Positions 1 to 64,000 of a stretch of DNA of 64,000 nt are shown piece after piece (position 1 is the first letter of the stretch; each line of letters opens with the position of its first letter). This stretch comes from a virus, in the IMG/VR virus record IMGVR_UViG_3300048997_000130, positions 1 through 64,000 of that record; one strand, 5' to 3'. The notes under the pieces were generated by a model. The model had not been told where the DNA came from and searched no databases. It saw only the letters and a program-made list of their open reading frames with translations. The position numbers and the translations under genes were made by a program.

Positions 1-1101
1 AAATATGTTGCCAATACCAATTTCACATTTCAAAAAACATCAATAAAAATCACTACTGATATATTTAACAACATCACATCATCACATCAATTATATATTA
101 ATATTGATAAAATCCAAATTCAAGCTGCATTGAAATGGGGATCGGATAATATAGACATATTAGCAGAAATGCCAACGACGCAATGTCAAGATATATTAGA
201 ATCTGTTCCAAAGGAGTTAGTTAATGAAATTATGCCAGGTACTAAATTGAATGGGCAAACCAAATGGAACGTACATATTGCTTTTGACATGCCTCATAGA
301 ATCAATCCAATTGTTGGAATAAAATTCAACAATGGATGCAAGGTTATAAATGTCCCGGAATCTATTGATATTAAAAATATCAAAAAACCTTTCCCACGAC
401 AAATATATACTAGTACCAAATTGTTGAAAACAATCATGAGCGGCCCTGGAACACCTAACTGGATTCCATTAACATTAGTATCGCCGTTCATCCCAGTAGC
501 AATTAAAACACTGGAAGATCCAGGATTTATGGGACATCGAGGTTTTTTAATTCAAGCGCTGGAAAATTCATTGATACAAGATATTCAAACAGGAAAATTG
601 GTGAGAGGTGGAAGTACTATCACCATGCAATTAGCCAAAAATTTATGGCTCAATCGCAATAAAAATCTCTCCAGGAAATTACAAGAATTAATATTAACTA
701 TTTATCTCGAACAAAATTTAAACAAAGACACTATATTAGAATATTATATGAATATAGTTGAATTCGGACCAAATATTTATGGAATTAAAGACGCCAGTCA
801 TTATTATTTCAATAAACACCCGGCTAATTTATCATTAAGTCAGTCATTATTTTTAGCATCTATTTTGCCAAAACCAAATGGATCATATTTTGACATTAAT
901 GGCATTTTAACTAATGCAAGAATACTATTCATCCGTAGAATAATGAAATCTTTGCTTGATAAAAACCTGATTTCAGAATTTGAATATGAAAAAGGAATCC
1001 GTGAAACACCTGCCTTTAAACAGGCATCTACAGGAAATGATGATATATATCCAACAATGACTTCAGATGATGGTATTGATCCAGCAGCATGGCATCAATA
1101 A
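1..1101 (+). CDS. Peptidoglycan transglycosylase (GT51) domain protein, 5'-truncated by window edge
   Basis: GT51 motifs EDPGFMGHRG, RGGSTITMQLAKNL, RKLQE, KDTILEYYMN, YGIKDASHYYF; frame 1 is open from base 1, so the true start lies upstream of the tracked TTG at 130. Confidence 0.88.
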   Translation, partial: KYVANTNFTFQKTSIKITTDIFNNITSSHQLYINIDKIQIQAALKWGSDNIDILAEMPTTQCQDILESVPKELVNEIMPGTKLNGQTKWNVHIAFDMPHRINPIVGIKFNNGCKVINVPESIDIKNIKKPFPRQIYTSTKLLKTIMSGPGTPNWIPLTLVSPFIPVAIKTLEDPGFMGHRGFLIQALENSLIQDIQTGKLVRGGSTITMQLAKNLWLNRNKNLSRKLQELILTIYLEQNLNKDTILEYYMNIVEFGPNIYGIKDASHYYFNKHPANLSLSQSLFLASILPKPNGSYFDINGILTNARILFIRRIMKSLLDKNLISEFEYEKGIRETPAFKQASTGNDDIYPTMTSDDGIDPAAWHQ

Positions 1102-1271
1102 TGCTCAATATCAGATGCTTCATAGGAGATTTGCGCAGTTGTCCTACGTGATTCAGGCAACAAATCAACAACTGCTTTATCATATTCGGACCGATTAGTT
1201 ATATCAACTGATAAAGCTCTAGAAGAAGTTAAATATCGATTAAATTTCAGAGTTAACTGCGTTTTCAACAT
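1095..1271 (-). CDS. Small hypothetical protein (58 aa)
   Basis: Open frame ATG 1271 to TGA 1095 (MLKTQLTLKFNRY...DIEHY) fills the gap after rmlB; below ORF-track cutoff; no homology recognised. Confidence 0.3.
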   Translation of the reverse strand: MLKTQLTLKFNRYLTSSRALSVDITNRSEYDKAVVDLLPESRRTTAQISYEASDIEHY

Positions 1272-1286
1272 AAACCAAGCAATTTA

Positions 1287-2336
1287 CTAAGAAGCTAACT
1301 TTTGTTCATATGTCAATAAAGAACGGACTGTTCGCTCCAGGCCTTCAGTGAAATATATATCAGGGGTCCACCCCATATTTTTCATCAAAGAACCATCTAA
1401 TGCATATCGCATATCATGCTTTGGACGCGATGGATGATAATCCACCATAGTATAATCCAGTTCTTTCCCGAGAATAGTGGCTACCGATAGAGCAACATCT
1501 AAATTAGATATTTCTTCAATACCTGTTATATTATATTTACCAATCAAATCTGTCCCATCTAAACAAGAACCTTTATTAAGTAAAAAATGAACTGCAGAAG
1601 CAACATTTTGAACATATAAATAATATCGAGAGCTGGATCGCGTCCGAGTGGAATCGGAATGGATTTGTATTGTCTCCCCACGCAAAATTTTTCGAACTAA
1701 TAATGGAATAAATTTTTCAGAATGTTGACGTTCCCCAAATACGTTGGTTGTATGAGTCACTAAAATAGGTAATCCATAAGTATTGGCATAAGCCGTACAT
1801 AAAGCCTCCGAGCCCGCTTTAGAAGCCGCATATGGATTATTAGGATTAAATCTATCCCATTCTTTGAATAACCGAGATTCTGGTGCCGGCCCAAATACTT
1901 CATCAGTAGAAAACACGACAATTTTTCCATCATTACGCAGAGCTCGCAACATATTTTGACGAAAAAAATCAAGCAAGTGAGCGGTTCCGACGACGTTATC
2001 CAATAGGAACCCAACAGGATCTTCAATACTCCTATCAACATGCGATCCAGCAGCAAAATGCACAACATGATCAAAGGGGGTTGAATATACAGACCCACGA
2101 TTAGTTAGAATCTTATCAGCAATTCCTTGATTAATCGATGCTCTTAAATCGTGATGGATGAACTGGACTCGGTTACAATGTTTGGTCCAAGTTTCCATTT
2201 CACTCAGACGATTCAAATCACCTGAAGAATCGAGCCTATCCATACATACTACGTTCCAATCGGTGACTCTCAAAATATAATCAATAAAATGATGTCCAAT
2301 AAATCCAGCACCACCAGTCACAAGGATCTTAGTCAT
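1287..2336 (-). CDS. rmlB: dTDP-glucose 4,6-dehydratase
   Basis: GGAGFIG Rossmann motif, HFAAGSHVDRSI, STDEVFG, YAASK catalytic motif, EKFIP. Confidence 0.9.
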   Translation of the reverse strand: MTKILVTGGAGFIGHHFIDYILRVTDWNVVCMDRLDSSGDLNRLSEMETWTKHCNRVQFIHHDLRASINQGIADKILTNRGSVYSTPFDHVVHFAAGSHVDRSIEDPVGFLLDNVVGTAHLLDFFRQNMLRALRNDGKIVVFSTDEVFGPAPESRLFKEWDRFNPNNPYAASKAGSEALCTAYANTYGLPILVTHTTNVFGERQHSEKFIPLLVRKILRGETIQIHSDSTRTRSSSRYYLYVQNVASAVHFLLNKGSCLDGTDLIGKYNITGIEEISNLDVALSVATILGKELDYTMVDYHPSRPKHDMRYALDGSLMKNMGWTPDIYFTEGLERTVRSLLTYEQKLAS

Positions 2337-3617
2337 TTAAATATTTTCCTTCGATATAACTATCGGATCAGGAATAGGAACGATGAATTTTCCACCATTT
2401 TCTAGATATGCTCGATGATTCCGAATGATTGATTCAGCAAAATTCCAAGCTAAAATCACTACGTAATCAGGTTGTCGTTCATAAATAGCTTGTGGAGAAA
2501 GAACAGGAATAAATTTCCCGGGAGTAAATAAACCTTGTTTTAAAGGTGCGTCTTCTACTATGAAATCAATTACCGAATTATCAAGATCAAATTGATGCAT
2601 TAATGTTGTGACTTTAGCTGGAGCACCATAACCAGCAATTTTATTGCCAACTGATTGAAAACTGGAAAGCAGTTTTCTAAGATTATTCTTTAATTTTGTT
2701 ACTTTCCAACTCAAACGACATATCGGGTTTATTGAATCTTTAGAAGGATTTTGTGGAGTCCATAGTCCCAAATCCGATTCTTTAGTTAATAAATCAAGCA
2801 TGGCTGGAGATTCAACTCTATCTGATCTCCCGACAAATGCGCGCAACGTACCACCATGATTCCGATTAATAGTGGCATCAAATAGTTTCAGTCCAAATCG
2901 TTGGAAGAACGGAACAAATGAACCAATATGATGATAATCTAAATGCTCATGATAAACAGTATCAAACAGAGTTTGATCAATAACAGCAGGCAAATAAGAT
3001 ACTTCGAAAACGAATACACCATCATTAGCTAATAAGATAGATATTCCTTTAACAATATCTATAAGATTATCAATATGAGCAAATACATTATTGGCAACAA
3101 TTAGCTTAGCAGGCCCATGTTGTTCAAGGATTTTTGATGCTAGTCTTTCCGAGAAAAATTCCGGAATAGTCTGAATCCCGGAATCATTAGCTACTTCAGC
3201 AATATTGATTGCAGGATCCACTCCAATACCACGTACACCGTTATCTACGATTGCACGTAAAAATGTTCCGTCATTACTGCCAATTTCAACAACCAAATCA
3301 TTAAGTTGAACACTGTAATCACGAATTAAATCAATTGCATAATTACGGAAATGTTCAATATTAACTGGAGATGTTCCCGATACGTACAAATATTTACGGA
3401 ACAATCGCTCAGGATTAACAACAACCGGTAATTGAACATGGCCGCATCTATGACATGTATTAAGACGTAATGGATAAATATCTTGGATTTGTCCGGATTG
3501 AACAAATTCGGAAGTAACAAATTCATTTGCTAATGGAGTAGGAATTAATTCAAATGCGGTAGTTGTATCGCCACCGCATAAACGACAATCCTGTCGAACG
3601 TAGAAATCAGAAGCCAT
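2337..3617 (-). CDS. NDP-hexose C-methyltransferase (Zn-binding N-terminus, SAM-dependent)
   Basis: N-terminal CRLCG and CHRCGHVQL Zn ligands, EIGSNDG SAM motif, ANNVFAHI, YHEHLDY, GYGAPAK, ILAWNF typical of sugar C3-methyltransferases. Confidence 0.88.
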   Translation of the reverse strand: MASDFYVRQDCRLCGGDTTTAFELIPTPLANEFVTSEFVQSGQIQDIYPLRLNTCHRCGHVQLPVVVNPERLFRKYLYVSGTSPVNIEHFRNYAIDLIRDYSVQLNDLVVEIGSNDGTFLRAIVDNGVRGIGVDPAINIAEVANDSGIQTIPEFFSERLASKILEQHGPAKLIVANNVFAHIDNLIDIVKGISILLANDGVFVFEVSYLPAVIDQTLFDTVYHEHLDYHHIGSFVPFFQRFGLKLFDATINRNHGGTLRAFVGRSDRVESPAMLDLLTKESDLGLWTPQNPSKDSINPICRLSWKVTKLKNNLRKLLSSFQSVGNKIAGYGAPAKVTTLMHQFDLDNSVIDFIVEDAPLKQGLFTPGKFIPVLSPQAIYERQPDYVVILAWNFAESIIRNHRAYLENGGKFIVPIPDPIVISKENI

Positions 3618-3633
3618 ATTTTACTCCGTGGAA

Positions 3634-4947
3634 TTAAATTGACTTTACTAAACTATCATCCAAGACTTTAATATATCCACCACCACATATAGGACAACAA
3701 TTTTTGAGATACCCGGACAAATCACATCGATCCCCAATCCATCCACAACCTGATCCATCTTTATCCGATGGAACAAATCCATAATGCCCATAACATTGGA
3801 CATTAATAGACTTAATTTTCAAATGCGTCGCAAGTTCATTCTCAATCTTCTGACATATTATCAACCATGAATGTTGATAAGCGAGTTCCGAAGCGCGTTG
3901 ATTTACAGATTCTCTAAAAGAAGAATCTAACAATGCTTGGATGACAGTATCAGAAAATTGTTTGATATTATATTTGACTGGAATTGGAGTTATTGGAATA
4001 TGGTTTCCATAAATATATGGGAGCGCATCAATAGCTGTTGTTATAGGGCATGATCGAGCTGCACAACCTTCCATTAATGTAATTGAAAATCCTTCAGTCC
4101 ACATGACAGTATCACATGAATATGCCATAACTTCAGATTTAGCAATTTCTTCACAGATTTGAGATTTACTGACAGAATCTACAATTTCAACATCATATTG
4201 TTGAAGCCTATTCAATGCTTCAACAATATAATATGCGCGATGTCGTTGTTCTTCAACATCATAATAAATATTGGATTCTGTTCCCGTAAAATGGTTTATC
4301 CAAGGCTTTAAACGATAGAAAACTCGAAGATGAGCATGCGGAACTGCTTTCTTGATTTTCGGCCATTCCTGAAGAAGCCAGTGGAGACCACGATCGGGAG
4401 AAGATGCCCAGATCACTCGACCAGGAACTTTTTGGATTCCAGATTCAAAAAGTGCATCATATCGTTCTGGATCACATCCGTCCGGAATAACAACCCATCG
4501 TATATTATTATGTTCACCATTAATTTGTTGTAATCGCTCCAAATGTGGAACTGAAGGACTAATCATTAAATCATTGAATTGACTATAACCCGCTGCACAA
4601 TGATCGAGATTATTGTTTTGAAAACTAGTGACTCTAAAAACAGTATTAGGTATGTTTTTGAATATCTCAGGATCATTCCAAGAAAAAATGACATCATAAT
4701 TCTGCGAATCCCCTACTAAACCATCATAATCATGACACATTATTTTATGCCATTTAGAAGGCATAACTCCGAGAGCTAATGTATATATATGAACATCATG
4801 TCCAAAATCAGCAAATACCTCAGCAACTCTAAAAAATGCGTATTCAGATCCGGTTAATCCACGTGGATCATCCCATATATTGGAAAAATTAAACCCCATT
4901 TTCCCAGGAATTAATCCATACGGACTATAAACAAAAGCAATTCGCAA
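3634..4947 (-). CDS. Glycosyltransferase, GT-B fold (GT4-like)
   Basis: VIPDGCD, IWASSPDRGL, EGFSITLMEGCAA (ExF-like) motifs; Cys-rich C-terminal tail. Confidence 0.8.
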   Translation of the reverse strand: MRIAFVYSPYGLIPGKMGFNFSNIWDDPRGLTGSEYAFFRVAEVFADFGHDVHIYTLALGVMPSKWHKIMCHDYDGLVGDSQNYDVIFSWNDPEIFKNIPNTVFRVTSFQNNNLDHCAAGYSQFNDLMISPSVPHLERLQQINGEHNNIRWVVIPDGCDPERYDALFESGIQKVPGRVIWASSPDRGLHWLLQEWPKIKKAVPHAHLRVFYRLKPWINHFTGTESNIYYDVEEQRHRAYYIVEALNRLQQYDVEIVDSVSKSQICEEIAKSEVMAYSCDTVMWTEGFSITLMEGCAARSCPITTAIDALPYIYGNHIPITPIPVKYNIKQFSDTVIQALLDSSFRESVNQRASELAYQHSWLIICQKIENELATHLKIKSINVQCYGHYGFVPSDKDGSGCGWIGDRCDLSGYLKNCCPICGGGYIKVLDDSLVKSI

Positions 4948-4953
4948 AGTCTC

Positions 4954-5640
4954 CTACTTTACTATAGGAACATACAAACTATGCGAAACATTACTCACGT
5001 GATAAAGATCCGTGGCTACTTCCATGTAACCTCCAATATCCATCAATAACAACTGGCGGATTTCATCAACAATCGTGGAGCGTCTGAAAACGTGATTTTC
5101 AACCAAAATTTTTGGATGGCATCGTGTGATTAGATTCTTACTATTCTGTAGAATCTCAACTTCAGCACCTTCAACATCCATCTTTATCCAATCAATCACA
5201 GCTCCGGATAATTCTCTATCAGCCCAATCATCTAATCGTTCAACATAAATTTCTGAGCCTGATCGAGTCTCTGAAAATGTTTGATTATCAACATTCAGAT
5301 AACCAGCAGCAGCATATAATCCAGTCTGATAAATTTTGCATTTATCAGACCAACCATTGAGTTCCAAATTTCGACTCAAAATTTCGAATTCAGTTTCTTC
5401 ACCAATCGGCCCTTGTGGAGCCCAGGCCCATACAAATGCAGCTCCTTGACTGAGAGCTGTTAAAGTATATGATCCAAAACAAGCACCGATATCTAAAATC
5501 TTTTCCCCTGTTTGAATATTCCAAAATTTGTTGCGAACGTCTTGTTCATCTTCAAACGTATACCAAGTCGGATGAAGAGGATATCGTTCTTCACAATATA
5601 TTTGGAATGTTTGGTCTTTAAACGAATGATTACGAATCAT
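4954..5640 (-). CDS. FkbM-family methyltransferase
   Basis: ILDIGACFGSY, IDWIKMDVEGAE, ILVENH. Confidence 0.85.
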   Translation of the reverse strand: MIRNHSFKDQTFQIYCEERYPLHPTWYTFEDEQDVRNKFWNIQTGEKILDIGACFGSYTLTALSQGAAFVWAWAPQGPIGEETEFEILSRNLELNGWSDKCKIYQTGLYAAAGYLNVDNQTFSETRSGSEIYVERLDDWADRELSGAVIDWIKMDVEGAEVEILQNSKNLITRCHPKILVENHVFRRSTIVDEIRQLLLMDIGGYMEVATDLYHVSNVSHSLYVPIVK

Positions 5641-6548
5641 TTGGATCTCATCTCATTTATTGAATATGAATTTATCGGATTTATATAATTTTGTGCTCGT
5701 TTAGATTCCCAGATTGAATTGTTGGATTCAATGGGTCGAAGGCGTTTGCAATGAGGAAAAATGGATCTAGGATTAACGATATGTGCTACGTTATGTGGCA
5801 CATTAAAAAATGTTAACTGACGTTGAGTAAAAAGCCGATCTGCTAAATCAGAATCTTGATATCCATGTGATCCGTCTAAATCTTCGTCCCATCCATTAAC
5901 AGAAAGAATATGTTCTAATTTAACACTCTCGTTCTTACCATAAAACAATAAATGATTGATAGGACCATGTGGCATATTTATTTTTGTATCATGTCCGAAT
6001 GCCAAATCAGCATTCAATTGATCTATACCATCAAATTCTTTAAAAATGCTCCACATTAAATCAGTCAACAAATTGGATTTAATATCGTTAATATAAGTAT
6101 CAATTCCATCAAATGAATAATTATCATCATTGACACGATATTGAATAGGACGCATCAATGTTGGGAGTTGAACATATCTATGTGGACTCATCACCACTCC
6201 ATCATTATCAAATGATGAGTGGGTGTTAATATGTTCTGATAGACATGTTGGTGGAAGCCATGTGTAATCAGTCAAAAATAATACGAATTCACAATCCGCT
6301 TGGATTAAACCCGCATTGGCATATTTACAAAATGCATTAATAGGGAATGGATTATTGGACGGTTCAATATGTTTGATAGGAAATGAATAATTCCTTGATT
6401 CTTCTTCAACGATATCTTTACGATAATCATATAATCCATCAGAGATGATTAATTCAAAATCTGTAAAAGATTGCGATGCTAATCCATGACATAACACATC
6501 AAGCCCGCCGACTCGGACAGTCGGCATAATTATCGATATTCGAGGCAT
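5637..6548 (-). CDS. Glycosyltransferase family 2 (GT-A)
   Basis: ISIIMPT start, QSFTDFELIISD, NAGLIQADCEFVLFLTD, VNGWDEDL, GYQDSDL. Confidence 0.82.
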   Translation of the reverse strand: MPRISIIMPTVRVGGLDVLCHGLASQSFTDFELIISDGLYDYRKDIVEEESRNYSFPIKHIEPSNNPFPINAFCKYANAGLIQADCEFVLFLTDYTWLPPTCLSEHINTHSSFDNDGVVMSPHRYVQLPTLMRPIQYRVNDDNYSFDGIDTYINDIKSNLLTDLMWSIFKEFDGIDQLNADLAFGHDTKINMPHGPINHLLFYGKNESVKLEHILSVNGWDEDLDGSHGYQDSDLADRLFTQRQLTFFNVPHNVAHIVNPRSIFPHCKRLRPIESNNSIWESKRAQNYINPINSYSINEMRSK

Positions 6549-6554
6549 GATATA

Positions 6555-7082
6555 TTATACCGATTTCGAACAAGTCATAGTCAATTCATAAAATACTTCG
6601 TCACTGTGTATTTTAATACGATTTAAATTCACAAACCCATGAGTCTCAAGGAAAGATATTAGACTGGCTTCAGTAAACCCATGACAATGTTTATCAAATT
6701 GTATTAAATCAGGATTCTCTGGAGCATCAAACCAGTTCCCTTGTTCTCCCCAAATAAGTTCACACAATCGAGCATTGGTCGGATCCTCAATAAATCGACG
6801 TAAAACAACATCCATATCAACTTCGCCAACCATAAGTACGCCAGTTGGCGAAAGAACCCTTCGCATTTCTTGGATCACTGGAATATGGTAAATTGGAGCA
6901 AGATGTAGTAATAAATATCCAGCATAAATTTCATCAGCTGAATTATCTGGAAATGGAATAGGATCAGTACGAGCATCCCAAATAATGTCGCATTTTTTAT
7001 TAATAAGTGGCCATTCTGGAACCACGTCCAAGTTAATCCATCCTTCACGGATGTTTGTGCCACTAGCTAAATTTAATTTCAT
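6555..7082 (-). CDS. Class I SAM-dependent methyltransferase (glycan-cluster type)
   Basis: KLNLASG, GWINLD, PFPDNSADEI, EMRRVLSPTG. Confidence 0.8.
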   Translation of the reverse strand: MKLNLASGTNIREGWINLDVVPEWPLINKKCDIIWDARTDPIPFPDNSADEIYAGYLLLHLAPIYHIPVIQEMRRVLSPTGVLMVGEVDMDVVLRRFIEDPTNARLCELIWGEQGNWFDAPENPDLIQFDKHCHGFTEASLISFLETHGFVNLNRIKIHSDEVFYELTMTCSKSV

Positions 7083-7780
7083 TTGGATTTATATAAACTA
7101 TGCGTTACTGCAGCCGTATATGGAATATTACCGACTTCTTGATAATCCAATTCATTCAAAAATTGTCGGACTTCATCAGCAATACTAGCACGTTTGAAAA
7201 TATGGTTTTCAACTTGAATGTTTGGTTTATATTTGAGAATGGTGTTGGCAGCTCCCTTCAATACTTCCACTTCAGCGCCTTCGACGTCCAGTTTCATCCA
7301 ATCTACACGTTGTGAAGTTGAAAGTTCGCGCCCGGCCCATGAATCTAAAGTTTCAACCTTAATAATATTGCCGGCAGTCCTAGCAACAAATTCATCGTCG
7401 ATAGTCGATTGAATGGTTTGATTAACTGTATGTAAATAACCAACAGAACTATAAAGCCCAGTGTTATATACAATGCATTTGTCTCCCCAACCATTTAGAA
7501 TGATGGATTTTTGAAGGACTTCCTGTTCAGTTTCACCCGGATGACCTTGAGGAGACCAAGCCCAAACCATGCCGGCTCCTTGAGCCAAGGCTGTTAAAGC
7601 ATATGATCCGAAAGCCGCTCCGATATCGAGTACATGGGCTCCGGGTTGGATATGCCAAAATGCTTCTTTAATATTAATTTCATCATCAAAACTGGTCCAT
7701 GAAGCATGATTTGGATAAGTTTCTAAACTCCAAATCTGGAAGGATCCACCTCGAAATGAAATATTGCGAATCATATGCAA
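7079..7780 (-). CDS. FkbM-family methyltransferase (paralog of 4954..5640)
   Basis: VLDIGAAFGSY, VDWMKLDVEGAE, IQVENH. Confidence 0.85.
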   Translation of the reverse strand: MHMIRNISFRGGSFQIWSLETYPNHASWTSFDDEINIKEAFWHIQPGAHVLDIGAAFGSYALTALAQGAGMVWAWSPQGHPGETEQEVLQKSIILNGWGDKCIVYNTGLYSSVGYLHTVNQTIQSTIDDEFVARTAGNIIKVETLDSWAGRELSTSQRVDWMKLDVEGAEVEVLKGAANTILKYKPNIQVENHIFKRASIADEVRQFLNELDYQEVGNIPYTAAVTHSLYKSK

Positions 7781-8829
7781 CTTTCTGGACTATATTTTTG
7801 ATATATTTGTCTTAGATTATCAGCGTTGTGCAACGCCCATGAATAAATCCGTTCCATTCCAGATTTCACATCTATCGCGGGTTGCCATCCTGTTATAGAT
7901 GAAAATTCTCGATGATCAGTCACAAATAGTTTATCTTCGTTCAAACGACCAGGACTAGATTTTTTAGATAATGAATGACCGGCTATTGAAGACAACATAT
8001 TGTAAGCTTCTAAAACCGAAATAGTATTAGGACTCCCACCACCAATATTGAAAACTCGACCAAAAACAGCATCCATACGTGCAAACGATGCAAATACGGC
8101 AGAAGCTACATCTGAACAAAATAACATATCACGAGTCTGATATCCGGTACCTTGTATATCAATTGTCCAATCTAATGCAGCAGAGATACAAAACCAAGTT
8201 AACCAACCATGTCTAGGCCCATGACATGGTGCATCACCATATAGATTGGAACATCTAAGAACAGTGACCGGTAAGCCATAAGACCGAGCATAAGCCATAG
8301 CTAATGCAGATTGAGCCATTTTGGATGCAGCATATGGTTCATCAGGTTCTAAGCGATATCCTTCATGGACACCATGAAAGGATTCAGGCCATTTGTAACG
8401 AATCCCATCTAAATAGCAATCAATAGAGTCTGTGACATAAGGTTTTACGCTCGAAAGCATGACAGTTGGAGTATAAATTTTGGATTGACGCATTATATCC
8501 AAAATCTTTCGAGTGGATTCGACATTGGACACCCAATCATCGGTGGGATCTAATGAAGAATGTGGAATGCCAGTATGTGCTGCAGCATGCAAAATATAAT
8601 CATGTGATTGGATTAATTGTATCCAATCCATATTTGACATTGTCTCAATGCGCTCCTTGATAATTTGGATTTTGGATCCATATTGATGAAGAAGACGCGT
8701 AGCAGTCCAGACATTCCGAAGCTCTTCACAACTATCAACAATTGTGACAATGGCACCATGTGCCATCACTTCATCTACAAAACGAGAACCGATGACTCCA
8801 AGTCCACCGGTGACCAAATATCGATTCAT
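7771..8829 (-). CDS. NAD-dependent NDP-sugar epimerase (CDP-paratose 2-epimerase-like)
   Basis: LVTGGLGVIG, YAASK, GWLTWF, GTGYQTRDML, FNIGGG; start reassigned to ATG 8829 (MNRYLVTGG). Confidence 0.8.
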   Translation of the reverse strand: MNRYLVTGGLGVIGSRFVDEVMAHGAIVTIVDSCEELRNVWTATRLLHQYGSKIQIIKERIETMSNMDWIQLIQSHDYILHAAAHTGIPHSSLDPTDDWVSNVESTRKILDIMRQSKIYTPTVMLSSVKPYVTDSIDCYLDGIRYKWPESFHGVHEGYRLEPDEPYAASKMAQSALAMAYARSYGLPVTVLRCSNLYGDAPCHGPRHGWLTWFCISAALDWTIDIQGTGYQTRDMLFCSDVASAVFASFARMDAVFGRVFNIGGGSPNTISVLEAYNMLSSIAGHSLSKKSSPGRLNEDKLFVTDHREFSSITGWQPAIDVKSGMERIYSWALHNADNLRQIYQKYSPESCI

Positions 8830-8872
8830 ACCAGATATCATGGAATATAGATAGACAATACAGGATTGGAAG

Positions 8873-9436
8873 TCACTCCATATCAGAAATCTTAGCAGCA
8901 ATCCTCTCTAAGGGTGAAAGCACAAATGGCAAACCGATATAGATTCGGCCATCTCCTTCATCTCCACCCCATAACATCAATTCATGTGAAGTAAATATAA
9001 GGGGGGCCGGAAGATTGGAGGAAAACTGGAATTCGGGCTGAATAGGTTCTGGTTTATGATATGCTAAAGTAATATGGGGTTTATATTCCGGCCATTTATT
9101 AGAAAAGTTGATATCATTAGCTATAAATGCGGTGATAAGCGAATCATGTAATTGATGCAACTCTGGTGATTCCACAGGACATATTATTGGGAAACCATCA
9201 TCAGGATTGGCTGCAAATGAAGCAATCGATTCAATACCAATTACAAATGATTGTTGTTGACATATTACAGAATAGGCAACAACCATAACACGTGCCAATT
9301 CTGTAATTGGTACGTTCTTACCTAGATATAATATAGTAATATGCATATCAGAAGCTGATAACTTCTGACCAGGAACATCCAATACTTCTAATAAACGTGC
9401 GACTTCATGCGGAACACGTAAACCTAAAAATGCCAT
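8873..9436 (-). CDS. 2H phosphoesterase (2'-5' RNA ligase / Acb1-like fold)
   Basis: Two HxT motifs, HITILY and KPHITLAY, about 85 aa apart. Confidence 0.85.
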   Translation of the reverse strand: MAFLGLRVPHEVARLLEVLDVPGQKLSASDMHITILYLGKNVPITELARVMVVAYSVICQQQSFVIGIESIASFAANPDDGFPIICPVESPELHQLHDSLITAFIANDINFSNKWPEYKPHITLAYHKPEPIQPEFQFSSNLPAPLIFTSHELMLWGGDEGDGRIYIGLPFVLSPLERIAAKISDME

Positions 9437-9469
9437 GCTGCTAATTATACTAAATTAGCAGCTCAAATA

Positions 9470-10180
9470 TCATGTGAACGGTCGGATTTCTTCTCCAATA
9501 TCTCGAGCGGCTTGGATTCGATTCTTAGAATCTAGAATAGGACGACCTACAACAATATAATCAGCTCCATCTTTAATTGCATCAGCTGGAGTTGCCACTC
9601 GAATCTGATCATTAGTTGCACTGCCAGCCGGACGAACTCCTGGAACAACTAAAACAGCTCCTGTTCCGAGTTTTTGACGTAAAACGTAGACTTCGTGGGG
9701 CGAACAAACAAATCCACGAATACCAGCATCCCAAGCTTGCTGGGCTAAATTGAGAGCTAATGAACCTGCGGACGAATTGGTAAGATAAGTATCACGAACA
9801 TCTTGATCAGATAATGAAGTAAGAACAGTTACAGCAAGCAAAGTTAGATTAGGAGGAGCAGCCTTAACAGCTTCCTCAAGCATTTTTTTCCCACCAGATG
9901 CATGCACGGTCAAAAAATCGATATTATGTCTAGAAACTGATTCGACAGCTTTAGCTACAGTATTAGGAATATCATGAAGTTTTAAATCCAGAAATATTTG
10001 AAGCCCGAGTTCTGGACCCAACGATAAAATATTGGAATCAGTTGATGTATAAAGTTGCAAACCGATTTTCAGAACACCGACATGTTCGTGTAAATCGGAT
10101 GCGATGTCCACTGCAGTTCCTGCGTCAGACACATCCAGCGGTAAAATGATTCGTCTATGAGGTCTAATATCCATTTGCAT
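9470..10180 (-). CDS. pyrF: Orotidine-5'-phosphate decarboxylase
   Basis: FLDLKLHDIPNTV catalytic motif, VTVLTS, VVPGVRP, DGADYIVVGRPI. Confidence 0.96.
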   Translation of the reverse strand: MQMDIRPHRRIILPLDVSDAGTAVDIASDLHEHVGVLKIGLQLYTSTDSNILSLGPELGLQIFLDLKLHDIPNTVAKAVESVSRHNIDFLTVHASGGKKMLEEAVKAAPPNLTLLAVTVLTSLSDQDVRDTYLTNSSAGSLALNLAQQAWDAGIRGFVCSPHEVYVLRQKLGTGAVLVVPGVRPAGSATNDQIRVATPADAIKDGADYIVVGRPILDSKNRIQAARDIGEEIRPFT

Positions 10181-10256
10181 TTCTCCAGTTTCGACATAAT
10201 TTACATTACAGACAATCTACAATAGCCGAATAAGAAACTGGACCTAGGATCGATAT

Positions 10257-10877
10257 TTAAATATCATCTTGCGATCGTTGACGAGCTTTACCTTTCAATG
10301 GTTCCATTGCACCGGCTGGTGGATTGGATAAAAGACCGTCAATAAATTCCACAATTCGTTGGCTAGCGTTGGTTATATCTTCAAATTCAATATTCATGTT
10401 TTCGTGTGAATCCGTTATTATTATATCACCCAATCCGACCTCTGTTCTAGTTTCGTCAGAAAACCCCATTCCATATTTACGTTTGAAATATCCGACTTCC
10501 AAAACAAACGGGACCTCAGTCCCTTGCATATTAGGATCGCCACCCTTGACTGACCAATCTGAGCGATTATTACCGGATGGGGATTTACTTTTCAATTCTG
10601 TGTCATATTCAAGTATGAATAGCAAGCTTCCCGTCAAAGCTTGCTTAATTCCATCGATTTCAGTTACTTTATTCCAAGCTGATGCAGGAGATCGCTCAAA
10701 TGATACGAATCCGTGACTGCGTTCATGAACAACAGGACCTTTTTCTATCAATTGATAGGGTCCTGGCAGCTTAGTATTCAGGGCTTCAGTAACTTCTTCA
10801 GCTAAAGTGGAAGCCAATGAAGAATCATCCGCCAATAGTAAGCGAAATGCAATACGATGCATACAATTAATTAACAC
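10257..10877 (-). CDS. Hypothetical protein
   Basis: 206-aa ORF in the local coding direction; no recognised motif. Confidence 0.6.
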   Translation of the reverse strand: MLINCMHRIAFRLLLADDSSLASTLAEEVTEALNTKLPGPYQLIEKGPVVHERSHGFVSFERSPASAWNKVTEIDGIKQALTGSLLFILEYDTELKSKSPSGNNRSDWSVKGGDPNMQGTEVPFVLEVGYFKRKYGMGFSDETRTEVGLGDIIITDSHENMNIEFEDITNASQRIVEFIDGLLSNPPAGAMEPLKGKARQRSQDDI

Positions 10878-10910
10878 ATCAAGACATTAAACTAAAGGGC
10901 CATCGGAATC

Positions 10911-11471
10911 ATGAATAATATTCAAGCATCCATGAATCGATCTATATCAATATTAAATATATTGATAATTGCCATCAAACAAGCTGATCCGGCCAAAAAG
11001 ATAAATATTACTAGAGCCATTACTAGAGCATCTGACGGCGATGAAATCAGCAAAAATATTGCATTGAATGCAGTATGCAACGCAGCATATACCAGTGAAT
11101 TTCTACTTGATATATGGAGTGAAGATAAATCTCATTCAGAAATTAGGAATATATTAAAGGAAGCATCCGAGAATTTGGCACACCAATTGGAATTGGATGT
11201 TCATCCGGATAATATGATGGAATTACTATTCAAAGAAGCAGATAGAGGATTAGTTTATTTACCGGTCGAATTAATCCGGGAGTTATATAAATTCGGAAAG
11301 GCGATATCAGACATAAAGCACGGAATAATTCGAGCTTCTGAAGCTGAACTAAACATCAAACAATTGTTTGATGTAGCAAGTGATTGGACAGAACAATTAG
11401 AAAATAGATGGGGAAAGGATAATAATACTGTATTGGTTCCGATACGACCTCTTTCAAAAATTCCATTTTAA
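10911..11471 (+). CDS. Hypothetical protein
   Basis: 186-aa ORF, non-overlapping. Confidence 0.6.
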   Translation: MNNIQASMNRSISILNILIIAIKQADPAKKINITRAITRASDGDEISKNIALNAVCNAAYTSEFLLDIWSEDKSHSEIRNILKEASENLAHQLELDVHPDNMMELLFKEADRGLVYLPVELIRELYKFGKAISDIKHGIIRASEAELNIKQLFDVASDWTEQLENRWGKDNNTVLVPIRPLSKIPF

Positions 11472-11509
11472 TTATCAAATTTTTGTTAGATAATTAAAAT
11501 TACCTACAT

Positions 11510-11815
11510 ATGGACAATGCAGATTCCAAGCACATAAATATTATTCCGGCAATAAAGCACGAACTCAGTGGAGTTCGTGCTGAACTGGAAAAATATAAAA
11601 CAAATGGAATATCAGAAGAAGAAGCTCAAGATTTAATTAAATGGCTAGAAAACATAGAAGGCATGGTAAAAGCCGCTAGCATAACTAAGCAATCTAGTCC
11701 AAAACAATTGGCAAATATTCTCATAGGTATTGCCAATACTGTTGACAGTCAGAATCAACAATGTGCAATGAATAGTCTACGTCATATTGAATATGAATTA
11801 TTGACTAACAAATAA
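11510..11815 (+). CDS. Hypothetical protein
   Basis: 101-aa helical ORF. Confidence 0.55.
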   Translation: MDNADSKHINIIPAIKHELSGVRAELEKYKTNGISEEEAQDLIKWLENIEGMVKAASITKQSSPKQLANILIGIANTVDSQNQQCAMNSLRHIEYELLTNK

Positions 11816-12211
11816 TTTATCTAGATCATATGATCGGAATCTTATCATAGCAGATTCCTTCAGCCCGATGTCATAATCTGATTGTTCAAGAATCAACATA
11901 AATAATTCTTGAATATGATTCAAGAATCCAGCGTGGATTTTAGGGGAATTGAACGCATCAAGATGGGATTGGATATATTTTCGTATCGAACATTCGGATT
12001 GTTCAACCAGCCTTTGCTCCTCAATCAAACAAAAATGACCGGGAGCCACTAATAATGAGAACATTTCCCTTCGAACTAAACGACTGGCATAATCTACCAT
12101 CATCTGCTTAGGAAATAATTCCTTGATCGTATTCCAATCAACAGATCGAGATTTAGATTGGGTTGAACATAACCCAACCGAATTCAATACGCCTTTCCCA
12201 ATAATATTCAC
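11798..12211 (-). CDS. Hypothetical protein
   Basis: GTG start preceded by GGAGG Shine-Dalgarno. Confidence 0.6.
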   Translation of the reverse strand: MNIIGKGVLNSVGLCSTQSKSRSVDWNTIKELFPKQMMVDYASRLVRREMFSLLVAPGHFCLIEEQRLVEQSECSIRKYIQSHLDAFNSPKIHAGFLNHIQELFMLILEQSDYDIGLKESAMIRFRSYDLDKLFVSQ

Positions 12212-12362
12212 ATCGCCTCCTATATAATGTATGAGGCCGTTCGGAATGCAAAAATCGAGCCTAGGATCTTAGAACTTTATTATAACAGAGAAAACTTTTT
12301 TTGGCTATATTTTTATTACCAAATATGAATCTACGTGCTTCGACGCACGTAGAAAGCCGTTA

Positions 12363-12971
12363 CTATTGTGTCAAATTGGTACCAGATATAATATCAGATA
12401 AACTAATATGCTTGAGTTGATTCCTCACAAGCATCAAAATTTTTCCTAATTTATTTTGACCTGTTTTCTGAGCTCCCCAACCCCAATATGAATCTCGTGC
12501 AGAATCTTCTATTATGTGTTTCTCCTCTGTTCCAAGGAGAACTTGTGATAAAGCAGGATGTTGACTGAATTTTGCCAACACAATCTCATACATATATAAA
12601 TCTTTGACTTTCTCTAATACATCCCTAGTAGCATTATTAATATCAAAATTACTATGTTTGGGATTCCGAATACGGACTTGAACACATGAAATATCAAGTT
12701 CCCAATCTGCTCGGATTTTATATTCAGGATTCCTTCCGATAGCCGCGGCTTTACCTGGACTAGATGCTTTCACGATTAAATCGAAAATTTTTTCAAAATT
12801 TTCGAATTTCATAGCTTGATAAGCATGTTCACTAGTACGCCAGCGTCTACCATAAATACGTACGCTATGATTAGAAAAATTAGAAAAACATCCGTATTCA
12901 TCAACAGGATTATAAAATAATATCAAATTATTCATCAAATAATCTCTACAGTAAGAACGTTTTGTAATCAA
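12363..12971 (-). CDS. NADAR (YbiA-like) family protein
   Basis: YGCFSNF, WRTSEHAYQAMKF, AKFSQH, IIEDSARDSYWG, GQNKLGKILM. Confidence 0.92.
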   Translation of the reverse strand: MITKRSYCRDYLMNNLILFYNPVDEYGCFSNFSNHSVRIYGRRWRTSEHAYQAMKFENFEKIFDLIVKASSPGKAAAIGRNPEYKIRADWELDISCVQVRIRNPKHSNFDINNATRDVLEKVKDLYMYEIVLAKFSQHPALSQVLLGTEEKHIIEDSARDSYWGWGAQKTGQNKLGKILMLVRNQLKHISLSDIISGTNLTQ

Positions 12972-12993
12972 TTAGTCTTCAAATTAGACAGAT

Positions 12994-13443
12994 TTGGTCT
13001 TTAATATACAATACTATAATATGAAAGCCATAAATGCAAGTGCAGATACATTTGTGGAGGCGTTGGATAACAAAATAACAACCTTCCTACACAAGAATAA
13101 AACAGCCATAATAAAAGAATACAGAGAAAAAGCCGGTCGTGGAGTCCCAGATAATGAAGTCAACCAGTTTTTATCGGAACTCGGAGACAGGATTTATGAA
13201 TCAATAACGTTAGATCCTGCACAACTGGATCGGTTCATAAATTTTTACGCAAATGATGATAAATTACAAAAGTTTGTTTCAGAATCAATTGATTCTTTGA
13301 ATGTATATCCGAGAGCCGCCGCTTCGCCTGAAAAGATTTCCGGGCTTTTGAAAGCCATGGCAACGCAAATTAATCAATCAGCCACATCTAATAAACTTAA
13401 ACTCGCCAACAACATCAAAACGATCTTAAACAGCATTATTTAA
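12994..13443 (+). CDS. Hypothetical protein
   Basis: 149-aa ORF. Confidence 0.55.
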   Translation: MVFNIQYYNMKAINASADTFVEALDNKITTFLHKNKTAIIKEYREKAGRGVPDNEVNQFLSELGDRIYESITLDPAQLDRFINFYANDDKLQKFVSESIDSLNVYPRAAASPEKISGLLKAMATQINQSATSNKLKLANNIKTILNSII

Positions 13444-13586
13444 TAAATATTTACTCCGATATTTAATCGAATCATGTTTGGCGTGTTATGCCAAAAAAGC
13501 GAATTAATAACAATGATTTGTAATCATGAAACATAATTGGATATGATAATAACATCTTACTAAGTTAGAAAAATTGGCAAGGTGCT

Positions 13587-13781
13587 ATGATCATGTCAAT
13601 AATAACTGCATCCGATTGGTTCAAATCATTAGATAGTGGAACGAGAAAACATATATTATCATTATTACATATATATAGACAAATGTTATCTAGGAAAAAG
13701 GGCGAAGGATTGATACTTCAATTAGTTGCTAAATTAGAAGAAGATCATCAAATTCAAAAAGATATGGACGGAGAAAAATAA
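13587..13781 (+). CDS. Small hypothetical protein
   Basis: 64-aa ORF in otherwise empty gap. Confidence 0.45.
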   Translation: MIMSIITASDWFKSLDSGTRKHILSLLHIYRQMLSRKKGEGLILQLVAKLEEDHQIQKDMDGEK

Positions 13782-13808
13782 CTGCATTCCGTCCATATCA
13801 ACATCGAA

Positions 13809-14864
13809 CTATTGAGGAGCAGGTGGTTGATATCGACCACCTACTGCCGAAAATCCATCACCACATATTCCAGAATAAACTATCAATTCGGATCCAGTCC
13901 AAGCTGATGGTCCTTCAGGACATATTCCGGAAGGCATCGTGGAACTATCTGAAATAGTCTCAGCAGTTGACCGATCATATATCGCAACACCATTGGTTGA
14001 TATAGAATATAAACGGCGTCCATCGTCACTTTGTCGAGACCCGTAAAAGGCATTCAGACTTTCAGGAGCATCCCAAGGAAACCAATAACCACCTTCATAG
14101 GATAGACCAGTGCTGCCGCCAGAATAAATATGAACAGAAATCCCATCAGCAAACATTTGAACACCACCAGTTCGTTCGCAGCCTTCATTGAGACATGAAG
14201 AATCTTGCCATGTCTCATGAACAGGATCATATAATCCACTATTATATATTCCTGCTGCTTCATTGGTACTACCACCGAAAATCATCAATGAATTGTCTTT
14301 CCAAGCCATCCCAGTGTTATAACTAGAAGGAGGAGCATTATCGATTGAAGATTGTATCCATGATGTACTTGAAATATTCGGAAGTTGCTCCATTCCACGA
14401 TCCAAATAATAACCATCCCAACAGGATGCCAGACCACCATAGGTGAATACACCATATGGCGTAGAAACAGCAGAATGTTGAGCTCGAGGAGAATTCAAAT
14501 CAGGAAGAGAATTCCAAGAATCAGTAACAGGATCATAAGCCGCCGTGGAAGCTTCTGGAGGAGCATTATAATCGGATGAGGAACATCCACCGAGAATGAC
14601 ATATTTCCCATCAATCGCTGCCGCAGCAGCAACGCCTCGAGGCGTTGGAGCATTGACTGTAGATATCGGAAGCCAAGCTGGTAAGCATTTACCTGTGTCA
14701 CATGATCTGCCACCAACACAAGCATATCCCACTGCACCACAATTATCGGAATCAGAATTTAAATCCAATGTTTGTCGTGTGGTCCCGACATTCGAATCAG
14801 ATCCGGACGCCCCGCATGCTGTTAATATAAATAAACCCAATGATATATATAAGAATCGATACAT
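13809..14864 (-). CDS. Lipoprotein with Cys-rich repeat and Kelch-type beta-propeller
   Basis: Start reassigned to ATG 14864: MYRFLYISLGLFILTAC signal plus lipobox; DLNSDSDNCGAVGYACVGGRSCDTGKC; Kelch-like ILGG, YDPVTDSW, PRAQHSAV, FTYGG, MIFGG, YDPVHETW. Confidence 0.75.
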   Translation of the reverse strand: MYRFLYISLGLFILTACGASGSDSNVGTTRQTLDLNSDSDNCGAVGYACVGGRSCDTGKCLPAWLPISTVNAPTPRGVAAAAAIDGKYVILGGCSSSDYNAPPEASTAAYDPVTDSWNSLPDLNSPRAQHSAVSTPYGVFTYGGLASCWDGYYLDRGMEQLPNISSTSWIQSSIDNAPPSSYNTGMAWKDNSLMIFGGSTNEAAGIYNSGLYDPVHETWQDSSCLNEGCERTGGVQMFADGISVHIYSGGSTGLSYEGGYWFPWDAPESLNAFYGSRQSDDGRRLYSISTNGVAIYDRSTAETISDSSTMPSGICPEGPSAWTGSELIVYSGICGDGFSAVGGRYQPPAPQ

Positions 14865-14958
14865 AATGGCCTGCTTTTGGAATGGGTGTCTGAATCCACC
14901 GATAGACCAAACGGCCGATACACATGTTGACTTAATGATAGATATAATATAGGATATC

Positions 14959-15969
14959 TTAACTAGAAATGCGCCAAGCCAATTGTTTACCTGAATGAAA
15001 CGGCACGATTCCATGGATTTCTTTAGGAACTATCCATGGAATCCGCTCTAAAGTTATAGAACCTTCGTTAAGTGGAAGTCCGTAAAACATCGCTCCAAAT
15101 GTGGACATGAAATCATTTACTTTATTTAGAGCAAAATTATCATCAAAAATCGGAATTATTGATTCAACGGCACATGGAGCTGAAAAAATACCGGCACATC
15201 CAGAAGCACATTCTTTGGATTCGCGAAGATGTGGAGCACTGTCTGAACCAAAGAAAAATTTAGGATCTCCGGACGTAGCAGCACGAATCAATGCTTGCTT
15301 ATCTTCAATTGTTTTAGCAACAGGTTTACAAAAAGCGTGCGGATTGAGGTTTCCTCCAATCATATCGTCAAGAGTCAAATATAAATGATGAGCCGTAATA
15401 GTGGCCGCCACGTTGGATAAACTAGATACGACTTCAACTGCTGCTGCTGTAGTAATATGTTCAAGAACGATTCGGAGTTTAGGAAATGTGGCAGCAATTG
15501 TTTGCAGATGGCATAGAAAAACATGTTCTCTGCGAAGAGTTGGAACTCGAGGATCTTCGCCATGTAAGCATAAAACGATATTATTATCTTCCATAGCCTC
15601 AAAAATATTAAATAAATCATATATGTTTGATACAGCATCAACATCAGATGAATTATGAGTTACGCCTTCAGGATATAATTTCCCGGCTATTACGTGCGAT
15701 CCAGAGAGATTGGCGATTTGTTCAGGCGTGGTAGATCGAAGCAATTTAATTGTTAAAAGCGGCTGGAAATCATATTGACCAGTAGCTTCCATAATTTCTC
15801 GTTTATAACACACGGCATCACCGGCTTGCCGAATGGGAATTTTAGTATTCGGCATTACCAGAGCCCGAGCAAATACTCGAGCCGTATAAGGTGCTACTTG
15901 TTTTAGAAGTTCGCCTTCACGAAAATGTACATGGAAATCATCCGGCCGCCGTATAACTAATTTAGACAT
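14959..15969 (-). CDS. pyrC: Dihydroorotase (type II)
   Basis: PDDFHVHFR, LVMPN, KLYP (carbamylated Lys), LHGE, EHITT, CKPVAK, GSDSAPH. Confidence 0.96.
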   Translation of the reverse strand: MSKLVIRRPDDFHVHFREGELLKQVAPYTARVFARALVMPNTKIPIRQAGDAVCYKREIMEATGQYDFQPLLTIKLLRSTTPEQIANLSGSHVIAGKLYPEGVTHNSSDVDAVSNIYDLFNIFEAMEDNNIVLCLHGEDPRVPTLRREHVFLCHLQTIAATFPKLRIVLEHITTAAAVEVVSSLSNVAATITAHHLYLTLDDMIGGNLNPHAFCKPVAKTIEDKQALIRAATSGDPKFFFGSDSAPHLRESKECASGCAGIFSAPCAVESIIPIFDDNFALNKVNDFMSTFGAMFYGLPLNEGSITLERIPWIVPKEIHGIVPFHSGKQLAWRISS

Positions 15970-15997
15970 AAAAGTTAGTTATACATTACAACAATTC

Positions 15998-16210
15998 TTA
16001 CACAACAATCAATCTACATAATTCGATACATATCCCAAGATTGGCATCAGATCTAGAAGAAGCTACAAATATAGTGATGGAAACACGATCACTGAATAAT
16101 TTCTTAATTTTAATTATCTCTGATTCAGATATTTCGCATAAATCTGGGAGTTGGAAAGTGATTTTTATCTCCATATTCATGCGAATATGAATGGATTTTA
16201 TTATCATCAC
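15998..16210 (-). CDS. Small hypothetical protein
   Basis: 70-aa ORF, co-directional. Confidence 0.35.
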   Translation of the reverse strand: MMIIKSIHIRMNMEIKITFQLPDLCEISESEIIKIKKLFSDRVSITIFVASSRSDANLGICIELCRLIVV

Positions 16211-16258
16211 ATAGTTGTGATTGAATCTGATCTTGAGTAATTTTATTGAATTCCATAT

Positions 16259-16483
16259 TCATGATTTCATAATGTCGCCAATAAGTTCCAGTTTCTCTTC
16301 ATCAACGGTCATATATGTCCAAGTTGTAATATAGCGTTTCATTGAAGGAATAAAAATTCGTATATTACCTTGAACATCAGCTGGTCCCAGATAATTGGCA
16401 AGGACTTTCTTGCCTTTATAGTCAACATAAATCCGTTGATTATAACCTAAATGCCCTCGAGATCCCGAGTCCGCTTTTCCCAT
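16259..16483 (-). CDS. Small hypothetical protein
   Basis: 74-aa ORF, co-directional. Confidence 0.55.
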   Translation of the reverse strand: MGKADSGSRGHLGYNQRIYVDYKGKKVLANYLGPADVQGNIRIFIPSMKRYITTWTYMTVDEEKLELIGDIMKS

Positions 16484-16513
16484 AACGGGATCTTACATGC
16501 TAGAAAGTGAAAT

Positions 16514-16975
16514 CTACGAACCTATATGTTGCTTAGAAGCGGCGACTTCAAGCAATAGATCCCAAAGCGGGCGACTCTCGTCCATAGATCCATCTTCGGA
16601 ATCTTCCAGGAAGCTTTCTGGATCAAGTTCGCCAAGATTCAACATTTCAATACCATTAGGAGCGTCCCAGGGGATTCCATCGATAGTGATGTCCAAATCC
16701 ACATTATCGTTATCCGAAGTCCCGGAAACCGCAATGGTTTTACCCGACGGCGAAATTAAAATGAATTGACCAGAAACAACGCCTTGCGGATGTTCCTGAC
16801 TAACAGGTTCATATTGAGAGACTTCTGCCTTCTGCACTTTGAACCCAGAAAGATTTTCCATAGCTAAAAATACACGCTGAATATTTTTGGCGACGAGCTT
16901 TCGAGAAGGACGTTCGGCATGTTGGATATTATGCGCAAGCTTTCGCAAATAAGAAGAAACATGCTTAGGATCCAT
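16514..16975 (-). CDS. Hypothetical protein
   Basis: 153-aa ORF, N-terminal YLRKLAH helix resembling other head-region proteins. Confidence 0.65.
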   Translation of the reverse strand: MDPKHVSSYLRKLAHNIQHAERPSRKLVAKNIQRVFLAMENLSGFKVQKAEVSQYEPVSQEHPQGVVSGQFILISPSGKTIAVSGTSDNDNVDLDITIDGIPWDAPNGIEMLNLGELDPESFLEDSEDGSMDESRPLWDLLLEVAASKQHIGS

Positions 16976-17531
16976 GCTGATATGAAATATTAAAAGCTTG
17001 GATTAAGAGGAACCATTCATTAGGAGTCATTTGGCCTTTCCGAATATTACATGGTGCGCATGCTGGGCGCAAATTCGATAATATATGAGGCCCACCCAGT
17101 TCGAGAGGCTTCACATGATCCCAGTGTTCGAAAGGCCCAGAACAATATGCACATTGACCACCAAAAATGGTTAAACGATCACGCAACATAACTTGAGTGA
17201 TTTTAATAACTTGAGATCCTTTCTTCCTTGCTCGCCTCCGTTGTTGAGCCTCCAAACGCCTTCCGGGATTATTTTTTGCCCATCTTGCAGCTTTTGCAGC
17301 TATTTTCCCTGGGTTATTCAATCTCCATAATTTATCGGCCTGCTTCAAATCAATTAAATGCGAAGCTCTATATGCTCGAGTCTTTTCTAACGTCGGAATT
17401 GGATTTTCTTGATAACGCTTTTTCTTATAATCAGAAAAGCAACCTTTGCACATTTTGTTTTTGCATTTTTCCTCGATGGCTTGAGGAACTCTGCATTTAT
17501 AACAAACAAAGATTGTTATCGTATCTTCCAT
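16965..17531 (-). CDS. HNH homing endonuclease
   Basis: N-terminal CxxC...CxxC and basic helix; CAYC, WDHVKPLELGG, SNLRPACAPCNIRKG. Confidence 0.9.
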   Translation of the reverse strand: MEDTITIFVCYKCRVPQAIEEKCKNKMCKGCFSDYKKKRYQENPIPTLEKTRAYRASHLIDLKQADKLWRLNNPGKIAAKAARWAKNNPGRRLEAQQRRRARKKGSQVIKITQVMLRDRLTIFGGQCAYCSGPFEHWDHVKPLELGGPHILSNLRPACAPCNIRKGQMTPNEWFLLIQAFNISYQHGS

Positions 17532-17642
17532 TACGTAGTAATATCTAAGACAATCATAAAACGCATCAAATTAATAAAGAATTAATCTTACATTCTCGAA
17601 TGATTAATTTGATAATCTATAATTATTACGTAATGGAAGATA
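17522..17642. repeat. Perfect 16-bp inverted repeat covering the HNH start codon
   Basis: 17522-17537 TATCTTCCATTACGTA is the reverse complement of 17627-17642 TACGTAATGGAAGATA; partial extra arm TGGAAGATAC at 17679-17688. Confidence 0.85.
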
Positions 17643-17704
17643 TAACAAATAAATTTGATAATTTGATAATCTAATATGTGGAAGATACGAAATAGTTTAA
17701 AAAC

Positions 17705-17747
17705 TTTTTGGCCCGACCAGCAGTATTAGTGCCAATCGGGCCAAAAA
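17705..17747 (-). terminator. Second hairpin downstream of capsid gene (probable terminator)
   Basis: 12-bp stem TTTTTGGCCCGA / TCGGGCCAAAAA followed by GTTTTT on minus strand. Confidence 0.55.
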
Positions 17748-17778
17748 AGCAAAAGAAAAGGCCAAAGAAAGCCTTCCC
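17745..17778 (-). terminator. Rho-independent terminator after major capsid gene
   Basis: Minus strand AAGGC-tttctttg-GCCTT followed by TTCTTTTGCTTTTTT, just after stop at 17787. Confidence 0.65.
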
Positions 17779-17786
17779 TTATATTA

Positions 17787-18683
17787 TCAGCGCGTTACAA
17801 TCAAACGGACCAAGCCGCGTGGATTATAGGCACCAATCCCAAGATTCTCGAAAATCGAGAATCCTATTGTACGATCTTCCGTATTATCCGCCGAAAGAAC
17901 AGTGAGTTCCGTCCGGACTGGAATACGGCCGAAATGCTCGGGCTCGCAGCAGCAGTACACAACACCTGCCGGAACCAGTCTGGATACAATGAACTGGGCA
18001 TTCCAGCCGGTCGCCATCATGCCAGTCTTCCAAAGTGTGGCCTGTGATTCAATATCCAGGACATCACGACCGAACTTCCGGACGTCTGCATAATCACGTG
18101 CGTTCATGTAAACGCGCGCAACACGCAAATCATGGAATTCGATTTCAGCGAACGCGTCTGCAAGGACGGCCGGCGAAATCGGAGCAACAACCGGAATATC
18201 CGGATTGGTTCCACCTGGAAGACTATCAAAACCATTGATAGCAATGGCGTCCATGATGCTGAAGACGCGATCGTCTTCAGCCGCTTGGATTTGAGCCTTA
18301 CCAAGATCCTGCATACGCTTCAGAAGGTCGTATCGACGCTCCTTGATCTGCGTGAGAGGAGCTCGCGGCAGGGCCGCAATCTCGAACAACGGGAAAATCA
18401 CGCGGCGTGGCTTCATAACCGCCGTGATGCTCTCGCCTTCCTCACCAATCACGTATGCCGTGACGTCAGGATCCTTATCATAAATCGGCAGAGCTCCATC
18501 AGGAATCTGCTCGACTAAAAAGGTTTTGCGACCAACTGACGAATAATCGCGGCGTTCGCGCAAGGATTGGATCATCGAAGCTGCTAACCGGCGACGGCCA
18601 GCATTAGTTCCGATGTGTCTGTCAACAATTTGTTCCCGAATGGTGTTATCAACCACCTGGACGCCGAAGTTATTAGGATTCAT
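17787..18683 (-). CDS. Major capsid protein (HK97-fold, jumbo-phage type)
   Basis: RRLAASMIQSLRERRDYSSVGRK, LPIYDKD, FEIAALP, IQAAED pattern recalled from large-phage capsids; position after scaffold and decoration genes; strong GC-rich codon bias; followed by terminator. Confidence 0.8.
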   Translation of the reverse strand: MNPNNFGVQVVDNTIREQIVDRHIGTNAGRRRLAASMIQSLRERRDYSSVGRKTFLVEQIPDGALPIYDKDPDVTAYVIGEEGESITAVMKPRRVIFPLFEIAALPRAPLTQIKERRYDLLKRMQDLGKAQIQAAEDDRVFSIMDAIAINGFDSLPGGTNPDIPVVAPISPAVLADAFAEIEFHDLRVARVYMNARDYADVRKFGRDVLDIESQATLWKTGMMATGWNAQFIVSRLVPAGVVYCCCEPEHFGRIPVRTELTVLSADNTEDRTIGFSIFENLGIGAYNPRGLVRLIVTR

Positions 18684-18707
18684 GATATTTAGTTCCTTTC
18701 CTTCGGC

Positions 18708-19376
18708 TTAGCCGATGAACGCCAATAAGGCGAACATTTCGGCAGAGGTTGCATCACCGGGTGAAATGACCGTGCCCATACGGGTGCAGTCGGGTTCAGT
18801 TCCAGCTAAGGAACCTCCGCTACCGGAAACTCCATCAATCCACTGATTCTCATACGAATCCTGCCAACGATTCGTAAGAAGCCCGTTGACCGATGCATAG
18901 AGCTTATCGCCAATAGCATAGGTTAATGCTGTTCCGACAACGCCACTGCCTTTGGTCGTCTGAACTTGAGTTTCATAGACCTTGACGCCGACCGAACCGC
19001 CACGAAGGAATGGGCCTTTACCCGAAGCCACACCTGGCGTGTTTTCATTAGCATTACCTAACGAATCATTGATGAATAGCCCGAGAGGTCGAGTACCCAC
19101 GACGTATGCAGAGCTAACTTGCACTGCACCGCCAACGGTATTCCCACCGATATCGGGGCGAGTAAACGCCACTGAACCACCAAGAACGCCCCTCTTCACT
19201 GTTGAAGGAAGAGTGGTCGATCGTGCCGATGTAGTGACAACCACACTCGGATTGCTCTGTGAAAACCCGTCCGCCGCAAGATTAAGGATAGTATCCTTAA
19301 TTAGGGAGTACAGGATCCGGAGCGCACCTTGATTACCGCGGAAGTCCGCAGATGCTTGCCCGTTAATTGATCCCAT
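18708..19376 (-). CDS. Putative head decoration/stabilising protein
   Basis: Gly/Ser/Thr-rich beta-type protein directly upstream of capsid gene (PLGLFIND, KLYASVNGLLT). Confidence 0.6.
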   Translation of the reverse strand: MGSINGQASADFRGNQGALRILYSLIKDTILNLAADGFSQSNPSVVVTTSARSTTLPSTVKRGVLGGSVAFTRPDIGGNTVGGAVQVSSAYVVGTRPLGLFINDSLGNANENTPGVASGKGPFLRGGSVGVKVYETQVQTTKGSGVVGTALTYAIGDKLYASVNGLLTNRWQDSYENQWIDGVSGSGGSLAGTEPDCTRMGTVISPGDATSAEMFALLAFIG

Positions 19377-19585
19377 GTTGCCTTTTTCTCCAGTTGCGTC
19401 AGTCCAAAGCTGCTCTATACAGAATCTTCCTCATTAAATCTGGGATTCAGTCCAAGTTTCCTTGCGAATCCGTCAAATTAGAATATGGATTTATCTGTTA
19501 GTATGACCTTGAAACCTCCGTTGGAAACCTGTTTAAGTATCCTTTATTTGTATTCTTGCGACGAGGGGTTTGAATCCCTCAGAAT

Positions 19586-20800
19586 CTATGGACGATCCCA
19601 CAAGTTCGACAGTTCATCAGTTGGAACTGGAGCGGCTCGCATTTGTCCAAGTTTGCGAGCACCGGTTGAGGCCGTACGGGCTACGGGCTTGCCGCCGTAG
19701 CCGGATTGAGCTCGTTCAGCTGCAACGATTTCACGTTGCGCTTGGACTTCCGGATTATCTGCAAACAAATCCGATAAATCCTGATTATCACCAGCTGTTC
19801 GGCCTGAATCATCATCTTCGTCGTCATCTAATGAGATTGCGAATCCACTAGATGCCATTTGGGTCTGAACAGCATCGGGTTCCTCATCGTTCCCAGCTGC
19901 CACAGGAGCCGCCATGGGCACTGGAGGCATGGGCGATTGGAACAGCTCCGTCAGTTCTGGAGCAGGAACTGGAGGAACAGGAGCCACCATTGTTGGAACA
20001 GGAACACATGCTTCATCAGCAAGCATCTGATCTAACATAGAGACGTCCGATGCCGACATATTGCCGTCATCATCCGTCTGATGCTCCGTTGAAGTAACTT
20101 CCTCAGGTTCTTTTACTTCCTGAGCTTGTACTTCTTTTTTATCATCTTCACAATCAGCTTGAGCAATTCGAGCTTGAGCCGAAATCTTCAAAATCTCTTT
20201 CAAAGTCGGATCATCAATTGACATGAAAACAGAAGCCATGCGTTGAATAGTGTCCGCGTCAACACCATCTGGCAAAACATTTTGTGAAAGTTTGCAACAA
20301 GCCAAGGCTCGACGATATTTCTGATCGCGCGTCAGAGCATTGGGCGATATCTGATCTAAACGCTTGAGCGAAGCTATGACTGATTGAGCTGGCAAAGCCA
20401 TCAAATCAATCATTTGCTCTTCCAGCAATTTTTCATCTGCTGTGCGAAGAAGCGTACGAGCAAGTCTTTCAACAAAAGCCGCTTTGCGCTGAACTGCAGC
20501 TAAGCGCTGATTGTCGTATTTACCAGAACCATTCCACTGGTCCGAGTCTTTGTGTTTGAAGGTATCATCACGGAATTCGCCGAAACCGAGTTCGTTCCGC
20601 TTCACGTGATCGCCTTCATACTCCATTTCCACCGATTTACTGGAGGCTGGAGTTTCTGCCCAACTATCAGGATCTCCATTTTCATACTCAACAGCCGAAG
20701 GTTGAGGATGCTCCTGGTTCATCTGATAAATGTCAGCTTGTCGTGATGTTGCCGCCTGTCGCGGGCTGCTGGGGGTCCAAGTTGTGCGCAGACGGTTCAT
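19586..20800 (-). CDS. Putative capsid scaffolding protein
   Basis: Acidic, low-complexity, Pro-rich, helical core; between protease-like gene and head genes. Confidence 0.55.
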   Translation of the reverse strand: MNRLRTTWTPSSPRQAATSRQADIYQMNQEHPQPSAVEYENGDPDSWAETPASSKSVEMEYEGDHVKRNELGFGEFRDDTFKHKDSDQWNGSGKYDNQRLAAVQRKAAFVERLARTLLRTADEKLLEEQMIDLMALPAQSVIASLKRLDQISPNALTRDQKYRRALACCKLSQNVLPDGVDADTIQRMASVFMSIDDPTLKEILKISAQARIAQADCEDDKKEVQAQEVKEPEEVTSTEHQTDDDGNMSASDVSMLDQMLADEACVPVPTMVAPVPPVPAPELTELFQSPMPPVPMAAPVAAGNDEEPDAVQTQMASSGFAISLDDDEDDDSGRTAGDNQDLSDLFADNPEVQAQREIVAAERAQSGYGGKPVARTASTGARKLGQMRAAPVPTDELSNLWDRP

Positions 20801-20842
20801 GATAAATACTGCCTCCGTTTAGGACTAAAGTTTATCAATGTC

Positions 20843-23551
20843 TTAAAATTTGTTGGACATTGTCGAGATATTGCCAAGATTGGAGAAAAAAATTTTTTCA
20901 TCTGTTGATAAGGCATGTCCGATGCGCAGTCTACAAGCTGCTAAGAAAGATGTTCCACTCGGATAATTAGAAGCAGAACCTAATTGCATAGCAGTTTTAT
21001 AATATATGGCCGGACGTGCTTTAGACTGGACAGTGTCATTGATCCATGAAAGGACTATTAGATCTCGTGAAGAAAGCGTTGAAGTCTGACCGTGTTCTAT
21101 AAGCTTTCGAGTTGCGGATGCCCATTTAGCAAGCTGCGGATGATCTTTAAATATTTGATTTACAGAACCAATAAACTCCGTACTAGATAGTAAAGTATTA
21201 TTCAAATCTCCACCAGCAAGACCTGAATCTGATGTTGATGGAATAGCTGCTGGAACATCAGCTGGATCAGGAACCAGTTTATCACTCAATTTTTTCAACA
21301 GAGCCTCGACAAGCATCTCTTGAGCTTTGTTGATCATGTCTTCAATACTGGATTGTCCGACATCGGGAGCTGGAGATTCTGTAGTAGACTCTTCAGGATT
21401 CGATGGTTCGTCTGGTGAAGAATCTAAATCATCGAGTTCTGAATCTGAATTTGAATCTGAATCTGAATCTGAATTTTGTTCATCGGCCGCGACTTTTCGA
21501 AGTCCATCGATGTGCAAATCATTTTTCCGTATTTCATATATAGTTGCAGCCTTTTCAAGCGCTGCAACAGTTGCGGTGGAATCCGGATTCAAAATATTAC
21601 GGCGTGTGGCTCCAGTAAATGCTGGATTGCGCACCCAAGAAGCTTCAATAAATTGATTACTATTAGGGACAGATACATGGCCAATGAGTTCAGCCAATTT
21701 ATGTTCAATACCATTTTCATCACGAAACATAGTATTTTTGCCATCATATAAAACATGATTACATAACTGAGTCTCATCGACAGCAACGTTCCCGCAATGG
21801 CTACATACTGTGAACAAACTAATGCAGTTAGATATGCCGATTCCATCAGCAATGTAAGAATGATCATTATCTACTTGGAGATCATATACAAATCCTTGGT
21901 AGTCATAAGTATCAATGGAATGGATTCGAGTATAAACATGATTCCCAGCAATCCAACGATCACGACTTCCGGAATTTTGCTCTTTAAAAGAACCACCAGA
22001 ATTCTTGATCTTTACTGACGGAATTTTAGAAACTCCAGACGAACGAATACGGATTTGATAATCAACTTCTGCCGCATTAGGCAGCATCTTTGTGCCAGAT
22101 CTCTGGACTTTAGTTAAAGTTCCGATAAGACCACAACGATTTAAAATCGTCATATACTGATTGGCTAAATTTTCATTTCGTGTCGAAATAAATATTTGCT
22201 TTGTTCCTCGTTTGGAAATACTGATACATCCATTAGAATCTATTATTCCTGACAAAAATGCGAGTTGATGGGACTTCGGCCACAGCATTACGTCTTGGGT
22301 CACGCATTTATCAAGAGCCTTACGACCCATTGAATGATTATCAATGAAGTCTCGGACGGCACGAGAAGTCGACAAAATGTAATCCGCATTTCGTCTAATA
22401 TGACGATGCACCATTTCCGGGGCTGATCCCCCCACAGCAAGCCGCATCTCTTTGGCAAGCCACGAAATACGATTGATTTCAGATTCTACGAATCCAGAAA
22501 TCTCTGAATATTGTTGGCTTGAGTCCAAACAAAATCCAACTCCAATAGTGGAGTTGTGTTTATTATCGAATTTCCACCCATCCCCTATCCAAAGACCTAA
22601 CAGTCGAGCTTCAGATTCTGAACAATGCGGCTTGGATTCGCCTTGCAAGATTGGCGTAGCAATTACATCTCCGGGCAGCAGATCACCGGCTTCACGATAT
22701 TCAAAGCTATAAGCAATTGGGATGATTCGCTGCAGTCCTTTTCGTTCCGTGAACTGAAGTTCAGAACGTGGAACCGCATAAAATTTATGATTATCTGTGA
22801 AACTTAAAGCAGACAGTCCAATAGGCTTAATCCGACAGATTTTCCAGCGATTCTCACGAATTTGTAAGTTATCAACTCGACAAATGTTCCCTTTTTGGGA
22901 GATGACTTCCATATCAGGACGAATATCTTCAATCGGAAGCACCGTCCCATCAGCCATCAGCACCCGGGTTCCGGGTATTCCGCAGCCCATACTCATTGCC
23001 TTAATTTCCTCAGAAAGGATATCTTGGACGAGCAATTTATGCTTGCGATCAGTTGCTACTAAAATATCTATATAGCAAGTGTTACCTAAATCTCGTGCAA
23101 TAGCGTCAACAATAAATCCTTTGGAAAGTTCAGGAATTTGAATATGTTCAAGATAATTAGGTGATCCAATAAATGTCCGGTAAGTTGCCAATAATAGCGA
23201 ACGGCTCCACGCGTCGCCATTATTATTAATGATATTCTGACATTCAGGTTTAATACGGAAATCTGGATATCTGACATCGATTTGGACGCCGCGATCTAAA
23301 CGCTTTCCGGTTTTAGATCCTTCAGGAGCATATGTATCAACAGAAGCTACTATTGTACTATGAGATAGTAAATATTGATTAGGATCGCATTTCTGAAGAA
23401 CATTCTTAGCAACACGAACAACTTGATCTTTGGAGACTGCACCTTCATGTTGTTGGCGCAGTTCTTCCATCCATTCATCAAATCCAATATTGGATTTAGA
23501 TATTATTGCATTCGCGGTACGACGAAAAGCCATGCTTCCTCGAATAAACAC
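20843..23551 (-). CDS. Putative prohead protease / head maturation protein, intein-containing
   Basis: Canonical position between portal region and scaffold; spliced sequence MSMG-CISLFTVCSHCG...LCNH, FIEASWV; acidic linker. Confidence 0.6.
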   Translation of the reverse strand: MFIRGSMAFRRTANAIISKSNIGFDEWMEELRQQHEGAVSKDQVVRVAKNVLQKCDPNQYLLSHSTIVASVDTYAPEGSKTGKRLDRGVQIDVRYPDFRIKPECQNIINNNGDAWSRSLLLATYRTFIGSPNYLEHIQIPELSKGFIVDAIARDLGNTCYIDILVATDRKHKLLVQDILSEEIKAMSMGCGIPGTRVLMADGTVLPIEDIRPDMEVISQKGNICRVDNLQIRENRWKICRIKPIGLSALSFTDNHKFYAVPRSELQFTERKGLQRIIPIAYSFEYREAGDLLPGDVIATPILQGESKPHCSESEARLLGLWIGDGWKFDNKHNSTIGVGFCLDSSQQYSEISGFVESEINRISWLAKEMRLAVGGSAPEMVHRHIRRNADYILSTSRAVRDFIDNHSMGRKALDKCVTQDVMLWPKSHQLAFLSGIIDSNGCISISKRGTKQIFISTRNENLANQYMTILNRCGLIGTLTKVQRSGTKMLPNAAEVDYQIRIRSSGVSKIPSVKIKNSGGSFKEQNSGSRDRWIAGNHVYTRIHSIDTYDYQGFVYDLQVDNDHSYIADGIGISNCISLFTVCSHCGNVAVDETQLCNHVLYDGKNTMFRDENGIEHKLAELIGHVSVPNSNQFIEASWVRNPAFTGATRRNILNPDSTATVAALEKAATIYEIRKNDLHIDGLRKVAADEQNSDSDSDSNSDSELDDLDSSPDEPSNPEESTTESPAPDVGQSSIEDMINKAQEMLVEALLKKLSDKLVPDPADVPAAIPSTSDSGLAGGDLNNTLLSSTEFIGSVNQIFKDHPQLAKWASATRKLIEHGQTSTLSSRDLIVLSWINDTVQSKARPAIYYKTAMQLGSASNYPSGTSFLAACRLRIGHALSTDEKIFFSNLGNISTMSNKF
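21827..22984 (-). mobile_element. Intein (386 aa) with LAGLIDADG endonuclease in putative prohead protease
   Basis: N-term CGIPGTRVLMADG; LLGLWIGDG and FLSGIIDSNG; C-term VYDLQVDNDHSYIADGIGISN followed by Cys+1. Confidence 0.9.
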
Positions 23552-23598
23552 GACATATCAAAAATCTGATTATTCGGAAGCGTATTTTCAGAAATAAT

Positions 23599-23994
23599 AT
23601 GAAAATATTCAAAGATGGAAAAAGGAATCGTAAAAATAAGGATATCAAAATCCAACAAGGTTTAGATGGTATCAATATTCATATTGATAAAAGGATAATA
23701 ACTGTTCCATGGCTAAATCATATTAAAATATATACGAAGAAAGCGAGTCGTGGTAATAAATATATAATGGTGGCCCATTTCCCTGATAAGAATCATGGTC
23801 TGATCGGAGAACCTGAAAATGTGAAAGAATTAGTAGATACGGTGGCTGAAATGGCGTTAATTTTGAACGGAGTAAGTCGGCCTCCAACCAATTTAATAAA
23901 TAAATTGGTAAAAGAGTGGGGACAGACAGATAAATTGGAACATTTAATATCCAAGTTCCAAGAACTAACCATCAAAAATATTATGGAAGTTTAA
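23599..23994 (+). CDS. Hypothetical protein (counter-oriented insertion)
   Basis: 131-aa AT-rich ORF filling the gap on the opposite strand. Confidence 0.55.
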   Translation: MKIFKDGKRNRKNKDIKIQQGLDGINIHIDKRIITVPWLNHIKIYTKKASRGNKYIMVAHFPDKNHGLIGEPENVKELVDTVAEMALILNGVSRPPTNLINKLVKEWGQTDKLEHLISKFQELTIKNIMEV

Positions 23995-24962
23995 GCAGCC
24001 CGACCGGTAGCTCTCTTAATGACTGGTAATAGTATCGGACGCATATTCGGACGAGCATGAGCTACGCGAATTAAGATCGGAAGAACTCGTCGAGCGGCTA
24101 ATTGTTTGTTGGAACTCGTATGATTGCTCCCGATCATCGGTCCAACGTCTTCAAACATATCATGCAAAGTTTGCATGAGCTTTTCAGGGTCTTTCAAATT
24201 TTCTCGTAATACTTCAATATAAGTTTCAACAGTATCTTCAAAATTAGAGACTTCGGACTCAACATCAACATCTGAAGATGGCGTCATCAGATGTTTCCGG
24301 ACGCCTTTCAACATATCTTGTCCAGTTTTCAACAAATCTCGAATTTCATCCAGAATTTGCTTTAAAGCCCCTTTATTAGGCGTATGGCGGGCTTTCTCCA
24401 TTTTATGAAGAACATCTTGGGCACCGGAGAAAAAATCCTTATTCTCTTTATATTCTTGCTGAACATAATGAGCAGCATCTTTCCAGTCAGATTGACCTTC
24501 TACGAAATTATCTATCGATGCATCGTCCAAAGAATATGCAGGTTCTTGACCTGAAGATTCAGCATCATTCTGGTCTTTTTTCAATTTCTTGAACATATTC
24601 TTGAAGAAATCACCAATACCGGCTGTATGTCCGGTCGAAGCAACTTTTCCAAGTTCATGAGAACGATTCAATATTTTACGTAGTTCGTCCTCTTCCTGAA
24701 CTACTTCACCTTCAAAAAAATTCGCAAATTCTTCAGCCGAATCATATTTTTCTAATGCAGTCTTAATTTCTTGCTGGAGAGATTTGAGCACCATAACCAT
24801 CTCTTCAACATGTTTTTCCCAAGATTTAAATCCGGGGTTAACAACAGAAACGGTACGACGCATTGCAATTAGTTTATGAACATTATTTTCCAGTTCATAT
24901 CCTAAGGTAGGATCAGACAGCTCAGAAGCAATCCGATACAATCGCTGTATATAAGGATTCAT
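23991..24962 (-). CDS. Hypothetical helical protein, probably virion-associated
   Basis: Start reassigned to ATG 24962 (ATGA overlap with upstream stop); within head gene block. Confidence 0.7.
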   Translation of the reverse strand: MNPYIQRLYRIASELSDPTLGYELENNVHKLIAMRRTVSVVNPGFKSWEKHVEEMVMVLKSLQQEIKTALEKYDSAEEFANFFEGEVVQEEDELRKILNRSHELGKVASTGHTAGIGDFFKNMFKKLKKDQNDAESSGQEPAYSLDDASIDNFVEGQSDWKDAAHYVQQEYKENKDFFSGAQDVLHKMEKARHTPNKGALKQILDEIRDLLKTGQDMLKGVRKHLMTPSSDVDVESEVSNFEDTVETYIEVLRENLKDPEKLMQTLHDMFEDVGPMIGSNHTSSNKQLAARRVLPILIRVAHARPNMRPILLPVIKRATGRAA

Positions 24963-25720
24963 TCGACGGTCTCCAGCTCTTGATCCCATATTAAATCTTT
25001 TGGAGATATTGCAAAACCACACGCTCGACATTGCAAGACTTTTTTGCCTTGTCGATAAACACGCGGCCGCATACTATTTTGACCACAACGAGGACAACGC
25101 AAAATACCGCTGGCCTTCTCACGTTGCGTAACTTTATATCGTCGCCCAGTATCTTTCCAATAGATAGCCAATCGACGTGATAAGTGTTCAGGAACTGAAT
25201 ATAAATTAGAAACAGTTATACGAATAGCGTCTGATCCAAAAACGTCGGCCAAGTATGCTGATAATCGCTGGAATGCCTGAATTTGATTCAAGCCATAATA
25301 GTGAGCTTTACAAGCCGCTCTCCATAATGGCTTCGTACGTTCTTCATATTGAATAATGACGTTATCTAATAAAGCAGTAGACGATTCACTAGATAGCTTG
25401 CTGCGCCATTTAGCGTCTTGCTTCAATGTCTCTTTATCATTAGTCAATCGTTCTTGACGCCAAGTATCATAAGTCTGGTTCAGATGTAATGGAACAGCCA
25501 CGCTCCCTGACATGTCCTTAATGAGCGCAGTGGGAGATTCTTGCTCAGAACCCCATGGCCATTGAACTTGGACAGTCCCATTACGAGGATCTGAATAGAC
25601 AACACGCCCGGCATACGGACTCGGGAAAAAATCCCTGAAATCCGTCTTACGAACAATATCACCTGACGCGAAGTCCTTCGCGGCTTCGCAGTCATCCACG
25701 AAAGCCTTCCGGATAGTCAT
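24959..25720 (-). CDS. Hypothetical protein with C-terminal Zn ribbon
   Basis: CPRCG...CRACG; N-terminal SH3/KOW-like GDIVRK...GRVV. Confidence 0.7.
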   Translation of the reverse strand: MTIRKAFVDDCEAAKDFASGDIVRKTDFRDFFPSPYAGRVVYSDPRNGTVQVQWPWGSEQESPTALIKDMSGSVAVPLHLNQTYDTWRQERLTNDKETLKQDAKWRSKLSSESSTALLDNVIIQYEERTKPLWRAACKAHYYGLNQIQAFQRLSAYLADVFGSDAIRITVSNLYSVPEHLSRRLAIYWKDTGRRYKVTQREKASGILRCPRCGQNSMRPRVYRQGKKVLQCRACGFAISPKDLIWDQELETVE

Positions 25721-25731
25721 TAATGCTCCGA

Positions 25732-26244
25732 TTACTCAGCCCAGACTTTGCGAGACACAGAAGCCCCTTGTCGGGTGCTCTTGCCCGAAGAACCACCTGG
25801 CCACGATGGTTGCTTAGTAGTCTTATCTGAAAATTCACTCAAGTCGCGCACGTCATATTCATCACGGCCCGAAACTTGTGAACTGTCGTCGGAATCGTAT
25901 GTATCAATGCCTTTGCTATTAAAGCCACCGTCGGCATGATGCATATAAGGTTCATCAGAATCGGTCTGGATTGGCTTCTGAACATTGTCAAAAGTATCCA
26001 TATACTTCTCATCCGAATCTTTCTTAATGACCTTAGCTTGTTGTTGACGTCGATAAGCATCAAAAGCTTTCTGGCCATATGCAGCAAGTTGGATTCTATC
26101 AGCAGTAGCATCAATATGCTGCAAAATTTCCTGACCGGCTTCTGCACTAAAAACATGACGCTTGACAAGCAATTCTACATCATTGGCAGTCTTGTCTAAT
26201 GTAGCAATGAGCTTGCGAGCAGTCTCTTTCTTCATAGTCGTCAT
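25732..26244 (-). CDS. Hypothetical protein, probably virion-associated
   Basis: 170-aa ORF in head gene block. Confidence 0.7.
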   Translation of the reverse strand: MTTMKKETARKLIATLDKTANDVELLVKRHVFSAEAGQEILQHIDATADRIQLAAYGQKAFDAYRRQQQAKVIKKDSDEKYMDTFDNVQKPIQTDSDEPYMHHADGGFNSKGIDTYDSDDSSQVSGRDEYDVRDLSEFSDKTTKQPSWPGGSSGKSTRQGASVSRKVWAE

Positions 26245-26287
26245 TTATTCAAATCTCCCACATCAATTATTTATTATAGGAAATGTA

Positions 26288-27760
26288 TTACCAGTTAAAA
26301 TCATCTTGAGTGATCGTCGCTTTGCGTTTTTTGCCCTTCAAATTCTTGGGGAAGGGATTTTTATCATCTTTCTTAGGAGACTCTTTTTTGGCCTCCTCGG
26401 CTTTTTCTTTCTTCATATCAGTTTTTGCCTTAGATTTAGGCTTAGGTGGCGTTTTTTTCTTTTTTGCCGCCGCCACAATCACAGGACCAAGTATCCGTTT
26501 GGCTTCAGGATCGGAATTGGCTAATCGAAGAAGATCAACCAATGGAATTGAAATCGAAGCCACTGCAGAAGTTTTCTTCTGCATATCTTCAACCATTTCA
26601 GTTACTCCTTCAGCAAATTTACCGGCATCAGATTCCTTGCTTAGCTTATCCATGTCTGTCTTAACATCCTTCTTTAATGCATTTAAATCTTGGTCATCAA
26701 TTGATTTGATTTCAACTTTATCAGAATCCGATTCGGTAGTAACACGATGCGTGGAAGCCATTGAAGGCAAAAATCCGGTAGATGCCAGAGAGCGCAAATT
26801 CTTGAGAATATCCAGAGCTTGAACCGGAGACGTAGTCCGGAGTTCATTGGCAATGTGAATTATATTCCGATATTCATTAGAAATTGTCATATCAAAAGCA
26901 TTCCTAGGAATTTTCTCAGATAAAATAGTCTGAGAAAATGAATCATGACCCCATTTAGCCAAATGATTCAAAAGCATCATATATGTTTCAGAATCAATTT
27001 TGGATTGATATAGATTTCCATCTGCCATATGCACAGCCATATCTAATGCAGCACGGAATTTTGCGTCAGAATTATCATCCCATCCATATTTCAACCAGTC
27101 TTCTTTCAATAAACCGGAAGCATATTTTAAAATGCGATCGTAATTTTTATCAGTAAAATATCGTTTATCATATGATTTATATTCAGTATTTGGCGGATCA
27201 GTCGGATTACCTTTTTGAGAGATAACCCCATGATATGTTCCAGTCTTGCTGGTCATAATGCCAAATATTTTATTAGAAGTTGCAATACTTAATTGCTTCA
27301 TAAGCTTTTGAAGAAGAGGCCCAGGTTTATTTGGGTCTTCATTATCCAACAATTCTTCATCAAGAACATCAATATAATCATCTAAATCTGCATCATCCGG
27401 TGCATTTTCAATGACTCGGTCTAACAAGCGATCAATCGTATCTTCATCTAATTCAGGATCATGTAGCAAATCGCGAATATCATTTTCATATTGCTTCAAT
27501 AATTTATCATCAATATATGGAAGCAATGCTATATGCAAAGTCGAAATCAATAAATTGGCAGATCGACTCCGCATCGAAAGATCTTTATGTTCCTCAGTCC
27601 GAGGAAGCAAATCTGGATCATCGACCTTCATTCGATTCCGGCGCAAATCACGTCGAGGAGCGCGTTTCTCTTTATATTTACGAGAATGTGGTCGCTTCTT
27701 ATTCAGAAGGCGTTCGGCTTCTCGGTCTTCTTTTTCCGCCGGGGATAGATCACTAGCCAT
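26288..27760 (-). CDS. Hypothetical protein with Lys-rich C-terminus
   Basis: 490 aa, follows portal; basic N- and C-termini, acidic middle. Confidence 0.75.
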   Translation of the reverse strand: MASDLSPAEKEDREAERLLNKKRPHSRKYKEKRAPRRDLRRNRMKVDDPDLLPRTEEHKDLSMRSRSANLLISTLHIALLPYIDDKLLKQYENDIRDLLHDPELDEDTIDRLLDRVIENAPDDADLDDYIDVLDEELLDNEDPNKPGPLLQKLMKQLSIATSNKIFGIMTSKTGTYHGVISQKGNPTDPPNTEYKSYDKRYFTDKNYDRILKYASGLLKEDWLKYGWDDNSDAKFRAALDMAVHMADGNLYQSKIDSETYMMLLNHLAKWGHDSFSQTILSEKIPRNAFDMTISNEYRNIIHIANELRTTSPVQALDILKNLRSLASTGFLPSMASTHRVTTESDSDKVEIKSIDDQDLNALKKDVKTDMDKLSKESDAGKFAEGVTEMVEDMQKKTSAVASISIPLVDLLRLANSDPEAKRILGPVIVAAAKKKKTPPKPKSKAKTDMKKEKAEEAKKESPKKDDKNPFPKNLKGKKRKATITQDDFNW

Positions 27761-27790
27761 AAATTCTCAATTTATGGCTTAATCAACGGG

Positions 27791-30700
27791 CTATTCTGTG
27801 TATCTATCTCCTTCTTTCTTCTTAGATACCAATCCGAGATTCTTGATTAGGCGATCTTTAATGTCGGAATCGTCAAGTAATTGTTCGCCAGCAGCGGACA
27901 ATAGAGTGCGTATCAATTCATTCATGTTAGCATCTTTGAGAGTGAACGCATCTTTTTGAAGCTCTGCGTGAGCATCATCCACATCAATATTGATTAGATC
28001 ATAGATATATGATATGGGCATAGATCCTTTACTATATAGATTAAACATGAAATCTTGGAGTTCGGAATTATCTCGCAGAGCCAATCTCGTAAATTGAAGT
28101 TTGGGATATAATAATTGCCTATTCCCATATTCATCTTCTTCAACATAGCCTTTTTTCTCAGCAACAGGAGCAAACAAATAATCTTCAACAAATGTTGATA
28201 CCATGTCTCGATATAAGAGATACATAGTATTCATAACATCCAAATGAATACGTTCACCTGAATATGTTGATTCACCAGTCAGCATAGATTCAGTGATTCG
28301 CAAACCAATAAACAACAATTTATTAGTGATCTCATATTCAGTACTAAGATCTAATAATCGATCTCGTGATCCAATTTCGTCCCAATGCAATTCGAAATTG
28401 GATACAATCGTAAAATCGGGATCGATCAAAGCCTGATCAACTTGATCGCGGATTCCATCAATATCCATCGATGAAGCTTTATCCGCCCAAACAATTCGTT
28501 TGGGCGTCATAGCACGAGATGCAATGGATGATTGTGCCTGACGGAGCTTATCCTGATAGTTCAACGTCCGAAGGCAGTTATGAGTGCGTGCTAAACCAGC
28601 ATAAAACGAGTGATCTTGATTTACTTCAAGACTAAAAACGGGGCCAGAAAATTCATTCGTAAGCACTTCTCGAATTTGATAATAATTATGTCCTTCAAAA
28701 ACTTTACTTTTCAAACCTAATTTACTTTGGTATCTATCAATACACAGGTCGAATAATTTAGAACTAAAACCTGATTGTTGTAATCGGAAAATATCAGATT
28801 GCAAATTAAATGCAATAGTATATAAAGGTTTAGTATTAATACAAAAAGACCCATTAGCTTGCCGCGCTGGTTTAGTTTTAACAGATTTCTTTAAACTCGG
28901 ATTTAAACCGATAGTATTTGTTAATACGAATATATGATCAACTAATTGTTTGGTTGTCATTGCGATAGAAGCTGAATGACATCCAGTTCTACCGGTAGAT
29001 TTCCAACCATCTGAATCAATTAAACCACGTAAAATTCCGAATTTGAATTCTGGTGATGTGGAATGAATCCAATTCGGTAATTTCTTGTCTGATTTATTAT
29101 GACCAAAATTCCGACCTACCCATCGAGAAAACCAATCATCATGAATTTGCAACCATCCGAGTTCATATTCATGTGATTGCAGATCCAGTCCTAGATTCTT
29201 CAAAACATCAAATATGAACGCGACTGATTTAGCGCTTGCCTCAGAATCTTGTTGCCAACATATACCAGTTGGGCCATATTTAGTTGCAGATGGTCTGTTG
29301 GATTCAGTCCATCCATCACCAAGATAATAACCTATGAAATAACCCAGATCAGCAGTCAATTCTAATGATTTGGGACAAAATTGAACATAATTCAATTCAT
29401 ATAAAGGCCTTGGATCCAGATCCGCTCTATGGAACCGGCGAGCTTGTGATTTATATGTAGAATCGGATTGAACGCAAACGGTCAAATAACCGAGTTTGGA
29501 AAGGTCTTTTAAAATAGCTCTATAAACAGATTTGCCAGCAATTCCAAATTTCTCTTGGAATGTAGCATATAGCATATCAATTGGCGAATCCAAATTCCGA
29601 ATCCAATCACAAATTTGGACAAGAATTTGGCTCCGCATATCGCGTTGCGGATTATTATCTGTTCGACGATGAGTTAAAATCAACTCTCCGTCATGGATAT
29701 CCGCTGATATTGATAATGCATGCTTGGTCTTCGTCCTCCGACAATTGAATGTCCATTGTTCAGAATTAAAAAACGTATTTAAATCAAAATCATGTAGAAC
29801 GAGATCGGCATTAATATGGGCAATTTCAATATAATCACCAGGCCGAGCATTTTGAGCTTCTACATCAAGAAATTGATTATCTCTCAAAATCCGGATTTTA
29901 TGATCCGATGTGGACCATATAATATTAGGGAGTTTGCAAATTTGTAGTCCAACAGTTTTTCCTGAATATTGACGGGAACCATGTTGGAACGATCTCCAGT
30001 TACCACTCCCACCAAGCACTTGATCAGTCTGCGGATCTAATTCCTCAATCGGAATTTGTAAAACTTCACCGTTTCGAAGTGCAGTGATTTCGGTCCCTGG
30101 AAGATGGCAACGTTCTAATATTGATATACCCCGATCGTTATATGCTGATCGTTTATGCGCTAAATAATAACAGAATGAAGAACATAAGAATTCTTCATAC
30201 GGACTCGTATTCAACGGAATAGGCTGCCCATTTAAAAGATTGTTACGAATTTCTTCTGGAATGTCGTTAGCAATACGAACGGCTTCCGGATCTTTGGTAT
30301 CTTCAGCACGCAAAACAAGCAAACGATCTTTCTCGGATGGAATAAGTTCCATCCGAGATTTATTAGTATATTGGAAGACTTCAAGTTTCACTTGTTCAGG
30401 AGGCAGGATTTGAAGTCTCTCCCATCCAAGATAATTATCCTGAACATATTTCAAAATGGCGGTTTGTTGTTCATTCTCGGGTTTGGGTTTCCTGGTCTTG
30501 ATTTTTTTAGTATTAGAACGCCCAGCATAATCAATTTCCCCGATTTCTTCTTCCGTAATGTCTGAGATTAAGTCTTCAGGAATTTCATTATGTAAGTCAT
30601 GATCTTCACAAAAGATAAATACTCCGCCGTGAAGCCAATATTCATGAGTGGCATCATATAAAGTTTGAAATAATCGGACTCGCTTGCACATTTCTTGATA

Positions 30701-32206
30701 AAAATGCAAGATTTGTTTATTCCGTTTAGGATCCTTGCCTTTTGGCAAAGATAAACGAATTTTGGACATTGGTACGTCGGTATTATGGGTCGCCAACCCA
30801 TAAGCTATGTAACTCTTCCGATCTCCATCACCATCGACTTCAATGTTATATACTGGTCCATCATATTGAACAGTTCCAACTTTTTCGATTCTTCTCAATA
30901 CGTTATTATTGATTTGAATACAGTTTTCACGAGTTGAATCGGAATGATAGCCATCTTGCACAAAATTAGCATATCTCGAAAATTCAGAATGGAAACGATA
31001 CGGAATAATGATCCGATAAATCGAACTATTTGATTTAAAATCTGTGTCCGAGTCTTCCGGTTCATGACGATGGAGCGTTGGTGCATATCCAACCTTCAAA
31101 GCAAGAGCATAAATTTGATGCGCTAATTGTTTGGATATTGTCGTAGCGACATATCCACTTTTAGTAAGACTACCATCACCATTCCAATATGCACCTAGGA
31201 ATTCTAGTATATCTTCTCTAGCTGAATCAATAATATCGAGGCTAAGTTGTTTATATAGGGACTCACTTCCAACGTGTTTTAAACAGAATTCTGCAAAATC
31301 TTTTTTATAACATCTAACTTCACATACACTGCAGTCTTTTTGCTCACGTTTCTGAGCAACGTGCTTATATTCATTCCCAAACAATTCAACAATTTCGTTA
31401 GCAATGGAGTCGAATTTATCAATATTTAGAGAAAAAATTACTTTATCTAGTTTATCGTATTTAGTATATGATAAAGAGCCTTCAGCCGCATAATATCCGA
31501 GTAAACGCAATTGCGCTCGATTAAAAATAGACTCAGAATTGACCAGAGAAGGTGAACATATATAATCGCCAATTTTTAAGTCCTTGGCAAATACGAATCC
31601 CGGCTTCCCAAAATCAAGACTATGTTGAGAGGGTTTGTAATCAATTTGCTCAGCACGATAAACTAGAAACGGATGGTTTTCAGTGCAATCAATATCTCCC
31701 TGAATATTTTGCACCTTCAAACGAGTGACTGGCCCACATATATCATGTTTGAAGGTTTGAATTACTTTGGTCGATTCTCCGAATCCATTAATGACTTCAT
31801 CACCAACACTCAATGATTCAATGGAATTGACTGATCCATCTTTCATCATCACCGGAGCGCCGGGTGGGAAACAATGGAAGTCAATTGCCGCTCCCACTAT
31901 AGGATGTACGTTATACCAAAATCTAAATAATTCGCGCTTTTCGCGTTCTGATTGCGGTAATTCAAGGAAGTCTGTAGAAAGCTGGGGACTATAAAATTGA
32001 GAATCCGCGGCACTTATAGAGCCGGATCCATTATTACCATATCCGGAAAACCCACCACTACTGATCATAGCAACGCGTATGGATTGCGAAGCTTCTCTGC
32101 GAGCTTGTTTTTCTAGTTTAGTGAGTTGACGAGTCGGAACCGATTGGACATCCACGTGTTTAACTGGATGACCTACTCGAGTTTTGTTACGGGATTTGTT
32201 AGCCAT
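27791..32206 (-). CDS. Portal protein, containing two inteins (about 596 aa after splicing)
   Basis: Downstream of terminase; extein motifs PIVGAAIDFH-TDVPMS, RGISILER-CLRTL, LLFIGLRITESMLTGE, PKLQF. Confidence 0.8.
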   Translation of the reverse strand: MANKSRNKTRVGHPVKHVDVQSVPTRQLTKLEKQARREASQSIRVAMISSGGFSGYGNNGSGSISAADSQFYSPQLSTDFLELPQSEREKRELFRFWYNVHPIVGAAIDFHCFPPGAPVMMKDGSVNSIESLSVGDEVINGFGESTKVIQTFKHDICGPVTRLKVQNIQGDIDCTENHPFLVYRAEQIDYKPSQHSLDFGKPGFVFAKDLKIGDYICSPSLVNSESIFNRAQLRLLGYYAAEGSLSYTKYDKLDKVIFSLNIDKFDSIANEIVELFGNEYKHVAQKREQKDCSVCEVRCYKKDFAEFCLKHVGSESLYKQLSLDIIDSAREDILEFLGAYWNGDGSLTKSGYVATTISKQLAHQIYALALKVGYAPTLHRHEPEDSDTDFKSNSSIYRIIIPYRFHSEFSRYANFVQDGYHSDSTRENCIQINNNVLRRIEKVGTVQYDGPVYNIEVDGDGDRKSYIAYGLATHNTDVPMSKIRLSLPKGKDPKRNKQILHFYQEMCKRVRLFQTLYDATHEYWLHGGVFIFCEDHDLHNEIPEDLISDITEEEIGEIDYAGRSNTKKIKTRKPKPENEQQTAILKYVQDNYLGWERLQILPPEQVKLEVFQYTNKSRMELIPSEKDRLLVLRAEDTKDPEAVRIANDIPEEIRNNLLNGQPIPLNTSPYEEFLCSSFCYYLAHKRSAYNDRGISILERCHLPGTEITALRNGEVLQIPIEELDPQTDQVLGGSGNWRSFQHGSRQYSGKTVGLQICKLPNIIWSTSDHKIRILRDNQFLDVEAQNARPGDYIEIAHINADLVLHDFDLNTFFNSEQWTFNCRRTKTKHALSISADIHDGELILTHRRTDNNPQRDMRSQILVQICDWIRNLDSPIDMLYATFQEKFGIAGKSVYRAILKDLSKLGYLTVCVQSDSTYKSQARRFHRADLDPRPLYELNYVQFCPKSLELTADLGYFIGYYLGDGWTESNRPSATKYGPTGICWQQDSEASAKSVAFIFDVLKNLGLDLQSHEYELGWLQIHDDWFSRWVGRNFGHNKSDKKLPNWIHSTSPEFKFGILRGLIDSDGWKSTGRTGCHSASIAMTTKQLVDHIFVLTNTIGLNPSLKKSVKTKPARQANGSFCINTKPLYTIAFNLQSDIFRLQQSGFSSKLFDLCIDRYQSKLGLKSKVFEGHNYYQIREVLTNEFSGPVFSLEVNQDHSFYAGLARTHNCLRTLNYQDKLRQAQSSIASRAMTPKRIVWADKASSMDIDGIRDQVDQALIDPDFTIVSNFELHWDEIGSRDRLLDLSTEYEITNKLLFIGLRITESMLTGESTYSGERIHLDVMNTMYLLYRDMVSTFVEDYLFAPVAEKKGYVEEDEYGNRQLLYPKLQFTRLALRDNSELQDFMFNLYSKGSMPISYIYDLINIDVDDAHAELQKDAFTLKDANMNELIRTLLSAAGEQLLDDSDIKDRLIKNLGLVSKKKEGDRYTE
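28577..30109 (-). mobile_element. Portal intein 2 (511 aa), LAGLIDADG
   Basis: CHLPGTEI start; FIGYYLGDG, ILRGLIDSDG; VFSLEVNQDHSFYAGLARTHN then Cys+1. Confidence 0.92.
30782..31873 (-). mobile_element. Portal intein 1 (364 aa), LAGLIDADG
   Basis: CFPPGAPVMMKDG start; LLGYYAAEG, FLGAYWNGDG; VYNIEV...YIAYGLATHN then Thr+1. Confidence 0.92.
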
Positions 32207-32236
32207 ATTTTATGAAGCCGTCCTAAAAAGATAGTA

Positions 32237-32809
32237 TTATTCAAAAGCGGGAGGTGAATTAATATTATCTTCCACAGAAGCAAATACCGTTGAGGAAACT
32301 GATTGCCATCGACGAACAGTACGAATAAGCAGTTTAGAGGCCGCCGAAATCTTCCCTAATAATATAACGGGATCAGGGAACCCAGGGTTTATAGGAGTTT
32401 CGTTCAATATTTGAACAGATTCTTGAAGCAAAATATGAGCCGTGTAAATCTTGCCTAATGCAAGCTCGATGGATTCCAATTTATTATCTGCAGGAGGATT
32501 TAATTTTTCGAGACGAGTTTTATAATTAATAATAATCGCCAATAAACCATGTGAAACGTTAGCAATTATTCGAGCATTACTAACTGGACGAATTCTATCT
32601 AATATCCGATGTCTAGATACGGCGTTGGCTGTAATAGTTTTATGTAGCTTATCCAAGCTATTCAGAGATTTCAATAATGAATGGATAGATGATTCCAGAA
32701 CATGCAGTGCATTCGAATAATCAGTAGATATTATTCGAAATTCATTATGCTCTCGAGCTCGAGCTGATTTAATCTGTCGTTTCCTGCGAGAATCTGATAA
32801 ATCGGACAC
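32237..32809 (-). CDS. Hypothetical protein
   Basis: 190-aa ORF between terminase and portal. Confidence 0.55.
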   Translation of the reverse strand: MSDLSDSRRKRQIKSARAREHNEFRIISTDYSNALHVLESSIHSLLKSLNSLDKLHKTITANAVSRHRILDRIRPVSNARIIANVSHGLLAIIINYKTRLEKLNPPADNKLESIELALGKIYTAHILLQESVQILNETPINPGFPDPVILLGKISAASKLLIRTVRRWQSVSSTVFASVEDNINSPPAFE

Positions 32810-32828
32810 ATATAACCTTACTCAATAT

Positions 32829-33077
32829 TTAAATTGACCAAGACATTAATTCTAGTTTCTTGGGAGCAATTAAAGTGTCTATCGATTGTTCTAGATATGT
32901 GAAATTGGATATATCACCATTCATTAATTGCTCCCAAGATCCACCTAGTCGATGGAATGACTGGCAAATATTGATTATCTCTGGATCTTCCAATTCAATA
33001 TCAGATCCCCAGGTATGATCTATTATTTGACGAATAATCCGATAAGCAGTAGTATCTCGTATACCGATTTTATCCAT
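32829..33077 (-). CDS. Small hypothetical protein
   Basis: 82-aa ORF, co-directional. Confidence 0.55.
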   Translation of the reverse strand: MDKIGIRDTTAYRIIRQIIDHTWGSDIELEDPEIINICQSFHRLGGSWEQLMNGDISNFTYLEQSIDTLIAPKKLELMSWSI

Positions 33078-33104
33078 TCCAAAATTTGGAATTTAACAAC
33101 AAGT

Positions 33105-36100
33105 TTATCTTCTACGATATTTAGGTATACGGCGTTCTTTTGGTGGAAGACCATGTAAATAAGATCGATTCCGCTGGAATTGATGATATCCAACAGACAC
33201 CGGCCGAGTGATTACATTAGTATTAATATCACCCATCAATAAAGCAGATGGATTCTCACGAATATATTCAGCAGCTAAATATGCACTACGTACAAGCGAA
33301 TCTGAAAAATCATCGTGTTTCCCTAACATATCTGGAGCTTCAACTACTAAAATATTCTTTCCGCCGGATGTAGCTTGAAGCTCTAACAATTCTCGAATAT
33401 GCGGTGAGTGACGAATTTGAATTGATGCTAAAGAGTTGTCGATTTCTGGAAGTGGATAATCATATAAAGCTAGTTGTCGGCTATACATCAACATCTTAGC
33501 AGTCTGATACATGACCGAGCTATCAGATGTTGTGAAATTTTTCATATCAAATTGAATTAAACCGGCTTTATGTAATTTTTGTTCAAATATAATGCCAGCC
33601 CATTGATCAAATAAACCTCTTTGAATATAGAATCGCTTCGAAATAATTACTAACCAGTTAATTATTTCATCTAAATCTAACTTTGATTGATCTTGAAGCG
33701 TTAGAGCATATGGTACTAATGGAGTAGATAAGTGTGGATTAATTTCTTTCCAATTCCGACCTGCATACCACATTTCATGGTAACCAAGTTGAATTTTCCC
33801 ATTATTGATATGAGTCAAAGATATTGAAGTCCCGTCTTTGACCAAAGCAAAATCAAGTCCAGCAAAGAATGGTTCCCGAGGATTCCCACGGATCAAAGGA
33901 CGTAAATCAGCCACACAACAATCCAATAAGTCATGAGCATTTTCGATCCAACCGCGGATACGATCTGAGAATTGAGCGCCATATTCTGTTTCGAATCCAT
34001 TAGGATCCTTGGCAAATTCTATTTCATATTCCATCGGATCAATGGTCGGATTCACTTCCCAAGTAGGGGCTTGAATCATCAACATATTGGACGATGCGAT
34101 ACCATTCGAAAGCGCTAATTCATATAATTTATAGAACAATCCAGCCTTCGGACCAGGCGAAGAAATACAAATCATTCGACCGTCACTGGGTCCAATAGGA
34201 ATGCGCCGATCGTTGGCGTCTTTAGGTGAAAATTGCTTTAAAGAAGGCGACATCGCCTTATACACTTGTTCGTCGGAGCTTTTTCCGTCATTGATGAAAA
34301 AAGCGAATTCGTCAAGAATACAACAAATAACGCCACGACCACGAAGACCTTTGGCGACTGAACTTTTAAATGTCGATGTTATAGTTGCTTTTCGCGCGTC
34401 ATCTTTAAATTTTTCGTTATCATTAGCAGTCCGGAACTTCATATATACTTGCGTATCATGAGTCATGGAACTTTTGAAATAATCTACTTGAGCAACATGG
34501 CTAGACATTTCACCATAAACAATGCTAGCTTGGTCTTTATCATTGGCTATGCAAAATAATCGAATCTCAGATCCAGGGAGCATGCCATAATATGCTTGCG
34601 GACAATAACGACGAAGAAGTTTATATGTTTCATAAGCAGAAATTAATCCAGCCAAAGCGCTGTTATGATTAGTCATACCATTCGCAACAAATGACTCACC
34701 ATTTGGCACTGTCAAATCATAGACTCTGCATTTATCTTGACCAATCGTTACAACGGGATCAAAATAATAATTATTATTTTGAAGTGTCTCAAGTTCTGCA
34801 ATAAGAACTGGGTCTGCAAAATATTCTTTCGCTTTCTGAATTACCCGATGCAGTCTTATGTAACTTATATTTTCTCCTGAACCAGGCTTTGCGACGTTTC
34901 CGCATGTTTCTTTTAACCAAGTTCGTTTCCTATTAGGAACACTTCCGGATTTGTTATTACATGCAATCGGGATAGATTGTATTAACTTGCGTAAACGTTC
35001 TTTTTGAAATGGAATAGCTTCAGTATCAGAATGCCCATTATTACCGTCTTCAATCCCTCGAATCAGTATTTTTCGTTTTCTATCCGTTATAAATCCAATT
35101 TGCTCAGCAAACAACTTCCTCGATTCATATCCAAGGATATGAATGCAATAATAATATCGCTTATATTTCTTATTCCATTTCTGACGGATTCTAGATATGA
35201 TTCCGAAATTCAGAAGGAGTATTTGGATTTCTGTCGCTAAACGAGTAGAAGCCGTACAAGCACTAATAAGCGATCCTGATTTTTCAAGACCTCCGTCTGT
35301 CTCAAAGAATCCTCTTAAAAATGCCGCTACAACAGATTTTGGACTTTTAAAAATCGACCACGGAACATGCTTATTGCTAGGTTTAGATGAATCATATCCA
35401 AGAAGCCTCAAAAGCTTTCTTACAGCTGTGGAATATATAGATATTGACCAAGGAAATTTTGGACATGTGGATGATCGAGATTTCTTCCTGTATATTGTGT
35501 GATGATCAAATTCGCTGTCTAGTAATAATTCGACAAATTCACGAAGTTCTTCGCATCCACCGGTTATTTGAATAGAGCTGGTTCGTCCCCATGTTCCATC
35601 ACCGACCAATAATCCGAGCAATAATCCCCAGCGTTCATTTAAAATATCAGGAAATTGAATATTACGACGATTGCAATATTTATATTTATCAAATGGGATA
35701 TGGGTTGGCAACCACTCAATGGTTGATCCCGATCGTTTATTAAACAGAACCTTGCGGAAAATTATTCCAAATTTGGCACGCAATGTTGCCAGTAATTTTT
35801 GCAGTTCAGGAATCGACATTCCGAGTTGCTTTGCAACCTCAGCTCGAGACATCGTGACTGGATCATCCAATAAACGGAGCCATTCACAAAATTTTTCTTT
35901 ATTAAGTTGTGGCCGGCTCAAGTGTGGAGGTATTAGACATTGTTCATGGAACTGTTGAATTGATAAATAATCTTGAGTCCATAAATCAGTATTCCTGTGA
36001 ATGGCAACAAAATCGCCGGTTTGAATATCTGTTAGATATTTCCAAGTTACCACTCCATCATGACCGAGGACTTTAATTCGATGATTATCAGTCCCTGTAA

Positions 36101-36707
36101 TATTATAACCACAGTAAGTCGTTATTGATTTAACATCACGAACACCATCATTATAAAATTTAGCAGATTTGCTATAATGCTTACGACCTTCTTGGGCTAC
36201 TGTTACGTTCAAATCTTGCCATTCTGGTCCAGCAGGGTCTCCGAGTTCCTGGATTGATATAATACCTTTCTCAGTTAAAACTAAAGTATCACCTTTCACA
36301 CATTTCCCACTTCTCCTACCGATTGCCAAAATCAGTTCGTGGCGTTCTTTTTTATCTTGTTCTTTAATATTGCATCGACCATTATCATACAAATATCTGA
36401 GATACTGGACTTCAGTTAAATCAACAACATCTTTTTTCCGGAAAGTTGATGAAACTCGTATTCTATCAGATGGTTTTTCCGGAAGTATAGTATCCAACTG
36501 AATATTATAATATATTTTAAGAATAAATTTCTGGACTGGATATAGTCCATTAGGTATTAAATTAAATTGATCAATAAATTCAATAATATTTAAGAATTGT
36601 GGATTATATTCATCTTTATCTGGAGTTTTATGTTTTCGCTTCTCATGTAAGAATTTATCAAGTGTTCCAGATAAATCACTTTTATCACGCTTTTCATTAC
36701 TAGGCAT
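33105..36707 (-). CDS. terL: Terminase large subunit, intein-containing (about 653 aa spliced)
   Basis: Walker A GRRSGK-S, Walker B CILDEFAF, ISSP motif, RNase H-like AGLDFA and HDDFSDS. Confidence 0.92.
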   Translation of the reverse strand: MPSNEKRDKSDLSGTLDKFLHEKRKHKTPDKDEYNPQFLNIIEFIDQFNLIPNGLYPVQKFILKIYYNIQLDTILPEKPSDRIRVSSTFRKKDVVDLTEVQYLRYLYDNGRCNIKEQDKKERHELILAIGRRSGKCVKGDTLVLTEKGIISIQELGDPAGPEWQDLNVTVAQEGRKHYSKSAKFYNDGVRDVKSITTYCGYNITGTDNHRIKVLGHDGVVTWKYLTDIQTGDFVAIHRNTDLWTQDYLSIQQFHEQCLIPPHLSRPQLNKEKFCEWLRLLDDPVTMSRAEVAKQLGMSIPELQKLLATLRAKFGIIFRKVLFNKRSGSTIEWLPTHIPFDKYKYCNRRNIQFPDILNERWGLLLGLLVGDGTWGRTSSIQITGGCEELREFVELLLDSEFDHHTIYRKKSRSSTCPKFPWSISIYSTAVRKLLRLLGYDSSKPSNKHVPWSIFKSPKSVVAAFLRGFFETDGGLEKSGSLISACTASTRLATEIQILLLNFGIISRIRQKWNKKYKRYYYCIHILGYESRKLFAEQIGFITDRKRKILIRGIEDGNNGHSDTEAIPFQKERLRKLIQSIPIACNNKSGSVPNRKRTWLKETCGNVAKPGSGENISYIRLHRVIQKAKEYFADPVLIAELETLQNNNYYFDPVVTIGQDKCRVYDLTVPNGESFVANGMTNHNSALAGLISAYETYKLLRRYCPQAYYGMLPGSEIRLFCIANDKDQASIVYGEMSSHVAQVDYFKSSMTHDTQVYMKFRTANDNEKFKDDARKATITSTFKSSVAKGLRGRGVICCILDEFAFFINDGKSSDEQVYKAMSPSLKQFSPKDANDRRIPIGPSDGRMICISSPGPKAGLFYKLYELALSNGIASSNMLMIQAPTWEVNPTIDPMEYEIEFAKDPNGFETEYGAQFSDRIRGWIENAHDLLDCCVADLRPLIRGNPREPFFAGLDFALVKDGTSISLTHINNGKIQLGYHEMWYAGRNWKEINPHLSTPLVPYALTLQDQSKLDLDEIINWLVIISKRFYIQRGLFDQWAGIIFEQKLHKAGLIQFDMKNFTTSDSSVMYQTAKMLMYSRQLALYDYPLPEIDNSLASIQIRHSPHIRELLELQATSGGKNILVVEAPDMLGKHDDFSDSLVRSAYLAAEYIRENPSALLMGDINTNVITRPVSVGYHQFQRNRSYLHGLPPKERRIPKYRRR
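34662..36302 (-). mobile_element. Terminase intein (547 aa), LAGLIDADG, inserted in Walker A
   Basis: CVKGDTLV start after GRRSGK; LLGLLVGDG, FLRGFFETDG; VYDLTVPNGESFVANGMTNHN then Ser+1. Confidence 0.94.
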
Positions 36708-36779
36708 TAGAATTAATATTGTTCAAGAGGCCGTGCCGATAATGTAAAATTGAAATATAATACCAAAAGATCTAATTGT

Positions 36780-37394
36780 TTAAGTATCAATCCCAGCCAT
36801 ATCCATTTTTTTCTCCCAATCCACCATATCTTTCTTCATTTGTTGGAAAACAATATCAATTATACGTGGTTCAATACCGACTTTTTCCATAGAATTATGG
36901 AAAAAATCTAACCACACTTTAAAAACTGCTTGAAAACGCTCAGATTTGAGATCCAAACGTTCATTCAAAGCGACTTCTTTGCGTTTTAGAAGAAGATCAG
37001 CAAGGCTTTTTAATGAATGCGTACGGCTAATAGTGTAGTTAGCCGTATTTTTCCCTTCTTTAGTAGCTTTCCGGCGCTCAAATTTAAGATGAGCGAGTTC
37101 TTCGGAAATTTCAAGAAGAATAACATCAATAATATCTATAGTACTAGCTTTATTAGAAACCGCCTTAACTAATTCTTGATTCTGAACATATCTCGTACGC
37201 TCTTGGATTTCTCTATCAATTTGTACAGGATCAAGTATATCAGTAGTTGGAACCTCCCCAGCAGCCCCGACTATATAATTGGCTTCAATATCCGGTAGAT
37301 CTTTTGGATCTATTCGTTTTCCTTGACGAATAAAAACGATTTTATCATTTGGATCGTTTTTATTATCATTCCCGTCTCCGGGTCCATCGCCCAT
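36780..37394 (-). CDS. Hypothetical helical protein, candidate terminase small subunit
   Basis: Directly upstream of terL, 204 aa, helical; function by position only. Confidence 0.45.
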   Translation of the reverse strand: MGDGPGDGNDNKNDPNDKIVFIRQGKRIDPKDLPDIEANYIVGAAGEVPTTDILDPVQIDREIQERTRYVQNQELVKAVSNKASTIDIIDVILLEISEELAHLKFERRKATKEGKNTANYTISRTHSLKSLADLLLKRKEVALNERLDLKSERFQAVFKVWLDFFHNSMEKVGIEPRIIDIVFQQMKKDMVDWEKKMDMAGIDT

Positions 37395-37414
37395 AAATGA
37401 CTATACCTATAACA

Positions 37415-39361
37415 TCATTCATCAATTATCTTGATTGGCAATTGAATATCCAGCATTGTTCTTCTTGGATTAATTTCTACAACCATTTCAGAAGCTAATT
37501 CATATTTTTCAACTGGATTTTCCACAGGCAAATTAACAAGCACCGGCAATTTCCGGCGTTCATTAGCTTCTGCACGGATGGAATCCGGGATTTGTCTAAT
37601 CATAGATTTGGCATATTTAGAACACCAACTCGGATGAGTTTGATATACACATCCAGTACAAGATGAACCTGCTAAAATATGTTCCGGTAGACTCCGTTTT
37701 AACTGAGATGCTCCAACAGAACATCCTTTCCCATAATCCGAATAAACAGTTGGATCAATAAAATAATGACCTTGGATTCCATCGTCCATGGCTAATTGTG
37801 ACACAATAGTAGATGGAATCTTGGCTAAATCTACAGCAGCATATCGGCTTAAAATAGAATATTGTAGTTGAGACCCGGATAGTCCGTTATTCATCATCTT
37901 GGAAATAGAAATACGAACTTCTTCGGGATTAATAAAAGTACTTCGAACTTTGTCATGGACATCACCATGGTGGAATGATAACTTAGGGGCGATTTGCACA
38001 TGAACAGGTTGAACAACTTCTGGCGGAATATATAAATTAACTTGAGATATTAAATTAGGCCAATCCGAATATTGTTGATTAGCCACATTAAGAAGTATAT
38101 TATGTGTTTGTTCCAAAGTCAGACGATTAGATTCTAGAGCTCTTCCGCAAGCTTGACGTAAATTATCGATCGTCAATTCAGGGCGTTTGGAGACCACTGG
38201 AGCGAACATTTGCAGTCGTGCTGCTCCATCAATATCAGTCGCCGCAACACGATATAGAAGAAAATCAAATCTATGATCGGAATTGGCTTGTAAATATTTA
38301 AATGATTGCTGGACTCCGCCGATAGCATCAACATCTAAATAAGTATGACCAATAAGCCCGTATTCCTTAGCGAGTTTACGAACTTCAGAGTCTGAAGATG
38401 CTCGAATAGAATTGGGATCGACATTCCCTTGTATCATCTTGCGTGCAGCAATCAAATACATTGCGCTTGGCATGGCCTCAGCATCAATACTGGCCATGCG
38501 ACGATCCCAAAATGACTGAATATCGGATTGTGAGATTGTCGGAACAGGCTTCTGAGCTTGCTGAATAATCGATTTGGAATTTTCAATATAAGCCCGTCTA
38601 ATTGGACGCTGGAAAGCCACTTGTAAATGGCGTTTAATATCTGAAGATGACGAATGGCGTGTGAAACAAGCAATATCTTCTTCAGATAGTCGAGATGATT
38701 CATTCAAATGTACAGAATATTGTGCCGCTAATTTAGCATCATATGGCACGTCAGCTGTTAGTCGTTTCTTGAATGAAGAACAAATCCCGTGGTTATTATG
38801 GACGCAACCGATACATTCCGATTTCGCTAAAACATAAGTGGCTTGTCCAGCAAATTTATGGACTATAGTCCGATGATCACCATCTTGAGCACATCGGGGA
38901 AAATGTGCTGAATTAATATATATGTTACCCAATAATCCACGTTCAGCGATTATGGCGTTAGCATCTTGCGCAGCTGATAGAAGCTGTTCAGGTCCAAATT
39001 CCGATTGTAATCGGACGGCAATATCCTTATCAGACAATCCTATTATAATATAAGTGGCTAAGCGATTGGCAACAGAAGCGACAGAACGGATAGGAGGATT
39101 AGTGTCGAGCGGATTGGAATTTACGACAGTGTGCGGACGCAAAGGTATGATGGACGGGACTTTATCATCTTTCCCATCCCATTGCAAAGCTTCTTGGAGC
39201 TCCGGGATACAATCCAAATTCTGTTTAGGAAGAGCTTCCATACGTCGATATTCTTCCATATCGACGGACAACCAAGAATGATCAGCTACTCCTTGATTAT
39301 GGAATAATTCCGATACATCTCCAAGACCTTCATTAGACATATCTAAAGGCTTTTTAGCCAT
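37415..39361 (-). CDS. Hypothetical protein with repeated Cys motifs, probably virion structural
   Basis: Start reassigned to ATG 39361 after GGAGG; two similar CxGC...C..(F/Y)xK modules (CIGCVHNNHGICSSFKK; CTGCVYQTHPSWCSKYAK). Confidence 0.75.
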   Translation of the reverse strand: MAKKPLDMSNEGLGDVSELFHNQGVADHSWLSVDMEEYRRMEALPKQNLDCIPELQEALQWDGKDDKVPSIIPLRPHTVVNSNPLDTNPPIRSVASVANRLATYIIIGLSDKDIAVRLQSEFGPEQLLSAAQDANAIIAERGLLGNIYINSAHFPRCAQDGDHRTIVHKFAGQATYVLAKSECIGCVHNNHGICSSFKKRLTADVPYDAKLAAQYSVHLNESSRLSEEDIACFTRHSSSSDIKRHLQVAFQRPIRRAYIENSKSIIQQAQKPVPTISQSDIQSFWDRRMASIDAEAMPSAMYLIAARKMIQGNVDPNSIRASSDSEVRKLAKEYGLIGHTYLDVDAIGGVQQSFKYLQANSDHRFDFLLYRVAATDIDGAARLQMFAPVVSKRPELTIDNLRQACGRALESNRLTLEQTHNILLNVANQQYSDWPNLISQVNLYIPPEVVQPVHVQIAPKLSFHHGDVHDKVRSTFINPEEVRISISKMMNNGLSGSQLQYSILSRYAAVDLAKIPSTIVSQLAMDDGIQGHYFIDPTVYSDYGKGCSVGASQLKRSLPEHILAGSSCTGCVYQTHPSWCSKYAKSMIRQIPDSIRAEANERRKLPVLVNLPVENPVEKYELASEMVVEINPRRTMLDIQLPIKIIDE

Positions 39362-40433
39362 TCCGCTCCTCCAATGCACTCAAACCAACAAGAACAGTCA
39401 CAGTGTCGGTAGCGCATTTCCTAAGCTGTCTAGCTATAACAGGATCATGAGCGTGTTCGATCATGGCTTCAACCAATTTATCATGAACATATGAAATGCG
39501 ACGAATAGTATTAGAAGCGGTCTTAGCAATTGGAAATATATCCATGACATCAGGAATAACGATATCATATTGATGCTTCATACATCGAATAATATCAGAT
39601 GCCAAATATTGAGGTTCATTACGTTCTTGCAAAAATGCCAGAACGTGGCGTCTAACCAAATTCTTTCGACCAAATTCCTTAAGGAATTGTTGGGTTAGGT
39701 TTTCCACCAAAGAGATATTTGTGGCAATTTTATTCATAATACTACCTGAAGACGCGTAACCAAAAGGCTGAAGATGCCAAACTTCTGGAAGAATAGGATT
39801 TTCATCTAAAAAATCAGCTTCTTCAGTGAATTGATCACTAGGAAATCCAAATGGTACAGCTAAATCTTCAACTACATATCCTGAATCAGAGTTCCCCAAC
39901 GCTCCTAAAAAATTATCCATGTAATTATCATTGAATTCCGGAGTAGGCAGTGATTCGACTTCAGGTATAAATGAATCGCTATCTTGTGTTGCATATACAC
40001 CAGAATCTTCATCTGCCCAAATATCAGATGTATTACCAATAATCATTTCGTCATAATAATCGGATCGTGATACCGGATCAGTATCATCATTTGGCAATTT
40101 CGCATTAGATATCTGAATATCTGAAGGTGGAGAAGCTAATCCATCATAAATTAGATCACTGGGTTGAGGTCCTCGAGCTGGTCTAGATATATCGCCAGGA
40201 AGCATGCCGCTAGCATGTTTAGGGCCTTGAGACAAATCTTGCGGATATCCAAGATATAGTTCAGGTTCAAAGCCCTCTACTCCATTAGTCCCGGGCAATG
40301 ATTGACCTGTTGGTTCGCGAGATTCGTCATCTTCTCCATGCAATGATGAATCTGATAGAGAGTCGTAAGTCCCTATCCCGAAAGTATCTACTGCCTTAGT
40401 GGCAGCCGAATCAGTCGGCAGAGAACTCGCCAT
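39354..40433 (-). CDS. Hypothetical acidic protein
   Basis: 359 aa, Asp/Ser-rich N-half, helical C-terminus. Confidence 0.7.
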   Translation of the reverse strand: MASSLPTDSAATKAVDTFGIGTYDSLSDSSLHGEDDESREPTGQSLPGTNGVEGFEPELYLGYPQDLSQGPKHASGMLPGDISRPARGPQPSDLIYDGLASPPSDIQISNAKLPNDDTDPVSRSDYYDEMIIGNTSDIWADEDSGVYATQDSDSFIPEVESLPTPEFNDNYMDNFLGALGNSDSGYVVEDLAVPFGFPSDQFTEEADFLDENPILPEVWHLQPFGYASSGSIMNKIATNISLVENLTQQFLKEFGRKNLVRRHVLAFLQERNEPQYLASDIIRCMKHQYDIVIPDVMDIFPIAKTASNTIRRISYVHDKLVEAMIEHAHDPVIARQLRKCATDTVTVLVGLSALEERNG

Positions 40434-41706
40434 GTTTATCTTGCCTTAATTCCCATAATGGATCAGTAGGAGGGCGAATTAATTTAGAATGTGGAGAAAA
40501 CGGTGGATCTGGAGCGTCGTTAGCGCGCATCCATAATACGTCATCTTCTGTTACATTGAGATCGTAATATGGCATCATTTTCTCATTACGAGATCCTGGA
40601 AGCCAAGAATATGATATTCTTGTATCAGCAAGCTGCATGGCGAAGCTTCCGAATCCGGTCACTCCATCAGCCGCTTCGTCTTCATAAATCCTGTCTAATT
40701 GAGAAAATCCTTCTCCAAGAGGATCATCTGATGGACGTTCATCTAATTCTGTAGAATATCCAAATTCTTCCGGAGATTCTCCAGGGCCAATATGCATAAC
40801 TCTCGGCCCTGGCAATGTCGATGGATCCACCGATGAATCTGCAAAACGAATATCCACCGATGAATATCTACGATGAATATCATGGAGTACCGATTGAATG
40901 GCTCCGGAATAATTTCCTTGATGGCGTTCGCCAGTAGTATCCATAAGCATCTCTACTGCTGAACACGCTTCTCCTTGAGGACCATCATCATCTGGTAATT
41001 TAGAACCTGGCTCATCGGGATCAATTACAGGTTCTTGCGATGACGAAGTCTGGGACTGGCCAGGACTAGTGTCTTCTTCTCCATCCCAACCCCAGTCATC
41101 AATAGCTTCTTCATCTCCAGCGTCTTCCTCATCCGAGTCAAATGGATTGAAATCATCTGGCGAAGGATTAGCGGTTTCTAAATCAAATTCACTTGGATCT
41201 TGAGGTACTTCAGTCTCATAAGATTGAGTTACAAAATCCTCAGGATGGGATTTAACATCTACTGCTTGTTCAATAATATCTGATGTTATTGAATCATCTT
41301 CAATAGCAGAATGCCAATGATCAGCATTAACTTCATCATGCAAAGTATCAGCAAAAGCTGACATAACTTCTACAGCTTGACTGAGTTGAGATCGAAGATC
41401 TTTAACTTTTTGAATATAACCTTTTCCTCCGAGAAGCCCATCAGGACTAAATTCAGAAGAATTCATTTTGGAGAACAGTCGTAATGCAGCTATTCCATAA
41501 CTATGGGCTCGTTCAATAGCCCATAATGTCTTGGCTAAATTCCGATGTACATCTGGATTCCATTTAAATCCTTGAACACGAATATCACGTCGTAACGGAC
41601 CTTGGTCTTTCTGGAATTGAATAACTCCAGCGGTCCGGAATTTAGTATTACACTGCAGTCCAACAATTTGTGCAGCGATTTTATTTAAATCATGATTTCG
41701 CATCAT
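40411..41706 (-). CDS. Hypothetical acidic protein
   Basis: 431 aa, Asp/Glu-rich middle. Confidence 0.7.
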   Translation of the reverse strand: MMRNHDLNKIAAQIVGLQCNTKFRTAGVIQFQKDQGPLRRDIRVQGFKWNPDVHRNLAKTLWAIERAHSYGIAALRLFSKMNSSEFSPDGLLGGKGYIQKVKDLRSQLSQAVEVMSAFADTLHDEVNADHWHSAIEDDSITSDIIEQAVDVKSHPEDFVTQSYETEVPQDPSEFDLETANPSPDDFNPFDSDEEDAGDEEAIDDWGWDGEEDTSPGQSQTSSSQEPVIDPDEPGSKLPDDDGPQGEACSAVEMLMDTTGERHQGNYSGAIQSVLHDIHRRYSSVDIRFADSSVDPSTLPGPRVMHIGPGESPEEFGYSTELDERPSDDPLGEGFSQLDRIYEDEAADGVTGFGSFAMQLADTRISYSWLPGSRNEKMMPYYDLNVTEDDVLWMRANDAPDPPFSPHSKLIRPPTDPLWELRQDKHGEFSAD

Positions 41707-42005
41707 GTTTCCTTTATTGGACCCTCATCATCACTTACCAAGCGTTCAATAAAATATCCACTTTCATCTTGCCCTAAATGCCAAAAATCATTTTGAGAAA
41801 GACGAACTAATTTATCATCAGCAACAAATCGGAATCCAGAAAGTTGGGAAACTGAACCCACTCGGACTTTCCCCATAGTTGCAGTTCGTAATGATTTTTT
41901 GGATGGCTCAAAAAAATCATCAATAGAACTGGATGAAAATCGGAAATCTTCGATTTTGAGGGTACTCATGTATCTGAATCCTTCTTCGGATACATGAGAC
42001 AACAA
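41703..42005 (-). CDS. Hypothetical protein
   Basis: 100-aa ORF, co-directional. Confidence 0.6.
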   Translation of the reverse strand: MLSHVSEEGFRYMSTLKIEDFRFSSSSIDDFFEPSKKSLRTATMGKVRVGSVSQLSGFRFVADDKLVRLSQNDFWHLGQDESGYFIERLVSDDEGPIKET

Positions 42006-42016
42006 GTTTAATGCTA

Positions 42017-42922
42017 TCAGACTAATACATTCAATTCTACTTGAATATCTACAAAACCATTGGAAGCTGTTGGAGAACTAACTCGAACAGAGTCTTTATA
42101 TAGGCCGGGAGTAGAAGGAATGCCAGAAGGATTAATACTGAATACAGCATCACCAGACTCGCTAGAAACCAACGGGCCTCCATTAACTGGTGAAACGGTA
42201 AGCCAGGGGGATGTATTATGCACTTTAGAAGCCAGCCAATTTAAAATGGAATTGGCGGGTCCAGCATTTTGAATACTAACTGTTGCTGGACTAGAACCAG
42301 AAGAAGTAGACAAGAAGTAGACAAGATTCACAAGTGGAGGTGATATCGCTATTATAGGACGAGGGAGAACGTTAATAATGAAATCCAGAGAAATCTGCGT
42401 AGCAGGAATACGATTATCTTGCAAATGAACCGTTCCTAAATATGGAGAATCCGATTCAAATAACGAAGCAGTTAATAATGTGACGTTAAAATAATCAGAT
42501 TGATTTTTACCGAGTCCAGGAATGGAAACTGGACTGGAACGTAGCCAAGGTACGCTAGGTGTTGAAATCACAGTCAAAAATGAACCAAAAGCACCGGCAT
42601 TAAATATGCCAATATTAGCAACGGATTTATTGGAGTCGCCTTCAACAATAGTTATATTGTAAGCATTGATACTAGGATCAATCAAAGCTACCAAGGGAGA
42701 TAATTGCTGTTGAATCTCAGATAGAGATTCTGCCATGGACGTAATTATATCTCCCGGAATAGGAATGGCAGTTTGAATCAGAGGACCATAAGGAGTGTTG
42801 ATGTCAGTCAATTCATACAATTGACCACCACCTTGAATATTATTGGCACGAATGGCCCAACGCCATATTCCTCCAATAGAAGTCTTCTGGAAAATAAAAC
42901 CGCCACCTTGAACAATGTTCAT
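42017..42922 (-). CDS. Putative structural protein with Ig-like/BACON-like beta domains
   Basis: Two beta-rich repeats with W-L-x-(S/V)-S-P motif (PWLRSSP, PWLTVSP). Confidence 0.5.
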   Translation of the reverse strand: MNIVQGGGFIFQKTSIGGIWRWAIRANNIQGGGQLYELTDINTPYGPLIQTAIPIPGDIITSMAESLSEIQQQLSPLVALIDPSINAYNITIVEGDSNKSVANIGIFNAGAFGSFLTVISTPSVPWLRSSPVSIPGLGKNQSDYFNVTLLTASLFESDSPYLGTVHLQDNRIPATQISLDFIINVLPRPIIAISPPLVNLVYFLSTSSGSSPATVSIQNAGPANSILNWLASKVHNTSPWLTVSPVNGGPLVSSESGDAVFSINPSGIPSTPGLYKDSVRVSSPTASNGFVDIQVELNVLV

Positions 42923-42971
42923 ATATCAACCTGTTTGAAAAGAAGGCGATAGAATAAAAGAGATATTAACC

Positions 42972-43430
42972 ATGAGGAAGGAATTGGAATTATTCTGGGA
43001 ATGTCCACTATGTAAAACGATAAATATCGATAATTCATCCATATGTAGTTTATGCAGTCGCCGGAAAGATGGAAGAATAGAACCATTTCATAAGCAACTT
43101 CCTCCTGAAATCAGAAAATCTAAAAAAGACCGACCAAGTTTAATGGTGGAAGAAGTTATAATACATGATTCTCTATATAAGAAAATCCGTAGACCTCAAA
43201 AAACTGATCCGGATATGTTTCAAAATAATATAAAAAAGGCTGATAAATCGGAACAGTTGATACAACAGATAAACGATAGAATAAAAGAAGCGCGTCGTAG
43301 TTCATCAGAACTCCAACTCAAATCTGGCGCATCAAATAAACCTGCTATTACTGTCCCTAATACGTGGTGGGGATGGATAATATTAATACTAATATCCATC
43401 ATAATTGTTGCCAGCACTATAATTAAATGA
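42972..43430 (+). CDS. Zn-finger membrane-anchored protein
   Basis: WECPLCKTINIDNSSICSLC (RanBP2-like) and hydrophobic C-terminal helix. Confidence 0.6.
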   Translation: MRKELELFWECPLCKTINIDNSSICSLCSRRKDGRIEPFHKQLPPEIRKSKKDRPSLMVEEVIIHDSLYKKIRRPQKTDPDMFQNNIKKADKSEQLIQQINDRIKEARRSSSELQLKSGASNKPAITVPNTWWGWIILILISIIIVASTIIK

Positions 43431-43431
43431 A

Positions 43432-45234
43432 TCAATTCCGCATCAACACGAATTTGGTCTTGGATTTACCATATACCTTCAAATAATCATATTTGGAAAC
43501 ATAATCTGATTCTTTCATATTATTTTTGATTGCATGATTATATAATGTCTTTTTATGGATTACAAAACCTTCTGAATTAATATAATGATAATCCGGTTTG
43601 GTTTGATGGAGTTCTTCCCAATTCGCAGCTTTGTAAATTATTCCTAAATGACCAAATGTGGAATCGGAAAAGCTGACAAGGGTAGAAAGTCGTGAGAATT
43701 GCTTAAAAATGGAAGCCGAACAGCGTGAAATGAACCAAGAAGCAAAATTTTTCTTTTGATATTGAGGATGAATGCAGAATCTATCAAGTTCCAAAACTTG
43801 AGAAGGGCTAAGATTCATGGAAGTTGCAACTTCCATGCGGACGGGAGTTGCAAATTTGCAGATGGCAATCAATTTATCATCAAGGAAGGCTCCGAAGATT
43901 TGTTTAGCAGAACGCCCAAATCCTGCATAATGAAATGATTGTAAAAATTCTTCGGATTCCGAATAATAAGAATTCGGCAATTTATCTTGAACGTTCAACG
44001 GCCGAATGGAAACATTAGTAAACGAAAAATCTTGAGAAGCTATTGGCGAATCTTCACCAAATAATTCACGAATCAGCTTTTGTTTAATAATGCCCGGATT
44101 CAAAAATTCTCTCTCCCACAGATATATTAATTTATATTCGGGGAAATATTCATCAACATAAGTGAATTTAGATGCGTCCTGTGATTGTCGCGTGGAGTGC
44201 CAATATTCGCCTTGACATTCAATGAGTAAATTATGTGAAGGAATGAATAAATCGAATTCCCAATAACCAATCACATGATGTCTAACGTAGGGAATGTCCA
44301 AAGCATTCAATAATGTTTGGACAACCCTCTCCAGAATACTATCTTTCCCATTAATTAATACTGAAGCACGAGCTCGAGCCATTTTCTCGCGGAATGCTGG
44401 ATCTTTCCATAATTTATCCATCTTCTCACGAAATATAGGATCTTGCCATTGCTTCTTAGCATTCTCTGCCTTCAATTGTAGAAGAGCTGGATCAATGGCT
44501 GCAGCTTTTTGTTTTTCAATATAAGCAGGATCTTTCCAAAGTTCTCGAATCCGATTGGTCATGACTTCCCGATATTCAGGAATGGTCCACAACAACTTCT
44601 GGGACTCGATAATCAACTCACGATATTCAGGATCGTTCCAACGTTCAATAACTAATCGAGATTGGAGCTGCCTGTGTTCAAGGCTGGAATGCAACGAGTC
44701 TTGCTTAGCTCGGTATTCAGGATCTTTCCAAACATCGCTGATGATTTGCGCATGATCAGAAACTTTCTTTGGATCAGACCAAATCTTTTCATAATGAGCT
44801 TTACGTTCTGGGTCCTCCCATAGTCCTTTAACTAATTCCGAGGATTGTTGTCTCTTTTCGGGATCATTCCAAATCGCAGTCGAAATTTGTTTTTGTTTTT
44901 CTGCAAACTCCGGGTCGGACCATAAATCTTTAGAAATTTGTGATTGGCGTTCGCGTTTTTCATCTGACCAAGATTCAACCATCCCAACTCGATGTTTCTC
45001 TTTATATTCAGGGTCTTGATGTTTCTCTTTCATGCCGCACGATAAACAACGATAAACTCCAACACGGCTGATTGTCCGAAGCACAGAAACAATTTTTAGT
45101 GTTTTCTTATCACCACAACCACAAATGACGCCGATATCAGATTGACGAGTGATATGGGATAATTGAGAAGCAAATTTTAGATCAATGATTTGTTCTGGAA
45201 TTCCATATTTCTTAATCTTATCTAAAATACTCAT
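43432..45234 (-). CDS. Multidomain protein: Zn motif, Trp-repeat helix array, Vsr/DUF559-like nuclease, Mom-like GNAT domain
   Basis: CGC...CLSCG; about 11 W-x-D-P-E-Y/F-R repeats; EFDLFIPSHNLLIECQGEYWH; FHYAG, LELDRFC, LVSFSD...GIIYKAANW. Confidence 0.75.
   Translation of the reverse strand: MSILDKIKKYGIPEQIIDLKFASQLSHITRQSDIGVICGCGDKKTLKIVSVLRTISRVGVYRCLSCGMKEKHQDPEYKEKHRVGMVESWSDEKRERQSQISKDLWSDPEFAEKQKQISTAIWNDPEKRQQSSELVKGLWEDPERKAHYEKIWSDPKKVSDHAQIISDVWKDPEYRAKQDSLHSSLEHRQLQSRLVIERWNDPEYRELIIESQKLLWTIPEYREVMTNRIRELWKDPAYIEKQKAAAIDPALLQLKAENAKKQWQDPIFREKMDKLWKDPAFREKMARARASVLINGKDSILERVVQTLLNALDIPYVRHHVIGYWEFDLFIPSHNLLIECQGEYWHSTRQSQDASKFTYVDEYFPEYKLIYLWEREFLNPGIIKQKLIRELFGEDSPIASQDFSFTNVSIRPLNVQDKLPNSYYSESEEFLQSFHYAGFGRSAKQIFGAFLDDKLIAICKFATPVRMEVATSMNLSPSQVLELDRFCIHPQYQKKNFASWFISRCSASIFKQFSRLSTLVSFSDSTFGHLGIIYKAANWEELHQTKPDYHYINSEGFVIHKKTLYNHAIKNNMKESDYVSKYDYLKVYGKSKTKFVLMRN
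44390..44970 (-). repeat. Protein-level tandem W-x-D-P-E-Y-R repeats
   Basis: WSDEKR, WSDPEF, WNDPEK, WEDPER, WSDPKK, WKDPEY, WNDPEY, WTIPEY, WKDPAY, WQDPIF, WKDPAF. Confidence 0.8.
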
Positions 45235-45275
45235 ATAATATAATAAAACAACCAACAACTCATTTCCAAGAATGA

Positions 45276-46037
45276 TTAGTCAGTCGGAAGAATCTGCGCA
45301 ATACCTCTGTCGACAAATTGTGGTAAGGAAACCTCGTGAAGAATATTAAAATGTTTATCGCTAATGGCGAAAAACACAGTCCAATATTTCCCATAGCGCG
45401 AATCGCGAGTAGTTTTTTCAACCTCTTGTTTTATTTTTTCAGGAGTAATATCAAGTCCTCGCCTACGACTTAATTGTAAATTGACTTCTCGTTCTCGAGC
45501 TTCCTCTGCGATCAAATCTCGAATCTTATTAAGAGCACGAAAAAATCGATGACGAACGCGACCTTGTGTCAATTTAAGTCGTTTAGCAATTTCAGATTGA
45601 CAAGTCGTTTCATACATTAACCATAAAATTTCTCGGTCTTGGTCTGAGAATTTAGGACCAAGTTCTAATTCAAATTCATCAAATTCAAGTTCAGGAATGG
45701 TGCGTAAAAATTGAATACGTTTAATACCTCGATGCAATCGATATGAGACAGCAGCTTGCGTAATACCGAAAATTCTTGCAATTTGCTCTTGCTTCATCTT
45801 ATCTCTATAATATAGAACGATAAGATCAGTCTCGCGTTCAGGAATCCGATTCAAATGATGTTCGATAACACCAAAATCCGGTTGATATCCCTCCGCTATC
45901 AAATCTTCTTCGGGAGCAGGAGCAAGTTGTCTTTCTATCAAATCTTCGATAGAAATTTCAGACTCGGCGCCTAATCTATCATTATTACTAAATCGTGTGG
46001 AAATATTCGAAGGATCTTGAATTAAAACGTGCGACAT
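45276..46037 (-). CDS. Sigma-70 region-4-like protein with two HTH modules
   Basis: LNRIPERETDLIVLYY...QEQIARIFGITQAAVSYRLHRG and QDREILWLMY...QSEIAKRLKLTQGRVRHRFFRA. Confidence 0.75.
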   Translation of the reverse strand: MSHVLIQDPSNISTRFSNNDRLGAESEISIEDLIERQLAPAPEEDLIAEGYQPDFGVIEHHLNRIPERETDLIVLYYRDKMKQEQIARIFGITQAAVSYRLHRGIKRIQFLRTIPELEFDEFELELGPKFSDQDREILWLMYETTCQSEIAKRLKLTQGRVRHRFFRALNKIRDLIAEEAREREVNLQLSRRRGLDITPEKIKQEVEKTTRDSRYGKYWTVFFAISDKHFNILHEVSLPQFVDRGIAQILPTD

Positions 46038-46184
46038 CCCAGATCTCCAACCGCTCGAAATAAGCGGAATGGTTTAAAATATTCATATTGGTCTCGATAA
46101 ACATCAGATGTTGTTTAGTATGAATATCGGCATAAGCCTGGGATGGCCGCCAGTTTAACATTACCAGACAGAGATATCGAACAG

Positions 46185-47186
46185 TTAAATATGTTTCAAA
46201 AAATCGGGTAATAAATCATAAGAATTGGACGTTCTCAAGTGAGATACTTTATTACATGCGAACACACTAATATTTATACTACGAATCCCCAAGTCATTAT
46301 GTAAAATTTGAGAAGCCATCCGATGATCACTTATAGCTTCACGCTTGGAATCTGATAAATTCAAATCGCGATTGAATCCGATTAATTTATAATTCAGATG
46401 AATACGATCTCTACATAGTAATGCTCGAGATTTTTCAGATTTAGAAAAACCTGGGAATCCCGTCTCATATAATTCATCAATTGTTCGGGAAGAACATAGT
46501 GGTGCAGCGGCTTTTTTCCGGAGTCGAAAAATCCCGGATATCCCATCTGATGGATCACCAGTCAAAGCTTTAAACATACGAATATTGGATGGTGGTATAT
46601 GAGCACCATATTTGTTCATCAAATCTTCAGTAGCACGTTCTGCGTCATAAAATCGATTGCCACTCACGCCGGGTCTATATATGATGATGCGATCATTATC
46701 AGACAATAATTGATAATAATCTCTATCTGATGACATTATGACGTTAATGTCGTCCCGATTTTGATCAATATAACTGGCTATTAAGTCATCGGCTTCTTCA
46801 TCGGGATTATGATAAATATCAATCCCAAATAGCTTAAATAAATGAACAAGAATGTCTAATTCATTTTGTGCAACAAATCCGTCAGATAATGTGATGGGAC
46901 ATGGAACACTTCCAGGTCTCTCGGAATCTGTCGTTTTTTGTTTATATTGAGGATCCAATATCAATCGACGGCGAGGCACGCCATCTAAAAACAATAATAT
47001 TTTAGATGGCGTGGCAATGTCTTGAATCCAATCGGACAACATCGATAACATACCATAAATAAGCCCGGTCGGATATCCAGTCGGAGACATAAATGGTGAA
47101 GATGTTTTGTTCATAACATATACTGCATGTGCCCTATGCAATATATTGTTACCGTCAATTAAAATAGTGCGATTAGACACTGACAT
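46185..47186 (-). CDS. 5'-3' exonuclease (PolI N-terminal / flap endonuclease)
   Basis: LIDGNNILHR, EEADDLIAS, SSDRDYYQL, LTGDPSDGISG. Confidence 0.92.
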   Translation of the reverse strand: MSVSNRTILIDGNNILHRAHAVYVMNKTSSPFMSPTGYPTGLIYGMLSMLSDWIQDIATPSKILLFLDGVPRRRLILDPQYKQKTTDSERPGSVPCPITLSDGFVAQNELDILVHLFKLFGIDIYHNPDEEADDLIASYIDQNRDDINVIMSSDRDYYQLLSDNDRIIIYRPGVSGNRFYDAERATEDLMNKYGAHIPPSNIRMFKALTGDPSDGISGIFRLRKKAAAPLCSSRTIDELYETGFPGFSKSEKSRALLCRDRIHLNYKLIGFNRDLNLSDSKREAISDHRMASQILHNDLGIRSINISVFACNKVSHLRTSNSYDLLPDFLKHI

Positions 47187-47770
47187 TATTTTTTAATAAT
47201 AATCTTTTCTAGATAAGAAGCTGGATAAGGAGCTATAAGCGGTTTGGATAACAGTCGAGCTGATACTACGACTCGACCATCTTCTAATATATCAACAACA
47301 TATCCGGGTAAATTTTTATTTTCACCACGAATAATTTTGACTCTATCGTCTACTTCGAATGGTGTATTCCCGATGGCTTCCAGCCCGTCTCGCATCGGGT
47401 TTAATTTATCATCATCAATTAATGAATAAACCGGTCCACCTTTACTAGTACCAGGATTACATAATACTTCCCGGAAATAATTCGTATCTCGTAATTTCAA
47501 ATAATGGACGCCATCTTCATATCTAATGAAGATATAACCTTCCATATAAATCAGGATTTGAGAATCCGATCGAATCTTAGATGATACCGCAGGAACAAAT
47601 ACATCTATGTTGGGACGACCAAGTATCCGGCGCGCAGCACGGATTAAAATTGCTGGATCCATCCCGTGTTCCCCATTAGATGATAACTCCACAATCACCC
47701 ATTTAGGGCGCGGAGAATCACTGGAATCCACGGAAGAGTGTGGAGAATTCTTGATCTGTGATTGGGACAC
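47186..47770 (-). CDS. nusG: NusG-family transcription factor (NGN + KOW)
   Basis: WVIV, VFVP, YMEGYIFI NGN pattern; FEVDDRVKIIRGENKNLPGYV KOW. Confidence 0.8.
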   Translation of the reverse strand: MSQSQIKNSPHSSVDSSDSPRPKWVIVELSSNGEHGMDPAILIRAARRILGRPNIDVFVPAVSSKIRSDSQILIYMEGYIFIRYEDGVHYLKLRDTNYFREVLCNPGTSKGGPVYSLIDDDKLNPMRDGLEAIGNTPFEVDDRVKIIRGENKNLPGYVVDILEDGRVVVSARLLSKPLIAPYPASYLEKIIIKK

Positions 47771-49157
47771 GGTTCGGATCTAACAATACCTGTTCCGACG
47801 GAGAAGAAACATTCTCGACTGTCGAATTTTTATCCGGACCGGTGGAAGGTTCGATTTTATTATCTAGTGACGTGAGATTTTCGGAAGCTGTAAATTTGAC
47901 GCCATCAACTTCAATGGATTTTTGAACAATCCTCTTAGGGGCAGTATTTTTGGTGTTCTTCTCATTAGGTTCCGAGGGCTTCGGGGCAGACGACGTCCCA
48001 ACTTTTGGAACTGAACTAGCAAGGCTCGCATCCGGTTCCGGAGATGGAAGGGAAGTAGACGTCGTCCCCACTACTGTAGGAACCGAATTACTAATAAACT
48101 TTGTATTTAGTTCCGGAGGCCTAGAAATAGATTGATGTTCTCCTCCAGTATTAGGATGATGCAGAAGTATAGCCTCGATATCTGAATAAGTAGGTTTAGA
48201 TAATGCACCCAATTGACGAGATACTTCAGTCCATGATCGTAATCGAACTTGAAATGATCGAAGAGGAACAGGATACGTAGATTGCGCACCAACATCTGCT
48301 CGAAGCCCGCTGGCGATCGCCCAAATTATAGAATCTCGTGCCCAAGTAGGTCCTTCATGTTGTGCCAGTTTATCAAGTAATTCGAATCCTGATTTTGGAT
48401 CTGAATCGATAGTAAATAATATTTTATCAATTAGTGTATAACTATCAAAATGATAAAATTCTCGAACAGAATCTAAAATCAAAGGCCCGAGTTTAGAAAG
48501 CGATTCCACAGCCAAGATACTACTACGTGGCGTACCACCGTTCATACGAATAATAAGTGTTAAAGCATCATCTTGAGCTTCAATTTGTTCTTGAGAACAA
48601 ATTGCGCGCAATCTATCATGTAGAGCATCAATAGGAGGAAGATATACCGGGTATTCCTCAATCCTATCGCGAATTGGACCTTGGACTTTAAAAGGTTCGG
48701 TAGTACATAAGATAACTATGAACAATCGAGATTCTATGGCTTTAAGCAAAGCATCTTGAGCTGCTTTAGATAATCGTTGAGCTTCGTCTAGTATATAAAT
48801 TTGTAAATCTTGACCATCAATTGATCCATAATCTGCATCACGGACCATAGCTCGTATTTTATCTATCGTGCCTTGAGATGCGGCGTCGAGTTCCTCAACA
48901 CCGGAATAAGTATCGCTTTCGATAGCTTTGCAAACTAAACAATCATTACATGGCTCCCCATCTTGGAGATTTTGACATTTAATGGCTTTAACTATAATCC
49001 GTGCTAAAGTGGTCTTCCCACAACCCTTGGGACCACCTAACATCATGGATTGATTGATCAACGATCCATCACGGCTTCTAATATGTAATAGCTTCCGGAT
49101 TCCAGGATTCCCTAATACATCAGCAAACCGGACGGGTCGATATTTAATATCAAACAT
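47718..49157 (-). CDS. dnaX: DNA polymerase III gamma/tau-like clamp loader
   Basis: KYRPVRFADVLG, GPKGCGKTT, GEPCNDCLVC, ELDAAS, ILDEAQRLS, ALLKAIE. Confidence 0.93.
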   Translation of the reverse strand: MFDIKYRPVRFADVLGNPGIRKLLHIRSRDGSLINQSMMLGGPKGCGKTTLARIIVKAIKCQNLQDGEPCNDCLVCKAIESDTYSGVEELDAASQGTIDKIRAMVRDADYGSIDGQDLQIYILDEAQRLSKAAQDALLKAIESRLFIVILCTTEPFKVQGPIRDRIEEYPVYLPPIDALHDRLRAICSQEQIEAQDDALTLIIRMNGGTPRSSILAVESLSKLGPLILDSVREFYHFDSYTLIDKILFTIDSDPKSGFELLDKLAQHEGPTWARDSIIWAIASGLRADVGAQSTYPVPLRSFQVRLRSWTEVSRQLGALSKPTYSDIEAILLHHPNTGGEHQSISRPPELNTKFISNSVPTVVGTTSTSLPSPEPDASLASSVPKVGTSSAPKPSEPNEKNTKNTAPKRIVQKSIEVDGVKFTASENLTSLDNKIEPSTGPDKNSTVENVSSPSEQVLLDPNRVPITDQEFSTLFRGFQ

Positions 49158-49158
49158 A

Positions 49159-49656
49159 TTACGTCCTCAATGATTTTTCGAGATTTATCAATCCATCATG
49201 CCATTGACCATGACGTGCAGCAACTTCAGGAAATTCTTGAACTTCGGGCGGAATTATGCGCCATTTATATTCACCCGATTCTTCTACTTCCTCACCAATG
49301 CATCGCGAAAGCAAATGATCGATGAGTGCTTTGCGTTGATTAACAGCCAAGTCATTCCAAACTTCCAGCGCGATTTCAAGAATAAAATCGCAATCAATCA
49401 AGAATTCAAATTTACTGGACACCTTATAAACATTGCCAGGGACTGGCTTCCCAGCTCGTTTAGTAGCTTTATTTCTACATATATATTTAATGCGTGCTTC
49501 CACCAAATATGGATGGAATCTCGGAATCAAATCTTTTGCAACTTCTTCGGCAGCTTCGAACGTATCAAATAATAATGGGATTTTTTCTGCTTTCTGTTTC
49601 ACATCACGCTGAGCTGGATCAAAATTTTCGCGCGAATCATTCATAATTAACCTCAA
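49159..49656 (-). CDS. Phage metallopeptidase-like protein (degenerate HExxH)
   Basis: DFILEI...W...QRKALIDHLLSRC, PEVQEFPEVAARHG pattern; canonical HExxH replaced by HLLSR. Confidence 0.6.
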   Translation of the reverse strand: MRLIMNDSRENFDPAQRDVKQKAEKIPLLFDTFEAAEEVAKDLIPRFHPYLVEARIKYICRNKATKRAGKPVPGNVYKVSSKFEFLIDCDFILEIALEVWNDLAVNQRKALIDHLLSRCIGEEVEESGEYKWRIIPPEVQEFPEVAARHGQWHDGLINLEKSLRT

Positions 49657-50447
49657 TTCATATTATTCAAAAAATAATGCCGGAATTTTTCGTCACCAAC
49701 TCGTCGCCAGAAATCATTCACATCTTTGTCTTTATCGTTCAATTTCGGATATTTTATATTTTGAATTGAAACAAATTTATCTGATTGGCGTTGGATGAAT
49801 CGAAGCACACCATATCGTCCAGCTTCATCTAAATCAAAACAAAGATTTACTTTATCGACAAATCTATAAAGGAATTTGAGTTGCGCCTCACCAAGAGAAC
49901 TGGTTGTAATGGCAGCAACGCAGGGTGTAACTAAGCGACTTATGACCATAGAGTCCATAGCGCCTTCGACCAAACATATCTCACGACGAGCCCAAACATT
50001 ATCCATGCACGCGGATAATCCAAAAAAATATCCTTCAGGACGCCTTTTCATCAAGAATGAATCATAAGATTTTTCAATCAACGATCGAACTTGGAATCCA
50101 ATTGGATTCCCAGTATAATTCGTCAACGGAAAAACTATACTTCCAGCGATTCTCCTGCCAGCAATCGGGATTTTCGGAACATCGTCAGATTCTCGAACCC
50201 AAGACGTAGACCAGCGAGTAAATTGGCAAACGTCACACCAGTTATTAGGCGAGTTAGAATCATTACATCGGATTCCATGATTCGGATCGTGTGTTGGATC
50301 TGCTACATAATCACCTCCAACATAACCTATACGATGACGTTTCCATTGATCTTCTGACGAACCACGGCTTATTAAATAATCTCGGGCAACATCGGATTCA
50401 TTTAAGCATCCTGATGCCCAATCTAAAAAAGGCTCCAGAAAATTCAT
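49653..50447 (-). CDS. DNA primase (DnaG-like catalytic/TOPRIM core)
   Basis: IVFPL, GFQVR, ICLVEGAMD, LCFDLDEAG, KDVND. Confidence 0.85.
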   Translation of the reverse strand: MNFLEPFLDWASGCLNESDVARDYLISRGSSEDQWKRHRIGYVGGDYVADPTHDPNHGIRCNDSNSPNNWCDVCQFTRWSTSWVRESDDVPKIPIAGRRIAGSIVFPLTNYTGNPIGFQVRSLIEKSYDSFLMKRRPEGYFFGLSACMDNVWARREICLVEGAMDSMVISRLVTPCVAAITTSSLGEAQLKFLYRFVDKVNLCFDLDEAGRYGVLRFIQRQSDKFVSIQNIKYPKLNDKDKDVNDFWRRVGDEKFRHYFLNNMN

Positions 50448-50450
50448 GAT

Positions 50451-51068
50451 TCAAGTTTCAGATTGAAGGAAACTCATACCCATTCGAATATTATGTAAAA
50501 TGATCCCAGAATTCCCACCAAGTATTTGAGTATACATTCCAACCATGTCTGGTCGAGAAAGAAATGTTACTGTATGGACTTTAGATGGTACTACATGACA
50601 AATGGAATGGAACTTGGATGTTTTGGAATCGAATGCCTTACCGAATCGTTTGGAACATTGAGCAATAGTCCATGAATCTGGAACTAAACACATGTGTGGT
50701 TGAGTCTTCAATCCAGAATTGTATCGAACAAAATTATAAGCTGCAGTCAAAGATCCACGTCCGGAGAAGATATTTACCCATTGTTCAGCAACACTCAGTT
50801 CATAAGCAGCACGTATCATAGGCTCTATAACATCATCTATCCTATCAGAATCATGCGGGAACATTCCAACACGAATATATCGATCATTAAATATACGACG
50901 AGACGTAAGGAATTGTGCTCGAGTCCCGCTAATAATCGCGGGCAAAAATTCAGGACGTGCTGGAACTTCAATAGCTAACGGAATAGCATCAACGTTAGAT
51001 CGAGGCCTATGCAAATCATGATCTAGGATCTTTAAAAGAATCATTATTCCAAATCCAAGAAATATCAC
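50451..51068 (-). CDS. Hypothetical protein
   Basis: 205-aa ORF; true start probably downstream of tracked start. Confidence 0.6.
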   Translation of the reverse strand: MIFLGFGIMILLKILDHDLHRPRSNVDAIPLAIEVPARPEFLPAIISGTRAQFLTSRRIFNDRYIRVGMFPHDSDRIDDVIEPMIRAAYELSVAEQWVNIFSGRGSLTAAYNFVRYNSGLKTQPHMCLVPDSWTIAQCSKRFGKAFDSKTSKFHSICHVVPSKVHTVTFLSRPDMVGMYTQILGGNSGIILHNIRMGMSFLQSET

Positions 51069-51609
51069 CAGATGGTAATTGCGGAGATTCTGGTTTTATT
51101 GTATGAAGCCTAATCCATGTTCTGATTTGATCAACAACACGAATCCACCAGGAACGGTCATTAAATTTAATACGATATCCAAGAACCCATTGCAAAGTGG
51201 CGATATCTAAAAAATTATCATATACATATCGATCATCTTCCAGTAAAACATCAAATTCTTGAGCTAAAACAGCGACAGTCTTTTTGGGTTGGAAAAATGG
51301 ACAAATGCGAGCGATTGAAGTATCATCACAAATCAATCCGGACCATGTTTCAGGATCAGATTGTCCATATGTACAAATATGGATTGGTCGAGAATTATCC
51401 TGAATTACTACTAGAGTAGTAACAGTCCTAGGAGCAATTTCCAAATTCGTATTTAGATCTTCTTGCACATATGGGAGTTTTTTAGGATAATGGACAATAT
51501 TATGTAAACAGTTATCATGTCGTCGTGAAATAGCAGCTTTTATATATTGATTTTTATATCTATCTTGGAGCCGGCGCAGTCTTCTGCGGATGACTGATTC
51601 TATTTTCAC
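51016..51609 (-). CDS. Hypothetical protein
   Basis: 197-aa ORF with scattered Cys. Confidence 0.6.
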   Translation of the reverse strand: MKIESVIRRRLRRLQDRYKNQYIKAAISRRHDNCLHNIVHYPKKLPYVQEDLNTNLEIAPRTVTTLVVIQDNSRPIHICTYGQSDPETWSGLICDDTSIARICPFFQPKKTVAVLAQEFDVLLEDDRYVYDNFLDIATLQWVLGYRIKFNDRSWWIRVVDQIRTWIRLHTIKPESPQLPSGDISWIWNNDSFKDPRS

Positions 51610-51614
51610 AATAG

Positions 51615-52262
51615 TTACCGTACACTTTGGTCTCGTAACTTCAAACTCTTTATATTATTCGAATCCCGAATCGTGTATGCTTCATATGATTTATGAGCAT
51701 GATTCAAAAATTCTTCATTATGAGTCACCATGAGTATATTGATTCCAGTATCTTCAGATATTTGGCGCATAAAACTGGCTGCATTTGGAATATAACGAGC
51801 AGCAAGCCCGGACATGGATTCATCAAGCAACAATAAATTCCCCATATTCAATCGAGTCATGACAGCAAGTCGCAGAATAAAAGAAGCCATAAGAACGGCT
51901 CCTCCCCCAAATGAAGACATAGGATCAGCTTCTATACCATCCTCTTCGATAACAAAACGCATAGCCAAACGGTTATACTTTAATTCTTGTTTAATATTGA
52001 ATTTGAGTGTTTGATCTCGGATCGTATGTTGAAGACCACTAGTAACCAAATCCGATATTGAATCAACATTAGATTTCAATAAGTCTTCAAGCCACTTCTT
52101 ATATACTTCAGAACTCTTTTGATTTAATTCAGCTGAATATTTCAATTTAGCAATCTCATCCTCCAGACTTTGGAGTTGAGATCGTAATACATCTCGATGC
52201 GCTCGTACTCGAGCCACATTATGTTTAAATGATTCCAAACGCGTAGATTGAACGGATGTCAT
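51615..52262 (-). CDS. SbcC/Rad50 C-terminal half (coiled coil, signature, Walker B, H-loop)
   Basis: PMSSFGGG, LLLLDES, ILMVTHN; no Walker A. Confidence 0.82.
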   Translation of the reverse strand: MTSVQSTRLESFKHNVARVRAHRDVLRSQLQSLEDEIAKLKYSAELNQKSSEVYKKWLEDLLKSNVDSISDLVTSGLQHTIRDQTLKFNIKQELKYNRLAMRFVIEEDGIEADPMSSFGGGAVLMASFILRLAVMTRLNMGNLLLLDESMSGLAARYIPNAASFMRQISEDTGINILMVTHNEEFLNHAHKSYEAYTIRDSNNIKSLKLRDQSVR

Positions 52263-53392
52263 CGACGTACCATGCTAGTTATATAATGACGAGCTTTAAT
52301 GCCCAAGTCCAAATTAGATTCTCGTATGCAAGCTAACGCTGGTAATTCTTTGTGTTGATATTCCAGAGTTATATCGTTATCTAAATATCCTAAAATAGAA
52401 ACAAAATGTTTGACCGGAAAATCAGCTTCGAAATTCCCACCACGCATAATTTGGCATTCCAGACGTGATATTTCTTCAGTACCATTCCGAATTTCTAATT
52501 CACCACCGTTATCATCATTTTTTTGAACTAAAAAGCTTAATCTCTGAGTACCATCCATGGCCAAAGATACCCAACTCAAACATTTCTTTAAACTTTCTCC
52601 ATTTAAAGAAATAGAATGTTGATAATCCGTTTCTGGCATCGACTCATAACTGGGTTTATTACAAGTGACTTTGCTGAACGCTATGATAGACTGGGTTGCA
52701 GGATCAATCATATAGAGCCGCGCGGCATCGTGACATAGCTGAACGGTCTCTGACGTGGCTTTGGAACAAAACGATCGAATAACAGGTAAATCAGAACTAA
52801 TTATGCTCAAGTCAAAATTCAATCCATTCATAGAAGCAATGGTCGCATAGAAGCGAGCGATGGACACTGCACATCCATAATCAGAATAAAAATGAATTTG
52901 ATTAATTCGCATATCATCTTCAGTCTTAGTTTCTCGGATCAGAGCTGAACAGGATAATTGCTTCAGCAAATGATCAAAGCTCTTAGACTGGACTTCATAT
53001 AAATCCAAATCAGCTGGAAAATCTGGAATTTTCGGACGACGAGCCTTAAGCGCGCGCGGCTTTAGACTCACCATTCGATTAGTTCCGTCACCTTCAACGC
53101 GAATTTTTAAATTCTTATCGTTAACAGTAATAATTATCTTATCTAAATCCGTATCAAATAATGCAATCCTATCAGTAGTTATATAAAATTCTTCAGATCG
53201 ATAATCCGGCTCAACATCTGATTGTTGAGAATATTGAACAATCGATTTTACATAACTCCGTTTGTTATATGAAAATATAACAGCAAATCGCTCGAAAAAT
53301 TGGAAACTAAAATCATTAGTTTCCGGTTTAACGAGCCGAGCAATAGCAATACCGCGTTTTAAAGCATTGGCATCAAAGATGAATTTAGACAT
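52259..53392 (-). CDS. Sliding clamp, DNA Pol III beta-like
   Basis: 377 aa (beta-clamp size); N-term MSKFIFDANAL; C-term EADFPVKHFVSIL...YITSMVRR resembles beta-clamp end; near dnaX. Confidence 0.6.
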   Translation of the reverse strand: MSKFIFDANALKRGIAIARLVKPETNDFSFQFFERFAVIFSYNKRSYVKSIVQYSQQSDVEPDYRSEEFYITTDRIALFDTDLDKIIITVNDKNLKIRVEGDGTNRMVSLKPRALKARRPKIPDFPADLDLYEVQSKSFDHLLKQLSCSALIRETKTEDDMRINQIHFYSDYGCAVSIARFYATIASMNGLNFDLSIISSDLPVIRSFCSKATSETVQLCHDAARLYMIDPATQSIIAFSKVTCNKPSYESMPETDYQHSISLNGESLKKCLSWVSLAMDGTQRLSFLVQKNDDNGGELEIRNGTEEISRLECQIMRGGNFEADFPVKHFVSILGYLDNDITLEYQHKELPALACIRESNLDLGIKARHYITSMVRR

Positions 53393-53395
53393 ATA

Positions 53396-53707
53396 TCAAG
53401 ACTTATTGATATCATCTACCATCGGACGAAGCAATTTTTCAGCAGCTTCAATGTCAGATTCATAAGTATCTAGCTTTACTCGCATTACTTGATTCAAATG
53501 GTGAACTTCTTGCCGAATATTATTCGGATCGAGTCCGGCTTCTCGAGCAGCATCCATATGTTTCTTCAAATTCCGTTTCCGAGCTGCAAGTTCAGCTTCA
53601 ATATGGCTCTTTTGAGTTACTAAAGAGTCTCTTCGGATAGAGAGCTTCTGATGGCGTTTTACAAGTTCGTCAATTGAATTGGACATTTCATCACGCATGG
53701 ATTTCAC
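53396..53707 (-). CDS. Coiled-coil hypothetical protein
   Basis: 103 aa heptad-rich. Confidence 0.65.
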   Translation of the reverse strand: MKSMRDEMSNSIDELVKRHQKLSIRRDSLVTQKSHIEAELAARKRNLKKHMDAAREAGLDPNNIRQEVHHLNQVMRVKLDTYESDIEAAEKLLRPMVDDINKS

Positions 53708-53718
53708 CTAATTATAAA

Positions 53719-54585
53719 TTACATTAACTCTATGTCAAACACAGAACTCTCTACACGATTAACTGAAGCTACACGATGATCAGCCAAATATTTGATACCA
53801 GGCTGACATGTTTGGTTATACGAACATAGTTTACAAGCAGCTGATGGAGTCGGATCGAATTTTTTATTTAAAATATTTTGAACGGTAGTCAAAGTACGAT
53901 TTCGAAGCTTCCGAAGAGATTGAGCATCATAATCTACCCATTGCAAAGCATCTTTAGGAAAGCGCCAATAAATGAATCCGATTCTAGACGGAGCAACACG
54001 AAATTTCAAATAATGTAGTAATGCATACCATATTAATTGATTGGTATCTGAATATAATTCTCTATGTTTAGATGCTTTTCCATCTAATATTGATACTCCA
54101 CGATCATAATGAATAAAATCGGATTTCCCACCAAATTTAACAGTTAGATTATGTTCGGCACTATAATATAATTGAGTTAGATCAAGTTCAGCCACGCTGT
54201 TTGGAGAAATCAAATGATATTTCCGAATAACTTCCAGCGCATGTGGAACTAACTGTTCCAATTCATATTTTATATTATCGACATACCAGGTATCGGATAA
54301 TGGATCGAATTTTTCATGTTGAAAAATTCGATCCATAGCTTTAGGTATAAGTGCCATCACATTCAATAGCACATTAGGACCCGCCCAAATCCGATTGTTA
54401 TAGAACCATTCAAAAATTTTTCCAATAATTGATCCGAACATTGAATCGCGTGGATCGCGTGGTTTTCCGGGCTCCTTTACAATATAATGCAAATTATATT
54501 GTAAAGGACATAAATTATAAGTACGATCGCCTGAATAACTTAAATACAGATCGTATCGAGATATTGTGGCATTAGAACGATACAT
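53719..54585 (-). CDS. PD-(D/E)XK exonuclease, RecB/Cas4-like
   Basis: LSYS...CPLQY, GGKSDF, ILDGK, QLIWYAL, C-terminal ACKLCSYNQTC. Confidence 0.82.
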   Translation of the reverse strand: MYRSNATISRYDLYLSYSGDRTYNLCPLQYNLHYIVKEPGKPRDPRDSMFGSIIGKIFEWFYNNRIWAGPNVLLNVMALIPKAMDRIFQHEKFDPLSDTWYVDNIKYELEQLVPHALEVIRKYHLISPNSVAELDLTQLYYSAEHNLTVKFGGKSDFIHYDRGVSILDGKASKHRELYSDTNQLIWYALLHYLKFRVAPSRIGFIYWRFPKDALQWVDYDAQSLRKLRNRTLTTVQNILNKKFDPTPSAACKLCSYNQTCQPGIKYLADHRVASVNRVESSVFDIELM

Positions 54586-54603
54586 TAAATATTAGTATAC
54601 CAA

Positions 54604-55602
54604 TTATTCATCAACAAGGCCAGCTTCAGCAGCTTCAGCGGTATCAAGAATAACTTGTTTCAGATCGGTCGGATAATCAGTCCGCTCTAACTGCGCCAAA
54701 AAATTTTGTACTCCACCATCTTGAGGAGTTTGAGACTGCGTGCGTAATATGTGTATGAAATCTTCTAAATCGCGGCGATTAGTATCAAGTGTTTTTTTGA
54801 GTTCTAAATCAAATATTTGTTTAGCGTCATCACATGGAATTTTATGAACATCAATAGAAATACCTTGAGAATTGCATGTAATATGAGTAACTTTGGGGAT
54901 CCTATCTAAATTCTCAAAAGTTAATGCACCACGTGATACTGCTCCAACATTCACAAATTGAACACCTAAATGGGTTTGGACACCTTGGTCTTTGTGATAA
55001 TGTCCGAACACATATACATCAGGGCATCCTTCATATACTAAATCGCGATAATCAAAAATTTTCTCGCTGAAGAATGAACTAAATTTCTCACTCGGAGAGT
55101 GAGCAGCAAGTGCATGTACTAAAGCAATTGTATAGGTATCGCCGTCTCGCTTCCGGACTTTATCACGGAGTCCTTCATCATCAAGGTCAACAGTGAAATC
55201 GACACCAACCACTCGAACATTCATAGATCCAGATGTAAAAGTCTGATCTTGAATGTGTTGGAACACATTCGATCGATATAATACTCCAATTGGTTGGCGT
55301 GGTATTGATCCAGGATCATTATAAGACATATCGTGATTGCCGGACACTGCATGCGTCGGACAGGAATATGCACGGTGAATGCGAGCAACTTCAGCCACGG
55401 TCCCCATAGTAGTTTTGTTAGAGGCCTTTACGTGAAAGAGATCGCCAATTCTGAACAAAGCGTCCGCTGAAACTCGCTTCGCAAGCTCGCCTTGCCAAAT
55501 CATTTTCTGCAAAATTGAATTTTTGTAATTATCTTTGCGAAAACCCGGAGCTATCTCGCAAAGATGCTCGTCGGATGACGTGACAAAACGAATTTCAGAC
55601 AT
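54604..55602 (-). CDS. SbcD/Mre11-like metallophosphoesterase nuclease
   Basis: SSDEH, IGDLFH, SGNHD, VHAL, FGHYH; start reassigned to ATG 55602 (MSEIRF). Confidence 0.87.
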   Translation of the reverse strand: MSEIRFVTSSDEHLCEIAPGFRKDNYKNSILQKMIWQGELAKRVSADALFRIGDLFHVKASNKTTMGTVAEVARIHRAYSCPTHAVSGNHDMSYNDPGSIPRQPIGVLYRSNVFQHIQDQTFTSGSMNVRVVGVDFTVDLDDEGLRDKVRKRDGDTYTIALVHALAAHSPSEKFSSFFSEKIFDYRDLVYEGCPDVYVFGHYHKDQGVQTHLGVQFVNVGAVSRGALTFENLDRIPKVTHITCNSQGISIDVHKIPCDDAKQIFDLELKKTLDTNRRDLEDFIHILRTQSQTPQDGGVQNFLAQLERTDYPTDLKQVILDTAEAAEAGLVDE

Positions 55603-55749
55603 ATTAAATATTACACTCCAAAATCCAACGTTTATTATTGGAATTGTTTCTTTATAAATTAAACAATCACTCGGTAACGTATAAATTACGCGGGCATAGT
55701 CTAATTGCAAGGCGCAAATTCACCCCGGATTTGAGATGTTAGGTCAAAA

Positions 55750-58700
55750 CTAACTGCCCGCTCCAACAGCTTGAAGTGCTTCTACGAGAGTCTCGGGAGC
55801 ACGCAAACTCTCTAAAACAAATTCGGAAATTTGTTTTCCTAAATCTGAATTCCGAACGTTATCGCGTTCATTGGCAGCAGCATATAAAAATGCGTTCGGA
55901 TCACCGAATAGAAATACCTTTTTCTTGGCACGAGTAATAGCTGTATAAATAAGATTCCGATATAACATCATCCCGTATTGCATAGTCATTGGCATAAGGA
56001 TATAATCGAACTCTCTACCTTGGCAATTCCATCCGCAAAATCCATTTTGAATAAAACGATGACCATCCGGGACTTCAACACACATAGATGGTCCATCAAA
56101 TATCTCAATACGCGATATAACACTATGATGGAATTTAATCCGCTCCCGTAAAGCTCGTGATTCGTTGTTTTCTATCTGAATCCGAGATAATAGGGATTCC
56201 AATTGATGGCGAGACATATAACCACGCGTCAGAACATTTTTGTCCGCAAAAGTAAAAAATTTAGGACCACCGTTAATATCTCTAATTGATAACGCTTCAG
56301 CTTTAAGTATTGGAACTTGATAATGGCATTCATTTCCATATAGAGATTTCGCTCGTAGTTGTTTCTCATCAGTTATGAAACCGATAACATCAGCAAATCG
56401 ACCAACATTCCGACCATATATATAAATAATACGATAAGTTTTCACACACCCATCACTCAGTGTTTGACGACGCTCGCCATATCCAGATATGATGCCAAAA
56501 CGAAGTAACATCACTTTCACGTCTTTATATAATGATTCATAGCAGGTTAGTAACTCAATATGATCAACAGTCCCTAGATCTGGATTCATATTGACAGTGC
56601 CATCTTCAAACAAACCGCGCAAGAAGGCTGCTTGCACGGTCAGTGAAGAACGTAAAACAGATAATGGAACAGATTTATTTTCCGGTCCGATTCCTCCAAT
56701 ATCTAGAAGCCAGCGAGATAAAAATGTGGAATGGACTTCAATACCAGCGGTTCCGTTATGATCAATATGTTTCGGATGGCATTTAAAAAGTAACTTACAT
56801 AATTCATCGAAACGTATGATTACATCATTGGATGATGTAATCATACGAAATCCACCATCAAACACAGTTCCATCTGCGACCATTATGCCAAGAAATTCCG
56901 CCATATGAACATCCAATTCCGTAGGCACCGGATATTGGACTTCATTATAATGACCGCTGATAGGAGCAGGAAGAAACCTATTCGATTGCTCCCCCCATTG
57001 AACGCCAAGACGCAAAGCCAGTAAATTTCCTTCCACAAGCTCTGAAGCCGGACGACGAATATATCCATATTTAGAATCCCAAGTATCCATTCCATGATCA
57101 GGAGTGGTTTCAAGTACGTAACCATCTGAAGTGGTTATACGAAGCATACGACTGGAAGGATTATTGACTTTGGAATGATATTCAGCGCCGCCAGAAGGAG
57201 TAGCAATAGAACCATCAGATGGTATATCAGAAATCCGAATTAAACCTTCTGGAGTCTCAACTAGTGTATCCGGAGACACACATTTATGCGCTGTACATGC
57301 ATATGCAACATTCAACATTGAACGACATTCTTCAATCTTGAATGTGAATGTCTTATCTATATATTCAGGAACAGTAGATTCATGATTGAACCATTCAAAT
57401 ATTTTGACTTCAACCACGTCATCTTTAGCCGATATACGTTGGACTTTTCCAACGTCTCCATTGAAAATCATTCTATCATAGTCATTCTTCACGACCATGA
57501 TTCGATCCCCTTCATATAAATCACAAACGCCATGTTTTATTTTATAAGCATTGCCAGCGATATACATAGGATTTAATATCTCTCGCAATTTCTTATTTAG
57601 ATTATTAACTCCAAGTTCGCCATCATATTTAGGAGCAATAACTTGAAATAATGCGTCACGTGTCATCATTCTTTCAGTGAGGGCACATATTTCGTCAGCT
57701 ACTTGAGGCTGTGGGAAACGGAAAAATACGAATTGAGAATCCTTTCGAAAATCAGTATCTATTGCATCCCCAGCAAGTATCTGATGTGCCACTGTTATAA
57801 TATCAGACCTATCAGTCTGTCGATAAATCCGAGTCAATGATACATGCGGAACATCATCACAACGCATCAGATTATTGAGAACATAACCAGCGCCAACTGA
57901 TGGTAATTGTGCAGAGTCCCCAACACATATCAAAATAGTAGTAGATGGAAGCGCCGAAATTAAATGATAAAATGTTGCTCCATCAACCATTGAAGTTTCA
58001 TCAACAATGACAGCATCAACATGGAATTTATTCGATGAATGAAATTCCCATCCGCCATCTCGTTTATATCCAAGAGCCCGATGAATTGTAGAAGCCGGTT
58101 TCCCCGTCACTTGTGATAATCGTTTAGAAGCAATACCAGTTGGTGATAATAATACATAATGTAGATGATTCTCTTCGAATAAATCAACAAATGCAGAAAT
58201 TAATGTGGTCTTCCCGGTTCCAGGATAACCTGATATAACACACACTTTGGAATGTTCAAGCAGCATTAATGCTTGACGTTGATGCTCCGAAAGCGTTATA
58301 TTACGACGTTTTTCATATTTATCCAAAAATCCAGATAGATCACCCAAATCTTTTGGTCCATTGGCAAGTAAGTCCACTAAATATTTAGCAGATTCAGATT
58401 CATATTGCCAATTTTGGATTGAATATATTCGGGAATTATCAACGACTATATCATCATCTTCTTTTAATTGATCAAGAGCTGTGTAGAACGAAATATCTGA
58501 TAAATATTCACCATGAGAAAATGGATCGAGTCCAATTTTTTTGAACAGCCTTTGAACATACTCACGAATCTGATCCGCGGATACATACATATGTCCTTCA
58601 GATGATGATAATTCATGGATGATATATAAAATCATTGCATTAACACGGCGTTGATCGTCTCGACCGACTCCCAATTGCCGAGCAACGTTATCGGACGTTT

Positions 58701-59277
58701 GAAATCCAACGCCAGGACATTCATACAGCCAGTATGGATTTTCTTTGACTAATCGAACTGATTCAATTCCGAATCTAGTATATACGGATCGAATCTGAGA
58801 AGCAGTTAAACCTAAATTACTAAGGAATATTGCGGCCGTTCTCTGTTCAGAAGCTACTCGCCACTCATCAATTATAGATTCAATCTGTTTCTGGCTAAGA
58901 AAATCACAATCGGCAAGCTTTTCGGGCTCCGTATCCAACAATGTTATAAGATCATCACCATAAACTGCATATAATTTTCCAGCTGTTACTGGACCAATGG
59001 ACGGAACGTTATTCACTAAATATGTGATTATTCCAGATCTACTTTTTTCTGGTAATACTTCACAAGTAGTCATTCGAAATTCACGTCCATACTGGGGATG
59101 ATCGCCCCAGATGCCACGTGCATGAATTTTAATACCGACAGCTACAGGTTGACCAAGGAATGATCCCTTAACTGTAACTACAGACGCTGGTTTCTCAGGT
59201 TGAACCTTAAGAATATAATATCCAGTGCCCCGGTTGGAATACATAATTCCAACAATTTTTCCGATGAGTTCTTCCAC
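55750..59277 (-). CDS. recD2: RecD2-like SF1B helicase, intein-containing (about 756 aa spliced)
   Basis: N-terminal OB/HhH, GYPGTGKTT, VIVDETSM, GDSAQLPSVG, AYACTAHK-CQG, YTAITRAK. Confidence 0.92.
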   Translation of the reverse strand: MEELIGKIVGIMYSNRGTGYYILKVQPEKPASVVTVKGSFLGQPVAVGIKIHARGIWGDHPQYGREFRMTTCEVLPEKSRSGIITYLVNNVPSIGPVTAGKLYAVYGDDLITLLDTEPEKLADCDFLSQKQIESIIDEWRVASEQRTAAIFLSNLGLTASQIRSVYTRFGIESVRLVKENPYWLYECPGVGFQTSDNVARQLGVGRDDQRRVNAMILYIIHELSSSEGHMYVSADQIREYVQRLFKKIGLDPFSHGEYLSDISFYTALDQLKEDDDIVVDNSRIYSIQNWQYESESAKYLVDLLANGPKDLGDLSGFLDKYEKRRNITLSEHQRQALMLLEHSKVCVISGYPGTGKTTLISAFVDLFEENHLHYVLLSPTGIASKRLSQVTGKPASTIHRALGYKRDGGWEFHSSNKFHVDAVIVDETSMVDGATFYHLISALPSTTILICVGDSAQLPSVGAGYVLNNLMRCDDVPHVSLTRIYRQTDRSDIITVAHQILAGDAIDTDFRKDSQFVFFRFPQPQVADEICALTERMMTRDALFQVIAPKYDGELGVNNLNKKLREILNPMYIAGNAYKIKHGVCDLYEGDRIMVVKNDYDRMIFNGDVGKVQRISAKDDVVEVKIFEWFNHESTVPEYIDKTFTFKIEECRSMLNVAYACTAHKCVSPDTLVETPEGLIRISDIPSDGSIATPSGGAEYHSKVNNPSSRMLRITTSDGYVLETTPDHGMDTWDSKYGYIRRPASELVEGNLLALRLGVQWGEQSNRFLPAPISGHYNEVQYPVPTELDVHMAEFLGIMVADGTVFDGGFRMITSSNDVIIRFDELCKLLFKCHPKHIDHNGTAGIEVHSTFLSRWLLDIGGIGPENKSVPLSVLRSSLTVQAAFLRGLFEDGTVNMNPDLGTVDHIELLTCYESLYKDVKVMLLRFGIISGYGERRQTLSDGCVKTYRIIYIYGRNVGRFADVIGFITDEKQLRAKSLYGNECHYQVPILKAEALSIRDINGGPKFFTFADKNVLTRGYMSRHQLESLLSRIQIENNESRALRERIKFHHSVISRIEIFDGPSMCVEVPDGHRFIQNGFCGWNCQGREFDYILMPMTMQYGMMLYRNLIYTAITRAKKKVFLFGDPNAFLYAAANERDNVRNSDLGKQISEFVLESLRAPETLVEALQAVGAGS
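56026..57282 (-). mobile_element. Helicase intein (419 aa), LAGLIDADG
   Basis: CVSPDTLV start after TAHK; FLGIMVADG, FLRGLFEDG; MCVEVPDGHRFIQNGFCGWN then Cys+1. Confidence 0.9.
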
Positions 59278-59295
59278 TGAATTGTACTTATTAGG

Positions 59296-60108
59296 TTAGG
59301 ATTGGATAGTGATTAAGTTATATAAATCAGTCTCACTAAGCACAGGAACGTTATATTTCCTGGCATTCTTCATTTTACTAGAATTTGTATCTGGATTATT
59401 GGTAACTAAGTAGGATGTGGTCTTAGACACAGAACTTTTAGGGAATCCCCCGACATCCATAATATCTCTTTCAACTGCTTTCCTGGGTCGAGTAAGTTCT
59501 CCAGTTATGCAAAGCGTCTTTCCTGATAGTATACCACCAACAGCTTGACGTACGTTTATTACTGACACTAAATCAATAAATAATTCACGTCTAAATAATA
59601 AACCTTCTTGAATTTGACGAGCTGTCTTCTCTCCAATATTCGGAACTGCTCTTAAAGCATCATAATCAATATTCAAGATTTTGTCAACAGTATTAAAACC
59701 AGCTTGAATTAAATCAGTAGCCGTACTTATTCCAAAATTTGGAATATTTAATGATGCAAGAATTAATTCTAAAGACAAATCTTTATTACTGTGTAATACT
59801 TCATAACATTTAGCAGCCATTTTCGGACCAGAGCAATATTGTTCTAAATCAGCAACAGTTAATCGATATAAATCAGCAACAGATTTAACGATTGAATTGG
59901 ATGAAATAATAGCATCTATAGTAGCATCTCCCCAATGCAGAAGTCCAAGATTTCGAATCCAAACTTTTAGAGAACCCGATAATTTCGATGGACAGACGTT
60001 ATTCTTACAATATAAAAAATCACCTTGAATTATAGTTACACTAGAACAAATCGGACAGAATTCGGGAATTTTGAATAATATGGGATCCACTATAATATAA
60101 ACATACAA
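59296..60108 (-). CDS. ligA: NAD-dependent DNA ligase, C-terminal part (Zn finger, HhH, BRCT)
   Basis: CPICSS...YCKNNVCP, HhH IPNFG and VPNIG, BRCT LSGKTLCITGEL...SVSKTTSYLV...KMKNARKYNV; start may be GTG 60090. Confidence 0.9.
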   Translation of the reverse strand: MYVYIIVDPILFKIPEFCPICSSVTIIQGDFLYCKNNVCPSKLSGSLKVWIRNLGLLHWGDATIDAIISSNSIVKSVADLYRLTVADLEQYCSGPKMAAKCYEVLHSNKDLSLELILASLNIPNFGISTATDLIQAGFNTVDKILNIDYDALRAVPNIGEKTARQIQEGLLFRRELFIDLVSVINVRQAVGGILSGKTLCITGELTRPRKAVERDIMDVGGFPKSSVSKTTSYLVTNNPDTNSSKMKNARKYNVPVLSETDLYNLITIQS

Positions 60109-60130
60109 GAAAGACTATCATTCAAAACCT

Positions 60131-60682
60131 TTATTCAGTTTCAGATTCCTCTTTAGGTTTTTCTTCTTTATCATCTTCGTATTCATCGAAATCCTCCGAA
60201 CCTTCCAAATCTAATTCCGTTTCAAAATCTTCTTCTGGTCGTTGCGGAGCAGGGGCTGGAGTTGGTTCAGGAGTCGGAGCAGGGGCTGGAGACATTACAG
60301 GTTCATGCCCAAAGGTCTTCTCGCGAACCATTGCGGCATCACCATCATGGAATCCTTTCATAAATTCATTCATATCTTCCCCAATATCCAAGACACGTGT
60401 GGAAATAGATTCCAATCCACTGAGTTCAGCTCCGACGAAATCACTTTGAAGCCGAGCTAATTTAGAATATGTAACTGATAAGTCCTTCAGAATATCGGCA
60501 ATATATGAATTGACTCTCTGCCATTCAGCATCATGTTCAGAATCATGTTCAGAATTATTACCAGATAATGCTGAATTTACTTCATACGCCACTCGTGAAA
60601 AAGATTTTCCAGTAATAGAGTCCACTGAATTATCCAATAATACAGAAGTAGTTCTGGCGACATTTGCAAAATGGGAATCCAT
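60131..60682 (-). CDS. Hypothetical protein with Pro-rich linker and acidic tail
   Basis: 183 aa; PAPAPTPEPTPAPAP; EDFDEYEDDKEE. Confidence 0.7.
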   Translation of the reverse strand: MDSHFANVARTTSVLLDNSVDSITGKSFSRVAYEVNSALSGNNSEHDSEHDAEWQRVNSYIADILKDLSVTYSKLARLQSDFVGAELSGLESISTRVLDIGEDMNEFMKGFHDGDAAMVREKTFGHEPVMSPAPAPTPEPTPAPAPQRPEEDFETELDLEGSEDFDEYEDDKEEKPKEESETE

Positions 60683-60842
60683 GTTATTATTAAAATAAAT
60701 TAAAAATCCAGGTTCAGTAAATTTAATATAAATTCATTTTATTCAAATAAGATAATAATTATGTTAACGCCGTTACCTGAATAAATTAAATTTAATAGTT
60801 AGTTCCAAATTACGAGCCATTAATATAATAATTTCGAAAATC

Positions 60843-61322
60843 CCAGCAATTGATGCTGACTCATTTTATGATGCATATCATTATATCGGAAAATGCAAAG
60901 CTAAAATAAACTATGGTGTATATTTTGAAGAACAATTAATTGCATGCGCCACATTCAAACCTCCAACTCGCCAATCCAAACATCCTTGGGAATTAGTCCG
61001 AATGACTTCCCATCCACAATTCCGCGTTCATGGCATTTGGTCCAAAATCTTGAAACAATTTATTCAAGATTTTGGACCAAAGTCAATTGTGAGTTTTTCA
61101 GATAATAGGTTATTCTCTGGGAAAGTTTACGAGAAAATTGGATTCCAGTTTGATGGTGACGTCCGACCTGATTATTATTGGGTGAAAGGTCAAAACCGAT
61201 ACCATAAATCGGTATTGCGTAAAAAACCGGGAGAAGTTGGTACTGAAACTATACTCCGTCAAATTGATGGTTTCCGGAAAATTTGGGACTTAGGAAAGAA
61301 ACGTTGGGTGTTAACATTATGA
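60843..61322 (+). CDS. Stand-alone Mom/Hef-like GNAT-type domain, start uncertain
   Basis: Frame open from at least 60843 (PAIDADSFYDAYHYIG...YGVYFEEQLIACATF...WELVRM...IVSFSDNR...VYEKIGF...PDYYW); no ATG/GTG/TTG in frame upstream of 61002. Confidence 0.65.
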   Translation, partial: PAIDADSFYDAYHYIGKCKAKINYGVYFEEQLIACATFKPPTRQSKHPWELVRMTSHPQFRVHGIWSKILKQFIQDFGPKSIVSFSDNRLFSGKVYEKIGFQFDGDVRPDYYWVKGQNRYHKSVLRKKPGEVGTETILRQIDGFRKIWDLGKKRWVLTL

Positions 61323-62428
61323 ATGATAACATAGATTTAGATGAATTAAAATCAGAACTTAAACAAGCGCGTCTAGCTTATTTTAATTTAAATCCTGTCA
61401 TATCTGATGCGGAATATGATGCCAAAAAAGAATTATTAGCTAAATACGAACCTGACGCAGCAGAAATCAAAGCGGTAGGAGCGGATCCGCCTAAGATATC
61501 AGTGTGGGAAAAAGTCCAACATAAAATACCGATGGGGTCTCTAGATAAGGTTAATACTGAATCGGAATTCCTAGAGTGGGCTAATAAACTAGGATCTGAT
61601 ACATCATTTTTATTTATTCATAAAATTGATGGATCGAGTATGGAAGTTGTCTATGAACATGGTCAGTTAATTCGATGCGTCACCAGAGGGAACGGGATAA
61701 TTGGGGAAGATATAACCAATAATGGAATACAGATCCCTAATATTCCTAAGTTCATTCCGATACAACATGAAGAAATAATCATACGTGGCGAAGTTGTCAT
61801 GTTGAAAGATGTCTTCCATAATAAATATGCTCAAGTATACGCCAATCCAAGGAACACAGCCAACGGAAAACTTCGAGAACGTAAGTCTGGAGGTTTAAAT
61901 TGTGCCGATCTCATATTTTTAGCGTTTACTTTGGAATCCAGTTCTGCACCAAAGCTGGAATATCTAAGAATGAAAGCTCTTCAAAAAATGGGATTTTCTG
62001 TTCCAGAATTTGAAGTAGGATCTGCAGCACAAGCAGTAAGCTGGCAACAATCAATAATAGGAAACAGGAATTCGATTCCATACGAAATCGATGGAATCGT
62101 AGTTCGAGCCAATAATATTTCTCTCCAAGAAGAGCTTGGAGAAATAAATATGAGACCTAGAGCTCAAATCGCTTATAAATTCGAATCTGCTACCGGGATT
62201 TCCCAAGTCATAGATATAAAATGGCAAGTAGGATTGACTGGTCGAATTACAGCAGTAGCATCTGTGGAACCAGTTAATATTGGAGGCGTAGTAATCACTT
62301 CCATATCACTTCATAATTTAAAATTATTCCAAGATTTAAAATTATTTAAAGGATGTAGAATATTGATCTCACGTCGTAATGACGTTATTCCGTATTGTGA
62401 AAAAAATTTAGATGCAGCGTCAGATTAG
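61319..62428 (+). CDS. ligA: NAD-dependent DNA ligase, N-terminal part (Ia, adenylation, OB)
   Basis: ISDAEYD, HKIPMGSLDK, HKIDG, RGEV, NPRNTANG, YEIDGIV, IAYKF, QVGLTG, RRNDVIP; start reassigned to ATG 61319. Confidence 0.93.
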   Translation: MNDNIDLDELKSELKQARLAYFNLNPVISDAEYDAKKELLAKYEPDAAEIKAVGADPPKISVWEKVQHKIPMGSLDKVNTESEFLEWANKLGSDTSFLFIHKIDGSSMEVVYEHGQLIRCVTRGNGIIGEDITNNGIQIPNIPKFIPIQHEEIIIRGEVVMLKDVFHNKYAQVYANPRNTANGKLRERKSGGLNCADLIFLAFTLESSSAPKLEYLRMKALQKMGFSVPEFEVGSAAQAVSWQQSIIGNRNSIPYEIDGIVVRANNISLQEELGEINMRPRAQIAYKFESATGISQVIDIKWQVGLTGRITAVASVEPVNIGGVVITSISLHNLKLFQDLKLFKGCRILISRRNDVIPYCEKNLDAASD

Positions 62429-62430
62429 AT

Positions 62431-63438
62431 ATGATTTATAATACTATCACAGGTATCACTAGTTATTTAACATCTCTAGATGGATTCAATAGATTAATTA
62501 TTGATAGAAGGCGAGCTGTAAAAAATGAAGAACTGTTAGATGAATTTATAATTTTAGGCCATTGGACAATTGATAAATTTGGTCAATGTATCAAAATTGG
62601 AAGCAGTGAAACTCCAGATGGATATCGGAGACCCGGTGTACAAGAATTAATTAATATATCCAATCCAGGAGAAACTGTGATTTCTAAACAGGGATTTTAT
62701 GATGAATGGCCCGGAGTTATATTAACTACGCATTTTGAATCACAAATTCCTAAGTCATCTTTAATATGTCCAGTATGTGGATTGGGTTGGAATATTAAAA
62801 ATTGTTATGATACTCAAACGCTCGAAAAATCTATTGATTATCAATTATCCAAACAAATCGGAAAATCATTATACGATTTTCTGAATGAAAATCTCCCACA
62901 AGATGAGCTGTGGATATATAGAGGCGAGATTCGGAATGATGCATTAATCGATAATGCTCCTCATCCAAGTGTGATAGGAGCAAAAGTTAATGAACATGGC
63001 TGGTATAGACCAGCCGTTGAATCATGCCATATGATACAAGATGGAGATTATGCAGCGTTTGCAGTGCAAACGTTTTTTCATAAACAATGTTATTCAGCAA
63101 GGATTAGTCAACAAATTAGAAAAAGTTATGTAGAAATGTTAGAAAAATCTGGTTGGGGAGATTCTGAATTGATAGCTATTCCCAATGAATATTCAACATA
63201 CGAGAAGTTCGAACCATGGTTTTTAGTCAAACATCCATTAGGGACGCTCAAAATCGGGTGGAGGAAACGCGTTCTCCAAATTGATTGGTCAGGGACCGGG
63301 ATTCCAATATTTGATGAATTTCGTGATGAAAAAACAACTCATAACACCACATTTATACATGCACATAATCTAGAAAAAGCGGCTGATTATTTAAAAATAA
63401 TCAAATTTAAGATTCAACAGGCGACCGCGTTGCGTTAA
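62431..63438 (+). CDS. Hypothetical protein
   Basis: 335 aa; CPVCG; C-terminal IPNEY...PWFLV...KIGWRKRV. Confidence 0.7.
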   Translation: MIYNTITGITSYLTSLDGFNRLIIDRRRAVKNEELLDEFIILGHWTIDKFGQCIKIGSSETPDGYRRPGVQELINISNPGETVISKQGFYDEWPGVILTTHFESQIPKSSLICPVCGLGWNIKNCYDTQTLEKSIDYQLSKQIGKSLYDFLNENLPQDELWIYRGEIRNDALIDNAPHPSVIGAKVNEHGWYRPAVESCHMIQDGDYAAFAVQTFFHKQCYSARISQQIRKSYVEMLEKSGWGDSELIAIPNEYSTYEKFEPWFLVKHPLGTLKIGWRKRVLQIDWSGTGIPIFDEFRDEKTTHNTTFIHAHNLEKAADYLKIIKFKIQQATALR

Positions 63439-63664
63439 GCATAGACTCGAGCGCTTCCATGGTTTCAAACGAAACTATAGTAAGTCGTATTCTTTTACCG
63501 TCCAAATGTTGTAATGCGACTTGTAAATCCAGTCCTTTATTATCTTCATCCACTAATACAAATCGTTGAGTATTAGGATCTAATGTGACTATGCCATCAA
63601 TAATTAATCCGGCATCAAATCCATGTTGGAATTGATCTCGTTTATTATCATAATCAATTGCCAT
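63407..63664 (-). CDS. Small hypothetical protein
   Basis: 85-aa ORF. Confidence 0.6.
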   Translation of the reverse strand: MAIDYDNKRDQFQHGFDAGLIIDGIVTLDPNTQRFVLVDEDNKGLDLQVALQHLDGKRIRLTIVSFETMEALESMLNATRSPVES

Positions 63665-63761
63665 TTATAATCTCATGCATCGAATAAATTCCTGAATTAT
63701 ACTCAACCATACTATTATTAGATATAATCCAAGCATCAGCCCTATAATTTCTAATAAAAAT

Positions 63762-64000
63762 ATGGCATCAGGATCTCACGCCTTATTCTTGCAAGGCGCT
63801 AAAGAGTTATATTCTAAGATTAAATCATCTTCTGATTTTAGAGTCCAATCATATACTAGTCCAGTAGAACATTTGATATCGGAATTTGAATCTTGGGAAT
63901 TAGAACCTCCTGAAGATATACGACGAGTTCAATCAATTGTTAAATTGATTGAACTCACCAGAACCATCAATGAGCTCATAGTCAACAGTTCGAAACCAAG
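63762..64000 (+). CDS. Hypothetical protein, 3'-truncated by window edge
   Basis: ATG GCA TCA GGA at 63762, frame open to the end of the window. Confidence 0.55.
   Translation, partial: MASGSHALFLQGAKELYSKIKSSSDFRVQSYTSPVEHLISEFESWELEPPEDIRRVQSIVKLIELTRTINELIVNSSKP

Follow-up and report, generated by a model that had tools for sequence, protein, structure and literature searches.

A Vsr-like nuclease fused to a Mom-like domain: a candidate mobile homing-endonuclease gene in a very large phage

Results

Overview of the nuclease-Mom gene

The window, which is the whole analysed stretch of 64,000 nucleotides (positions 1 to 64,000 of IMG/VR virus record IMGVR_UViG_3300048997_000130), carries a gene for a 600-aa protein in which a zinc ribbon, a repeat arm, a Vsr-like nuclease and a Mom-like domain are joined in one chain. 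We give an even chance to the reading that it is an intact, free-standing and mobile homing-endonuclease gene of the Hef/EDxHD type with the published REase-Mom architecture, whose product is proposed to cut and mark DNA. Its pattern among related phage loci is that of a mobile gene, with sporadic presence, a paralogue in a second slot and a tree that conflicts with that of the flanking genes. The architecture is not new, and the window gene adds a member to a fusion type described in 2021. The gene, its domains and its flanks were located as follows.

43435..45234, minus strand: whole nuclease-Mom gene, 600 aa
45025..45138, minus strand: zinc ribbon, aa 33-70 (C38, C40, C63, C66; two strands and a helix in the model)
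44350..45024, minus strand: helical arm, aa 71-295, predicted DNA-binding module (repeat positions, modelled helices)
44035..44349, minus strand: Vsr-like (EDxHD) nuclease, aa 296-400 (3r3p matches, residue mapping)
43435..44034, minus strand: Mom-like GNAT domain, aa 401-600 (Pfam, PHROG and 8bv8 matches)
45276..46037, minus strand: sigma-70 region-4-type gene (sigma-r4), upstream flank (Pfam Sigma70_r4)
42972..43430, plus strand: small ORF in convergent orientation, encoding a zinc ribbon and a C-terminal membrane helix, downstream flank (weak homologues elsewhere)
60771..61322, plus strand: decayed second element, corresponding to the Mom-like half of a short-form Vsr-Mom gene (Pfam Mom, 32.3 bits)

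The gene forms a single uninterrupted minus-strand frame from the ATG at 45234 to the stop codon at 43432-43434. Since the homologue alignments begin at residue 1-3, translation probably starts at this ATG and not at the TTG at 45258. The host is an uncultured phage of roughly 450 kb; its record holds 196,676 bases at an estimated completeness of 44%, and the contigs that carry homologues of the gene reach 430 kb, many being at least 180 kb long. Promoter and terminator scans around the gene gave nothing above shuffled controls. An Rfam scan of the same surroundings matched no family at threshold, group I introns included, and the gene thus looks free-standing. The AlphaFold2 model of the protein had a mean pLDDT of 92, and conservation was counted over 93 homologues that were 33-59% identical to the window protein.

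Zinc ribbon and repeat arm

A preliminary description of the gene, made from the letters of the sequence, had reported a zinc motif and about 11 helical W-x-D-P-E-Y-R repeats, and both were recovered. The four cysteines of the CxC...CxxC zinc ribbon are each conserved in at least 90% of the 93 homologues. The arm contains 11 W-x-D-P-E-(Y/F)-R units within aa 105-279, ten of the form W-x-D/I-P and one A-I-D-P, at aa 105, 122, 139, 152, 169, 199, 216, 233, 246, 263 and 276, so that the spacing is 13 or 17 residues with a single 30-residue gap. In the model, aa 64-294 fold into a continuous series of helices of 11-16 residues, each opened by a D-P cap. At the DNA level there is no tandem repeat, and the units are thus old. 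The arm is also the fastest-diverging part of the protein, with a mean pairwise identity of 28%.

A search with the arm alone retrieved 1523 representative proteins at E <= 0.001, and eight of ten sampled matches carried GIY-YIG or HNH nuclease domains (two above the Pfam cut-off), some together with NUMOD3 or HTH motifs. The helical arm is therefore common to the window protein and to free-standing homing endonucleases of the GIY-YIG (SegE-like) and HNH types, such as the putative GIY-YIG nuclease of Burkholderia phage FLC6. These arm carriers differ from the window protein in that the nuclease is of another type, the arm lies C-terminal to it and the Mom domain is absent. On their repeats Pfam sees only weak "GerD" or "STI1 DP" matches. 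Weak Pfam matches to GerD, STI1-DP and nitrile hydratase were rejected as homology because they arise from the D-P repeat, and the matches in NCBIfam (lantibiotic, GerD), where nothing else was found, were set aside as chance repeat matches.

Vsr-like nuclease domain

The Vsr-like core named in the preliminary description was borne out by three methods, all of which matched the homing endonuclease I-Bth0305I (PDB 3r3p): phmmer gave an E-value of 1.4e-5 over aa 301-387, Foldseek a TM-score of 0.79 (rmsd 2.3, 26% identity) and VIA-align a Z-score of 13.6 (rmsd 2.2) with 93 of 98 residues aligned. The active-site residues E302, D328, E339, Q341, H346 and D353 map onto I-Bth0305I E170, D196, E206, N208, H213 and D222, of which H213 and D222 have been mutated to inactivate that enzyme. 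The six mapped residues are conserved in 79-93 of the 93 homologues, with Q or N at position 341; D328 and H346, as well as K356, are present in all 93, and E339 and D353 in 92. PADLOC matched nothing but its generic "homing endonuclease" model, on the nuclease (E 7.9e-9).

I-Bth0305I is the prototype of the EDxHD homing endonucleases, a family to which the Hef-type enzymes have also been assigned (Taylor et al., 2011). It has the nuclease fold and active-site residues in common with the window protein, and in both the DNA-binding region, which is predicted in the window protein, lies N-terminal to the nuclease. It differs in being intron-encoded, in carrying NUMOD2/HTH motifs and in terminating at the nuclease, so that there is no Mom domain.

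Mom-like domain

The preliminary description had also likened the motif order of the C-terminal domain (HY, ELxRF, SFSD, IYxAxNW) to that of phage Mu Mom. This order is real, and the motifs map onto functional residues of Mom. Pfam PF25680 (Mom) matched aa 426-574 with 73.8 bits against a cut-off of 27.1 (E 1.9e-20), and PHROG 1384, "Mom-like DNA modification protein", matched with an E-value of 3.9e-24. The proposed Foldseek check of the GNAT fold returned Mu Mom (8bv8) as the best match of the domain (E 3e-10); it was likewise the best VIA-align match, with a Z-score of 16.7 compared with 14.3 for the next GNAT and an alignment reaching residue 600. PDB searches with the whole model by either program were taken up by GNAT matches. 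The domain contains an HTH-like insertion (helices 561-570 and 575-581), and helices 561-581 lie within the stretch that aligns to the HTH-like insertion of Mom, as judged by alignment and not by superposition.

The pocket residues H435, Y436, R485, S499, D524 and Y534 correspond to Mom H58, Y59, R111, S124, D149 and Y159, which have been shown to be important in Mu Mom. H435 and R485 are present in all 93 homologues, Y436 in 92, D524 and Y534 in 91 and S499 in 88, and the position of Mom W181 is aromatic in 90. The window domain and Mu Mom are thus alike in their GNAT fold with an HTH-like insertion, in the six pocket residues and in the aromatic residue at W181, and the glycine-rich GNAT motif is missing from both. 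They differ in that Mu Mom, with about 230 aa, stands alone and is a dimer, whereas the window domain makes up the C-terminal third of a nuclease of 600 aa, at about 15% identity. They also differ at Mom R151, a residue that Mu Mom cannot do without (R151A is dead); in the window protein it is replaced by T526, with Thr in 88 of the 93 homologues and Lys in one. The conserved Thr of this clade had been overlooked in the preliminary description. In short-form relatives, which at full length have 256-318 aa and consist of PF18741 and PF25680, the equivalent of R151 is an invariant Arg.

The group that Mom attaches to N6 of adenine in dsDNA is glycine, taken from Gly-tRNA(Gly) (Silva et al., 2026), and acetyl-CoA binding, which had earlier been proposed as a decisive property of the domain, is out of date as such a test. 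Because R151 is Thr, the window domain may not modify DNA as Mom does. This substitution also speaks for a reading that we regard as rather unlikely, in which the protein is a homing endonuclease whose Mom-like domain is non-catalytic and serves as a DNA-binding, base-flipping or dimerising module. Mu Mom itself binds dsDNA through its HTH-like insertion and forms dimers, and the short forms carry no other DNA-binding domain, so that in them DNA must be recognised by the Mom-like part. However, the other six pocket residues, including S499 at the position of the catalytic S124, have been kept in homologues as distant as 33-59% identity to the window protein, which is more than a mere scaffold should need, and the invariant Arg of the short forms also speaks against a loss of catalysis. 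A homodimer prediction for aa 295-600 scored 0.00, a value with no bearing on dimerisation either way. The Mom-like domain is the best conserved domain of the protein (52% mean pairwise identity), and its difference from the arm in this respect fits a fixed catalytic cassette combined with swappable DNA-binding parts.

Presence and absence of the gene in related phages

Twelve related phage loci, the window included, were compared. The nuclease-Mom gene directly follows sigma-r4 in six of them (the window, L003, L005, L006, L014 and L017) and is missing from this place in the other six, where L012, L015, L018 and L019 have gaps of 36-830 bp and L010 and L013 have other cargo. The contents of the slot in relatives are a methyltransferase-like gene (L010), a nucleoside hydrolase or small ORFs. 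One edge of this variable slot is the stop codon of sigma-r4, at which DNA homology among the relatives ends. Weak homologues of the small convergent ORF occur in the same place and orientation in L015, L012 and L010, and as these loci have no nuclease-Mom gene in the slot, the small ORF is taken to be a resident of the gap that lies outside the mobile unit. In L010 the insertion of an intact 573-aa paralogue separates the metallopeptidase gene from that of DnaX; these two genes adjoin in the window, L003, L015 and L006 and are 25-350 bp apart in the remaining loci with both genes.

The tree of the gene conflicts with that of its flanks. The flanking genes place the window with L010 and L006 (100/99, 97/95), whereas the nuclease-Mom gene places it with L003 and L005 (99/98). 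In AU tests the group {window, L006} was rejected by the nuclease-Mom gene data (p 0.034) and the group {window, L003} by the flank data (p 0.046), both p-values being borderline and the groups having been picked after the identity matrix was known.

A vertically inherited core gene with a housekeeping role in replication or repair, for instance a Vsr-type mismatch nickase, had been raised on the basis of three syntenic relatives and was dropped on the six relatives with no gene in the slot; we hold it to be very improbable. The gene is highly conserved, and in five relatives it does lie in the same place and direction, between the replication/transcription genes and the structural block. Against this, the window's nearest relatives by flanking genes are among the loci from which it is missing, its tree conflicts with that of its flanks, and, compared with the Vsr repair enzymes, which do not appear among the matches listed, the homing enzyme I-Bth0305I is the nearer relative of the nuclease.

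The homing-element reading, one of several offered in the preliminary description, has gained comparative support from the presence and absence in the slot, the inserted paralogue, the tree conflict and the arm in common with homing endonucleases. In a comparison of sigma-r4 protein sequences a single column separated carriers from non-carriers, and no polymorphism emerged as a candidate for target or immunity; the 3' end of sigma-r4 is alike in both groups, so that a target site was not found there. Sporadic presence in a variable slot is compatible with an ordinary accessory gene, too, since the slot holds other genes in relatives. The conservation of the nuclease-Mom gene (42-58%) equals that of its essential neighbours DnaX and FEN (38-54%), which is unusual for a purely selfish gene.

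Discussion

Relation to known systems

Fusions of Mom and REase domains in group 2 jumbo phages were described by Iyer et al. (2021; Viruses 13:63, PMC7824862), whose passages on Mom already propose a cut-and-protect idea for them. As far as these passages go, the fusions resemble the window protein in that a very large phage encodes a Mom-family GNAT and a REase-fold DNase as a single polypeptide. The same passages report no experiment, do not mention the W-x-D-P arm, homing-type mobility or the replacement of R151 by Thr, and assume an acyl-CoA donor, which has been superseded by Gly-tRNA(Gly). A literature search on Mom together with Vsr, Hef or homing endonucleases yielded nothing further of relevance. 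The window gene is one more member of a very large, computationally described family.

The "Hef-like homing endonuclease" of Campylobacter phage CP30A (AFR52349.1) aligns with the window protein over aa 293-588 (E 8e-18) and, like it, consists of a Vsr-like nuclease followed by a GNAT-like domain. It differs in its N-terminal DNA-binding part, falls below the Pfam Mom threshold and has a more ordinary GNAT glycine motif. Hef itself comes from the T4-related phage U5, and Hef-like homing endonucleases are free-standing intergenic genes, often in many copies. Type IIG/IIL enzymes such as MmeI also cut and mark DNA with a single polypeptide through a shared recognition module. Their cut-and-mark logic is similar, but the modifying domain is a SAM-dependent methyltransferase without homology to the Mom-like domain, and the recognition site is short.

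Proposed action of the protein

In the preferred reading of a mobile homing-endonuclease gene, the zinc ribbon and the 11-repeat arm would hold the protein along an extended segment of DNA, as suggested by the recurrence of the arm in GIY-YIG and HNH homing endonucleases. The Vsr-like domain, with its catalytic residues intact, would then cut the DNA. The Mom-like domain with its HTH-like insertion may engage an adenine beside the cut, a step for which we see the chances as roughly balanced; with the same balance, it probably still moves an acyl or aminoacyl group to the adenine, by a chemistry altered through the change of R151 to Thr. The combined outcome would be a cut-and-mark enzyme, and the gene would spread by homing among related phages into intergenic slots beside conserved genes.

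The more general proposal that Hef-type nuclease-Mom proteins are bifunctional, with a GNAT domain that forms an adduct on adenine in or next to the homing site, is a speculative one to which we assign a low probability. The donor may in this case be a charged tRNA or, given the Thr in place of R151, another acyl donor.

An improbable alternative is that the protein serves the phage as a single-chain analogue of a restriction-modification system, in which the Mom domain marks adenines of the phage genome and the nuclease destroys unmarked DNA of the host or of superinfecting phages. Such a role has been published for the nuclease-Mom architecture in the passages on Mom of Iyer et al. (2021, PMC7824862). 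It accords with the strong constraint on both active sites, with a conservation on a par with the adjacent replication genes and with the other conflict-type cargo held by the slot in relatives, of which the methyltransferase-like gene of L010 is an example. On the other hand, related genomes contain several paralogues with different DNA-binding arms, and the Campylobacter phages have 7-11 matching places per record, a multiplicity that would be needless for genome-wide protection. The long homing-type arm points to a single extended target and not to a short motif that recurs often, the gene is missing from half of the close relatives, and the Thr at R151 counts against this role as well.

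The phage also encodes a PurZ-like enzyme, and its DNA may hence hold 2-aminoadenine instead of adenine. If so, a Mom-like domain that marks DNA would act on another base, or would tell foreign adenine-containing DNA from the phage's own.

Hundreds of homing-type nucleases of phages carry a Mom-like half, and the Gly-tRNA(Gly) finding sharpens the question of its role. The long-form clade offers a clean test case, in which both active sites are conserved, the change of R151 to Thr is systematic and short forms that keep the Arg are available for comparison. If the Mom-like half modifies DNA, a selfish nuclease writes a covalent mark on DNA; if it is inactive, a DNA-modifying enzyme has been reused as a DNA-recognition module. 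Should cut-and-mark action prove true, a selfish gene would carry its own tRNA-dependent immunity mark.

A decayed short-form copy

The second element of the window, at 60771..61322, is 5'-truncated: the nuclease part is missing, and the HY motif is not preceded by a canonical start codon. It aligns only to aa 95-275 of a 277-aa short-form relative (P0260). This decayed copy, lying in the same window as the intact gene, was counted toward mobility.

Domain architecture of the nuclease-Mom protein

The nuclease-Mom gene was a single minus-strand ORF (ATG at 45234, stop at 43432-43434) encoding 600 aa. From its domains, conserved active sites, sporadic and incongruent distribution and homing-type arm, we read it as a free-standing, mobile gene for a Hef-type homing endonuclease of the already published Mom-REase architecture. 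The preliminary description had assigned to the protein a zinc motif, about 11 helical W-x-D-P-E-Y-R repeats, a Vsr-like nuclease core and a Mom-like C-terminal domain, and had proposed a Foldseek comparison with Mom and Vsr-type enzymes. Each of these parts was recovered, and conservation was measured in 93 homologues with 33-59% identity to the window protein.

C38, C40, C63 and C66: zinc ribbon (CxC...CxxC), each Cys in at least 90% of the 93 homologues
aa 105-279: 11 W-x-D-P units, spaced 13 or 17 residues apart
aa 296-400: Vsr-like nuclease; closest solved relative, the homing endonuclease I-Bth0305I (PDB 3r3p)
aa 401-600: Mom domain, Pfam PF25680 at 73.8 bits (cut-off 27.1) and PHROG 1384 (E 3.9e-24)

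The arm was modelled by AlphaFold2 (mean pLDDT 92) as continuous helices of 11-16 residues over aa 64-294, each with a D-P cap. No tandem repeat was detectable at the DNA level, and the W-x-D-P repeats were therefore considered old. Mean pairwise identity of the arm and zinc ribbon was 28%. A phmmer search of 1.84 billion representative proteins with aa 1-295 returned 1523 matches (E ≤ 0.001), many of them proteins of 250-450 aa carrying N-terminal GIY-YIG-type motifs and W-x-D-P-E-(Y/F)-R repeats. Pfam searches of 10 sampled matches gave GIY-YIG in six (two above the cut-off; SegE-type as well in two) and weak HNH in two, with NUMOD3 or HTH motifs beside the repeats in some. Among cultured phages, the sole match came from Burkholderia jumbo phage FLC6 (a 'putative GIY-YIG type nuclease'), and ESM Atlas results, taken as leads only, agreed with the GIY-YIG/HNH affinity. 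Judged by these sequence relationships, the arm is a homing-endonuclease module linked directly to GIY-YIG and HNH homing endonucleases, and it would bind DNA. The repeat itself gave only weak Pfam matches to 'GerD' or 'STI1 DP', which were treated as motif resemblance and rejected as homology.

The nuclease domain matched 3r3p by sequence (E 1.4e-5, 25-26% identity), Foldseek (TM 0.79) and VIA-align (Z 13.6, 93 of 98 residues aligned). Its residues E302, D328, E339, Q341, H346 and D353 aligned with E170, D196, E206, N208, H213 and D222, the assigned active-site residues of I-Bth0305I, and Hef-type enzymes have been placed in the EDxHD family (Taylor et al., 2011). D328 and H346 were invariant in all 93 homologues, and mean pairwise identity of the domain was 46%.

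Of all parts of the protein, the Mom domain was conserved best (52% mean pairwise identity). Its top structural match was the Mu Mom crystal structure 8bv8 (Foldseek E 3e-10; VIA-align Z 16.7, with the next GNAT scoring 14.3). As in Mom, the glycine-rich GNAT pyrophosphate motif was absent from the sequence. Mom takes glycine from Gly-tRNA(Gly) and attaches it to adenine N6 in dsDNA, after which the adduct rearranges (Silva et al., 2026). This mechanism supersedes the acetyl-CoA/iron proposal, and the acetyl-CoA binding named in the preliminary description is outdated. The key parts of Mom are H58, Y59, R111, S124, D149, R151, Y159, W181 and an HTH-like insertion, and its R151A variant is dead (Silva et al., 2026). 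In the phmmer alignment to 8bv8, H435, Y436, R485, S499, D524 and Y534 occupied the positions of H58, Y59, R111, S124, D149 and Y159, the aromatic F557 lay at or next to that of W181, and two helices within 561-581 fell in the stretch aligned to the HTH-like insertion.

These pocket residues were conserved in 88-93 of the 93 homologues. The R151 position was occupied by T526, with Thr in 88 of 93; by alignment, this conserved Thr in the long-form clade, with Arg retained in the short forms (256-318 aa), is specific here. In our reading, the Mom-like pocket is under selection for some ligand-dependent function, and Mom's own reaction should not be assumed. The domain may modify DNA; a main rival to our reading is that it is a catalytically silent recognition module.

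Proposed mobility at the sigma-r4 slot

Twelve related loci were compared using the gene for the sigma-70 region-4 (sigma-r4) protein as anchor. The neighbours shared the transcription direction of the nuclease-Mom gene, with a DnaX-like clamp loader, a NusG-like KOW protein, a 5'-3' exonuclease and the sigma-r4 protein upstream, and a 301-aa BACON-like gene followed by a long structural block downstream.

45276-46037, minus strand: sigma-70 region-4-only protein, more conserved than any other gene nearby (56-72% identity)
42922-45276: variable cargo slot in the phage clade, from sigma-r4 to the first structural, BACON-like gene
42972-43430: small convergent zinc-ribbon/membrane ORF

The C-terminal stretch of about 30 aa of the sigma-r4 protein, adjoining the slot, was near-invariant in 12 of 12 relatives, and DNA homology between relatives stopped at the sigma-r4 stop codon. 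The nuclease-Mom gene directly followed sigma-r4 in the window and in L003, L005, L006, L014 and L017 (38-58% identity), and was missing from the slot in L012, L015, L018 and L019. In L018 the genes flanking the empty slot were separated by 36 bp, and in L015 a 126-aa ORF stood in its place. The slot held a 500-aa protein of unknown function and a weak methyltransferase-like ORF in L010, and a nucleoside hydrolase in L013; across the window, L003, L005, L010, L013 and L015, its cargo comprised nuclease-Mom, GDSL lipase, glucosaminidase-like, nucleoside hydrolase, methyltransferase-like and small ORFs. Since the 42972-43430 ORF was also found in relatives lacking nuclease-Mom in the slot, the variable unit is the nuclease-Mom gene alone. 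In L010, an intact paralogue of 573 aa with the same architecture was inserted so as to separate the metallopeptidase gene from the DnaX gene. These two genes adjoin in the window, L003, L006 and L015 and lie within 25-350 bp of each other in the other loci with both.

The tree of six concatenated flanking genes grouped the window with L010 (100/99), with L006 joining next (97/95); in the tree of the nuclease-Mom protein it grouped with L003 and L005 (99/98). In AU tests, {window, L006} was rejected by the nuclease-Mom data (p 0.034) and {window, L003} by the flank data (p 0.046), and {window, L003, L005} was not rejected by the flank data (p 0.15). Because these groups were chosen with the identity matrix already in view, the tree conflict was taken as moderate evidence. 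No Rfam family, group I introns included, reached threshold around the gene; it thus bore no mark of intron encoding and was read as free-standing. The preliminary description had offered a homing element as one reading, and the sporadic, tree-incongruent distribution and homing-type arm support it; the nuclease would cleave DNA near the slot. Its absence from half of the relatives all but excludes a housekeeping core gene.

Related families and a main alternative

PHROG 559 'HNH endonuclease' and PHROG 3339 'homing endonuclease' matched aa 283-598, spanning the nuclease and Mom domains jointly, and tblastn located the nuclease-GNAT pair in 187 records from phages. In Campylobacter phages, each genome had 7-11 matching places, which carried the annotation 'Hef-like homing endonuclease'; the CP30A protein aligned to aa 293-588 (E 8e-18). 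At least 303 metagenomic homologues were found, mostly full-length or nearly so, several on contigs of 180-430 kb and some with two or more paralogues per contig.

The Mom-REase architecture is already published: in the passages of Iyer et al. (2021, PMC7824862) on jumbo-phage fusions, momylation is proposed to protect phage DNA and the nuclease to attack host or superinfecting-phage DNA. Such a restriction-modification analogue benefiting the phage is the other main rival. A purely selfish role is argued against by the conservation of the protein, which equals that of the adjacent essential genes. The change of R151 to Thr, the link of the arm to homing endonucleases and the PurA/PurZ-like context are specific here.

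Decayed short-form element and genomic context

A second Mom-like sequence lay between the two halves of a split NAD-dependent DNA ligase.

59296-60108, minus strand: ligase half with HhH and BRCT
60771-61322, plus strand: 5'-truncated short-form Vsr-Mom remnant, 183-codon open frame, Pfam Mom 32.3 bits
61319-62428, plus strand: ligase half with adenylation and OB domains

The two ligase genes were divergently transcribed, with an acidic 183-aa ORF and the remnant between them, the latter directly upstream of the N-terminal half. Full-length relatives of the remnant (256-318 aa) combine a Vsr-like nuclease (PF18741) with Mom and conserve both active sites, the R151 equivalent included. The remnant retained the Mom half alone, without the nuclease part, aligning only to aa 95-275 of P0260, a 277-aa relative, and had no canonical start codon before its HY motif. 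Such loss is in keeping with the life cycle of selfish nuclease genes. Megaphage contigs each carried several short-form relatives, many likewise called as truncated ORFs. The work that discovered the EDxHD family is said to have described 'fractured' genes. The family is reported to have come to light in metagenomic analyses of ORFs associated with introns and inteins (Taylor et al., 2011).

The window covers the first 64 kb of an IMG/VR virus record of 196,676 bases, which CheckV rated 44% complete; this gives a phage genome of about 450 kb. Six tRNA genes (Ile-TAT, Leu-TAA, Tyr, Lys, Gln and Asp) lay in the record, all beyond the window; no tRNA-Gly was found in these bases, about 44% of the genome. 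Also outside the window, a short adenylosuccinate-synthetase-like PurA/PurZ-like gene (L008; G000:C1:76045-77190, plus strand) had the archaeal Pyrococcus short PurA and phage PurZ enzymes (6fko/6fm0, 7odx) as best solved relatives, a hint consistent with a 2-aminoadenine (Z) genome. Within the window, a RecD2-type helicase of 1175 aa (55750-59277, minus strand; AAA_30, HHH_RecD2, SH3_13, UvrD_C_2) was interrupted at about aa 881-966 by a LAGLIDADG domain, apparently an intein.

Follow-up and report, generated by a model that had tools for sequence, protein, structure and literature searches.

Whether an NAD+-dependent DNA ligase (LigA) divided between two genes on opposite strands can still be one enzyme is the question raised by a 64,000-nucleotide stretch of a viral record (IMGVR_UViG_3300048997_000130, positions 1 to 64,000; hereafter, the window). 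We document the domain content, conservation, selection, and layout history of this split ligase. In the window, which derives from a giant phage, the domains of LigA do not lie on one polypeptide but on two ORFs on opposite strands, placed head to head 1.2 kb apart. The initial annotation had described this arrangement, with an acidic protein gene and a Mom-like gene in between, and the ORF positions agree (60131-60682, - strand, and 61002-61322, + strand, respectively). The 196,676-base record contains a single copy of each half, and a blastn comparison of the region with a phage collection returned no match.

The catalytic half (LigA-N) is encoded at 61319-62428 on the + strand, with an alternative TTG start at 61283. 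It comprises domain Ia (aa 1-62), a nucleotidyltransferase (NTase) domain carrying the KxDG lysine K102 (aa 63-290; PF01653, adenylation domain, E 3e-50), and an OB fold (aa 295-364; PF03120, E 8e-19). It aligns with residues ~8-387 of the E. coli and Thermus LigA structures, and chain A of PDB entry 9HU3 (9hu3_A) aligns with its aa 10-360. The gene ends in a short tail, CEKNLDAASD, followed by a TAG stop in the context TAG-ATA-TGA, where read-through would meet TGA two codons on, as had been noted. The clamp half (LigA-C) is encoded at 59296-60108 on the - strand and starts with the head LFKIPEF, followed by a Cys4 zinc finger (C18, C21, C34, and C39), helix-hairpin-helix (HhH) repeats, and a BRCT domain (aa 192-266). 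Pfam families for HhH and BRCT match it, the PDB alignment spans LigA residues ~401-669 with the four zinc cysteines included, 9hu3_B aligns with aa 12-245, and standalone homologs fall into 115 clusters. The database gene call starts at a GTG six codons in (264 aa), and this GTG, at 60090, is the probable true start. The Pfam matches and PDB alignments thus bear out the initial annotation of the + gene as Ia, KIDG adenylation domain, and OB fold, and of the - gene as starting where LigA continues.

The gene is cut cleanly in the linker between the OB fold and the zinc finger. Against the full-length PHROG profile phrog_3869, LigA-N covers positions 5-383 and LigA-C positions 389-650. A table of junctions across the split forms shows that the N-terminal partner extends 10-20 aa past the DVIP motif and that the C-terminal partner has a head of 5-12 aa before CPxC; when aligned, this tail and head together correspond to the linker of relatives with a fused ligase. 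Split inteins and protein trans-splicing were rejected on these grounds, as neither end has room for them and both align with the plain linker, in keeping with the lack of intein motifs reported previously. A scan for sigma-70 promoters and terminators (59000-63800) gave no signal above the shuffled background and was uninformative.

The conserved acidic protein gene (60131-60682, - strand) is, judging by the fused relatives examined, the ancestral divergent neighbor of ligA and part of an inverted block. It was found in all divergent loci and in two fused loci (L062 and L063), and is cut by the contig end in a third (L064); in L035, its presence is less clear (24% identity, no tblastn hit). 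A role as a split-specific adaptor was ruled out, since the gene also adjoins fused ligA. The modeled protein (mean pLDDT 75, core >95) has a confident helical hairpin (aa 44-112), then a disordered tail that is both proline-rich and acidic. It belongs to no Pfam or PHROG family, and Foldseek searches of PDB and BFVD returned only generic helical hairpins (E above 0.1). The Mom-like frame is open from 60768, with its first ATG at 61002, and the region 60768-61322 (+ strand) is 55% identical to part (aa 524-703) of an ORF of 704 aa that occupies the equivalent site in another locus (L027). It matches only the C-terminal ends of PHROG homing/HNH endonuclease families, and Pfam scans of the L027 and L011 ORFs assign the domains to a mobile nuclease (REase_MTES_1575) joined to a GNAT/Mom-like domain. 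These likenesses indicate that the ORF is a later, lineage-specific, 5′-truncated mobile-element remnant; no second copy was detected in the record at E ≤ 1e-3. Downstream of LigA-C lies a RecD2-type helicase gene (55750-59277, - strand; Pfam) with a LAGLIDADG intein, and tblastn placed recD2 as a syntenic anchor just downstream of LigA-C or fused ligA in every relative with a long enough contig. On the other side, ORF 62431-63438 gave no Pfam, PHROG, or Atlas lead. A LAGLIDADG gene adjoins LigA-N in two loci (L003 and L004) and is present in only some relatives.

Comparison with fused relatives suggests how the split arose. Fused and co-linear relatives within this phage clade (P0116-P0120, L011, and L035) are 49-75% identical to the window, have the same recD2 and acidic-gene neighbors, and share with it the linker motifs YIEKNLD and LFxIPxxCPxC. 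Unlike in the window, the ligase is a single ORF in P0116-P0120 and L011, and two adjacent co-directional ORFs in L035 (TAA-A-ATG, with a GGAGG site). The order in P0119-P0120 is acidic gene (-), ligA (+), recD2 (+); the P0116 contig ends inside the upstream gene. If the acidic gene and the first two thirds of ligA were inverted as a block, one of the breakpoints falling in the variable linker between OB fold and zinc finger, the window layout would result from that step alone. LigA-N would have retained its own divergent promoter region, and LigA-C would have come to follow the acidic gene, transcribed in the same direction as recD2. Based on sequence and on layout relative to the fused relatives, the inner junction is placed at 60109-60130, the 22 bases from the acidic-gene stop to the longest LigA-C start. 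The outer junction is at 62426-62433 on the + strand, where the LigA-N stop TAG is followed two bases on by the ATG of the next ORF. Of the earlier proposal of insertion plus inversion, the inversion therefore stands, and the insertion is not supported or needed: the acidic gene is ancestral and moved with the inverted block, and the Mom-like ORF came later. A programmed invertible segment was rejected, as no inverted repeats flank the breakpoints in the window, the fused relatives, or L035.

Related phages show the divergent split layout in about 27 independent contigs (39-62% identity, very different G+C), which answers the initial call to look for the same split in relatives. Five complete relatives (362-436 kb, terminal repeats) each encode exactly one LigA NTase domain, that of LigA-N, and the two halves always co-occur in the tblastn survey and the complete genomes. 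In 25 divergent forms, K102, D104, G105, R123, E130, E158, R178, R186, D258, and K287 are invariant (E. coli K115, D117, G118, R136, E143, E173, R200, R208, D285, and K314), as are the Ia residues Y21, D30, and D34 (E. coli Y22, D32, and D36) and the four zinc cysteines. R250 (E. coli R277) is kept in 24 of the 25, and Y33 (E. coli Y35) is Y in 24 and F in one. The equivalent of E. coli K290 varies (S/R/T) in split forms and just as much in the fused LigAs of phages; T5-like subunit A has R at this position. The Ia NAD+-binding residues, NTase motifs, OB fold, Cys4 zinc finger, HhH repeats, and BRCT domain of an NAD+ ligase are thus all present across the two ORFs.

It is most likely that the two ORFs encode two subunits of one NAD+-dependent ligase that arose by block inversion. 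The initial proposal of a two-subunit ligase working in trans is accordingly the best supported reading, both ORFs being intact, conserved halves of one LigA. We infer that the halves are transcribed, assemble physically, and are active. LigA-N (Ia-NTase-OB) would adenylylate itself from NAD+ and carry out the nick-sealing chemistry, while LigA-C (Zn-HhH-BRCT) would provide the DNA clamp. The two would associate noncovalently, mainly via the native OB/zinc-finger contact, and close round nicked DNA like one-chain LigA. The predicted pair reached an ipSAE of 0.66 versus 0.01 for the best of three controls, although this passing score may reflect likeness to known structures (solved LigA and 9HU3) rather than binding. 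Of 80 complexes with solved structures, 58 attain this mark, as against 2 of 110 pairs that were mismatched. Contacts agreed between runs to at least 68%, partner pLDDT was at least 81, and the predicted interface (OB residues 299-346 with LigA-C residues 9-44) reproduces the OB/Zn contact seen within the chain in solved LigA structures and also present in 9HU3. As the halves belong to different transcription units, equal expression is not guaranteed.

Alternatively, the halves could have separate functions, LigA-N being a minimal NAD+ adenylyltransferase or ligase, alone or with another partner, and LigA-C an HhH/BRCT DNA-binding scaffold serving the adjacent RecD2, Mre11-like, or PD-(D/E)XK repair genes. 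Consistent with this, LigA-C always lies directly upstream of recD2 and is co-directional with it, whereas LigA-N is transcribed away. Isolated N-terminal LigA fragments are reportedly able to self-adenylylate, according to deletion work from the Shuman laboratory. Moreover, the complete relatives carry an ATP-dependent DNA ligase (about 410-420 aa); hence, the NAD+ ligase need not be the replicative one, and this redundancy could tolerate a weaker NAD+ enzyme. However, close relatives differ in having a fused or a split ligase with the conserved residues of either half visibly unchanged, the halves are never found apart, and the invariant residues build the OB and zinc-finger surfaces that touch in the model. 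E. coli LigA without its Zn/HhH domains reportedly cannot seal nicks. We consider separate functions unlikely.

Decay of a ligA broken by rearrangement, and dispensable given the ATP-dependent ligase, is far less probable still. The second ligase and a region rich in mobile elements (the recD2 intein, the L003/L004 LAGLIDADG gene, and the nuclease-GNAT remnant) would fit such a scenario, but the conservation data already contradict it. Neither half contains a stop or frameshift across about 27 loci spanning 40-60% identity, and the catalytic and zinc residues are all invariant or nearly so. The comparison of dN/dS suggested at the outset gave values clearly under 1 and equal for the two halves (LigA-N 0.16-0.46, LigA-C 0.17-0.41; NG86, unsaturated pairs only), with no sign of relaxed selection. 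Both halves are therefore under purifying selection similar to that on the neighboring helicase (RecD2 0.11-0.38). An assembly artefact, with the inverted orientation limited to this one contig, can practically be dismissed, as orientation and neighbors recur in dozens of independently assembled contigs from different samples, among them closed genomes bearing terminal repeats.

The principle of a two-piece ligase is known from T5-like phages, and the window holds a divergent variant of it made by an old inversion. That LigA is normally one chain, as initially stated, overlooks the T5-like ligA/ligB pair of adjacent genes (PMC3632103) and the solved two-chain entries 9HU3 and 9I5I, in which a T5-like phage "DNA ligase (NAD(+))" of 339 aa is accompanied by a "DNA ligase subunit B" of 248 aa. 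In T5-like phages (Demerecviridae; T5.116 ligA and T5.117 ligB), LigA is likewise made as two proteins, with the break in the OB/Zn linker and no inteins, subunit A (NTase-OB) having about 326-339 aa and subunit B (Zn-HhH-BRCT) about 248-255 aa, and PHROGs already contain half-length ligase families (phrog_3359 and phrog_3498). In contrast to the window, where the halves diverge with an intervening gene, T5 ligA and ligB are adjacent and co-directional, and the T5-like subunits are only 26-30% identical to the window halves. On the LigA tree, the T5-like clade sits elsewhere, among fused forms, albeit on long branches; provisionally, its split would have arisen independently. One-chain LigA (E. 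coli 2OWO, Thermus filiformis 1DGS) has the same domains, order, and essential residues as the window halves, and the OB/Zn contact predicted for the pair is its native one, but its OB fold and zinc finger are covalently linked, whereas the window lacks this link and has the parts on opposite strands. In Aeh1 nrdA/mobE and other "fractured genes" (PMC2677866), a conserved phage replication gene is likewise carried as two ORFs with mobile endonucleases nearby; unlike these, the window has no intein halves, and its break would stem from inversion rather than endonuclease insertion.

The window clade is well supported on the LigA tree (99% SH-aLRT) and has fused outgroups. With L011 as the sole fused row, the tests did not reject monophyly for the divergent forms (p 0.38 for the ligase, 0.91 for RecD2); rejection came only once five full-length fused relatives were added. 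Because fused and split ligases intermingle on the ligase tree, the layout has changed three times or more. Even the most similar fused/split pair shares only about 65-70% identity, and so nothing points to recent flipping. Protein clusters number about 110 for split versus 5 for fused forms. It is conceivable, if improbable, that the block flipped repeatedly during the evolution of this clade, that lineages switch between one- and two-chain ligases, and that the two-chain form is favored, perhaps through uncoupling of the catalytic and clamp modules. If so, the benefit could be independent control of the modules, recruitment of the clamp half by the neighboring RecD2/Mre11 repair genes, or evasion of a host factor that targets intact LigA. 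In annotation, a standalone Zn-HhH-BRCT protein from a giant phage should be called ligase subunit B and neither go unnamed nor be labeled a whole ligase. The locus also illustrates that one inversion can split a gene with both parts presumably kept expressed, since LigA-N retains its promoter region and LigA-C comes to run in the same direction as the neighboring gene. With the enzyme divided at the same linker, OB/Zn, in two phage lineages that are unrelated, these ligases amount to a natural experiment on LigA modularity, and one clade holds fused, co-linear split, and divergent split forms among close relatives, making them directly comparable.

The window, in which both ligase ORFs lie, makes up the start (64 kb) of an IMG/VR virus record of 196,676 bases (CheckV completeness 44%) that has one copy of each ORF. 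The N-terminal ORF (N-half, 61319-62428, +) encodes the LigA adenylation domain (PF01653, E 3e-50) and OB fold (PF03120, E 8e-19), and aligns with residues ~8-387 of solved LigA structures. The C-terminal ORF (C-half, 59296-60108, -) encodes HhH and BRCT domains, corresponds by structure alignment to LigA residues ~401-669 and starts just ahead of the Cys4 zinc finger. On the full-length PHROG profile phrog_3869, the N-half covers positions 5-383 and the C-half 389-650, hence nothing was lost or duplicated at the cut. Pfam, structure alignments and profile coverage thus confirm the initial annotation of a ligA in two divergent ORFs, and the stop context, 1.2-kb spacing and two intervening ORFs all match its description.

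The split is neither an artefact nor a sign of decay. Relatives were gathered using the halves and an alignment of C-half homologues as queries (46 IMG/VR loci plus several other contigs), and the proposed search for the same split in related phages recovered it by tblastn in ~27 independent loci, with the N-half on one strand and an acidic-protein gene, the C-half and a RecD2-type helicase gene (recD2) on the other. Identities at these divergent loci are 39-62%, and the loci differ widely in G+C content. Five are in genomes with direct terminal repeats (362-436 kb, rated 100% complete), and in each of the five a LigA nucleotidyltransferase domain occurs just once, within an ORF of 367-410 aa. 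The C-half also matched 115 protein-database clusters, nearly all standalone (258-277 aa, 46-67% identity). Across 25 divergent forms, the equivalents of Escherichia coli K115, D117, G118, R136, E143, E173, R200, R208, D285 and K314 are invariant, as are those of domain Ia residues Y22, D32 and D36 and the four zinc cysteines; R277 is kept in 24 of 25, and Y35 is tyrosine in 24 and phenylalanine in one. The only essential-residue position that varies is K290, equally so in phage LigAs encoded by one ORF (fused forms). Ratios of dN/dS, also a suggested check, ranged from 0.16 to 0.46 in the N-half and from 0.17 to 0.41 in the C-half (neighbouring helicase, 0.11-0.38), with no sign of relaxed selection in either half (pairs with unsaturated synonymous sites).

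When the halves were folded together, with alignments supplied for both, the pair reached an ipSAE of 0.66 in three runs (best of three controls, 0.01), a mark that 58/80 solved complexes and 2/110 mismatched pairs reached. Contact agreement between runs was at least 68%, and partner pLDDT at least 81. At the predicted interface, OB residues 299-346 meet the head and zinc finger of the C-half (residues 9-44), the same contact that is made within the native LigA chain. As that contact is present in solved structures, the score reflects likeness, and supports binding between the halves rather than proving it. In LigA domain deletions, the N-terminal fragment self-adenylylates, while nick sealing needs the Zn/HhH region. 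The pair most likely works as a heterodimer, in which the N-half would use NAD+ for adenylylation and form the phosphodiester bond, with the C-half closing the clamp on nicked DNA. The two-subunit NAD+ ligase is real and conserved, and most likely functional.

A search for longer relatives yielded five clusters of full-length LigA, 630-655 aa long and 49-58% identical to the C-half; a sixth fused ORF, in contig L011, runs off the contig start. Where contigs extend far enough, the fused context is acidic gene (-), ligA (+) and recD2 (+); at the fused locus of L064, the contig end cuts the upstream gene. Since fused ligA also has the acidic gene (60131-60682, -, in the window), this gene is a conserved neighbour rather than an adaptor for the split. 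Its product is confidently predicted to form a helical hairpin at aa 44-112 (pLDDT above 95), carries an acidic tail that is disordered, and matched nothing among Pfam/PHROG families or by fold search. Contig L035, basal to the group, has the order acidic gene (-), N-half (+), C-half (+), recD2 (+); its ligase ORFs meet at TAA-A-ATG with a GGAGG site, which makes this a genuine co-linear split rather than a simple frameshift. Relative to these fused and co-linear contexts, the block of acidic gene and N-half is inverted in the window, while the ribonucleotide reductase and recD2 sides are unmoved among the relatives compared. The inverted block would span about 2.3 kb (~60120 to ~62430), broken on one side within the OB/Zn linker and on the other past the acidic gene. 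Of the insertion plus inversion initially proposed, the inversion therefore stands and the insertion is not needed: the fused linker (DVIPYIExNLD ... LFxIPxxCPxC) equals the split-form N tail plus C head. After such an inversion, the N-half would retain its own upstream region, and the C-half would lie downstream of the acidic gene, oriented with recD2.

The ligase neighbourhood is a mobile-element hot spot. The Mom-like ORF between the halves (61002-61322, +) forms the 3' part of a longer frame, open from 60768 but with no usual start before 61002. This longer frame shares 55% identity with residues 524-703 of an ORF of 704 aa at the equivalent site in contig L027, which combines a REase_MTES_1575-type nuclease domain with a GNAT/Mom-like domain and whose relatives PHROGs classes as homing or HNH endonucleases. 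What remains of such a gene in the window is a truncated remnant. The element has several copies in L027 (890-1207, 3419-3733, 10531-10848) and different sites in other relatives (e.g., L011, 4815-5132), a distribution that fits a mobile gene. Within the coding frame of the window's Mom-like remnant, positions 61036-61081 form a perfect inverted repeat of 19 bases around an 8-base loop. In two relatives, a free-standing LAGLIDADG_2 homing endonuclease gene overlaps the N-half 3' end (L003, 7070-7918, -; L004, 7121-7921, -), with a degraded remnant in L005 (7186-7542, -). The window has no such gene; two bases past its N-half stop, an unrelated ORF of 335 aa begins (62431-63438, +). This ORF gave no family, fold or Atlas lead, and its C-terminal part shows weak similarity (27%) to the L009 gene directly 3' of the N-half. 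The window recD2 (55750-59277, -) encodes 1175 aa, compared with about 740-760 aa in most relatives, because it is interrupted by an intein with a LAGLIDADG domain; L005 and L018 recD2 have insertions at a different site. In a fused-form relative, the class II ribonucleotide reductase by the ligase region also has an intein with a LAGLIDADG domain (L063, 1-3855). The DNA breaks that led to the rearrangements may have come from such elements.

In the ligase tree, co-linear L035 is sister to all others, and fused forms fall at three places among the divergent forms. AU tests reject a single clade for divergent (p 0.010) and for fused forms (p 0.023). Separate N-part and C-part trees left the picture unchanged, with well-supported branches requiring at least three changes. 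These may reflect repeated splitting or repeated re-fusion, and recombination between phages could contribute to the pattern. No inverted repeats were found at the breakpoints, and the closest fused/split pair is about 65-70% identical; the layout changes are rare and old, not an active switch.

Complete relatives encode, beside the split enzyme, an ATP-dependent DNA ligase of about 410-420 aa (PF01068 and PF14743; L058, 518-1786; L059, 393-1664; L060, 465-1691); the record containing the window, which is incomplete, showed none. Repair rather than replication may hence be the role of the NAD+ enzyme. Each complete relative examined also has a second, shorter ligase or capping-enzyme-like nucleotidyltransferase.

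Two-chain LigA is already established: phage T5 has adjacent ligA and ligB, whose products are called NAD-dependent DNA ligase subunits A and B (PMC3632103), and PDB entries 9HU3 and 9I5I contain a 339-aa "DNA ligase (NAD(+))" together with a "DNA ligase subunit B" of 248 aa that matches subunit B of a T5-like phage (E 8e-77). The T5-like pair is cut in the same OB/Zn linker but falls in another clade of the ligase tree, among fused forms, so that its split appears independent, with the caveat of long branches. A literature search found no paper on the divergent split, its inversion origin or layout changes in this giant-phage clade. What is new is the independent origin of a two-chain LigA in this clade, the divergent orientation of its halves via inversion, the presence of fused, co-linear and divergent forms side by side among relatives, and the repeated change between layouts. 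The window ligase, whose evolutionary history is informative, is thus a new variant of the two-chain kind already described in T5-like phages.
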